A DNA stretch of 64,000 nucleotides from Phoronis australis. Its lineage: Eukaryota > Animalia > Phoronida. The translations under genes were made by a program, and so were the position numbers. The stretch spans positions 167,655 to 231,654 of the forward strand of contig NMRA01000106.1 in assembly GCA_002633005.1 (NCBI GenBank). The letters are read 5' to 3'. The notes beneath the pieces are model-generated. The model ran no database searches, had not been told where the DNA came from, and saw only the letters and a list, made by a program, of their open reading frames with translations. Positions 1 to 64,000 of the stretch are shown in pieces. Position 1 is the stretch's first letter. Each line of letters begins with the position of its first letter.

Positions 1-352
1 GATATTTGAAGATACACCATCTCTATACCCATGGCAGTGGAAGTTAAATAAAGTTTCAATTGCCGTAGAAATGTCAAATTACATCAGTGCACAATATTGT
101 GAACTTCCAACAGCCAATTTCTGCAGGTAATAACAGTGTCAATTATGATATACCCAGCTTCTCAAAAGAAGAGTTATCAACTTGTGTTTTGCGGGCACTT
201 ATAAAGCAGATCTCTTTTAACAGAGGAGAGCTAAATAGGTCAGATGGAGTTGCCATCTGGCAGGCACCAAGAGAGTTAGTGGTAGTGACAACGGACACCT
301 CTACACCGACAGCTAGGCGAGAGTGGTGTGAGTGCGGATAGTACGAGATTAC

Positions 353-489
353 CGTCTATGTTCAACATCATTTTCCGCCAGCTTGGTCGGATGCTCTGGT
401 GGAAGCCGAACCACACTTCACGGCCACCACCAAGTGGATGGTAGTAGTTGTCTGGTGGTGAGAAGAACGATCGACCAACTGGTGTGTAG
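353..489 (-). CDS. AGO2: Argonaute L1 exon copy B (137 nt, phase 2 to 1)
   Basis: Acceptor ttttattctcctcttatctag and donor G|GTAATC. Encodes (N)[45 protein letters not shown] with no stops. Confidence 0.9.
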
Positions 490-3400
490 CTAGATAAGAG
501 GAGAATAAAAAATGCAGGCAATTAATAGCAGGCAACAAGCGATGAAGCTTACCGTCAATGTTCAGCATCATTTTCCAATGGGACGGCCGGACGCTCTGGT
601 GAAAGCCAAACCAGACCTCGCGCCCACCTCCCAGCGGGTGGTCATAGTTGTCCGGAGGTGAGAAGAATGAACGGCCAACAGGGGTGTACCTGGTTGCAGA
701 CGGAAAAAATAACAGAAGTTTTGTGGGTTAGCAGTCACATGACACAGCACCTCACAGCAGGACGCTGCTTAGTCACACAGACGTTCAGCAAATAGGCCAC
801 ACAGAAGAACACCGACGCAGAATTTTAAACGCTTAGTTAATGAATAAAACGAAATTGAAAAGTGAACCCCAATCAGCTTGTTGCCACAAAGATGAATTCC
901 TGGACTGAAAACATACTAGAGAAATGTTACAAAATGTCATGAATTACGATAAAAATTAAGGGACAACAAAGACCGCTTCTTTCCAGTAACTGTGAACTCC
1001 TAACGAAGGGATACTGGGCTCTTGTCATCAACTCAAAATAACAAATCAAGATCAAGGTCATCATTTGTCAATGGAAGATGTGATATTTGCAAGCTTTAAA
1101 AGTCTCTGTTATCGTACCTGTTCAGCAAATATATCACTAAACATCAATCCCTTGTTTTGAATAGTGCTCCAGTAATCCACCAAAAATCTGCTTCATAACC
1201 CATGTGCTTCCAGACAACCATGGAAAGATACCAAGGAAGGTCTATCAAGAACACCAGACACAATAACTTGACACTGTAAAGACTGACTACTACTGCTATT
1301 AATTTGTTTTTGAACGGATGGCCATTTTCATGTACATGAGGGCAAAGGGAGTGTAACAAGATCTGCATATTTACTTCATGCTGGGAAGATGGCGCATGAT
1401 GACGTCGAGAGCCTGTGTAGCATCAAAGGGTATCTGGCTGACATTCCCCTCAAGAGCCTCGTCGAGGGCATACAAGCTGACCTCGGAGACCCATTTGATG
1501 GAAACTTTGAACACGCGGTCCCGTCCTTCGCCAGGCAGCGTCACTTCTAGGTCCACCTAGAGAAAGAATCGACAACTAAATCACATTCAAATGAAAACAG
1601 TTTTAAAGCAATTCCAATGCGTGTTATCCAGCCTGTGCACAGTTTGGTTACTAGAGCATGCAGTCAATGACTTATTTGACGGCAATGACAGTTCCTTATG
1701 GCTTGAGATCAGGCAGGATACATGGGCTTGCCATGGACAGTCATTTTATGCACTGAGCACGGTTTCAAGCTCTAACCAACCACCAGTTGTTGCCTAGCTC
1801 AGTAATATTTTTTAACCAGAGTAAGGAACAAGTTCAGAACAATTTTATATCTAAGTTTGTAATCTTTGGAGACCAATGGCCAGTTATTGCCACTATATGC
1901 GGAACAAGCTCCACCTGGTGGCAAATCTACTCCATGTTTCAAACACAAACTGTTCATGCACTGCACCCTAATAGGAATACACACAGTAACTGTAACAAAT
2001 ACTGCAATCACCAACCTGGATTACATAAAAAATCCAAAAAAAAATTATGCATTACTTTAGTCCACACCTACCTTTTCCTTCTGAATAGGCAGTGGATCCC
2101 TGCTATAAAGGTTCTTGCGTCCGTCGAACACCGGCTTCTGACCAGCAAAAATTTTCTGAGAGTAGCACTGTACCATAGTATCAATGATCTCTCTGGAAAA
2201 AAGCAATAAACATGTGACACAAGTTTATAAGCACCACACAGCCAACATGGAGTTCACCTAGTTGAAATTCATGGTGAAGAGTTAGTGATGCAGACTGTGT
2301 AAGACAGGAGACCAGGTGGCAGTTGACAGCCCACATTTCCTGCTGCATACTATATTACTAATGGGATGTTTTGCCATGATGAGGAAAAAGTCATTTTTAG
2401 TAATCTCCCGTTCTCCCACACTAAAATATGGCTGTTAAAAAAAGGTTACAGTTCTCATCCACATTATGACAACAGGTAAAAATAGCAAAAAAATTGTCTT
2501 CGACTCAGTTAGTTGTGAAAATCAGACTTAAGACAAAGAACAAATTGGCACAAGGTCCATAAAAGGAACCCCATTTGGGCTGTGAGTGACCAAAAACTTA
2601 GATTAGACAGAAGATCACTTGTACTGATTAATTAAACTAAAGATTTATTAAATAACTTGCTCTTGCCTTTATCAACGGATAACTGTATATCCTTAAACAT
2701 GACTACACTTAGTACACTATACTTTTAAATACATAAGACTACAATATACTCAAACTTCGTGACTTCTCACAAAACTTTTAGCATGACTTCACATCCAACT
2801 AAAAACAAGTATATATCCTTGGAATCCTCAAAGACAGAAACAATTTATCAAGAATGTCACATTTTCGTTTATAATAAATCGAATCGACTGACACTTTTGT
2901 GAACTGAATATTGTCATTTTGGCTTTAAACACAAAATTCTAATATAGCCTGAACACAAGATTACTTTATGTTGAGCTATGTATCCTTACATAACTTTATT
3001 ATGCAGTGAACCGTGACACAGATTTCTGATTTACCCCCAAACAACAGAGATAACAGCTATCAAAGTCCCTTTTAAAACAATGCCCCAATCATTGCTGCTA
3101 AAGAGAAACAAATATCCAAAGCTACTAAAAGCATTGATAATGAAAGTGTTTGAAACCCAAGTGAAATTTACCCTGGTCAACCTTGATGAACATTGTAACT
3201 GTGATAGGTATGACAGAGAAAATGCAACAGAAGTACAATACGCACAAAAACCATTTTTCCACTATACATGATTATCAACCTTAACCAATAAGCAACCATC
3301 TAAAGTTGCTTTTCACCCTGGTTAGGCATTTTACTCTAATCAAATTGGTTTCACAATATTCTTAGCCAGTTACCAACTCAAGTCACAGGTAATGTGTACA

Positions 3401-6400
3401 TGTGCAATTTTCAAATTCACAATTGTAACTCTGAAAAGTTTTCTTGAGTTGCTAATGGTTGCTATGTTCTTGTTGGTAACCACAACAGAATCACATCACA
3501 ATAAATAACTCCCCCTCCCCTTCCCCCAGATTCGATTTTCTTTTTAGCCACCTAAACATGACGAAATGCAGCTATAAACTGTCACATGCTGGGTGAAAAT
3601 CAATGGGTAGAGTCAAGACAGGTGATAGCTGGGTAAAAACACCAGCATTATACTAAGTGAGCATCCACCTGATAACAGTGAACCACTGACCTTTGAAAAA
3701 CAATGAACAGTCAATACAGTAATACCGTAGTGTACTGTAAACTACTGGATATAGGCCTTGGTCGCTCAACTCAGAGATGGGCACTTACAGGAATTTTTTA
3801 AAAAAATCAGGGTTGGGGCTCATCTGCACGAGCGAGCGTTTAACCTGAGCTGGACAGTTGCCCTGGTCACCTATCAGGTTCAACATAGAAGTCCACAGAT
3901 ATAAAGTTCCAAGAATATGTCCCAAAGCCAGTAGTCGACATTTAAGTTGAATCACTGCTCCCTAGCAGACACCAATATTAAACTAAGTATCCAACTTGAA
4001 GTAAGGCACAATAAATACTGGCCCTACACATGAATGTTGTCAATGTCATTAAGAAGCAATGTTAGATTAATTTACAGTAAGTGCAAATCCTCTCCTCTTT
4101 GTTTGCAGTTTACATTTTGCTACTAGAGCTACTGAAAAACTTCAGCTCAACATTTATTCCAGGTTTCCGCATTTGAAAACATGTCTTAATATTATTAAGA
4201 TCAAATGAGTCAAGCAAACAATTATAGACGCACCTTTAATAGGAATTTATCAAAGGTGGAGAGTTGACTCTTGGCCAAGCAGTGGATGCATAATTAGAAA
4301 ATTTCCAAAAGTAGAATTAAGGCGCTTAGATGAGCATGGGTATTAAGCCCAATGTTTACGGTGACTTAATATTGACAAGATAATATACCATTATACCTTG
4401 ACCTTGACAGAAGCAACAGAATTAGTGGTGATAAGAAAAACTGAAAATGATAATCATTTTTAACACACTGTAGTGATTACGCTCATCATATCATTTTTAT
4501 AAGCACTCAATTAAAAACAATTCATCATCCCAAAAGACAAATGAAATGTAAAATGAGGATTTCCGATGGTTTGGACAGGATCTCAATTACTTAGCTATAA
4601 TGCTAATGGACTGTCAACCCACACATGTAGTGGATGACATCATAGGCAGCACTAGATTGAATGACACAACTCTAACAAAAACTGAGAGATGACAAATTTG
4701 TTCCACAACCAGAACTATCACAAATCAAATAGAGGTTGCAATGCCGTGCAGTTACCGAGGAATAAAAATATAAAATAGTAAAACTAGTAAAACTAAAATG
4801 ACGAGCGTCGGTACTAAAACATATTAAAATATCCCCACGTATCGAGCAGTGCGATCTTTCTCAAGGGTGTGCTACAGTACTAGTACAAGTACACCAGAGC
4901 AACACTGTGAAGGATTACAACTAACAACAAACCACTTTTCCTGATATAATAACTAGCAACTTAAGAAAACTGATGGTTTGGAAAACCTCACAAATGTCTC
5001 GGGTTTCCCCTAATGTTCACACCTCCAGGTATTCAAAAGTGATTTAGAACTAAAATTTAATTGTTTAATTAAAAGTGCAGCATAGAGTTATTCCTTTCTT
5101 CCTGCCGGAGTAGTCAGACCACCTGTGCAAAAATCAACATTGGTTGTGCTGTTGTCAGTCGGAAAACACCAGCCCATTTTCTTATCCCTTTAGCAGTTTC
5201 GGGCACCAACAAGTTAACATTACAGACACTAAAATAGTTTAAAACTGTCTGCAAGGTGGCAGAACATGTTTAACACGTCTGAAAACAGGAAGGTCTTGCC
5301 ATTTGCTTAACTGAAACCTATTTGCCTAATTTAATGAAAATCTGTCAAGGATCTCCCGACGACACAGAGGTAAATGTAAAAACTAAAATTCCTACTTCTA
5401 GGGGACAAATCGGCAGTCAAATGCATCTGAAAGTAGTTATCACACCAAGATCTTGCAAAGGGTTAAGGAAATACAGCCACGGACGAAAAAAACCCCACAA
5501 AACTGCCACTAGGGGTGCCACAGTAGCTAGACCCATCCAAAATAATGGTCATTTCTGCAGAAAGTCATCTGCAACAATCATAATGATCCTTCAAATAGTT
5601 TGATAAATGCGGGATGCCAAAAACATTCTTAAATACTAAAAATGGCCACGGAGTGTAGTCTCCTTAATAAAATCCTATTCATTTAGTCAAACTGCATGTA
5701 AACCCATTAAAGAACTCTGAAAAACAGAAACAAACATCGAAATAGTAAAAATGACACAGGAGGGCACAGCAGTAGTTTGATGCAAATAAAAGTCGTCACC
5801 ATCTGACATCATCGCCATAAAAACACGTCTACCACCTTTCAGGGGGATCCCTTCATGGGAGTTGGAAGATGCAGCTGCGGAAGACCAGACAGAGTTGACA
5901 GCAATATGCACCCACATTATTAGAAAATTCAGGACAGAGGACAGGAAAGCAGGAGAATTACTGTGATTATGGAGTCAGCTCAGGGAATTGGGAGAGGAAA
6001 CAATGGGCTAAGAAGGTAATTACACAAAATTGAGAAATCACAATCCCAGCAGATCGGAAACATAATTATTACTATGACAACCATGACACCTCTGTTCATT
6101 AAATGTCACACAAGAGTTGCCATACATAACTTCCATAACTGGACTAATAAGTAACTTTATGAAACATGATATGCCAACAGATGTGATCCCAGCAGGAAAA
6201 AATTCTGCAAGTACCCACAGAAACTCCACTGTATTTTGCAAGGTTTCCAAACCCATTGTGCCAGGCACACTTAGTATATAAAAGTCAGCCTAAAAGTGTT
6301 TGGACAATGAAAACTAATCCACTCCTGTGAGATTCTAACAATAATAATAATAATAATAATAGTAACCTTGTAAGGGATTTGAAAGGTGAACGAAGTAAAT

Positions 6401-9400
6401 TCACTTTCATAATTTAGATTAACAAGAAATCCAAGCAATAATTGTTCATTCAAATAAAGTTGACCTAGTTTCTCGCACTTTGAGAACCAGTTTTCTCCAC
6501 TCAACAATGGCAATCAACCTGGTTACCAAAATGTGGGACTCCTGTAAATAACTATTGCCCAAGGAGTTTTACAGCCTCTATTTCATTTTTATGCGCCCAC
6601 ATATTTATATGTGGTCACATATTGCCGTCATCTCTGTCTGGGCATCCGGCGCAGGCAGCTGTATCTCCTAAACCCCTCACAGGATCTCAATGAGATTTGA
6701 CAGATGTGTTCGATGGATGACAACAAATTTTGGACCTCTCCAACTACCGGTGTGCCATCTAGTGGCACTTTTAATTTTTTAACTTTTCCTCTGTATCTTT
6801 GGAGGTCCTCATCTGATTTTTGTAAACTTTGGCAGTTAGTTATCTATTGGTGAGATGATGCCAGCCTCCCATTTTCGAACGGATTCGATGTACTTTGCAC
6901 CACCTGACCTAGTGCCCATTTTTACCGTCTTAATCCGCCCTTCTATCAACCAAACAGCTCTGGGTAGGATTTTGAAAATTATATGTTTTTACTGTGAAGA
7001 GGGTGGCTGGCGACAATTTTCTGACGACTTCGACAGTGACGCCTCCTACCAGCAGTTTCGTTTTTTTTTGCGCCCATGGCTGTTTCTCCTAAACCGTTTG
7101 CAGGATCTTTTACCAATCGTAGCAGGTATATTTATGTGATATTGACAATGGATGACGATGACTTTCGCATGGATTGGACTATGGTTGCACCCCCTAGTGG
7201 CAATTTCAGTTTCTTACGTTTACCTCTGTATCTTCAAAGGTCCTAAATGGATTTTTTGTAAACTTTGGCAGATAAGCATCTATTGAGATGATGCTATCCT
7301 CCTGTTTTCAGATGTATTCCAGACAATTTGCGCCATCTAGTGGACATTTTTACTGTTTTCAAGTCTGTTTCAACCAGTGAAAGTTGTCATGCATGTTCTT
7401 ACTAAGAGGGGAATGGCTCACGAAGGTTTTCTGACGACTTTAACTACTGTGGTGCCACCTAGAGGCAGTTTTGTTTTTTGTGCCCATGGCTATATCTCCT
7501 AAACCATTGACAGGATCTTTATTATATTTAGCAAGTGTATTTATATGGTGTCCACCTCTCTATCAACCAAACCATTCTAAGGATGATTTTGAAAATTGTC
7601 GTATATGTTCTCCGAGTGATGAGGAGGGTTGACGATGACGACTTTGAATACTGTGGCACCTCCTAGTGGTAGTTTTGTATTGCGCCCATAGCTGAATCTC
7701 CTAAACCTACAGCAGGATCTTTATTAAACTTAGTAAGTGTATTTATATGAAGCTAAGGATAGACGCCAACTTTCAGGCGGACGCTGTGCCCCTTTGTGGC
7801 AATTTCTTTTCTTTCGTTTTCCTGTGTTTCTCTGAAGTTCCTTGACAGATTTTTAAAAAATTTAGTGAATAGCTTTCTATTAAAGAAGTCGTGGCATGTT
7901 CCGTTTTCAGATGGATTGGATGTTTTGCGCCATCTAGTGGCCATTTTTAGGATACAAGTAAACAACTTTAGAAACACACATTTTGTGGTGCATTTGTGGG
8001 TGCATTTCAACGCTCTTGGTTGCTCTTGTTATTTTCACAGTTGTCCTGACCTCAATCTGAAAGCGTTGTTTTTCGGAGACCCTGTGTTTATCAATTAGCC
8101 CAAAACTACAATGACAAAGACACCTAGCGTTTATTAACATCTGAAGTTAAGGTATCCTTAAGGCTCCTCTATAAGAAAGCTGGCTTCTTATAGTAGCTTA
8201 ATCCCATAAGAGTTACTGCAAACACTAGAAGGGATAACTTGACATCCTATTTACCGCACCATACATCGACTTTACGATTGGTATTAGAAGTCAGGCATCC
8301 CCTAAACTTACCGGTTTACTCTCCTTGGACATTTGTCTGGTGTGATTGAGATGTCATAGTGATGGATGATTCCTTTAGGCATGCGTACCATGAAGTGGTT
8401 CGCCCGCAGGGAGATGGTGCGGCCCTCTTGACCAAAGTCTGGTCGGCGGGGACATTCCAAAGGCCGTGGAGCTGCAACTTGAACCACAAAAATATGTAAG
8501 CACTTCAAGCTATTTGGGAAGTAAATCAATGATGTACATGATCCATGAAATTACCTGTTAATGTTGATACATTTCCCAGGGATTTCCAATGAGCTCCAAG
8601 AATATCAGTATGTTATTTTATACGACATACTCTTAAGAAATGGCATGAGCAATAATTCCATTTTAGGCCTCAGAAGTGGGTTTCTCCTATAGTAACATAG
8701 AGGGCCATACCCAAAGTGACAGAAAAGCGGGGCCCTCAATATTAAAGTAGGAAAGGGGCACTTTTGAAGCTCGGAATTGAATTTCCTGCCTAAGTCAATT
8801 TTATACTGTTGAATGACCCTCTTGGAATGAGGTTCAAAAACGTTACATGGAGCTTTTCCAGGTTTGTGCATGTCTTGCACACAGTGTTCTCCACAACAAA
8901 AATTCGACGCAAATATTTTCGTTAGTAGTGATCACTGTTCATTCCCTGACAACATGGTTAAAATAACATTGCTGGCTAGTCAATTATTAAGGTAAGGTAC
9001 CTGACACCATAAAATTATGTTAGAAAAAGAATTTCTTTAGATTTTTTAGCAATAATTTACACTCCATTATTACAAAAATTAGGTCATATATGTATTAGGA
9101 ACTATGGCTGATGTTGGCTACTTCACCCTCATTGTTGATTCTGAGGGCAAAAGTGCCAAGCCAGCCGAAGTTTTAACTTGTCACGCCACTTTTCAAGCTC
9201 GACGCGTATTCTCCAAACTCGACGCAGCAAAATTTAAACTCGTTGCCGCGTCGAGTCAAAACTGGCCATGGAGAACACTGCTTGCACATGGAACATATAA
9301 CATTTATATCATTAAAAGGACCGTTGAAATAAATTATTGTTTTTCAATCAGGCACAATGGCCAGAAATAACAGATTATGAAAGAGTCCCAATGGGACAGT

Positions 9401-11729
9401 GTTCTGCACGACTGGACTTGACTGATCACGGTAACAAGTTTTGATTTTTCTGTTACGAGTTTGGCTCATCTGCGTCGAAAAAACAATGGAACAACTTTTA
9501 ACTTGTAGGAAATTAGTTATAAATTTCGTAACCGAAACCAGTCATTATGGACATTGGGCACCAGCCCAGCACACCGATTCCAAGAATGTATGCGTACAAA
9601 CCCCTCACAGCCATGGACACGGACATTCAAACATGTTCATGAATTTTTTAATTTTGGTAGAGTTAATTTTCAGTGGTGGAGAGCAGTGAATGTAAGTTTA
9701 CCTTGAGTTGAAACCAAGCTTGTTTTGTTGCATGAGTTACTAAATAAAACTTTCAAAGTGACAAATGTCAATTTCGGATGTAGATATCCAAAATCTCTTT
9801 TGGCAGGTTCAATTAGAAGCAAGTAAGAGGCAGGGAACATAGATAAGAGGAATTTGATTAACTGATAAAAAATGGTTTGAGTTCAATCTGGAATCAGTAT
9901 AGAGGTGATTTCCATTGGTACTCACCTTGCTGCTGCTGCTGTTGCTGCTGCGGCGACCCAAGGACATAAGAGGGTGCACTGGTATCAAAGACAATGTCTG
10001 AAAATAAAGAGGGCAAATTGATCATCCATACAGGCAAGAACAACTGAAATTATGGTTAAAAAGGCTTCTGAATGCACACAGTGCCAAAATTGCAATATTC
10101 TCATTTTCAAAAGCAGATTACTTCACTGCAAATAATAAAATAACCAAATGTTACTTGGTAACAACTACACAGCACAGAAGACGTTAAAAATGAACTAGAA
10201 TTTCCTTAACCATTTGTTGATAAATTTGACAACAAAAAAATTTCACCAGTCCGCCACACATCATGTGAAGACTCACCATACCTTCCATTTCTTCCCACGA
10301 AATATGTATTCAGGCACCGAGAATAACTTTCATTAGTTTCACAATTATTCGTATGCTACCACAAAAAATCATTCCAGCTCAAGGGCACAGTCAAGTGTTA
10401 ATTTAATCAAGGTTAATAAAACATGTTTGGTAATCCACAAGTTTGAGAGCAAAGCTTTAGCAACAATGTGAATCCATGGTTATCCGAGAGAGACATTTTT
10501 TAATGTTATCACCGTTCCTTTGCTGGGTATTTACGGTACTATCTGTGGAACACAAGTGAAAGACCGATATACAGCTCGGCAAAAGGCCTACATCATTGTG
10601 CATCTCCTTTTACGGAGCAAAGAAGAATGGCCAAAACACACATTATTCAACAGAGAGTATATAATTGAGTTTGCCCAATGAAGTTAGAACCATGTCTGGG
10701 CCAGTCATGTCACTTTAGTATAAACTTGCCAAGAGAACACCAGTTAACACAGAAAAATGTATACACCCAAGACAAACAGATCCTTGTATTTTAATTAAAC
10801 GCGAAGCACTAAAAATGATTGGGCTCACCCTCATTGAAAGAGCACTACTCCTAATGGGGACACTGGATAAACGAAACATCAGCCAAGTTCAATATCTTCT
10901 GACAAATGCTAATCAATTAAAATTTTGGTAGCCCTTGGATGTAACAGTATCCAATATTCTACTAAATAATCAGCATTATTAAGTCCAAGTAATTGGTTCT
11001 TATTACTTCTCAAAGTATGAGACCATTGCATCTCGTTTATCATTTGTGTTTCAGCCAGTAGGTGTGAAGCAAATGTCCATAAAATACCTCATCAAATAGT
11101 GAAACTATGTTCCTGCCGAACTTTTGTTTTAATTTGAAAATTAAATGACTAATAGTATAGGTGGTTCCCCGATTTAAAAATGATTTGTGAATCAGTTACT
11201 CCCACTAAAATAAATAACAGGCTGATCAGGCATTATTCAATGGAAGAACACCTATCCGACAATTACCCGAATAAATAACAATGGCTGCGCTCTGGGCTGA
11301 CGTCTGCCAGTACCTTCAGGTTAACATTTCTACATGATTTAGTTTGATATTGAAGAAGACATGGTTAGACAGTATACTGGGAAAACTCGTTTGTTCAATT
11401 CTCTGGAATTCCTCAGGCTAAGTCAATGTCGTCCAATTGTTGGAATGTTGAAACACACAACTTGATATTTTGACACATGCTACGTTTTTGAGAAAAAATA
11501 TAAATACTACATAAAAATCCATTCTTGGCTTTTCAAACACGTCTTCAAAGTATGACAACGTAATTTGCTGTTCTGTTTTAGCAAAAGTTAAATTCTTTAT
11601 TCTTCGACTGAAATCGACACCCTGACCCTCCTTAGCAAACTCGGTTACGAAGCAATTTCACACACACGCAAGTCATAAAATGTATTCCTATTGGGGACAA
11701 TACTTACTTGTATTCATAAAGTTCATCAT
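353..11729 (-). CDS. AGO2: Argonaute protein, miRNA-class (AGO1/AGO2-like); 5' portion only (N domain and L1), gene continues beyond the left edge
   Basis: Phase-compatible GT-AG exons: 11729-11708 (putative first), 9997-9926, 8477 or 8471-8312, 2192-2072, 1556-1375, then 689-553 or 489-353. The peptides [76 protein letters not shown] and YTPVGRSFF...[24 protein letters not shown] are diagnostic of animal AGO-clade Argonautes. The symbol is family-level; orthology to a specific vertebrate paralog cannot be set. Confidence 0.95.
553..689 (-). CDS. AGO2: Argonaute L1 exon copy A (137 nt, phase 2 to 1)
   Basis: Acceptor ttttttccgtctgcaaccag, branch-like GCTAAC about 40 nt upstream, donor G|GTAAGC. 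Encodes (K)[45 protein letters not shown]. Confidence 0.93.
1375..1556 (-). CDS. AGO2: Argonaute N-domain exon (182 nt)
   Basis: ctag|GTG GAC ... ATG AA|GTAAAT. Encodes [22 protein letters not shown]...[13 protein letters not shown]. Confidence 0.95.
2072..2192 (-). CDS. AGO2: Argonaute N-domain exon (121 nt)
   Basis: ttttccag|A GAG ATC ... AAG|GTAGGT. Encodes [40 protein letters not shown]. Not in the ORF track; read from the reverse strand. Confidence 0.93.
6586..8030. mobile_element. Non-autonomous Helentron-type (HINE/DINE-like) element with internal degenerate tandem repeats, in an Argonaute intron
   Basis: Starts TTTTTATGCGCCCAC, with a near-inverted copy GTGGGTGCAT at about 7996 followed by a short hairpin and ctcttgtt. 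Internal repeated modules include tctcctaaacc...caggatct, aaactttggcag, ctatcaaccaaa and GYGCC.YCTAGTGG. Confidence 0.65.
8312..8477 (-). CDS. AGO2: Argonaute N-terminal exon
   Basis: Encodes [27 protein letters not shown]...[10 protein letters not shown], donor CG|GTAAGT. Two in-phase acceptors 6 nt apart give an exon start at 8477 or 8471. Confidence 0.92.
8882..9280. mobile_element. hAT-like MITE (TIR CAGTGTTCTCCA) with 8-bp target-site duplication
   Basis: CAGTGTTCTCCA...TGGAGAACACTG flanked by CTTGCACA on both sides (8874-8881, 9281-9288), with subterminal CTCGACGC repeats. Confidence 0.85.
9397..9688. mobile_element. Degenerate MITE of the CAGTGTTCTCCA family
   Basis: cagtgttctgcac...gtggagagcagtg; its right end matches the copy at 16422-16676. 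Confidence 0.6.
9926..9997 (-). CDS. AGO2: Putative Argonaute N-terminal poly-Q exon (72 nt, symmetric phase 1)
   Basis: tttattttcag|AC ATT ... CAA G|GTGAGT. Encodes [23 protein letters not shown] and is in phase with its neighbours. Confidence 0.75.
11708..11729 (-). CDS. AGO2: Putative first coding exon of Argonaute (22 coding nt)
   Basis: ATG ATG AAC TTT ATG AAT ACA A|GTAAGTA: strong phase-1 donor, downstream of a CpG-richer region with a YY1-like motif. No homology support. Confidence 0.55.
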
Positions 11730-11814
11730 TTCACAATCATAGTGTTCCCATTTGTGATATTTCAAAGTGAAAGTCGGAGGTAGATACAGATAACCACCTT
11801 CCCGTCCAAAACAA

Positions 11815-12010
11815 TACAACAAAATGGCGAAATTCTACGCTGAACGGATTTTACCGAGATTAAACGAGTATTAGCGATACCGTGTTTAAGCGGCATCTTT
11901 TGACAATGTTGAAAACTACGAAGTGAGACTCGTCACTAGGTGCCTAGCCAGCACGGTGGCTACTGACCACCTAGCGGCACGAAGGGAACCAGCGAGAGAC
12001 TCGTCTCTCA
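11815..12010 (-). promoter_or_regulatory. Candidate Argonaute promoter/5' UTR
   Basis: YY1-like AAAATGGCG at 11821-11829, a CTCF-like motif at about 11965-11980, and local CpG enrichment just upstream of the putative first exon. Confidence 0.4.
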
Positions 12011-12123
12011 AAGGTTCTTTGGAAATGCAGTGCAGTTATCGCCAAGTGGCAGTGTGGCAGGGGGACCTACGCACGCCCTGAAAAAGCATTACAGTTGCAG
12101 TTTGGTGGCTCCAAATCACAAAA

Positions 12124-12927
12124 CAGTGTTCTCCACGGCCTGTTTTAACTCGACGCTGTAACGAGTTTGGATTTTGCTGCGTCGAGTTTGGAAAATGCGC
12201 GTCGAGTTTAGAAAGTGCTGCGTCAGGTTTGAACTTTTGTCCTGGCTTGGTATTTCAGCCCTCAACCCTAAAGCAGTGCCTGATTAACCAACATCAAGCC
12301 CAATACAGAACTTTAGAGGCAGTCAACACTATATGTATAACTTCGTAAGACACTACAAAAGTTTAAATTATAATTAACAAAATCTGCAAAAAACTTTAAA
12401 TAACAAACATTTCATGGAGTCACCTAGCTTGCTTAATTGAATGACTAATCTACTTTGTCATTCTAACTTTAAAATTTTGCAAGTCAACCTATAAAAAAGC
12501 AATTTAATTTGCTTAATAAAGACAATTTTGATTTTGACTGACATCTAGTGGCAAGTTAGAACTTTATGAGCTTATTAAACTTGACAACAGGTGTCACTAA
12601 AAACTAGGTCACATCAGAACTCATGTTAGTAGTACTTAATATGTCTAATTGATATTAAAATCGGCATTGGTATTATTAAAGGAACTTTTGATCTTTTGTT
12701 TGCTGCTCTTGGTCTGTCAAATGCTTTGGAGAAATTATGAGATGCATTGGTAGGAAAGCTAAACTTTGAAGTGTCTAAGAAGTAGGTCACACCAGTGCAG
12801 TGTGCAGTTTTAAACCATATATAAATACCTCCAGCATGACCATGCTTATGGGTAGACACAAAACAATGTCAATAACTGACATTCAACATTTGCGTCGAGT
12901 TTGGAATTTATAATGTGGAGAACACTG
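12124..12927. mobile_element. MITE of the CAGTGTTCTCCA family, inverted relative to the 8882-9280 copy
   Basis: CAGTGTTCTCCAC...GTGGAGAACACTG with GCGTCGAG subterminal repeats and CAAAA on both flanks. Confidence 0.8.
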
Positions 12928-13032
12928 CAAAATATACAGCTTGAAGTTGCGTGTCTAACATTTTCACTTCCTTTGTGTTGGCCATGTATCATAAAAAGTT
13001 ATTAATAGTTCACTCTCACAGTGGGACGGGAT

Positions 13033-13135
13033 CGTTGTTTTAGTTCTCCTGCGACGGATTAGCGCGTGGGAAACACACAGATAATCTCTTCCCCTTTCGC
13101 ACGCGCTAGTCCGACGCAAGACAACTAAAGCAACG
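13033..13135. repeat. Imperfect inverted repeat (41-bp stem, 21-nt loop)
   Basis: 13033-13073 matches the reverse complement of 13095-13135 at 35/41 positions. Confidence 0.85.
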
Positions 13136-14273
13136 CGCCCCGGCCGTCATGTATGTCGTTATGTCTAGCGCCTCAAATGGATTCGAAACTGGACTTTGAA
13201 CTATCATGTAAGAGGTCAAAAAATCTGATGATGGTCAGAACATGGGCTACCTAGTCAGGATTCAAATATATTGCAAAACACGTGACTCAGTGTCTCCTAC
13301 AATCGTTTGCAACTCCCAAGGTTTGCTCCATAGACATCATTTTTAGATCCCTACGGTTTGTTTAATGTAAAGAGAATTTCTCATACTTAAACTACAGAAA
13401 ACACAATTTGCACATGCAGACGGAAATCTCAGATTCGAGTCTGAGTTCGGAGACTACTTCTGGCCCGGAAGCCAAGGTAATCCATGCGTGCGCGCGGCAC
13501 GCTTATAAGTAAGAGAGGACTCCTGTTAGGGTACTGTAAGTTGCGTCTGTAAAATTACGAACGTTGAAAGACACTGGATGCTCAGTTGCAAGTTGTGAGG
13601 CTCATTTGTACGGGATAGGTGATTTAACAAGTCCGTGACTTGTGTTCATCTAAAATCACAGCAGACAAGTGTTAAAATTGAATCACTGCCCACGCGTCCT
13701 TTTCCTAGTTTCGTGGAAATAATATTGTGTCGATTCTTTTCTATACTTGCACTTTTTCACCCACACCGCCACTGTTACCGCAGGAAGATCTAGGGCAAAG
13801 ATTCATAAAAGGAAATTTTTAATCTTTCTAGGTGTATAAAAGCAAGTATAATGTTAGTTTTGGAAACCAGGTCCCTACAAACTCAAGGTATGATCATCAG
13901 CGGATGCTTGCTAGTGTTGTTCTATATTTATAACGTGCATTCGGAATATTCTTTTATGGGCGTAAAAGTGTGCTGGTAGCCGTGAACTTGAAAAAAGAAT
14001 TTAAACGTAGACAAACGAGCAAAGCAACTATCTGTCATAATTGAATTTCCATTCTTCAATTTAAACACTGTTTTACAAATGCACAGAGTTAGCATTCACT
14101 GGTTTCTGATATAATCTTTGTGATGGGAAGGAATCAGCTGTAGGTTCTAGTATTACTGCAAATCTCAGAAGTGTTTTCCAGTTACAAACAATTCCTTAAA
14201 GCAGTTCACATTTCAGTTAATTTTGATGCTGGATTCAAAACCGCCAATTAACTAAGATTTAATTATATAAATT

Positions 14274-14990
14274 CAGTGGCGGATCTAGGATATCACAAGG
14301 GGGGGGGGCAACATTTTCTCCGGCTGTAAGCATTTGCGCAAACCACGATTGTAGATGCGCACAGCACCGAATGGGGTGAGGTCAGGAAAATTTTACGTTT
14401 TTTCCTCTAAAAATCAAGCATTTTCCTTGATTTCTGATGTATTATCCAAGAAAAAAGGGGGAAAAAGGAGAACGCGTCACACAGGAAAAACTGCGAGATT
14501 CACAGACTCGAAATCACGACCTGGCTGATAAGACGCGCGTGCTTTACCACTACACCACCACGACTTCACTAATAAATGGTCCACAGCGTTTGCGCGCGAA
14601 ACCTACTTCTTTTTGTAATGCTTATTACACGTTTTATATTTATGTAATCGGTTCTTAACAAATTTGTTGTATTTAAAATAGTCTTCAAATGCCCAAAAGA
14701 CCAAATCCGTTTTTCGTGTTGGCAATAATGACGGGATTGCTTTGGAAATCGTCTTAAGTTTGCCTGGGATATCGCGGGAGAGCCTACACTTAGCCATAGC
14801 TCCGTTACGAATGCGCCGTGTTCCGAATTTGACACTTGAAATTGGATCTGAGCCCCCCCCCCTCCCCCAAACACTAAAACTGCACACATTTAAATCTTTT
14901 TTCATCCGTATAATTTTAATTACCGGGGCAAATTAATAAACTCAACATTTCCCTACGCTCTTGCTGTTTTATTTTTTTTGCGGCAGCCAA
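14274..14990. mobile_element. Non-autonomous DNA transposon (CAGTGGCGGATCTAGG terminus) carrying an internal tRNA-like segment
   Basis: Terminal motif at 14274. About 500 bp are shared with 43200-43910. The minus-strand A/B-box-like segment GGTGGTGTAGTGGTAAAGCAC...TTCGAGTC lies at about 14504-14560. Confidence 0.7.
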
Positions 14991-15219
14991 GGGGAAATCA
15001 ATGCTCCGAACACAACCAGAGGTTCAATTCAACATCAGAACAATCTATATCGTTTAAAAACAGTCTTGCCGATGGAAATGAATGTAATGCTTTAGCGTAA
15101 AGTTAAAAATTTATTCAAAGTGAAAGTATCGGCAACAATACTCCGAATGGCTGGAAGACATCAGGAATCGAATATTCCTTATAAAACATAAAACACAACG
15201 CGATTTGCAGTTCCATAGC

Positions 15220-15450
15220 CCAGGAGACCGTTCCAATAAACTGACTTAAGTTTATTTCTGACTCAAGTCTAAGATTTGTCACATCTTCCAAACTTTGAAA
15301 TTTCCACAAGCGGTAAGTTAGTCAAAATTAAGACAAAACTTAAGTCAAATTTAAGATCTCTTTCTTGAAACTGACTTGAGACAAATTTAAGTTTCATTTT
15401 CAAATTCGCTAAAATTTAGGGTTTGTCTTAGCTAAGTCAGTTTTCTTGAT
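15220..15450. mobile_element. MITE with internal ACTTAAG-type repeats; second copy at 31627-31877
   Basis: About 220 bp of clear similarity to 31630-31870 (ttccaa.aaactgacttaag...gtcttagctaagtca). Confidence 0.7.
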
Positions 15451-16421
15451 CAAAGCTAATAACTTCAAGAAGTCTAGACTATCCATCGACCTTAACATTG
15501 AATGAGTCCCCTTAAAGTTACTATTAAATCGCCTTCCGTCAAAAATAACTTTTGTATTCACACCACTTTATCGGATAAATAGTAACGTTTGGTGATTTCG
15601 AGGTAGACACTCGAACCGAGATCTTGAAATACACCGACATGACAAATTTTCTGCAGCAAACTAATCGGTTCGGCGTTGGAAGTTTTGTGTGAGATACATT
15701 GGCATTGCTAGTGTCGGCATCGGTGTCGTTGTTTATTGTCTTATATTTTCATCATGATGACGTCCGTAAAACTCGGAACCAAATTGGTGATCTGGACATG
15801 TAACTTGTGGGTTAATAAGTGTGAACAGTCGATGGGAGCTAGATCATCGTCTCAGTGGCGTCAGTTTTAAGTACTTGTTGCACCCGCCGTATCAAAGTTC
15901 CCGTCTATGCGCGAGACGCTTGAATGGAAATTAGTGTCGGATATTGGTCCTTTTTGCTATAACAATGGTTTGAAGCTCTGTTGGGGAATGGTTCATTCAA
16001 GTGTCCATGACGTTAATTAACCCCTAACCAGCGGCTCTGTTACAAATTGGTGGAGCTCCTGCCGGACACTTCGTGCTTTCAGTGACAACAATGCAATCGT
16101 ACCAGGTGACGGGGTTGGGATAGATTTACGCCCGGCATCCCACGGCGCAGTTAATAGGTATAATTAGCCCCAAGGGTTTAACTGAAAACCATATTGACTG
16201 ATTTACCACGCCACGTCCAACAGCGCGGTTAACAAGGTTTAATGAGCCCTGGGGAATTTGGTTGGAAAACGAAAAGATTTAAAAACACTATAGGATAAAT
16301 CCATGGGACGCAGGTATTGTTATGACTGCGGTGAATAGACGTTAGGTAACAGTTGGTTCAAATCAGATGTCTGTATACAGCTTTGCTTTGTGTGTGGTTT
16401 CACAGTGTTGTTGGCTTCTAG

Positions 16422-16676
16422 CAGTGTTCTCCACAACATGTTTTGACCCGTCGCTCCGTCCAATTTGAATCTTAACGTGAAGAGGCTGGCTTCACTTGCG
16501 TCGAATTTGAAAACCAAAAAACGCAACGAGTTTGAAGTATTGGGACATTTCGAACTTTTGGTATCATTTATTCGAAGATTTAACAAATTCCCTACAGTAG
16601 AGACATGAACTTTCAAGCATGTTCATGAATTTTGTAATTCTGGTCTAGTTTGAAATTTCCGTTGTGGAAAACACTG
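16422..16676. mobile_element. MITE of the CAGTGTTCTCCA family
   Basis: CAGTGTTCTCCACAAC...GTTGTGGAAAACACTG terminal inverted repeats. Confidence 0.75.
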
Positions 16677-17961
16677 GGGCCTACTAACAAATTCTTCAAA
16701 ACCCAACCCCTTCGTGTACCGTACCATCCTTGCTTGTGCTGTGTCACGTGACTAAAATCACTGCCATAGTGAAATGAACTAAAATTAAACATTTGTGGAA
16801 AAGTGTAAAATAATAAGTGAAGTATTTTTCATTTTTCACTTTCTCCATCCCCCTGTTATGTGACTCACTACTACCAGCGAAGTACCAAGAGTCCAAGAAA
16901 GATCCTGTCAAATTTGACTTGTTAAAAGCACATCATTAATGATACAGAAGTCTTTGTTCTATAAATACGAATCACACCTTTTAACGTGTTAATAATGACT
17001 GAGAAAGGTTTCATACTGCTTACTTACAAATTTGCAGCGCTGCCTGAAAGATATTGTTTAAATAAATTAATTTTTCAACAAATGGTTCAATTTTGATATG
17101 CCAAACATTTTCAGCATTCGGTTTTGATTTTCTGGTTCTTAGCCATGCATGCACAGTGGAAGTGAAGACTTGACTGAGAGGTAGAGAGACACCGACAGGC
17201 CCAAGGGGGAGGTTGCCACTTGCCATCAAACAAGAAAGCGCGAAAGCTCCACACCTAAATTATTCGGACTCATTGTATTATCGCAATGTTCCACAAACAG
17301 CTTACCTATCAGAGCAGTATTCAATGCTCCGTCACAATATACCCAAATATTAAATGCCATTTAAGAAGATCGGTGAGGAGTAAGGCATAATAAACAAACA
17401 CGAAACAGTGGCAGTTCTATCAAATCAATTTCCTGTACTCCCTACAAATACATTAAAAACTAGTTTCTGAAGCATGGCCTAGTTTATGACGTTAAAGGTA
17501 CCACCTTCAAAAACCAACTTAGCGGATCGCCAAACAGATGACATGACTATTATAGGCGGATCTAGGGGTTCTGTCTCCTACCTTCCGGCCAAGATAAAAA
17601 GTAGCCGCCACATACATGAACAGTTCTCCCCTAAATCTTTAATTTTTTATCGTGTTTCAAAAACAACCAAGAGTCATTCTGGGTCCACCGGGAGAGTGTC
17701 CCCCCAGGGTACTCCAATTGGACGTTAAAACGACATTTTAGCTCATTTTACTATAATGGAGACTCAGTAGTCACTTAATGTGGTTGTCATGTAAACATTT
17801 CTTGCAACATGTATCTCATTTTCAATGGAGAGAAGAAAAAATATCAAAACAGTAAATGCACAAAATTTGAATTATTTTCACATTAATTTTAGGTAACTGG
17901 GCTTGTTTGTAACGGACTGTTTTCTGGAGAATTAGATTCATCTTTGCTTATTCAAAACGTA

Positions 17962-18075
17962 GAGGAAGCAGTGTGACCCAATGTCCGCTTCCCTTACTCA
18001 AGGTCGTGGGTTCGAGTCCCACTTGGGGCACACTGTTAGAATGTTAGACCCCTGAGTCAGGTCTTTAGCTTCTCA
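17962..18075 (+). mobile_element. tRNA-derived SINE head fragment
   Basis: T-arm/B-box AAGGTCGTGGGTTCGAGTCCCAC at about 18000-18022. The D and anticodon arms are degenerate, so this is not a tRNA gene. Confidence 0.55.
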
Positions 18076-18439
18076 GACCAGTTTTAACTACATACAAATA
18101 AGGCACCTAAGCAAACTGCGCACCTCTGGTACAACCTGTACCAGACAGCCCGAAATTTCTTTTTTTAGTCAAATTGTTTTCCAGACTTTTTCTTGGCAAT
18201 TTTTTATATCAGTTTCAAGGATACTATCAATTTGACATCACCTTTCCATAACAAAAAAGTTGTAAATAAGTCTGAATCCAGGGCAATCGCAGATAAATTA
18301 CGTGTCGTATTTTCACTGATAGGGAGTGAAACAACTCATTCAAATTCAAGATAGTAATTGGCCTCATAGTGGAAATCCGTCAGATTAAAACTCAATATAA
18401 CATTATAACAGAAGTCGACCAGAAATACTTTAAAAAAAT

Positions 18440-18570
18440 AGCTCACCGTCCTCACCATTTTCATGAATGGGCTCACCGTCCCCCACTGCACCATTTTCAT
18501 AAATGGGCTCACCGTCCCCCACTGCACCATTTTCGTGGATGGGCTCACCATCTCCCACTGCACCATTTTC
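18440..18570. repeat. 36-bp minisatellite (about 3.5 copies), readable on the minus strand as (ENGAVGDGEPIH)n
   Basis: Unit gggctcaccgtcccccactgcaccattttcat.aat is repeated. Confidence 0.9.
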
Positions 18571-21500
18571 TTTAATAAGCTCATCCTCTGGGACATCACC
18601 ATCTGCTAAGATTTCTAAGCGTGTCTCTATGTCACACATGTTGATAGCATCGCGCTCGGGACTAATACCTGGAAGGCGTCCGGCAATCGACTGAAGTTTA
18701 CAAACAACTTATTGTCGTTTTCGTAGCTTGTTTCAACGCTGCACTTCTCATGTATTCCTGAGCGTGAAGTTAGTCCCATGTAAAAGTTTGAAAGTGTAGC
18801 TCATTTTTATTTTATATTATAAGTCTGTTGATTTCTTAGACTAATCATATCTAATAACAGTGTGAAAAGAAAACTTCACAGTAAAGTTTACTGTCTTGTG
18901 TATTTTAATAATTTTAATTGAGCCGAAGCACGGATCATTGCCAGAATAGCGCGTATGAATATTGTCGCGGCAAAAACGAAATGCTGTACGATCATTGGGC
19001 CAAATCTCGGACTCAGACAGTGGCGCGAAAAATTCCAATCGTCCGATGACAGTTGTGTTATCCATTGTCTTGACTTGACCAGTTTCAAATAAACGTTCCC
19101 TGTTCAGAATTACTTTCCTAGATAAGAAAATGAGTAGTGCGTGCCTGAGAAGGACACTGTTTTGTTAGTTGCCTAAAAAGGTCACTGATACATTTGGAAC
19201 AAAGCAAAATGTTCAAATGTGTATTTCCATACGCTGTATATGCCTGCAGATAATAAATATACGTTTATTGCCAAGAACAAATGCAGCTATTTAGTATATC
19301 GAAAAAATTAATTTTGAATATAACCTAGCACCGTCACTATCGGAATGACGGATTTTGGAAAATGAGTGGAAATGAAACTCGGCTTGTAAACAACCAGCGG
19401 GAGAATATCTTAATTATGATGCTGTCATATTGAATAAGCGAACAATATTTCTCTATCATATTTTTGGACAAACTTGACGTGTGCATTAGTAAATGCAGAG
19501 AATTAAAAAGGTGTCAGCCAATTTGTTAACGCGTGTGGGTTTCACACGTTAGCGCGTTAATATACGTGTCTATGTATTAAAGTACGCGTTCTTCGGGTTC
19601 AAGTTCGTAGATGTGTGCAACGTGTCGCTTGTCCCTGTCCTATCTAACATTTCACAAGGCTCCGGTTCTTAACTTTTGATGATCTACATGCTGTGCTATG
19701 TTGTTATTTATACAGGACAATGGCCTACATAGGTCACTCAATTTGAAATCGAATAGGCCGGTCAAATCAAAGGTAGTGGATTTGCAAACTAACGTAATAT
19801 CAATACTAGAAATTTTAAGTTCATCCGTCTTAGATGGATATTTTTGGGGCATCAGATTTTCATGATTAGTCAGTAAAAGGCAAATTAACGCCAAACAGAT
19901 CATGTCATCTCAGTCAGCATATCACGAAATGGCCGAATCTGAAGCTGGTGTGTTCTAGTCCGGTACAAGTCATAGTAATGAACTAGTTCTTGGAATTCAA
20001 CAAGTCACACAACTAATACATGCAAGTCTAGATTACCGCGCTAAAGTTTAAACCTGTACCCATAAACAACTGACAAGCTTAAAATTACATATTCACGTGA
20101 TTCCTGCTCTGTGTGTTATTTGTTTACACACGGGGTTCGTGAATGGACTGATCTTAGCGTCGTTTATCACACCATGGCACAAAAGATCTGGTATTGCCAT
20201 TACCTGACAAGCAGAGGTGGCAATTTCTAAGGTGTGAACAATTCAGCAAGTCTTTTAGTCCAGCACAAATCCCGTTTCAAATTATGGAATTCAAACTGGC
20301 ATTCGCACGCTCCAAGTTGTTTAATTTTTCATGCCCATTTAAACCAACAATGGGAGATGACAGAAATCGCGCAGTTTGAAATGTTCACTCTGTAGTAAAC
20401 GATAAATTCTTGCAGTCTGACATCCCAAAACGTAGGCCGTATTGCAAGCAAATGTTTCTTTTCCTAGTCTGCAATTTCACCACTGATGCAGTGGCGGATT
20501 TAAAAGGGAACTGTAATTTATTCTGAATAAATTCTGGATAGTTTTCTATGAATTGTTGATTAATTTCACAAATAATTCAACACCAAAAATTAAACTTATA
20601 TTCTCTAAAGAAGCTAAAAAAATTACCGGCTTGGAGCGCTGCTTAGTCTCGTGACGTATTTGGCGGGGGCAAAGTCACCGTCCTGTGTTAGCGTGCAATC
20701 AAGTAGCGTTCTTCATATTGTCGGAATAAGAAATTTTAGTGTGAAATGTCGGGTCACCAGGGATACCTGTTTGAGCCGAGGCAACACAAAGTGATACCCA
20801 GTCATCGTCATCGTCAGACGAAAATTTGCCGGTGCAACTGGTGTCAGTGACTGTGCCGAGGGCAATGTGGACTCTAGCCATCCAATCAGCCAGCTGTCAG
20901 CCAATACTCCGGCAGCTCTGTAAACTTGAAGGGTTGGTAAGTTACCTACTGTAGCTGTATGAAGACTATCGTACCACTGTGTGTTGAGCTCCGTTAACCC
21001 CGAAATTTCAGACAGCCAATGACTACCCGGGTATAGTTGACTCAGTTATGCTCGTCACCTCGTCGTAAAACTTAGGCTACATCAACATATAAAGCTAACG
21101 GACCGGCGGGGGCGCATGCAAAATCTGGTATAGTCACCCGACACTCCCATTGTTCGTTGCAGCCGTTTAAATGGAAAACAATCAAATAAACGTCATTTGG
21201 TAGCATAATTTGCCGCCTTTTTAACAAAGAAGTGTGTCGTCCGTTTCAAGAACAGCACGCTCGTGACACGGCGCACGCGCCATTTCATAAAAATTTGAGA
21301 CGTCTTTCGGGACATGATAACAGCTTCGCAGCACCAAGGTTGTTCTAAAATTCGGTTTGCTGATGTAAAAATACTAAAAACTTGAAACAAAATGAAACAA
21401 GCTCCGATAATTTGTTATAACATGTACGCAACCTAGGTACCGTCAGCGACGAACACTTGATAAAAGAATCAGGGGGAAAAGAAACTGGTAAAGGTCAGGT

Positions 21501-22124
21501 GACGTAATCGCAAAAAGCCGAGAACACATCACAATTTTACTAGCAGCAGCCGATGAACGATCGCTAACATTTCCAACACCGGTAAATACAGAAGTTAGTT
21601 TACTCTAGGAACCTGGTTCCTAGGTTTACTCAAGGATGACTTAGTTTTAAGGACATTTATTTGAGTCAGATTTTATTTGTACATTTTTTACCCATATCGG
21701 CTAAAACCTGTAGGCCCATATCTACACTGAGCTTTGGGCCAAGGCTTGGGTAACCCGGCGATGGTATGCGATGACCATCCCTTTAGAAGACGCCTTTTTC
21801 GAAGAGTTTGAGCAACCAGGTGCCATACAAAAAGGCATAGCGAACCTTTTACAGCACTGTGGCAAACAATAAAAAATAAGGACGATTGATACAATGATAA
21901 ATTACGATGTAAACTCTTCAAATATGACATAAGCAATGAATGTGTAAAGCAGCCGATACCCCGCCGTTCACGTCACTGACACATCAGCCAATCAGCGATC
22001 GCTTTCAGAATTCAGTGTTTTGACCATGAATTCGAATTGGCTTTAGTTTGGCACGCAAGTCAGGCAAATGTGAGTTTTATTTGTATGTTAGAACCGATTA
22101 ACTGCAACATTATTTTGACTACAG

Positions 22125-22286
22125 TCCCCTTTTAAGGGGGAGGGGGACAAGGGGGTCATGGCTCCCTAAAAATTTCCCGCCAGATTCCACTTGGCAGTTC
22201 GGGGGTGCGAATGTCTACGGGCAAAATCCTGGCTCGGTTATACTCTGCCCTTGCACCCCTAACTCAAAATCCTGGATCCGCTCCTG
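22125..22286. mobile_element. Short MITE of the CAGGGGCGGATC family, inverted copy of 42580-42728
   Basis: Shares aaaatcctggct...tactctgccct...ccctaactcaaaatcctggatccgc with the reverse complement of 42580-42640. Confidence 0.7.
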
Positions 22287-23212
22287 GGTCAAAGCCGTTC
22301 TCTTTTTTATATCGATTGGACCGAAATGCATCAGTTGAATTCTTGGAACACCTCAGCTGTACGAGTCTCACAGTATCGAGTCCTGTGTAGGTCCCCCAAA
22401 AATTGATGAAATGGGGTGGGTCGCAGGTTTGATGGGAGTTTTGTGGACTAAGTGAAAATTGGTTGCCACTAATCATGGGCGGCGCACTAGGAGACTATAG
22501 CCCCCCCCCCTTATATATCATTGCTGCGCCAACCATGTACATAATTCCAAATCCCTTATTCACGGGTACTTGTCCTGTTTATCAAACTTTTTCACGTCTT
22601 TGTTGCAGCCCACACAGCGCAGTACACTTCGTGATGATTGGAAGGACGAATAGAGTAATGCAACCGAGAAAAACTTGTAAGGAATCAGACAACAACAACA
22701 ACACGAGAAGTTCCAATAACACGAAAACGAGACAGCAGTGATTGTGCCTGACGGATGTTAACGGCATTGTGGTCGGTAAATACAGCGAGATATGCGTGTC
22801 GATGCGTAATCCGGGATGGCCCTATTTATCAATATTCTTACTTCATGTTCTTTTAAAATGTAAGTACATACTCATTTCTCCGTATTCGTAAGACACGCGG
22901 GCAATTTCGCATGCGCATGAAATGCAGGCGTTGGTTTAATTGGATATAGGTACACCACTCGATCTGTGCATCTATTAACCGAACCATCGTATATTTTTGC
23001 GTGTAAAAGTATAAAAATTACACCTGGGTCCGAAATTTTAGATATTTTCGAAGTAATGAACCTTCAGAGTAGTGAACCTTCGAAATAGTGGGCTATTCCC
23101 ATTGCCATCGATGTACGCAAGTTAAGTAACACGCAAAATACAACCAGATAAAAAATTTCAAGTTTTGCTCAGACCAAATAGTTCCGTCCGAGTATGAAAT
23201 GAGGTGCAATCA

Positions 23213-23547
23213 CATAGGTCGATTTAGGGGGCCAGGGGGCCCGCTTCCTCCTTCGCTGCCGCAAAGAATAAAACAGCAAGAGCTTGATGAAATATTGAGT
23301 TCATTAATTAATCCCGGTAATTAATATGCGGCTGAGTGGGGGCTCAGCCCCATTGCAAGTGCCCGACCCAGATGACCTGCGCAATTCTTTTCCCGCCTTT
23401 TTAGTCCTCCGTTTGCTTTTTTGTAGAAGTTCCAGTAATTCGAGCCCCCTGCCTTTCAGGCTGGGTGCGCGCATGCAATCGTGCTTTGCGCAAATTTGCC
23501 CGAGACAAAATGTTGGGCCCCTTTATGATATCCTAGATCCGCCACTG
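23213..23547. mobile_element. Non-autonomous DNA transposon, CATAGG...GATCCGCCACTG termini, 5-bp TSD AATCA
   Basis: Both ends match, in inverted orientation, the ends of the elements at 14274 and 43954. AATCA is present on both flanks. Confidence 0.7.
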
Positions 23548-23599
23548 AATCACTCATTTAATTACGCCTGAATTGAAAGTTTGGCAAGGGGTGACGCTA

Positions 23600-24180
23600 G
23601 AGCGTTTTCTTTCTGGAACACATTACATCCGAATTTGACCCCTATTTTTGCGAGTAACCGTCACGGAATGTTCATTTCAGGTATTACGAATTCCGTATCA
23701 TCTCAGAAACACAGAGCTGAGAGTCATCATTGTGTAAACAAATTTTCCAAATTCCCCCTAATTAAGTTGCGTCTAGGGCCTTACCGAAAACTCTACAGTT
23801 TCGACGTTTGCAAAGGTCCGTCGTTATAGAAATTCCAACCACCCCCAAGCAATGCTGGCTACGGGCCTGCCATGAAATACTTTCTCTTGAACCTGGCTGT
23901 CCAGGCCCGTAGCCAGCATTGCGTGGGGGGGGGGGGGGGTTCGAAATTCTAGACCGGTGGACCTTTGATATTTTACAAACGTCGACACAGTACAATTTTC
24001 AGTAAGGCCATTGATGCAGCTTAAAGGGGAAAGGGAAATCTGTATACGCAACGATGACTCTTAGCTCTATGTTTCTGAGATGAGACGGAACATGTAATAC
24101 CAGAAATGAGTATGCTGTGGCGGTTGCTCACAAAGAACAGTACTCAAATTCGGATGTAATGTGGTCCAGCAAGAGAACTT
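23600..24180. mobile_element. Fold-back element with about 150-bp imperfect inverted arms and a nested caggcccgtagcc-type fragment
   Basis: cacattacatccgaatttga...catctcagaaacacagagctgagagtcatc (23619-23728) is mirrored by gatgactcttagctctatgtttctgagatg...tcaaattcggatgtaatgtg (24053-24163). Confidence 0.75.
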
Positions 24181-24902
24181 TCTCTCGTTACCTCCTGGTA
24201 AATTTTGAAATCAGCCATGCCTGAATGATTACACCTCATTACATGCTTGGACGGCAATATGGAGTTTAGTCGTAGAATGTATTGACGAAATTGTTTCTTG
24301 GTCGATTTCACATCGCACTATTTTTTGGAAGCTCTCTCGTTGCTGTAGATCATAAGACAAGACATTTATGCCTACAGTAAGTATAGACATTCACTTTTGG
24401 ATTCCCTTCTTGCCCTTTGGTGTTGCCACCACGCGCATTCAGTGCTGATCAAGCCTCCTCTTGTCTACACGAACACCACTCGGGCGAAGTTGGCCGGATA
24501 CCGCCCGATGTCACGTGAAGCGCATTGAAACAGAAGCAATTTCAAAATTATTACTAACTATCATTGCAGTTAGTAGTACCAGTAGTTGCAACATTTTTTT
24601 TCGATCGAACCCCCCGAACCCCCCTGGCTAGGGGCCTGCAGTCACGTATTTAATATCTGAACACATATGAGAGCACAGTATATTTATCTTCAATTGTCTA
24701 GTTTACAAATGTTATCTCGTCGTTTCGGAATTTGCCTGGATTATCTCAAGTTGAAGGCGATAAAACGTTCTCTAATTTGATAATTACTGAAAAGCTTCTC
24801 AAAGAACATTACTACGCATACAAGGTGAAGTCGCCGTATAGTCGAAGTCATAGCTGTCAATCAGTCACAAACTAAGAAAACATTTAAAAACCACTGTTAG
24901 GT

Positions 24903-25715
24903 TCATGCTATAAGAAGTGAAGAACATGTCAGGCAACCATCTGCCTTCGCCAATTCGGTGGTATCTAATGCAATTCGGCGATGTTTGTTGTAGGATTGCA
25001 AAGTCTTCCAACTTTTTGGTGCAACAATTTCACTCTGATGTACGACCGTGCCGTTTATGAACAGAACGTTGCTAGCCACGTTTTCTTCAACCTCAAAAAA
25101 TTCATAAGAAAATTTGGCTTTCTCCTTGAGTTGCCTTTTAAGGTCTTGTCCGCTTTCTGACTTACTAATTGCGATGGTTTCGTGACTGATCATGGACATA
25201 ACAGATTTAAGATGGAGTCCATTTTCAGGGACTACAAGACTCGTCACGTGATATCTCGGAAATGCTTTCGCCAGAGCATCCACGCCTGCTTCGTTTGTGC
25301 GCTTTGAGATCCCAACGAAGATTTCTCGCCCGCTAAACATAACATCGCCACCTTCGATCGTAGCATTAAGGTCATCAACATCGACCACCTTCAAACACAA
25401 AGGATTCTCGCCAAGAAATCGTCGTGCGTCCACCTCCTCGCCAGCACGGCTTTTGGCGCCCGGGCGACAAATCATGGCTGTTTTGTCGATGACCACGGCG
25501 ACGTCTTCAACAAAGACACAGTCGGGGTATTCTTCTTTGGCTGGTACATCAATTATTTGTAATCCAAGGCCTTTCAAAGTTGCCACATAGTTTTCATGTT
25601 GTTTTCTTGCTTTTTCAATAACTATGTCCGATTCGTTGCTAGAACGTATACACATAGTTTTAAAGCTGTTTGGAATGCCTCTGACTACAGCGTAACGGTA
25701 CTGAAACGAAGCCAT
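24903..25715 (-). CDS. DDAH1: N(G),N(G)-dimethylarginine dimethylaminohydrolase (DDAH), about 270 aa, single coding exon
   Basis: Uninterrupted ORF from the ATG at 25715 (MASFQYRYAVVRG) with PDCVFVED, RPGA.SR.GE, GGDVMFSGREIFVGISKRTN, LHLKS (catalytic His) and DGCLTCSS (catalytic Cys). Confidence 0.95.
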   Translation of the reverse strand: MASFQYRYAVVRGIPNSFKTMCIRSSNESDIVIEKARKQHENYVATLKGLGLQIIDVPAKEEYPDCVFVEDVAVVIDKTAMICRPGAKSRAGEEVDARRFLGENPLCLKVVDVDDLNATIEGGDVMFSGREIFVGISKRTNEAGVDALAKAFPRYHVTSLVVPENGLHLKSVMSMISHETIAISKSESGQDLKRQLKEKAKFSYEFFEVEENVASNVLFINGTVVHQSEIVAPKSWKTLQSYNKHRRIALDTTELAKADGCLTCSSLLIA

Positions 25716-25821
25716 CGTATTGAAACCTACGGCCAGTGACATAAGGAGTTGCTGTGGTACAGGGTGTCGGAGCACCTGATATCATAACCTCCTGCACGGA
25801 CGCTCATTACCAGCAATACGT

Positions 25822-25874
25822 AAACTAGGTCATCCGCTAGGTCATCCGCCAGGTTCTCTGCATAAACTAGGTCA
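25822..25874. promoter_or_regulatory. Cluster of ROR/Rev-erb-type response elements upstream of DDAH
   Basis: AAACTAGGTCA at 25822-25832 and 25864-25874 matches the WAWNTRGGTCA consensus; there is also CTAGGTCA at 25837-25844. Confidence 0.5.
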
Positions 25875-27480
25875 TCGCTTATGGACCAGTTAGCGCTTCA
25901 CACTCCGCGTGTCTCCTTGAGAGAAGCACCAGGAAGGTTGTTTTACATTTTGTAGCCCAAAATTACCAAAGCTCAATTATATTCCGTTAAAAAGGAAAGA
26001 CAAAACATATTATTACAGATGTCTGGCCAATACCAACAGTCACCACTCGTAAGCAAGTCAAAGCTGTCCTTTTTCAGTTCTCGTAATTGCCTTATCTCGC
26101 ACTACCTCAATCGACTAGTTTTTCGCAATGCAACAATACAATTCTCATAAATTCAACTTGTAATGACTCCTTTCAATTTTAAACCATGCCCAAAGTACTC
26201 GGACACAAATTATTACTAGGTTTAAAGACGTTTTTTCTCTGAAGTGGATCGTAAACAGCTCAGGTGAGTTTTCCTGACATAGTTACGTTGGTTTCAGTGG
26301 CCTAATTTTAGCTCCCATAGGCCCGGTCAAGGGCCAATCCCTGCTTCGTTTTCTCACATGCACTTTCGGGTTTTCAGCGGCGATTCCACTGATTGAAGCG
26401 ACAAAATAAGCCGAAACTTTGGCCATACCATGTTAAACATAATTTTTTCCAATTTTGCTGAAACTTGGCCACGTTTTTAATAAAATACTTATCTATGTTA
26501 TGTGCTATCGGCAAATGTGATTGGTTCATAAATAAGACCCCCACTCTGTGTTTTCTGCGAATCCCATGTATCCTGGAGGGGGCTGACTGAGTGATCTTCG
26601 TGCATGCGCAGTTCACGATTTCAATATTGCTCAGTGGTAATGTATGGTTTCACACGCTATCCGTGACGTCAGGGTGTGATGCCCGCGAACAGCGCGTGAT
26701 CATGGTATATCGCTGCGACAAAAAGTACAGCCGGGACTCAGGTCGAGGTCCATATCATTTACACTGAAGCTCCGCATCATAACAAGCCAATAAAGATTGC
26801 ATAAATGCTTCTGAATAAAAATTTAATGAAAACTATTTAATTCTACATACCGGTAATGTTCTTTGAACATTTTGTAAAAACATGATGAATAGTTACAAGA
26901 TTTGGACAAATTATCAAGTTATAAACTGACCGGAAGCCAATACCTTGGAGACCATCATTTTCCTTATTAGGCCAAAAACATATTTGGTTATGGTTTTTAC
27001 CTCGACTCATTTTGGGACCAGCGCTCGCCGACTAAAAAGAAAAATGTGGCCGCCCGCATCAATTTCAGCCAAGATCTGGTTGTTATTCTTTTAGAAATGT
27101 TGCACAAAAGCCTGTAAACAGTTGTAAGTAAAGTTTGGAACGTTATGTTTTCCAAGCGATGAGCAAAACAAGCAAACCCGCGTCATCTTTGCTCGTCTTA
27201 GGAGGATTTCCTTTTTTAAAAAGTAAGCAACTAGAATATTGCACTACCGACTTGACTTTTCAGAATATCACACACCAAATCCAACTATGATTTTATGGCC
27301 TTATGTGACTTGGACAGATTATTTCAATAATTCTCCACATTGACCGCTCGTACCTTCACACGCAATTCTTTTTAAAAACGTTTTTGGGACGTATAATGCA
27401 GAACTGGTGATTCGATCCCGGAATTTTCTTGTTAGCGTGGCAGCTGTATGAGAATGTCACCGCCATCGAAAGTCTTTTAA

Positions 27481-28961
27481 AGGAAAATGCCACCCGATTT
27501 AATTAGTCTTTCTTACCGTCTTAATCGGTCTATATCCACATCGCCTCTTATACGGTCGACTCGGCCTCACCTTGCCGAGAGGTGTCGCGTTAACCTGTGA
27601 GGAAGGTGAGAAACGACGCAGCGACGTCAGTGCTTCGTCTGCAGGGTAAATGCCGCTATATTGTGGTGCATCGTTCCCGCTTGTCCCGAACTATGAAGCT
27701 GCGAAGAAAGCGGGTATATCGTTTTTTCGACTTCCTCGAGAGCCCGAAATGCTTAGGAAGTGGCTCGCGGTAGTGAAAAATCAATAAAAGGTACGCTGTT
27801 AATAGCAAGTATGAGGCCGTGAAACATCTCCGTGTCTGTGGCCGGCATTTCGTAGACAGTGATTACTCTCGAATCCCGGCTTACCAAAGAACTATCCATA
27901 TGTTCCGTTGCCTGTGCATGATCACAGCGCCTCGTCTCTAGTATTTCTTGATCAGTGTATTCGGGTTCGAACTGATATCCTGTGAAACCTAACGATCCGA
28001 CCCGTGAAGCCTTCGTCGGATCAATACCAGGTATAGCTCATTGGTCGGATGAGCTCTTGACTAAATCGGGATTGGCGCCGGGCGAGTTGCCATGTGGACG
28101 TTTATTATTCTACGTTCTGTTTCAAAATGAATTATTCTCATCCTAATCAATGCTTATGAAACTGAAACAAAGTCTGTCTCATTAGATACAATTTGTAATG
28201 CCTTCGAGTGCTCGTAAGTGCAAATGTTTTGAGAAGCCAGCAATGAATAAACCACTGCGTTACCGGCTTTTGATGCCGGCAACAACGGTAATTCACCGGG
28301 CACCGAGGACGACTTGGGTGTAAGCGCATGCTAATTCAGTGTTGGCTGACAGAAAGCTGTTGTGAAACAATTACTCGATTTTATATGCTTTGGTCACATG
28401 TTAGGGGAATCTTTATTTAGAAATACAAATACATTATTCAAATCATTGTTACTGTACAACCTTTGCCCTGACGGTCTATGGAAGTGGAACCCGACTTCGC
28501 GGCCCCCGACAAGTAAATAGATTTTCAGTTTTGTGACTAATTCACATAATTAATTGCTTGCACATTATTGTTTCGGCTCACTATTGTAGTCTTTTCGTGA
28601 CTGGAGGTTTAGTTTCCAACTCAAGCTGGTTTATGTTCGTGCCAGTTCCGGCGGCCGCAACGATCAGCCTCATCGGGTTCCAAGCCAGTCGGGCCGGGCG
28701 GAGTCAGTCCGGCCGCGACGCCGGGCCTAGTGATCGGGTTCCTATAGCCACTGGCCGGGATAACAAGCGTTTTGTGTGTTTAGAACTAAAAATTCACAAA
28801 TATAAACATCACAGATCTAGGTTCTATTGTCTGTATTTCACGGAAGAATACTTTGAATTTATCTCCGAACAGACCCCATACTCCTGCTACGGACCTTGGT
28901 AAATTGGCCTGCCGAACTTAAATTGATACAAAATAGATTGTTTTTCGGGTGGCATTCTCCT
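27481..28961 (+). mobile_element. Kolobok-like non-autonomous DNA transposon with a frameshifted THAP-domain remnant
   Basis: TTAA|AGGAAAATGCCACCCGA ... TCGGGTGGCATTCTCCT|TTAA gives a 17-bp TIR with 1 mismatch and a TTAA TSD. Region 27650-27870 reads, across frameshifts, WCIVPAC / GISFFRLPREPEMLRKWLAVVK / HLRVCGRHFVDSDY, a C2CH THAP signature. Confidence 0.8.
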
Positions 28962-29630
28962 TTAAGCGTTTTATTTCGCGTTAACAACGTCCAAGAACGC
29001 GATCTGGTATCATTGTTAATAGCTTTGATCGGAAGTGGGTAGTTTACTGTGTTCAAGAAAGTTACAGAAATAATGTTAGCGACAATAGGAAGATTAGTTT
29101 TACATTTAAGCGCTTGTATCCTCTCCTCTGGCTTGTTTCTCCTTGTCGAAGTCAACCCATGATACATTTTAAAACACTTGCAGTTAGCAGGATAAAGAGA
29201 CATCGTTTTGAAGTTGAAAAAACGTATTTTGTGGTTAATGTTAAATTTAATAGACTTCTTGAAGTTTGTTAGTCCGACAGAGCTATACTGAAGCAACAAA
29301 ATCCGTTGGGCTTAGGCGATATTACTACAGATCGCCAATTCTCGCCGTGTCTGCATAGAATTTGCTTCAGGGGCTGCCACTGCGCAGCTAGTAGATTCGA
29401 TTCCACGCTATCTGCTATTTTAACTAAACTAATTACTTTTCTCGCCGAGAATGTACCGTTTTATGTCATCCGACGTCACGTTTGTTTTAAATAAACGTAA
29501 AATACAAACCTAAAAGGACCAAATTCATGCAAACCTGCATAATTGCATCACATGTTTTGCGTTAAAATCGACTTTTATATGACCACAAAATATTTTCTCC
29601 TATAATATAATGATTTGTTCATTTGCCCAT

Positions 29631-29740
29631 NNNNNNNNNNNNNNNNNNNNNNNNNNNNNNNNNNNNNNNNNNNNNNNNNNNNNNNNNNNNNNNNNNNNNN
29701 GAGAGGGAGATAGGGAGGGAGGGAGGGAGGGAGGGAGGGA
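29631..29740. other. Assembly gap (70 N) followed by (GGGA)n microsatellite
   Basis: N run at 29631-29700; GGGA repeats at 29701-29740. Confidence 0.95.
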
Positions 29741-30229
29741 TAGAGAAATTTATTACAGTAACCAGTGTTACTTAATTGTACACTCAGCCCAATGGGTTTT
29801 TGAACACCATTCATACACAATTTGATATGAAGCTCAAAACTTTTAAAGACATTTAAGTGAACAGAACAAGCACAACAATCACAAAATCGTTATGTTAAAA
29901 ACAATGAAGTGAACAATTTCGTGTGTAATTTTTTAAATTAAAAATCGAAAAGGTATTGTTCAGTAGGCTGTATAACACGAATGAATGAGATGCCAAAACA
30001 GAAAAAAAATCAACAGATTCACACTCCAAGATCATGATAATATTACATCAACTTCTAAAAGGTTGCCAAACATTTCCATAAAATGTTGTCAACATTTTAA
30101 AAATCTTAAAAATTTATCCGTTTGAGCAGCTCGTCAGTATTTGCCACCTGAACCCCGTACCTCACCCCCCTTCATCGCAGCCTTGTGTTGAGAATGGTGT
30201 CTTCCGAGCATCAAATCGACTCTTCCCCT

Positions 30230-30368
30230 AAAATCACGTGACGTACACGGAACTCCTTCAGTCAGATTGTTTCGCGCGGAAATTTAAAGGGCCAAATTGG
30301 ATTCGCTCGAAATTGTCGAACAGTCTAAACAAAGAAGCTCAAGGTGACAGTTCTTTGTATAGTCTTAG
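30230..30368 (+). promoter_or_regulatory. Candidate promoter and non-coding first exon of the TRAF-like gene
   Basis: TCACGTGACGT (E-box/CRE-like) at about 30234, E2F-like TTTCGCGC at about 30270, and a strong donor TAG|GTAAGT at 30368/30369. Confidence 0.45.
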
Positions 30369-31626
30369 GTAAGTTTATGCCGTAGTATAACCACGAATGA
30401 TTGACAAATGGGTGCAAATGTTCTCAGTGAACGGGATCACCGAATGATTCATTCATATTGCCTACTCACACAGCACGCAGTAATTTTCGCAATGCAGTAA
30501 ATCAATCATTTTATAGGTTTCTAAATAGGTTTCACAACACAGAGCGATTGTCTCCTGGTTTAGATAGTGATTCACATTTTCACCTGTTTTGTTTTTGAGG
30601 TGATTGTCGTTAGGTTTAATTCTACTGTAGGATCAGGTCGCAAGTCCGTAATTGTTGATCGTAACATATATGCCTACCTCTGGTTTCAACTCCAGGCGAC
30701 AGCGGTTTCTAAATCGAGGCTAAACTGTAGGCACCAGTCTCGTCCATTGTAAGCATTCCCATGCATTCCCTGACAACTTGCAGGTCAGTTTAATCTACCA
30801 CGGTCTGAGTAGAATACCATTATGAGTCACTGAAGCGGATATCAGAAAACCTTGACTAGTAAACTCCACACAATTGCGATGCGGCCTGAAATTAAGAAAT
30901 GGTAACCGAGATTTTGGCTAAATTAGTCGCACTACAGGGCAACGGAATTTGGCATTTCAACATTGCAAACACTGTCGCATTGTCTGAAAACGCCCCAGCT
31001 TCTTGAAGATATGGGCACTGCAACACCAAAAATTGCTTCAACAAAAGTGGTTTCAGTGGCTGATTTTGGCTAAATACACAGTATAAAACTTTTGGTGGTG
31101 AATTTTAAGTTCAGAGTTAAAAGTTGGGAAAATCATCAGTATAGTCATTGACTTAACAATTTATTTTCACTGTTGTTTTATTGCCTAATTGAATCACTAA
31201 TGTGATAATTTCTCTACTCCAAACTACAGGGCCTTCATATAAACAGCTAACCTTCTTGAGTACATGAGGTCTTATACAGATCTATGGGTGGTGTATAAGG
31301 TGCTAAGTTTCTAATGTGAAGTGTCAACCTATTTTATAATTTCTAGCTGGTGGTCCACTTAAACTGGAGTGACTGGTCAGAAGGGTTAAACAAATGCCTG
31401 TAAGAAACACTGCAGGCTCGCGGTTTTGGCCAAACTTTTGCATATGAAAATGTATCAATTGCTGAGTCAAATCAAACATTTTCGAACTATCATGCCTATG
31501 AACAGGCTATTTCCGCATATAAATAGGCCACTTGCAACACTGCTCCCCTCCACAAAGGACAAAATAGAAACTGTAAGAATCAGTTGCTGAGTCAAATTAA
31601 TCCCTCATCTGAGAATTGAACCTGTA

Positions 31627-31877
31627 CCAGGAGCCTGTTCCAAGAAACTGACTTAAGTTCATTTTTGACTTAAGTCTAAGATTTGTCTTAACTTCCAAAC
31701 TTTGAAATGTCCACATCCGGGAAGATAGTCAAAATTAAGACTAAGCTTGTAACAAAACTTAAATCAAACTTAATATCTCTTTCTTGAAATGGTCTTGAGA
31801 CGAATTGAAGTTTTAACGTAAAATTTAGTAAAACTTAAGATTTGTCTTAGCTAAGTCAATTTTGGAATGGGCCCCAG
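31627..31877. mobile_element. MITE with short TIRs (ggagcctgttccaa ... ttggaatgggcccc), Harbinger/Tourist-like
   Basis: Imperfect TIRs; homologous to 15220-15450. The superfamily assignment is inference. Confidence 0.65.
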
Positions 31878-32612
31878 ACCTGTGGCCGCATAAAGAAGGA
31901 TTCTACACTAACCTTTTATGAGGCATTCAATTTCAGAAGCCAAACACGTTCTCAACATTTCAATTTATTTCAGCCAGTATTTCATTACAGTGAAGACATC
32001 GCTAATGAAATAATTGTGTTGTGCAACTTAGATCAACTTTCACGCTAGGAAGGGTGGACAGCAACATGGTTTTCAAGGTTGATGTAGTTGAGAATCATTG
32101 TTCAACTTCAATTAGATACCATTGAACAATCTGGTTTCCTAGTGAAAATTGAAATTTCCTAATGAAAATTGAATATCGTAAAGAGTCAGTTTGCACAATG
32201 TTTTGTGCATTTTCATCAATGTGATTGACCTGACTGTTCATTTTTTCATCCAGAAGCCTCTGGTACTATGGCTACATTGTCTGGGACAGTTTCTGTACAA
32301 CTAATCTGCTTACAAATCTCACTTGAGCAAAAGTACAAGGTCTCTTACAATGTACACACAACTAATAGCTACTGAGATAATTAGTATGAATTATTACTAA
32401 ACTGTGATCCGCTCATAATTACTTGGATAAAAGTTGTTTTCATCAATTCTGAAGTGGGAGTATAAGAACAAAGCTTTTGCATTAAGTTTTGAAGCCACTT
32501 CCATGAAACAGACCACAGGTCGCCCGCAACAATTTTGCATTTTGTTCCTGGCTGAGGTGTTTGTTTTATTCCGTTTTCAGATTTACATCATTACCATTCA
32601 GCCCACTTTAAC

Positions 32613-35600
32613 ATGTTCCCTAGACAGAGAGACCGGCCTCGTCATGGCAGTTTTCGCTCACCTCTGGCTTACCGCAACAGGACAGTGTCGGAGAATGATG
32701 GGAAAGCCCATGGATATGATGCTTGTTTCCTTAAAGAGCTGGATCAGAAACACACATGTCCTGTCTGCTTGACTGCCATGAACGATCCTGTGCAAACAAA
32801 GTGTGGTCACCGATTTTGCTGTAGCTGTCTACGGAGAGTCTGCGGGTTAATTTAATTAGCATTTTGCAGTATTTGTATTCATAGGCCATTCCATATTTTC
32901 TAGAATGTCCTGAGTCTCATAAAAGTTTGCCAATGTGACAAGCTGAGCATTCAGTTACGGGAAATTGGACCAATGCCCCTACTTCTGTGACAGTCAAAAA
33001 CACAATCCTCCAATAACAAACTTTTATGCCAGGGGGCCTTAATATTTTTGAGTGTGCCTTGTATGCAAATGTTTAGGTGAATTCTGCTGCTATGCTCTGA
33101 AGCCCCCTGAAGGATAAATATAACATTTGATGCAGAGCATGTTTCTGTTAGGGAAGGAGATTTTTAGATACCTGTACTCCTTCTTAATCATTGTTGAATT
33201 CTCGAGGTTTGAAAAACAGCTTTTTGATCTTGGGGAAAGTTAATAATTAAATGTTTTAAAGTATGATAAGCATAACATGCTGTGAATTACAAACTCATCA
33301 GTGGTCAATTCACAGTTGTATTCAAATGCCATCTTCACACATTGAAACTTTTTGGAATAATTCTGTTGAACTAATCAGTTCTGGTACACTTGGCTTAAGA
33401 CAGCTTGCTGATAGTCAATAAATGCACATTGTTATTTGTAATCTTTGCTACCAGTCATGGTTATAGCAAAAGAATGAACTGTTTTTGGCGCTTTCTCAAA
33501 GAGCGTTTAGTTGCCATGTTTAAATGGTGCTTGTTGAGCAAAATACCGCTGTCTCCAGATTTGTAGTTGTCTTTCCAGTGTCTAGTCCGATAGATCAAGT
33601 TTGCTAACTGTGAGCCTTTTTGTCCTATATCACTGATCAATTGACCTATCACAAGCTCCACTCCCTTGCAAAGTTTTGACAAACAAACAATAACTTACCC
33701 GGCAACGTGTTGTTTGTCTGATAAAGTGGCGGTTTGGAAACAAACGTGTGTCAAGAATGCTGCCTTCTCAGTGGTCAGTTAAGCCACATATTTGTTGTTG
33801 TATATTACTCTACCACTCTACCAAGTTGTTGAACTATTTCAGAAGCAGGCGATACTTCAAATGTCCGGTGGACAACACATGGCTGGATTCTCAAGTTGAT
33901 GTGAGTGATAAAAACACACAGGTGCTAGTAATTGATACAAGGGGTCCAGACCTAAATGTACACCTTGGGTACCTTTCATACAAATAGCCTGAAAAGTGCA
34001 AGGTGCCCCTAAATGTATTCACACTTCAATTGACAGGGACTGTATTGGTTTTTTGTCTTTGGAACAGGATTTCAGATTTAACTTCATAAGAGGTGAACCA
34101 AAATGTATACATTGTTTATTAAACTTAGTATAAAGAAGATAAATTGTCTTTGCACTTTTTTTGTTGTTTTCGAGTTTCTGGTAGCATTGCACTATAAATT
34201 TCATTCTTCGAAATTGAGTCGTTTGTTTGCCATCCCAGTGCATTTACAGAGCATGCTCCTACTTTCACAAAGATGTGTAACGTTGCATGCGATAGACCCA
34301 GATTGTGGATTCTGATCCATCAGAACTGAATTTGACGTAGCCAAAATAGCGAATTATGCAATTTTTGTCTTGATCATGGTGTTGTGCCTCATTCAATTAC
34401 ACGTAGTAAACATCTGTGGTGTCAAGTTTCTCCACAAAGCAGTTTACAAACATTTCGCTGTTTCTGTGACCTTCAATCTTCAAATTAATGGGACTCCTCT
34501 CATAGATAGCTTTTCTCATTTAAAGTTGCTGGAACGTTCTTCCTTAGACGAAGGCAGAGACACCTTCATTGCATTGTGAAAACAATAATTTGAAATTTAA
34601 AGTGCACAGCCATTAACAAAACTGGAGATCTGAGAAGTATGTAAATTTTCTTCCACTGAGAGATTGCAGGCTCAAAACCTGAAGAGTTGATGCCAGTCAA
34701 GGTCAATCGTGAGCAAAACTGCTCACTCATCTCGGGAGAGTACATGGCACTGAACTACCGCTATATGAGTAATTTTGGGACACCTGGCATAAAAGCTATT
34801 GGAAAATTTAAAAAATAGGGTAGAAATTCATGTAAAAAACATGTATTGTTATGATTATTTGGTTTATTAAGAGCTTGTGTATGCATTTACGCCTGCTGAT
34901 CTCTTGTTCTCTCTTTCTTCAAACTTTTTTCTTTGCTTGTGTGGTGTTTTCCTTTCTCATGTACATACTTTTCCTCTTGAAAAATCTTCAATTTTCTCAC
35001 AGATGTGTTTACTATAATTACAAACAAAGACATTTGTCTGTGGAAGAGTAAATGGGAAGAGTATTTCATTTGGGGATCAATGTTGGTAGTGTACTCTGTT
35101 TCAAAATTCTGGTATTTGTTTTACTGCTTAAAAGTGTGAAAGAAAACATTTTGTAACTGAGAAGCTGTTCAGCGACATCTTCCTTTAACTGAATCATTGG
35201 TGTCATGAGTAAACCTGGTAATAGTTCATCAAGTGCAGTTGCAACATTCAAGCTCTAAGAACACAGACCGTAATCGTCAGACTTAAAATCTGAATGTAAA
35301 TCTCTGCAGTCACCACTCATGTATTATGGAAGTATATTACAGATGTCATGTGCATAGGTAATTATACAGAGATGGTGGTCGAATGCTTGTAGTCTGTGGT
35401 GCCATCTGTTATGTTGTCAATAATTATCATATGCTCAGTTTTAGGCATTGTTTTCTCTATAACATTTAAAAGAGAATGTAGTATCACAGTCAAACTGTAG
35501 ATTTCCTAATCAGTTTCGTTGACAGTTTTGTTAACAGCTAGTTCAGTAATATTTATGTTAGAGTTTTCATTACGTCAACAGAACACTGTTGGAACAACTT

Positions 35601-38600
35601 TTAATTCAATAGTAGTTTATTTTATGCGTGTTTTGTTCTTGAATATTTTAATTTTTCTCATAGTTATTTGAAGACAATGCCATGAAGCGTGAGATAATGT
35701 CACTTGAGGTAAAGTGTTGTGAAGAAAGCTGCGATTGGAAAGGAGAACTGCGAAAGCTGCAGGTTAGTTGTAAAATAGCTTGAAGATGCAAATTGTTCAG
35801 ATGAATGGTAAAGATTACAAAATACTCTGACAATCAACCATTTTCTGTGCATTTGTTGTCAAAGACACTGTCAACTGCAGTTCTTTTAAACTAAACTACT
35901 TAATATGCAGTGATAATTGCCTAGACTTGCTCAAAATAATTTCTCAGGGGTCGGAAGAACTGACAGTTTGTAATTATTTGGTGATGAAGTTTGCTAAGGA
36001 AGTGGCTGATGACGTAGAAATTGATACGAGCCATTATCAAATATCTCTCCATTCAGTTTAAAAATTAATGCAAATCTTGTTCATTGTTAAATGTTTACCC
36101 AGTCTTGTGTCCTGCATCACAACTGGCTTGCCAGTTATTTACCAAAAAATAACATGGCGAACATGTCCGTCCTGACTGAAATACAAGTCAACGATCTGAA
36201 TCAAAGTACAAAATTTTTAGCTAATCTAACTTTTAATGAGGAATTGTTGTTGACTAATTCAGAAGTCAAAATGTTGAAAATCTATAGTTTCAGTGTGCAA
36301 TATTAGCAAATTATTTCAGCTAGTGTTTTATTTATGAGGGTATTTCCCAGTTCCACACAAAAGAAGCTTAGATCAGAAAACTGGTGACTCCTGAGTAGTT
36401 GTTCAAATTTGTAGATGACTTTACAGTGTGCTGTGAAACCAACCAAATTTCCAAAAGAATGTGCTTTCTGGTTTGAGCAATAGATGAAGTTAATTTACCA
36501 CCACATAATGTGGGGCCTGTTTCAAAGAAAGTGACTTGCTTTTCAGAAATAGTTTTGTGGAGTGCTAGACCAGTCTTCTGACTCTAGTGTTGCAGACCCC
36601 TTGCACGTTGTTGGTGACTCCTTGTTGCCTTGGTAACTCAGCACAAGGAGATCCTGGAATATTTGTAGTCTATTGTGACATTTGACAGCGTTAATACTTG
36701 AAAACTTTCAACTATTGTGTTGCCTTCATCTGCGATTATAAAACTTTTTATCTGCTTCTCCCTGCTGTAACCTGCACTATGTAGGGAAATCCCTGCTCAT
36801 TTCATATTGAATGCCATTCCGTAAGTCCTGGAATCAAATGTCTTTGCTGAGAGTTAAGCGTTGTGGATTCCTTCATTTCCTGAGATTTTTTTGGTCTTTG
36901 TGTACATGTGGAGAACTATCTCGCAAGCAGTCCATGTAAAAGATCCCAGCTTGTTTTGCAGTCTGGTGTCAACTGCATTCCTCTACCTCTTATTTTCTTG
37001 CTCACCATAAAATTTTCTTTTAAATTTTTATGTCTCTGTAATTAAACAGGCAAGCGAAGTTTAGTTTTCATTTGAATTACCAATTGACAATTCAAAAATG
37101 AGTATTACTAAACTTTTCATGTCAATTCTCTTATTGTTTTAGAGCAACTCAAAAATACAAACCTATGATTAAAATGCAAGGTTTGGGCCTTACATTTAGA
37201 TCCCCATTTTTTTAAACCTAGATGAGTCCCTTGGGCTAATGAATTGCATGGTCTGTTTCAGTTCCATGAGAGCAGCTGCGAGCTCATGGTGGTGGAGTGC
37301 AATAACAAGTGTGACACCAAAGTGAAACGTTCCCTGTTGCCAGACCACTATCCATCCTGTCCTATGAGGAAAGTGGATTGCCAACATTGTGAAGAGAAAA
37401 TTTGCTTTGCTAACATGACAGTAAATTACACGTTTTTATTTGTTTGCTCTAAATGACGCCCATTTATGGTTTTGCCTAATGGTAAAACAACGTATTATTT
37501 CTGTGGGTTATTTTGTCTTCACAAACTTTGTTAAATCATCATACATCTTCATCTTTAAAATCTTTGATCTGAAATACATTTTAATGCTGTAATGATGCAG
37601 CTAGGTAGTCTTATGCATGTTAAACGGTTTACATTTGTCTGTTAAGTGATTGAAGTTTGATGATTGCTTCTGTGACTTGATTCACACTCGGACAACTACA
37701 GTTTGAAATCAAAAGTGCTAAACCCTGTTTTTGATTATTTTCAACTGTCATATCTGTAGTATACTCGGCATGCACATTTAGTTGAAGCAAAATTTTATCT
37801 GGACTTGTCAATGGAACTGAATGCGGTATCCAAAAAAGAAAAAAACTGATTCCAAAAGGTAATGGTTGCATCACACTGCACACAAATGCAGCCTTGATTG
37901 AGCCCGGCATGCACTATCCTACCTCAGTGCTTCCTGGGAGTACGGTAGCACACAGTCATTTATTGGATATGTAGGGGATATCACAGGATAATGTTCAGAG
38001 TGAAAAATGTAGATCAGGTTCATTTTTGACCAAACAGCTACAGGTAAGTAAGGGTAGACATATATGACCAGTATAAATTATTGTGGAGTTACATAATTGG
38101 TTAAGGGAAGGGTCAGAAAATTAAACTTTTGATTCTCAACTCTCTTTTTCACCATCAGTTCTCACGGTTCAGGCTATTAAATAGTGCAGATAACCTTTTA
38201 GCTGAGCATTGTAAAATATCAACTTTATCTTTTTTAGGATCTTTATCGAGTTCGGAAATTCACTTTTTGTTTTTGAATTTTATGTTAATCGAATGCAATT
38301 CATTTAAAAGAGAATAATTATTTGCAATCACAAAAAGCAAGAGATTTACTATTTATACGCGCTAACTGCGAAGCGGTACCGAAGCTAGTTTACAGTGAAA
38401 CAACACGTGAGGGTGAGATAAAAGGTCATAATATTATGACAAACTTAACTACTACAGATATCGATGAATATAAAAGTTATATAATATGCTGAGCTGTAAA
38501 GGTGGGTGACAATCTGCCACAGATGCAGCAGAAGGATGCATCTAAGCTAATATTCATGATACACAGAGCCAAAGTTCCGCATGTCTACCCAAAATGGTTG

Positions 38601-41600
38601 GTTCTTCAGCAGAGCTGCTGTTCTGGATAATTTCGGGTATCCATCATAACGTCGTATTGTCGTGATGAACCGTCTGGAGTTGGCAGGCGGACAACTCTGG
38701 ATGGTCATAAAACCTTTCCTCTCATTTACTCTTTATTGTACTTTAATCCGACAGTGTTAACATAGGAGTAGCCTGAACAATTAATACGTTCGATTTCATT
38801 TTTTGCCCCTTTTTAGACAGAAACAGTACCAGTGATAATTATATTGTGTCCAGTTTATATACTCCCTGGAGCCCCTAAGTTCGCTTCACAATCATAATGT
38901 CGTTATGATTGCAGCCCTTATGCTAATGGTGGGGGATATGCGTTGAGCAGTCTTGGAGAAGTTTTAACATCAAGCAATTTTGTTGTTATTTACCATTCCC
39001 AGTAGTCAGCGCATGTACTCGGGATATTTGGCTTTTTTGAGTGCATCAAAATCTGTATCTATAAATATAAGTTTAACTACTCTGGTGCCCCCTAGTGGCA
39101 ATTTTGTTTTTGCATTCATGGTTGCGATTGGCAGATGTGTTTTTTTGGAGATGGCAACGCATGAAGAAGAGTTTCTGACCAGTCCGACTACAGTTGTGCC
39201 CCCTCGTGGTAATTGTTCTCACAACACGAGCAGATAGTAGCCTATTCATATCTGTGGTAGTGTGTTTTCCGTGGATAAGCCCACCCGATGAAATGCCCGT
39301 GGGTGTTTATTCTGAAAATTATGCCAAGTAAGCGCCCAAGGGCATTTATTTGGTGTGACAACTTCTAGTGTCAAGTGTGTAGATGTTGGGGTGTTTATTC
39401 GGAAAAATTTCTCTTAAAAGCCCTCTCAGCATCAACTTTTAGCCACAAATTCAGTTTTGTGGTGCATTTGCCATTGATAAAAACGAACAAACGGTGTTGT
39501 GCAGTTTATTAACTGAAAATTAAAAATGCACAGTTTTATGCAAAAAATAACTATTTTCTTATCAGCTGAGGCTATGACTCTCCGTTTACATATCCCCCTT
39601 TCCGAATAAACATCAAGGCATTTATATGGTGTTACTGAAATGCCTGCCACGCCCATGGGCTTACCTAAGGAAAATCCCAGTCATAATTTGTTAGTTGTTG
39701 TCCCTAAAGAATTGTTTGGTTTTCAGAAACACCAGTTACTGCAGTGCATGAAGTTTCCAGTAAACTGTGCTGTATGTGGTCAGACGGAGATCATGAGGGA
39801 AGACATCCCGAAACATATCGACATGGTTAATGGCGATTGTCCACTAGTTGTCACCACTTGTCCACTCAGTGCTCTTGGATGCACATTTCAAGTGAGATGG
39901 TCTTGAAGTCATTCTTTTATTGCTGCGAGGCTAGTTAATCCCCTACGTACGAAAATTAAGCTTTCCGAACGTTTCAGATTTTTGTTTAAGGTCTTTTAAC
40001 CTGAGAGCGTAACTGTCAAAAGTAATTTTAGTAGAGTGTTGGCGTCATCATTTTTGTCATTGCAGCCCATGGGCTTAATGGCCTTGAAAAAACCCAGACC
40101 TTTTTGCAGCTATGAAAATTTAGAAATATAATTTGAAATTTTCTTGTGAAAACATTAACTAACGTTTGTGGAAATTATGGCGATCCCAGTAAAAATCAAG
40201 ATTTTTTAGAAAATTGCTGACAAATGGTATTTATTTTTGTGCTGGTAATAAGGTTCTGTGATCACCAAGTCTCATAAAAACATAGTTTTATGTGGCAACG
40301 AATGTAGCCTTACATGTAGACATAAGCTTTGTCTCATTGATATTTCTGTCAGGACAAGCGAAAAAATATGCCAGCTCACCACAGTTCATCTGCTCTTCAC
40401 CACATGTTGTTGATGGTGAATAAGCTTGCTGAGCAGGACAGGGTCATATCCCAGCAGGAGCACAAGTTGAGCAGTCAGGGGCAAGCTCTGGTCTTTGCAA
40501 AGGAGAATATTAAGAACCTGGTCAAAGAGTGTGATAGCCTTAAAAAGTGAGTTATCTGTGTGTTGAGCTAGTTATGTATTGAACTTTTTGACTGAAATGA
40601 AATGTTCAAACTCTTGGGTATACTCTGGGTATCCAAGATTTGCCAGTGTCACTGTTGCAAAATGTTAACATTCAGAGACATAGTAAGTATCGCGCTTTAT
40701 CGATAAGTCTGTGCTTTTAGACAAATATATGTACAAAATTGCCGAATTCAACTCTGTGAAAGTATATATTTTCTGAAAGTAGAAACTAGGATTTTATTTT
40801 GGTTTCATACCAACTGAAGCTACAACCACTTGGATCTCACAATCGTGTCTTTTTAGAAAAATAAGCCCAAAATGTGCAGTCTTTGCCAAATAATACCATG
40901 AATAGCTTAAACGAGCTAAACTTAGTTTGATATAAATGCCCAAGATAACATCTCAAAAATGCTGTTACACTTTCTAATTTATCACTTCATTTTCTTTGAA
41001 TTTATGCAATTTTTGAATAATTTTCATAGAAATCATTGAATTCCTGTTTTTGTATCCCCTCATTCAAACGTAGAGTAATTAAAAATCATTCTTAACAGAC
41101 TTTTGGAGAACAGTGCACCAAAGTTAATTCCTATGACTCCAATCCACCATATGATGTTCTGAAGTTTGCCAAATTTGACTATTTTCTAGGTGCTTACATA
41201 ACCTTAATCTTCTTTTGGTGACCTATCTGCAGCTGGTTCTCTCTTTTACTGGTGCATCATTGGTACCTAACCCCCCTGAACAATAAAAGCATATGCAGTT
41301 TTTTTGTATCAAAAATTAAATTTTGTGTTTTGAAGGAGGCAGGGGTCTCAATAATTGTCATGTAACTCACCTAAAGAGTTACTCACGCTTGACAATTTAG
41401 CAGATTTCGTCCGGAATTTTCAACATTGCTCTGTGCTGTTGAGGATTGATGACAACACATTATTTCAGTTAAATACTTTTCTGCCACCTGCTGGCATGAT
41501 GTCAAAAAATGAACACAAATGAAACAGTAACGTAACATTTTGCAGATAATGGTGTATGTCATTTCTGCTGTGGATTATGGCCTTGACATTGTTTTTGCAT

Positions 41601-41849
41601 CACAGCTGTTTGTAGTCAAAACCAAAAGTCAAATTCGTGTAAAGAGTGGTGAGCATCTTCCCATGAGGTCTGAGCTTTGGGAAGTGCACATGAACCCTCA
41701 GATCTGAAACATATATATAACGTTTCTATATTATTTTCCTATGAGAATTGGCGGAAAGTAAATCTGTTCTGGTCTCACATAAATTGTCGCATTACAGTTT
41801 TGCCTTATCCTTGAAAACTTTCAGAGAACTTGAAAAACAGAGAAAGTAG
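32613..41849 (+). CDS. TRAF6-like RING-type E3 ubiquitin ligase (RING, TRAF-type zinc fingers, coiled coil; about 310 aa; no TRAF-C/MATH domain found)
   Basis: Exons 32613-32845, 33843-33900, 35664-35762, 37262-37420, 39727-39891, 40353-40546 and 41825-41849, all GT-AG and phase-compatible (933 nt). Motifs GYDACF, CPVCL...PVQTKCGHRFCCSC, CPVDN, LFEDNAMKREIMSL.VKC....CDWKGEL and two further C..C/H...C fingers. The last exon is the least certain. AATAAA at 42352. Confidence 0.85.
39020..39215. mobile_element. Fragment related to the 6586-8030 element, in a TRAF intron
   Basis: ttaactactctggtgccccctagtggcaattttgtttttg and ttctgac...gactacagttgtgccccctcgtgg match the repeat modules at about 7430-7490. 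Confidence 0.6.
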
Positions 41850-42579
41850 ACTTCAAGAAATAAGAATGCACAGGATGAGAATGCCACTGAATCTTGGATC
41901 ACACTTCAATGATGGAAGTTTTTACCTTCATCTTTATTTTATGTGTCAGAAGCATCTATTAGATATTTAGTAATTGTGGGTAGTTATAAAATTGTATGGT
42001 TGATATTTTTAATGTGAGTTGTACAGAACATTCATTCTTGTTGTGCAGGTTGGAAAATCTGTTTTAGAAAGTCAACATGAGAAGAAACTACAACTATATT
42101 TCATATTATTTAAGAACGTTTACATGGATGATTTACCATTGATATCAGGTTTACACGGATGATTTACCATGATCCCAGAAAGGTTTTAAAATTTGTATCA
42201 GGTTTGAGCAGAATTTTGCCTTGAAAGTAGAAGGTACTGATTTATCAGAAGGCATTTTTCTAATTGGTGCAATACTTTTGTTTTGAATAGTTTTATTTCA
42301 ATTGCTACTTTGCTGAATTTCTGACATTTTGTTTTACTATATATAACTTACAATAAATGATGTTTTCCTAAAATATTTTCCAAGATATTTTGTTCTGTCT
42401 TGTCCTTTGCACAGAAACTCAAGTTTCAAATTAAAAGTGGCTGCGGTTATGAATGTCACAAAAAGCATCTAAAGGTACACAGTACTTATAAGCAATATTT
42501 CTTGGACTAAGATACCACTGAGATCTTTTCAAATCTCCTCAGTGTTTACTGATGTGGCTTTCTCAAGAACTTTGGGTCT

Positions 42580-42728
42580 CAGGGGCGGATCCAGGATTTT
42601 GAGTTAGGGGGGACCAGGGCAGAGTATTAGCCAGGATTTTACCCACCCTCAAACTGCAAAATGGAATCTGGGAGAATTTTAGGGGGGCCATGGCCGCTTT
42701 GCCCCTCCCCCCTCTAAATCTGCCATTG
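42580..42728. mobile_element. Short MITE CAGGGGCGGATCC...AAATCTGCCATTG with 5-bp TSD GGTCT
   Basis: Imperfect TIRs; GGTCT on both flanks. Confidence 0.75.
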
Positions 42729-43194
42729 GGTCTAGTCCCATTTTCCCTTCTTTTGGGCATGGCTAATATTGTTGCAGCAAACCAGGATCGATATTTACAA
42801 ATAAAAGATCATTCAGAGCTTGTATTGACAGAAAGAGCTGCATTTGAGCTTGTGAAACACGTCTGTGGCCACTGAACTTTGAAAAGATGAAGCAAGGGTG
42901 ACACTAATGGCTGTAAAAAGTTTGTAGCAACAGTCTCAATTTTCTAAAAAATTACATTTTTTTGTATTTTATGAAGCACAAGCACGAGAAAATCACGTCC
43001 TAATTGATAAATTGTGTATACGTTTGGTGACTTCTCGGTGAATGGGGTGCGCTTGTTTTTATTTTATTATTTACTTATATTTTTTTAAATTTATTGAATT
43101 GAGGTCAGGCCCCCAACGTACTCGACAGTCGTAGCTCGGTGACAAAAGGTTGGGAAACAATGGGCAAACTTGCGTGTGAATAGTTCTTGAGTCC

Positions 43195-43954
43195 CAAACA
43201 AAAAGAGAGAAAACAAAACACGGAGAACGTGTCATACATGAAAAGCTGCGCATATCACTGACTCGAACTCACTACCTGGCGGATTGAGCGCGCAGTGCTT
43301 TACCACTGCACCACCACGATTTCACTCAAAAACCTACTTGTTTAGTGGTCCACAGCGTTTGCGCACGAAACTTCCTTCTTTTTGTAATGCTCATTACACT
43401 TTTTATATTTTTTGCAATCAGTTCGTAACAAATTTGTTGTATTTAAAATAGTTTTCAATTGCCCAAAAAAACAAATCTGTTTTTTTGTGTTGGCATTAAT
43501 GACGCCATTGTTTTGTTGGAAATCGTCTTAAGTTAAGGTTTGACAAAGAGAGAATTATGAGTTTCTGAATGATTCACTGAGGCTTCGATTAAAATTCACA
43601 TCTTACCAACCAGCAGCTTCTGTTTTTTCATCGTCACTCAGATTCCATTTTGTTTAAAAAAGGAAGTAATTTTCTTCATTGCACAGTGAAGCAGAAACGG
43701 AGTCGTAGTGCGCAGCGCCACTGCCGGTTACCTGGGATATCGCAGAAGAGCATATACTTAGCAATTGTTTATTCATCCGTGTTCCGAATTTGACACTGAC
43801 TTGGAATTGGATCTGAGCNTCTTGTTTCCGCCGTATAATTTTAATTACCGGGGTTAATTAATAAACTCAACATTTCCCTACGCTCTTGTTGTTTTATTTT
43901 TTGCGGCAGCCAATTAGGGGGGCCGGCCCCCTGGCCCCCCTAAATCCTCCTATG
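43195..43954. mobile_element. Second copy of the tRNA-segment-bearing DNA element (see 14274-14990)
   Basis: Long colinear similarity including ggtccacagcgtttgcgc.cgaaac, acaaatttgttgtatttaaaatagt and aataaactcaacatttccctacgctcttg. Terminus ccctaaatcctcctatg. Confidence 0.75.
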
Positions 43955-44179
43955 TAAGCAAGTAAAAAATCATTCAGTCTTCTTCATTTTTCAACCTGTT
44001 TCAATAATATCCTTTGCATCTCAGAGCTTTACATTATAAACACCTCATAACGTGCGCAAAAGACAAGCGTAAAATTATGAACGTTAACTTATACGAGCGT
44101 GAAGAGGCCGGGGCCCACGACTGCTTCAGAGCTCATGTGACCTACAAACCTGGTTCTCATTGGAGTATGAGACCAACCA

Positions 44180-44682
44180 GTGACGTAGGTTCTCGAAAAT
44201 GGAAGCATGCCAGGTAATCTAAATATAGATCTCGGAATCGTCATGAAAAACCAATGAAAATGAGAGAATTGGACACACCTTCTCGCCTGTCCAATGACAA
44301 GTGAGTTCAATTGGTTCACACGTTACCACTGTCGAATGAGATGTGGCTGATGCAATACAGAGACGGTGAGACTTTTTACACAAATGCTAAAATGCTGATA
44401 CACAAAGAAAAAAGTGCAACAATGGTGTAGACGTTATGTCGATGAGTTTTCCGCAACAAGCTTTGATCTGAACATTTTTGTTCATCAACTAATATTTTGC
44501 AATTACTTATATTAATGAATGTGTCTCAAAAGACGTTTGCATTTTACATGACGTCAAGTTAAGCGCACGAATATTACATAGTCGCACAAAGTAATGCGAC
44601 CATCTCCCGCCACGCAGTAGTTTCTACGTGACGAAGAAGGCAGAGAAGACGTGATAATTTTCCGCAAACAAGTATTGCGTAA
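44180..44682 (+). promoter_or_regulatory. ATF4 promoter region with bZIP sites
   Basis: CARE/AARE TGATGCAAT at 44348-44356, palindromic CRE TGACGTCA at 44549-44556, C/EBP-like ATTGCGTAA at 44674-44682, and CCAAT boxes at about 44251 and 44291. Confidence 0.55.
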
Positions 44683-44683
44683 A

Positions 44684-45137
44684 ATGGCTCTCTAAATCGC
44701 CGGCGACAGCGTCCGCGGCACAGCACGTGCAACCATGGCGTAAGTAATCTCTTATGGTGGTATAAGGGTTTCAATAATTTCATTTTGTAATCGAAATGTC
44801 TAAAAAAACAAAGAAGTTAACAATCGACAATCAAAATTGGGCATAGTCGATATGCCAGACAGTGGCTTTGGCTGCGTGCCAAACATGACTTGCTATTATT
44901 GAGGTGTAAAACTGCGCCTTGTGTAAATGGTGATTAGAATTATAATATATTGCATATGTGTTGTTCAAAGAATAAAAATTGGTTAATACAGAAGGTTTAA
45001 TTTTCAGATCCTACAATGAATTAAACGCGCTAAACAACTCCTTTGCTTTGGAGCATCAAACAAAAATCCAAGATGGTGAGCTTGTACGACGAATTGTTAG
45101 GGGACTGGGGCGATCTGTTCGCCTCAGAGAAAGTTGA
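44684..45137 (+). promoter_or_regulatory. ATF4 leader uORFs: uORF1 (MAL*) and spliced uORF2 overlapping the main CDS out of frame
   Basis: uORF1 is ATG GCT CTC TAA at 44684-44695. uORF2 is accATGGC|gtaagt (44735-44739) joined to tttcag|45008-45137, 44 codons, and overlaps the main ATG (45073) by 65 nt. Confidence 0.85.
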
Positions 45138-46108
45138 TGATGGGTGTGATCTACAAAACCACAAGTATGGGAAAGACTCCATATTGCCCGACCTGCTGGC
45201 TGATGAAGACTTCTCTTCTGGTAAGAGCAGTGGCTTGAATTGATTAGGCCTATAATTTTAACACGTGTTGATGCTTGAAAAGTTCTATTTATTTGATTGT
45301 TCAGGATTTGCTATGAAGTGACTGTTCGGTTCTTAATGACAATAAGCTTATTTGTTCTTCGACTTGTTTTACAGTGGATCTTGCGCAAGACTACCTGGGA
45401 CAGAGTGAATGGATGACCACGTTCACTGATGTATTCAATGTCCCTGTAGATCCTGTTGAAGAGATCTTACAGCAGGCGGAGCGTATGGAGGTCCAGCCCG
45501 AGACCGTGAACAAGTACCAGCTGTCCGATGACCAAGAAAGGATCATACAAGAAATCCTGCATGAACCGGAAAGGAGCCCATCTCCTGTCGATGAGGTTCC
45601 TGCCTTGATCAGTTTTTCGGACGCATTGGCAGATCAGTTCACGCCTCTTACTCCACCTCTTTCTCCTGATGACATAGAGAGTATTCTCTCTGACCCCTCG
45701 AGTCCTTTGTCTGATGCATCAGACATAAGCTCGAGTGTCCTTGACGATCCCGACTGGAGTCCACATGGCTCAGACTCTCCGACCAAAGTGGTCAGGTCTT
45801 ACGTAAAACTGAGGCCTAAACCCTATGAGAAAACGCCTGTATTACAACATGAAGGTAGAGTGTCTGCCTCTAAAAACAAAAAGGAGAGAAAGCGTGAACA
45901 AAACAAAAATGCTGCTATAAGATATCGGGAAAAGAAACGAGCAGAGTCGGAGGTAATAGTTAGCGAAGAGAGAGCGCTCGATGAAAAGAACAAATCTTTG
46001 AAAAAGAAAGTGGAGTCGATGACCAATGAAATCGCTTACCTCAAGGACTTGTTGAAAGAGGTCTACAGGGCCAAGGGACTTAAACTGGACCAAAAACTTC
46101 TCCCTTGA
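45073..46108 (+). CDS. ATF4: ATF4/ATF5-family bZIP transcription factor, about 293 aa
   Basis: Exons 45073-45220 (G|GTAAGA) and 45375-46108 (tttacag|). Acidic N-terminus, EWM motif, RPKPYE, basic region KKERKREQNKNAAIRYREKKRAE and zipper ending NEIAYLKDLL. The uORF layout is characteristic. Confidence 0.93.
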
Positions 46109-48227
46109 AGTTTTACATATATATTTATATGACTGGTTATTTTTCAAAATGTAATGAAACTGTATACAAAGTAGTACATTTTCATTAGGTGTTGATTAAT
46201 AGCTGTTAATGTTGACTTGTAATGCACATTGAAGCCAGTGTGTTTGCTGGTTTACGTTTTGTAGGTGAGTGTTGTAGACTAATTATTATTGAATTAATAA
46301 TAACATATTGTGATATTGTAAAGTGTGTTGTGTCTTGTTTAGGATTGAATTTGATACTATATTTAATGGGAAAATGATCAATTACGTTTTTATAGGTCTT
46401 TGATCTTGAACATGACCTATATTGTGACTAGATGTTTTTCCAGTGCTGCAAAGGGCATCCATAAAACTTGGGACTATTTTGTCTTGCAATATCCTGGAAT
46501 TGCCTCTTTTAATTTTTCACTATCAGCACCATTGGTAACGATTTTAAAGCTGAGGGGAGGAATTTTACAAATGGCGCTTATCAAGAACGTACCCTAAAAT
46601 CATAGCCTCCCACCTAACCAAAAAGTGCGTGGGTCGGCCAATCAAGAGTCATTGAACTGCTTCGCTTCAGAAATATTAATTATCTCATTCCAATTCCCAA
46701 CTCGATGTCGAAAACTAATATGCAATGACTGGATACATGGAATTGGTGTAGGTGCAGGGATTGTTAGGTTTGGCATTTTTATTACGAGTTTGAAAATTCA
46801 CTGCTGTAGAGCCAAAACACTTGAAAAGTTAGTGCTAGTGTGATCATAACTAAAGTCGTAATGCATGGGCATATCTCTGAAGAAGCGTGTTTGCAAGCAT
46901 TGTGGTTTAAGGAGCTCGTGCTTCTAAAAATGAAATCTATAAATTTAAAGAGTCAAATCTATGCCATTCTTGAATCTTCACTAGCTTATTGTGTTAACGG
47001 AGAAACACTATTGTCATGCATCATATACCAGCGTGGGCTAAAACAATGTATACTATCCCAGAACCCACAACTTAGTGGCGTAGCACTAGAATAGGGGGCA
47101 AAAATGTATATAGGAGTAGAACGTACACAGTCCCATTTCCTTCCCCCTCACCAGGCCAGTGGTAAATGACGAAATTGCCTAACTTCTTGTACATTTGCAG
47201 TGCCTCCTAGCGAGATAAATGAAAACACCATTTTCCAGTCTTCAGATAACAATGTATACGATGCCAGTTAGTGCGATCTGCTCCAAGAACTCTATATATC
47301 CACCCAACGCACTCATAACAGATAGGAAACAAGAAGCCAAAAACATTTTCTTGGATAATTACACAGTTTTATTTTGAATAGTGAAAATAGGATATGCTTG
47401 CCTTACATGAATGCTTTTAGCTTGAACTGTAGTCAGTGGTTACGTTAGGGCAAATTTTTGCTCTGACAAAGGCACTACTGTGTTCTCCAACTGTACAATC
47501 AAATCACACTACTACAAACCCCATGGAAATCTTTCCAAGACGTTCACTATAACTGACGTTCGTTGTAACGAAACCAAATTGTAAACGGCTTGAGACTTGT
47601 AGAATGGAACTCAATAAGCCAACGTTACAAAAAGCAAGCTAACGTTACACGTGTTTATTATAACACACTTGAACTAGTCACAAAGCATCAAATTTTATAA
47701 TAAATCTCAATGCAATTGAATAAAAATATATCTAACCTTGACAAGTAAAATTTATCACGAAAGTTTGTTGTAACCAAATCAGCTTGTCATGGCACGGTAG
47801 TTAGCTTAGGGCTTGTGGAATGGAACTTCATAAACAAGGAAATGTTACCAGATAATCTCGTAATTAAGGCTACAACATGGCAGACAAATGAAATTTTATA
47901 TTCTCATTTTTGCAATTAAAGCTTGCTAGCACCAACTTACTGTTTTATAACAGCTACCATCAAACAATATCTAGACAAACTGGCCATTCTCAATAATGTT
48001 AACTATTTTTGTCCCAAACTGGTGAGGTTAACACTGTTGCAGTTTGATAGTAAATATTTATACAAACTAGACAAAAGCAGACAGGCTTCTATATTTCAAA
48101 ATTGCAACACTTTCATGAAAGTAACTTGAAACATTTTTATTTCCCATAATTTGTCAACAGTAACAACACGATCACATGTCAAATAAAACTTCATTATCTT
48201 GTCCAGGTATAGCTTGACAGGCCATCT

Positions 48228-62461
<14,234 letters not shown>

Positions 62462-64000
62462 GCTTGTAAGAAGCGGAAAAGAAAATGTATGGTGGATTTT
62501 TAGAACATATGCCACGCGAAAACGTTTTTAGACTGAGTACCGGCGCGACCCGCACTGGTTGGAACTGCAGTTATAGTCGGTAAGTTTGTTTATTTTAAAG
62601 CAGCTTTTAAATGAATACTTATTGGAAACTCAAAGTCTGAATTGCAAATGATAACGAATTTTATTTACCCACACAATATTAGCGTTTGTACCGATTAACA
62701 ATTTAGCCAATTTTCTTCGGAGCCCTAGTACTGAGGACTCAAAAGTGTAGTTCTTGAGTCGGCTGATGGTTTCGGTGGCCAGTTGGTAAGTGGCTTATTT
62801 AATTTTTGGCAGATAAATACTGAGGAAATGCAGTTTTAAGTTACACAAATCACTACAATTACCGATACTTACAAAATATTGCCTGTGTACTCTAGTTATA
62901 GACCCCCTACCGGCGAAATTTGAAAAACCCGGCGTTCTGCTTCATTTCAGTGTTCCCAACAGCTTATGGATAATTCTTGTCGGCTGACTCAATTGGTCAC
63001 AGTTATAATATCAGGTACTTACCAATGCCTGGCTTCTTTTGTTTGGGCGATTCGGGAACAGATCGAGGAGTATCAGCATGCTCCACTCAGGCCTGCGGAT
63101 AACACCCCGGCTGCGGTGCAGTAGTGCAGTTGGTGACAACAAGCGCATGCGCCGATAATCAGCCAAAGCTGTGACCTAAGCTAGTTTTATAATAAAAAAA
63201 ACAGTGACTGAGGTGAGATACAAGGTGGCATATACAGAAAGAGAAACGGCCGGCCATGAAACGAATCTTACGTTGACCCTTTCGCCCTCAAGTTGCCGGC
63301 ATGGGCAACTCGACCGCGGTCAGTTGCGTACACTGTACATCTGAACCTCTACCCGGTATTCAGCAACGGCACCATGCTGTTGTAGTTCATTACATCGCCT
63401 CAGGCTGCTGATGTATTCGCCAGTTGCCAGTTCTCTAGATAATTAGACCCATCAGAATTGAAGATCGTGACTGAAAACTTGTTCACTTGATTAGGTTTTT
63501 TGAGTTTTGAAAATATAGGACAAGAAGCTCAGACTTTTAGTTTACAGCCTAAAAAGTTTGTAAAATGTAGCCATGTTTCTCATTAATTTTCCTAGGTGTG
63601 TAACATAATTGGCCCAATTACCAAACCCCCAAGCACCAGTTGGATTTTGAGTAAAGCTCAACGTCATCTAATTCTTGGCACATGCAATCTCCCAATTTAG
63701 TGAATGACACTCTAATGAGGTGGGTGACCACGAATTGACAAATTCTTCTACGGCATACCAAAATATCAATAAATATATTCAAAAACTAGAACAAAATTGC
63801 CCCGTCTCGATGATGGGTTAAGTTTACGTGCGAAAATCCACCGTAAACAGCGAAGTACATCCCTGCTACTAATACCTAGGAGTAAACTCGTTTCAGTTGT
63901 TCTTTGGGGACTCGCGGGAACGTCATGCATGTATTGAAGTGTTCATACTGCTAGCAACAGCTCTCACCCGTTGTCCGTAATTTAACAGAGATGGAAGACC

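Follow-up and report, generated by a model that had tools for sequence, protein, structure and literature searches.

Two alternatively used L1-linker exons in an Argonaute gene of Phoronis australis and a predicted RNA stem over the donor of the first

Spliced RNA reads showed that a microRNA-class Argonaute gene of Phoronis australis has two versions of the exon that encodes its L1 linker. These exons, called A and B in the following, are true alternatives, each used alone and not together with the other. In our preferred reading, which draws on predicted RNA folding and to which we would give not quite an even chance, a short intron between the exons and a frameshift would together give exclusivity, and a stem between an element in the upstream intron (U) and one in the A-B intron (I) would loop out A, hide its donor and likely favour B. 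The window analysed is one stretch of 64,000 nt, and its positions 1-8500 on the minus strand hold the 5′ part of this gene, which runs off the window start.

Results

The nearest named proteins to this Argonaute came from molluscs, nemerteans and bryozoans, and no deuterostome invertebrate was present among its named protein matches. All features of the locus lie on the minus strand. The constitutive upstream exon at 1375..1556 encodes the end of the N domain (...RHLPSM), is present here in one copy and is joined in RNA to position 2071 on its upstream side and to either A or B on its downstream side. It is followed by the upstream intron (690-1374, 685 nt), exon A (553..689, 137 nt), the A-B intron, whose length of 63 nt was confirmed (552-490), and exon B (353..489, 137 nt). 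Both exons have their joints in RNA, and both encode the L1 segment that corresponds to residues 174-218 of human AGO2. Exon A may use as branch site a CUAAC-like sequence at 724..732, whose adenosine (728) precedes the acceptor by 38 nt.

Equal length, equal phase and intact AG/GT ends mark A and B as tandem duplicates. Exon A encodes an ancestral-type peptide; exon B has 78% identity to A and differs in four internal residues and in the junction residue. At the codon level 23 differences are synonymous and 4 non-synonymous, and four-fold sites are saturated (4/19 alike), which suggests an old copy with both exons under protein-level selection. Codons 37-38 read Trp-Arg in exon B and His-Trp in exon A. 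The second of these positions, which is residue 211 of human AGO2, is Trp in all 38 of the other distinct peptides compared, and is Arg in exon B. An exon of 137 nt does not hold a whole number of codons, so including both exons or skipping both shifts the reading frame.

Alternative use of the exons was measured in three stranded RNA runs labelled with the species of the DNA, of which about a fifth each was read, and a splice joint was counted when a run had at least 3 reads for it. Joints from the upstream exon to A had 5, 5 and 13 reads and those to B had 5, 8 and 17; joints to the next exon, which is the same for both, had 9, 4 and 6 reads from A and 10, 6 and 31 from B. Use of exon B equalled or exceeded that of A, and the A/B ratio at the upstream joint was near 1:1 to 1:2 in all three runs, and so showed no regulation. 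At the same threshold, no joint from A to B and no joint of any kind inside 259-888 was found in the three runs, and hence the mutual exclusivity that the preliminary description had assumed is borne out by RNA. The A-B intron itself had read depths of 0, 0 and 2, being retained in about one fragment and never seen spliced. Sense reads also covered the flanking introns 1-352 and 690-1374 at depths of 1-4, and intron 1557-2071 had none; these reads come from few fragments and are consistent with slower removal of the two flanking introns.

The preliminary description, made from the sequence alone, had reported that 885-876 in the upstream intron is perfectly complementary to 540-531 in the A-B intron, with a further pairing of 874-872 with 543-541, and both matches are present as it gave them. 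The spacing upstream of exon A, put there at about 190 nt, is 187 nt when counted from 876. However, the duplex is longer than first described: the docking-like element U at 862..885, of which 885-876 is the core, is predicted to pair with I at 531..552, the 22 nt with which the A-B intron begins, through 21 pairs (three of them G-U) that reach the GU of the exon A donor. The predicted energy of this duplex is -26.6 kcal/mol, compared with -16.3 for the core, and -7.7 to -8.6 when opening costs are taken into account. As had been anticipated, a 10-bp match is by itself only moderately unlikely, a perfect run of at least 10 occurring in 2.45% of 2000 shuffles of the 685-nt upstream intron against the A-B intron.

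The extended duplex is rarer. Its energy was equalled by 1 of 300 shuffles and by 0 of 60 when both sides were windowed; among same-geometry natural stretches of the window it was equalled by 8/269, or 2/188 when GC-matched, a natural null of 1-3% that should be read with several region pairs having been examined. The donors of 32 distinct orthologous loci (24 of 56 were left out as too short or duplicate) were also compared with their own upstream 685 nt, and none reached -26.6 (mean -15.3, SD 3.0, closest -25.3). With the same upstream intron, the exon B donor gave only -14.2. The geometry agrees with the earlier proposal that the duplex would loop out exon A, and it would in addition cover the A donor with a pairing stronger than chance. 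Pairing with U1 is predicted at -8.2 for the exon A donor and at -5.3 for the exon B donor. The U-I stem, if it forms, would hide the exon A donor and likely tilt the choice toward B. Rfam gave 0 matches in window positions 1-2400.

Predicted occupancy of the stem depends on the region that is folded. In region 240-900, whose folding the preliminary description had proposed as a check, the pair probability of U-I was 0.87, which supports the pairing. The total folding energy of the region was ordinary (z -0.15). Probabilities of 0.93, 0.23 and 0.04 were obtained for regions 1-1000, 1-1556 and 480-1400. In sampled structures, region 1-1374 had the stem in 487/500, and regions 240-1400 and 353-1374 had it in 20-25/500 at 37 °C. 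Two structures compete with U-I in predicted folds, a local hairpin over the exon A donor and a helix formed by a second upstream element. This second element, U2, was absent from the preliminary description. It is a 12-nt AU-rich sequence at 1293..1304, 70 nt past the upstream donor, and is a perfect complement of 531-520 in the A-B intron, called I2, a match found in 0.05-0.1% of 2000 shuffles. The U2-I2 duplex has a predicted energy of -12.6 (net -7.9), would span the best candidate branch site of exon B and abuts the U-I pairing at nt 531. The upstream intron also contains an exact 12-nt direct repeat at 783-794 and 1120-1131.

A third element, D, lies downstream of exon B at 260..274. The identity of 11/12 that had been described between 260-271 and 528-539 (read on the plus strand) holds, and extends to 13/15 over 260-274 and 528-542, a likeness above chance with p of 0.001-0.065 depending on how the test is framed. 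D is a poor partner of U. It contains the third of three UGCCUGC copies that lie on the transcript strand around exon B (534, 520 and 266; the first two in the A-B intron), out of 9 over both strands of the window. Such a triple occurred in 1.3% of shuffles and in 22/294 natural stretches. YGCY, which is the MBNL motif, has a density of 63/kb in the A-B intron compared with a background of 10/kb. D is more likely a protein-binding motif or a chance likeness than a selector. One DNA contig over U, I and D showed no sequence difference. Just past D, a stable local hairpin of 7 bp is predicted at 241-259 (pair probability 0.91-0.99).

Scanning metagenomes for the end of the exon recovered 56 animal loci, many of them near-duplicates of two gene types, and none of the 56 had two full exons. 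Both flanking exons were present in 20 loci, 11 of which had a single exon and 9 a partial extra copy. The 9-mer of U occurred in 0/56 loci and that of I in two, at unrelated places. Scanning of prokaryote genomes for the exon gave 0 matches. For the frame that runs from A through the intron into B, no relative with such a layout was found among 120 listed of 436 matches, and a pattern search of the collected proteins for traces of out-of-frame exons found none. Within a gene, the isoforms annotated in molluscs, nemerteans and bryozoans were invariant at this exon, among the members listed. Since none of the 56 loci has two full exons and the annotated isoforms are invariant, the duplication looks lineage-restricted among the animals sampled, as far as these sequence comparisons reach.

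Variants of oyster and sea hare were considered as isoforms of this exon and were rejected, as the exon was identical within a gene in every species group examined (at most 15 members listed per cluster); in oyster, the variant form belongs to a second gene. Bivalve Argonaute isoforms (P0049/P0319, P0276/P0278, P0305/P0280, P0318/P0325) come with either of two forms of the preceding exon, which encodes the end of the N domain and is single here, and this is apparently an independent alternative exon pair. In 17/56 loci, all of one Argonaute type (for example L002:2268-3027, gene-oriented), a conserved 78-nt partial copy of the first half of the L1 exon sits upstream of a full, slightly longer copy of that exon, and may be an in-frame insert or a cassette exon from a separate duplication of the L1 exon. 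The literature listings surveyed contained no account of Argonaute L1 exons that are used in a mutually exclusive way. According to PMC3510085, isoforms of shrimp Ago1 differ through insertions at other places.

Discussion

In the mechanism that we tentatively prefer, exclusivity would come from two steps: the 63-nt intron would be too short for A-to-B splicing for steric reasons, and frameshifted double or skipped products would be removed by nonsense-mediated decay. Introns of 63 nt are spliced in many invertebrates, which speaks against the steric step; decay by itself also predicts the absence of A-B joints. In the A-B intron, the candidate branch adenosines that leave enough space for a pyrimidine tract are all found 27-47 nt past the exon A donor (27, 30, 31, 40 and 47 nt), below a branch-to-donor threshold of about 50 nt (PMC7969005), and a steric block may hence act here, though this threshold is from vertebrates and may not be that of this animal. 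The choice itself would likely be tilted by the U-I stem, which would loop out A, mask its donor from U1 and bring the upstream intron beside the B acceptor, and so would offset the head start and stronger U1 match of A in favour of B. When the stem is unformed, A would be used, being transcribed first and having the better U1 match. D would have no pairing role. The shift of stem occupancy with the folded region and a net energy of only about -8 count against the U-I stem. For Drosophila serpent (srp), PMC4691838 reports from compensatory-mutant minigenes that stem I increases use of the downstream exon, and that this effect is lost without stem II. No srp-like stem II was found in the 352 nt of the downstream intron that lie inside the window (76% of 100 shuffles were as good), which counts against the preferred reading.

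The mechanism class is already known, and the pairing here is predicted and unproven. In the two-exon cluster of Dscam1 exon 17.1/17.2, steric hindrance and RNA secondary structure were reportedly both found to act in experiments by Yue et al. in 2013. Our locus would resemble that cluster, since steric and structural control are both predicted here. The closest structural likeness is to srp exon 4.1/4.2, where there are also two exons and an element of the upstream intron pairs between them, loops out the first and favours the second (PMC4691838, Yue et al. 2016). Stem I of srp is described as having 21 bp over about 450 nt (PMC6027157), and here the upstream intron is predicted to pair with the intervening intron through 21 pairs over about 350 nt. 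However, srp is reported to have four conserved elements, a stem II to a downstream docking site and compensatory mutants (PMC4691838), whereas here the stem is predicted, it covers the donor itself, the intervening intron has only 63 nt and no stem II is seen in 352 nt.

In human ATE1 7a/7b, an upstream element likewise pairs between the exons, and elements overlap splice sites; the difference is that in ATE1 the middle element is contested by two others that resemble each other, and pairing itself blocks double inclusion, according to PMC7797038. Here it is the middle element that resembles the downstream one, and the latter pairs poorly. Exons 4a/4b of OGDH are described as sterically exclusive, with branch points 25-41 nt from the donor, mapped and distant in a longer intron (PMC7969005), whereas our branch points are candidates at 27-47 nt in an intron that is simply short. 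The Dscam1 exon 6 cluster shares a docking-like site upstream, with a partner just upstream of the favoured exon, and differs in that our locus has one competent selector and two exons rather than 48 (PMC6071210, PMC4691838). A docking/selector system has at least two well-pairing selectors and leaves one exon outside each loop. Here I alone pairs above chance, and a U-I loop leaves B outside and a U-D loop neither exon. With a single competent selector, the locus falls outside the competing docking/selector class, though it is loop-out-like.

The preliminary description had proposed that class for it, with U as the single docking site and I and D as its rival selectors. The 13/15 likeness of D to I, with p of 0.001-0.022, favours this, U and D can be drawn as an imperfect extended duplex of -22.6, and duplication of an exon with its stem arm is a route to competing selectors according to PMC6071210. 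However, both differences between D and I break pairs (G-C to U-C and U-A to G-A), and shuffled downstream sequence paired equally well with U in 23-55% of 300 trials. The U-D core reaches -8.6 compared with -16.3 for U-I, the net energy is -0.9 to -2.5 compared with -7.7 to -8.6, and U-D appeared in 0-22 of 500 sampled structures. The positions of I and D relative to their donors also do not correspond (about +9 vs +78), D is transcribed after I, the stronger partner, and a U-D loop would take out both exons and choose neither. Hence we regard Dscam1-type competition as highly improbable at this locus, where a 63-nt intron together with a frameshift offers a less elaborate source of exclusivity.

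It is possible, though we rather doubt it, that RNA pairing is irrelevant, that the short intron and decay give exclusivity, that proteins bound at the YGCY/UGCCUGC cluster set the ratio, and that U-I arose by chance. The cluster around exon B would explain the likeness of I and D without pairing, and neutral intron remnants of the duplication should be gone given the saturated four-fold sites. GCCUG and GCUUG are secondary motifs bound by Rbfox, and RBFOX1 competes with MBNL1 at GCCUG (bioRxiv 10.1101/840272). The unstable occupancy of U-I across folds points the same way. However, the UGCCUGC triple is just modestly rare, and the U-I stem is rarer than the triple under most controls and falls exactly on the donor. 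Protein binding is also compatible with the stem, and both may hold. Another reading takes the A-B intron as a switch, in which U would hide the A donor and favour B, and U2 would hide the B branch site and favour A. Two perfect runs of at least 10 nt to one 63-nt intron occurred in 0-0.1% of 2000 shuffles, the two helices abut and have similar net energies, and sampled folds flip between U-I, U2-I2 and the local hairpin with region and temperature, all of which suit a switch. Set against this, the helices are nested and coexist in 156/500 samples at 25 °C, so they need not compete; moreover, U2-I2 is AU-rich and weaker, and the branch site of exon B is only a candidate. We think such a switch unlikely. 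The same improbability attaches to its boldest form, a three-state RNA switch in a 63-nt intron that, with two upstream docking sites, would toggle Argonaute between two L1 linkers, one without the invariant Trp.

The L1 segment includes F180, L190 and G199 of AGO1, and PMC12646310 links disease variants of these residues to impaired ejection of the passenger strand. By making two L1 versions, one with Arg in place of a Trp that is invariant elsewhere, a single gene could tune microRNA loading. Should the stem that we prefer work, the locus would be a non-insect case of structure-guided exon choice through donor hiding; if the switch were true, Argonaute would be toggled in a region governing passenger-strand ejection.

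Some other features of the window were noted. At 1761-1920 on the plus strand, a few antisense reads (about 5 of X6 and 1 of X8) match from 1819 with two differences and have an unrelated continuation; they likely come from a repeat transcribed elsewhere. On the minus strand, 24906-25781 holds a single-exon reading frame of 292 codons, which we take to be a dimethylarginine dimethylaminohydrolase, and exons at 49900-62300 presumably belong to a class III alcohol dehydrogenase.

Follow-up and report, generated by a model that had tools for sequence, protein, structure and literature searches.

Two alternative copies of the L1-linker exon in an Argonaute gene of Phoronis australis

A duplicated L1 exon in an Argonaute gene

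The window analysed here, a 64,000-nt stretch of Phoronis australis contig NMRA01000106.1, holds part of an Argonaute gene on the minus strand. The N domain starts in an exon at 8312..8478 (-), the 3' end of which matches loose read ends at 2193, continues in an exon at 2072..2192 (-), and ends in an exon at 1375..1556 (-), where the Pfam ArgoN match is also completed. The donor of this last exon, common to both of the copies that follow, feeds two exons of 137 nt: copy A at 553..689 (-), of canonical type (...YDHP...VRPSHWK), and copy B at 353..489 (-), of derived type (...YYHP...IRPSWRK). Each is flanked by AG/GT and reached by RNA junctions. Both match Pfam ArgoL1 and align to human AGO2 174-218, which bears out the original prediction that the exon encodes the L1 linker. 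The N domain and L1 were closest to AGO1-type proteins, and on this portion the gene falls within the miRNA class (AGO clade).

Two other segments may belong to the N-terminus of this Argonaute: a 72-nt Gln-rich exon-like segment with AG/GT at 9997-9926 (-) and a possible first exon at about 11860-11700 (-). An intronic repeat-like element at about 1725-1855 attracts reads that originate at other loci, on either strand. Elsewhere in the window, where 25 of 112 ORFs were scanned and four had hits, we observed an amidinotransferase/DDAH-like coding stretch (24903-25781, -), neighboring RING and TRAF zinc finger coding stretches (32556-32855 and 39610-39906, +), and a neighboring bZIP coding stretch (45317-46108, +).

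Recomputation reproduced all the exon figures given beforehand: two exons of 137 nt, a spacing of 200 nt, AG/GT sites, the codon counts, and a 63-nt intron between the copies (490..552, -), across which no RNA joint was listed. A and B are identical at 106 of 137 nucleotides. Among their 45 whole codons, 18 are the same, 23 differ synonymously, and four differ non-synonymously (D/Y, V/I, H/W, and W/R); the junction codon differs as well (K/N). Identity in the flanks is 24/60 and 17/60, leaving the likeness confined to the exon and its splice sites. In length, frame, splice sites, and homology, the pair agrees with the structural criteria for homologous mutually exclusive exons (PMC5740500). 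A third L1 copy was not found within the 64-kb window.

The pattern of substitution supports the proposal of an old duplication under purifying selection. Nei-Gojobori comparison of A with B gave a pS of 0.71 against a pN of 0.075 (Fisher p 6e-12), 22 of 30 differences fell at third codon positions, and 15 of 19 fourfold sites had diverged. In a tree, the change falls on copy B, which has an end branch of 0.034 as opposed to 0 for A. Both proteins are very probably made and selected.

Splicing of the two copies

RNA data on window positions 1-2400 comprised one contig set from 2015 (X1) and three stranded raw RNA-seq runs (X2-X4) from a single 2026 study, with 18-19% of each run read. A splice joint was listed when seen in 3 reads from 2 starts. 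The donor at 1375 joined copy A in 5, 5, and 13 reads of the three raw runs and, with A skipped, joined copy B in 5, 8, and 17 reads. The contig set also joined 1375 to copy A, with 18 letters on the A side. Loose ends at the 3' end of copy B numbered 10, 6, and 31 reads in the three raw runs; among the loose ends listed, those at the 3' end of copy A amounted to 6 reads in X4. Loose ends from A and B share one consensus, VSATAFYKGQ, which is the next Argonaute exon, beyond the window. No A-to-B joint (553-489) was among those listed for the three raw runs and the contig set at the 3-read threshold.

Thus, the junctions predicted for either-or splicing (1375 to 689, 1375 to 489, and 553 or 353 to the next exon) revealed both forms, and both single-inclusion forms occurred in all three raw runs. 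Judged by the standard of PMC5740500, each copy has at least three bridging junction reads, the downstream side of A being seen as loose ends. The same source excludes pairs that are joined unless joining shifts the frame; here no 553-489 joint was listed, and one would frameshift. A and B are almost certainly mutually exclusive exons.

Copy B is no minor leak, being used about as often as A or more. It accounted for 30 of 53 upstream junction reads in total and 50-62% per run, and these A/B ratios were alike across the three runs (p=0.86). By exon-bin depth its share was 0.55-0.83, and depth ratios did differ among runs. No other letter was listed in RNA reads at the W/R codons of the copies. 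The sole variant listed inside copy B, at position 474 (12 of 26 reads in X4), leaves the amino acid unchanged.

We also considered whether the pair could stem from collapsed paralogs or haplotypes, or include a dead pseudo-exon. In reads, the two copies are joined from one upstream exon and continue into one shared downstream exon, 31 of 137 nucleotides differ between copies whose flanks are unrelated, and the bins between and around the copies also hold a low depth of reads. Because the likeness ends at the splice sites and RNA reads cover both copies, chance or mis-assembly can be set aside, as the original prediction had argued. This reading is close to refuted, and we regard it as extremely improbable.

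A separate variant lies in the upstream exon at 2192-2072. At position 2116, an A-to-G change in mRNA sense turns a Lys codon into Glu at its first base (K to E in FDGRKNLY). The change is present in the X1 contig and in 11 of 16, 12 of 12, and 18 of 29 reads of the raw runs. Glu was absent from the equivalent motif site among the homologs compared (K, S, N, R, A, and Q). These ratios fit a common SNP, with A-to-I recoding as a candidate alternative.

The intron between A and B holds the branch-like sequence CTATTAAT at intron nt 25-32. A motif scan predicted the branch-like TATTAAT within 490..552, with adenines 30-31 nt from the donor of A, refining the distance of about 30 nt proposed originally. 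Adenines at intron nt 27-47 all lie <50 nt from this donor, the best motif being that at 30-31. Copy A is preceded at about 39 nt by a consensus-like predicted branch motif, TGCTAAC (725..732, approximate, -; motif scan). A steric threshold of about 50 nt between donor and branch point has been described (PMC7969005, PMC5740500), and the position of the predicted motif makes steric blocking of A-to-B joining plausible. With the branch-like site of B so near to the donor of A, such joining would likely be hindered.

The reading frame offers a second safeguard. When A and B are joined, the frame hits a stop inside B, 15 nt before its end, and more exons follow. A transcript with both copies, or with both skipped, would frameshift and then be cleared by NMD, and NMD alone would also remove A+B transcripts. 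As the A+B frame stops before the end of B with further exons to come, the lack of A+B reads fits steric blocking and NMD equally and cannot separate them.

Comparison with known systems places the pair among familiar arrangements. It resembles OGDH 4a/4b, rat Tpm1 intron 2 (PMC7969005), and the human mutually exclusive exon atlas (PMC5740500) in equal length, phase, and homology, in junction reads that bridge each copy, and in a branch-like site <50 nt from the donor. Unlike OGDH and Tpm1 (PMC7969005), the whole intron here is 63 nt and the predicted branch-like site stands at an ordinary distance from the acceptor rather than being distant. C. elegans clusters likewise have exons that are not multiples of three, and 14 of 19 such clusters there rely on NMD against double inclusion (PMC4165533). 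The steric cases in C. elegans differ in having introns <40 nt; introns as short as about 40 nt are spliced there, a limit that an intron of 63 nt would clear (PMC4165533).

An inverted-repeat search yielded a candidate docking element at 1293..1304 (-), a perfect 12-nt complement of 520-531. The latter segment covers the branch-like site of B, and its pairing with 1304-1293 would loop out A. A second candidate element (875..884, -, bounds approximate to 1 nt) is a perfect 10-nt complement of 531-540. The 1304-1293 helix was a post hoc choice among 23 inverted repeats. Its 12-nt complement length was reached by 6 and 7 of 3000 shuffles, while in real sequence a 12-nt match in the same geometry occurred at 9 of 916 places and the summed length of both helices was matched at 2 of 916. 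Predicted pairing probability was 0.19-1.0 for the first helix (1304-1293), depending on the folded region, and 0.04-0.06 for the second (884-875). Local folding of 440-600 was no better than that of shuffles (z -0.33).

The arrangement is like the docker/selector system of Dscam1 exon 6 (PMC6071210) in having, some 70 nt downstream of the shared donor, an element that complements the intron just before B. It is unlike that system in that only B has a strong match; a competing selector for copy A was rejected, its matches of 7-9 bp being no better than chance (158 of 200 shuffles did as well). As a lead only, pairing at 1304-1293 could favor B, by looping out A, or favor A, by masking the branch point of B. 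This 12-bp pairing of the upstream intron onto the branch region of B may thereby bias the choice between copies.

Relatives and comparable Argonaute isoforms

We looked for copy B in other lineages by its WRK motif. The motif was absent from 352 motif hits in homologous proteins, from 96 short proteins (88 of which matched the motif), and from metagenome contigs in an exact pattern scan. Neither a second L1 copy nor WRK was found in 80 loci, each with one L1 segment, in a scan that covered 36 of 64 parts and kept 80 of 137 relatives. An exon with the same boundaries was present in 18 of the 80 loci, five of which hold both neighboring exons with a single copy between. The closest relatives sampled (nemertean, mollusc, and annelid AGO) share 81-85% identity over about 200 aa. 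A tree containing no invertebrate deuterostome excluded the gene from the ecdysozoan clade without settling its place among lophotrochozoans. Since these surveys returned neither WRK nor a second copy, the duplication looks lineage-restricted when set against sampled homologs whose nearest members are 81-85% identical. The original description of the duplication as ancient holds only in the sense of near-saturated synonymous sites; no relative with copy B was found to back it by conservation.

Several apparent pairs were rejected. Proteins with two L1 segments proved to be fused vertebrate AGO1/3/4 neighbors or a duplicated ant gene model, and not exon pairs. An odd oyster L1 turned out not to mark an isoform, since each of the 15 proteins listed in its cluster carries it. 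Two L1 types met in a single cluster (P0213, P0376-P0380) are each continuous with the N exon, and their tails differ; from their sequences they look like separate genes or species, not isoforms. 'DUP' flags in 4 of the 80 loci were overlapping alignment ends.

Other Argonautes do show exchange of segments. In RefSeq isoforms from Lineus, Gigantopelta, Haliotis, Patella, and Priapulus, as here, one block is swapped at equal length; these are automatic annotations known from proteins, in clusters that list at most 15 members. Unlike the Phoronis pair, the blocks lie in L2 (all five genera), PIWI (Haliotis), or the C-terminus (Gigantopelta), and the listed isoforms of each genus do not differ in L1. 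No equal-length swap block was present among the listed hemipteran or collembolan members. In the nemertean, the three gastropod genera, and the priapulid, the L2 block directly follows TARSAPDR (P0155/P0259, P0149/P0265, P0150/P0279, P0336/P0334, and P0342/P0343). It may represent a mutually exclusive pair of ancient protostome origin, adjacent to helix-7. The Haliotis PIWI block (P0150/P0270, residues 652-675) has GAS vs GAD in the VFVGA/IFLGA strand, a difference that presumably falls at the catalytic Asp. The C-terminal block of Gigantopelta (P0149/P0261) spans residues 866-887.

The original prediction knew of no description of such a switch for a miRNA-class Argonaute. The swap blocks in five genera show that exchange of segments in this class is not confined to the present gene; none of them is in L1. 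Shrimp Ago1A/B/C, the nearest published case found, offer a further likeness, with one miRNA-class Ago gene giving several splice forms, which differ in antiviral roles (PMC3510085). They arise there through 9-nt and 81-nt insertions (N-terminus and PIWI) and not by a duplicated-exon swap (PMC3510085). 'Argonaute', 'AGO1', and 'AGO2' are absent from the main text of PMC5740500, as distinct from its datasets, and Argonaute and alg-1 from the main text of PMC4165533. Among accessible papers, judged from titles and abstract openings, our literature search met none on duplicate exons in Argonaute. Mutually exclusive splicing is itself familiar, and Argonaute genes show exon swapping repeatedly; the distinctive point here is the loss, from the abundant copy, of a Trp that is almost invariant.

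Residue differences and possible consequences

In AGO2 numbering, the A/B changes are K/N173, D/Y189, V/I206, H/W210, and W/R211. For comparison, 399 of 476 proteins supplied ungapped segments, amounting to 82 distinct sequences. N173, Y189, and I206 occur in 5, 38, and 6 of the 82 segments; being common in single-copy homologs, these changes may be neutral. D vs Y at 189 is also what distinguishes human AGO3 (YDHP) from AGO1 (YYHP) in the same segment, although those are separate genes and both keep the Trp. Position 211 is Trp in 79 of the 82 segments and Arg in none. An AlphaFold model of a Lineus homolog puts the H/W pair in a low-confidence turn between strands 238-244 and 251-260; with a mean pLDDT of 45.6, and <50 across L1, the model carries little weight.

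A link to human disease variants had also been suggested. The exon is indeed the L1 linker, and L1 variants in human AGO2 change target dwell time and strand choice (PMC12529666, PMC7670403); AGO2 L192P alters dwell time, fidelity, and strand choice (PMC12529666). L192 is at the helix-7 interface, and F182, G201, and H203 are at the L1 hinge (PMC7670403). All four of these disease residues, the ones checked, are identical in copies A and B, making the link weaker than implied. The main text of PMC13501643 has no mention, in the forms searched, of positions 189, 206, 210, and 211, and searches on W211 in the literature yielded nothing usable. With the four disease residues unchanged and that text silent on the changed positions, any functional divergence of B from A is something we infer.

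The best explanation, which we hold with moderate confidence, is that duplication of the L1 exon gave two alternative exons, both selected, with a likely slight difference in guide/target handling. A tandem duplication of the 137-nt exon would have placed two alternatives in a miRNA-class Argonaute gene, each mRNA read carries one copy, and purifying selection acts on both. By position in human AGO2, three residues would separate the D/Y change from L192, at the L1/helix-7 interface, and HW-to-WR would fall close to the predicted turn of the L1 hairpin. From these two positions, isoform B would most likely shift loading, unwinding, or target-release kinetics and not act as a RISC off-switch. 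The chances that the isoforms differ measurably in function are about even.

The two exons might instead be redundant, with splicing random, both copies obliged to work, and WR a tolerated lineage-specific rearrangement. Such redundancy, which we consider possible but doubtful, explains the low pN without any benefit and fits the similar upstream-junction ratios in three runs, the use of residues found elsewhere in most changes, and the lack of a second L1 copy in the 80 loci or isoform sets examined. However, a splice-site mutation easily loses a spare copy, yet both lasted while 15 of 19 fourfold sites diverged, and with Trp retained in 79 of 82 segments, its loss would probably have an effect.

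The same substitution raises the question of whether copy B is a weakened or less stable Argonaute, with the A/B choice then determining how much active RISC is present. In favor of this reading are the W-to-R change at an almost invariant site, placement of that change on B by the tree (0.034 vs 0), and impairment of AGO2 by L1-base variants (PMC7670403). It is nonetheless improbable: B makes up half or more of transcripts in all three runs, 41 other whole codons keep the residues of A despite saturated synonymous change, and a Trp is still present one residue away. We therefore retain the explanation of two selected alternatives, under which a single gene likely yields two silencing proteins that differ subtly.

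In invertebrates, miRNA silencing is commonly attributed to a single Argonaute protein. The gene described here supplies a natural variant of the L1 hinge region that is abundant and confirmed in RNA; in human AGO2, single substitutions in this region alter target dwell time and strand choice. The five-residue difference between A and B would be easy to transplant into a tractable Argonaute. Taken with the RefSeq blocks of five genera, the pair poses a testable question: does splicing supply in invertebrates the variety of RISC that four genes provide in vertebrates? Tentatively, and as a conjecture more likely to fail than to hold, invertebrates with a single miRNA Argonaute may vary their RISC by swapping exons in combination (in L1 here, and in L2, PIWI, and the C-terminus elsewhere). 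In this gene, RNA pairing onto the branch point of B would set the ratio of canonical and W-to-R L1 isoforms with different loading or target-release kinetics. If true, combinatorial exon swapping would be the splicing counterpart of the vertebrate AGO1-4 paralogs.
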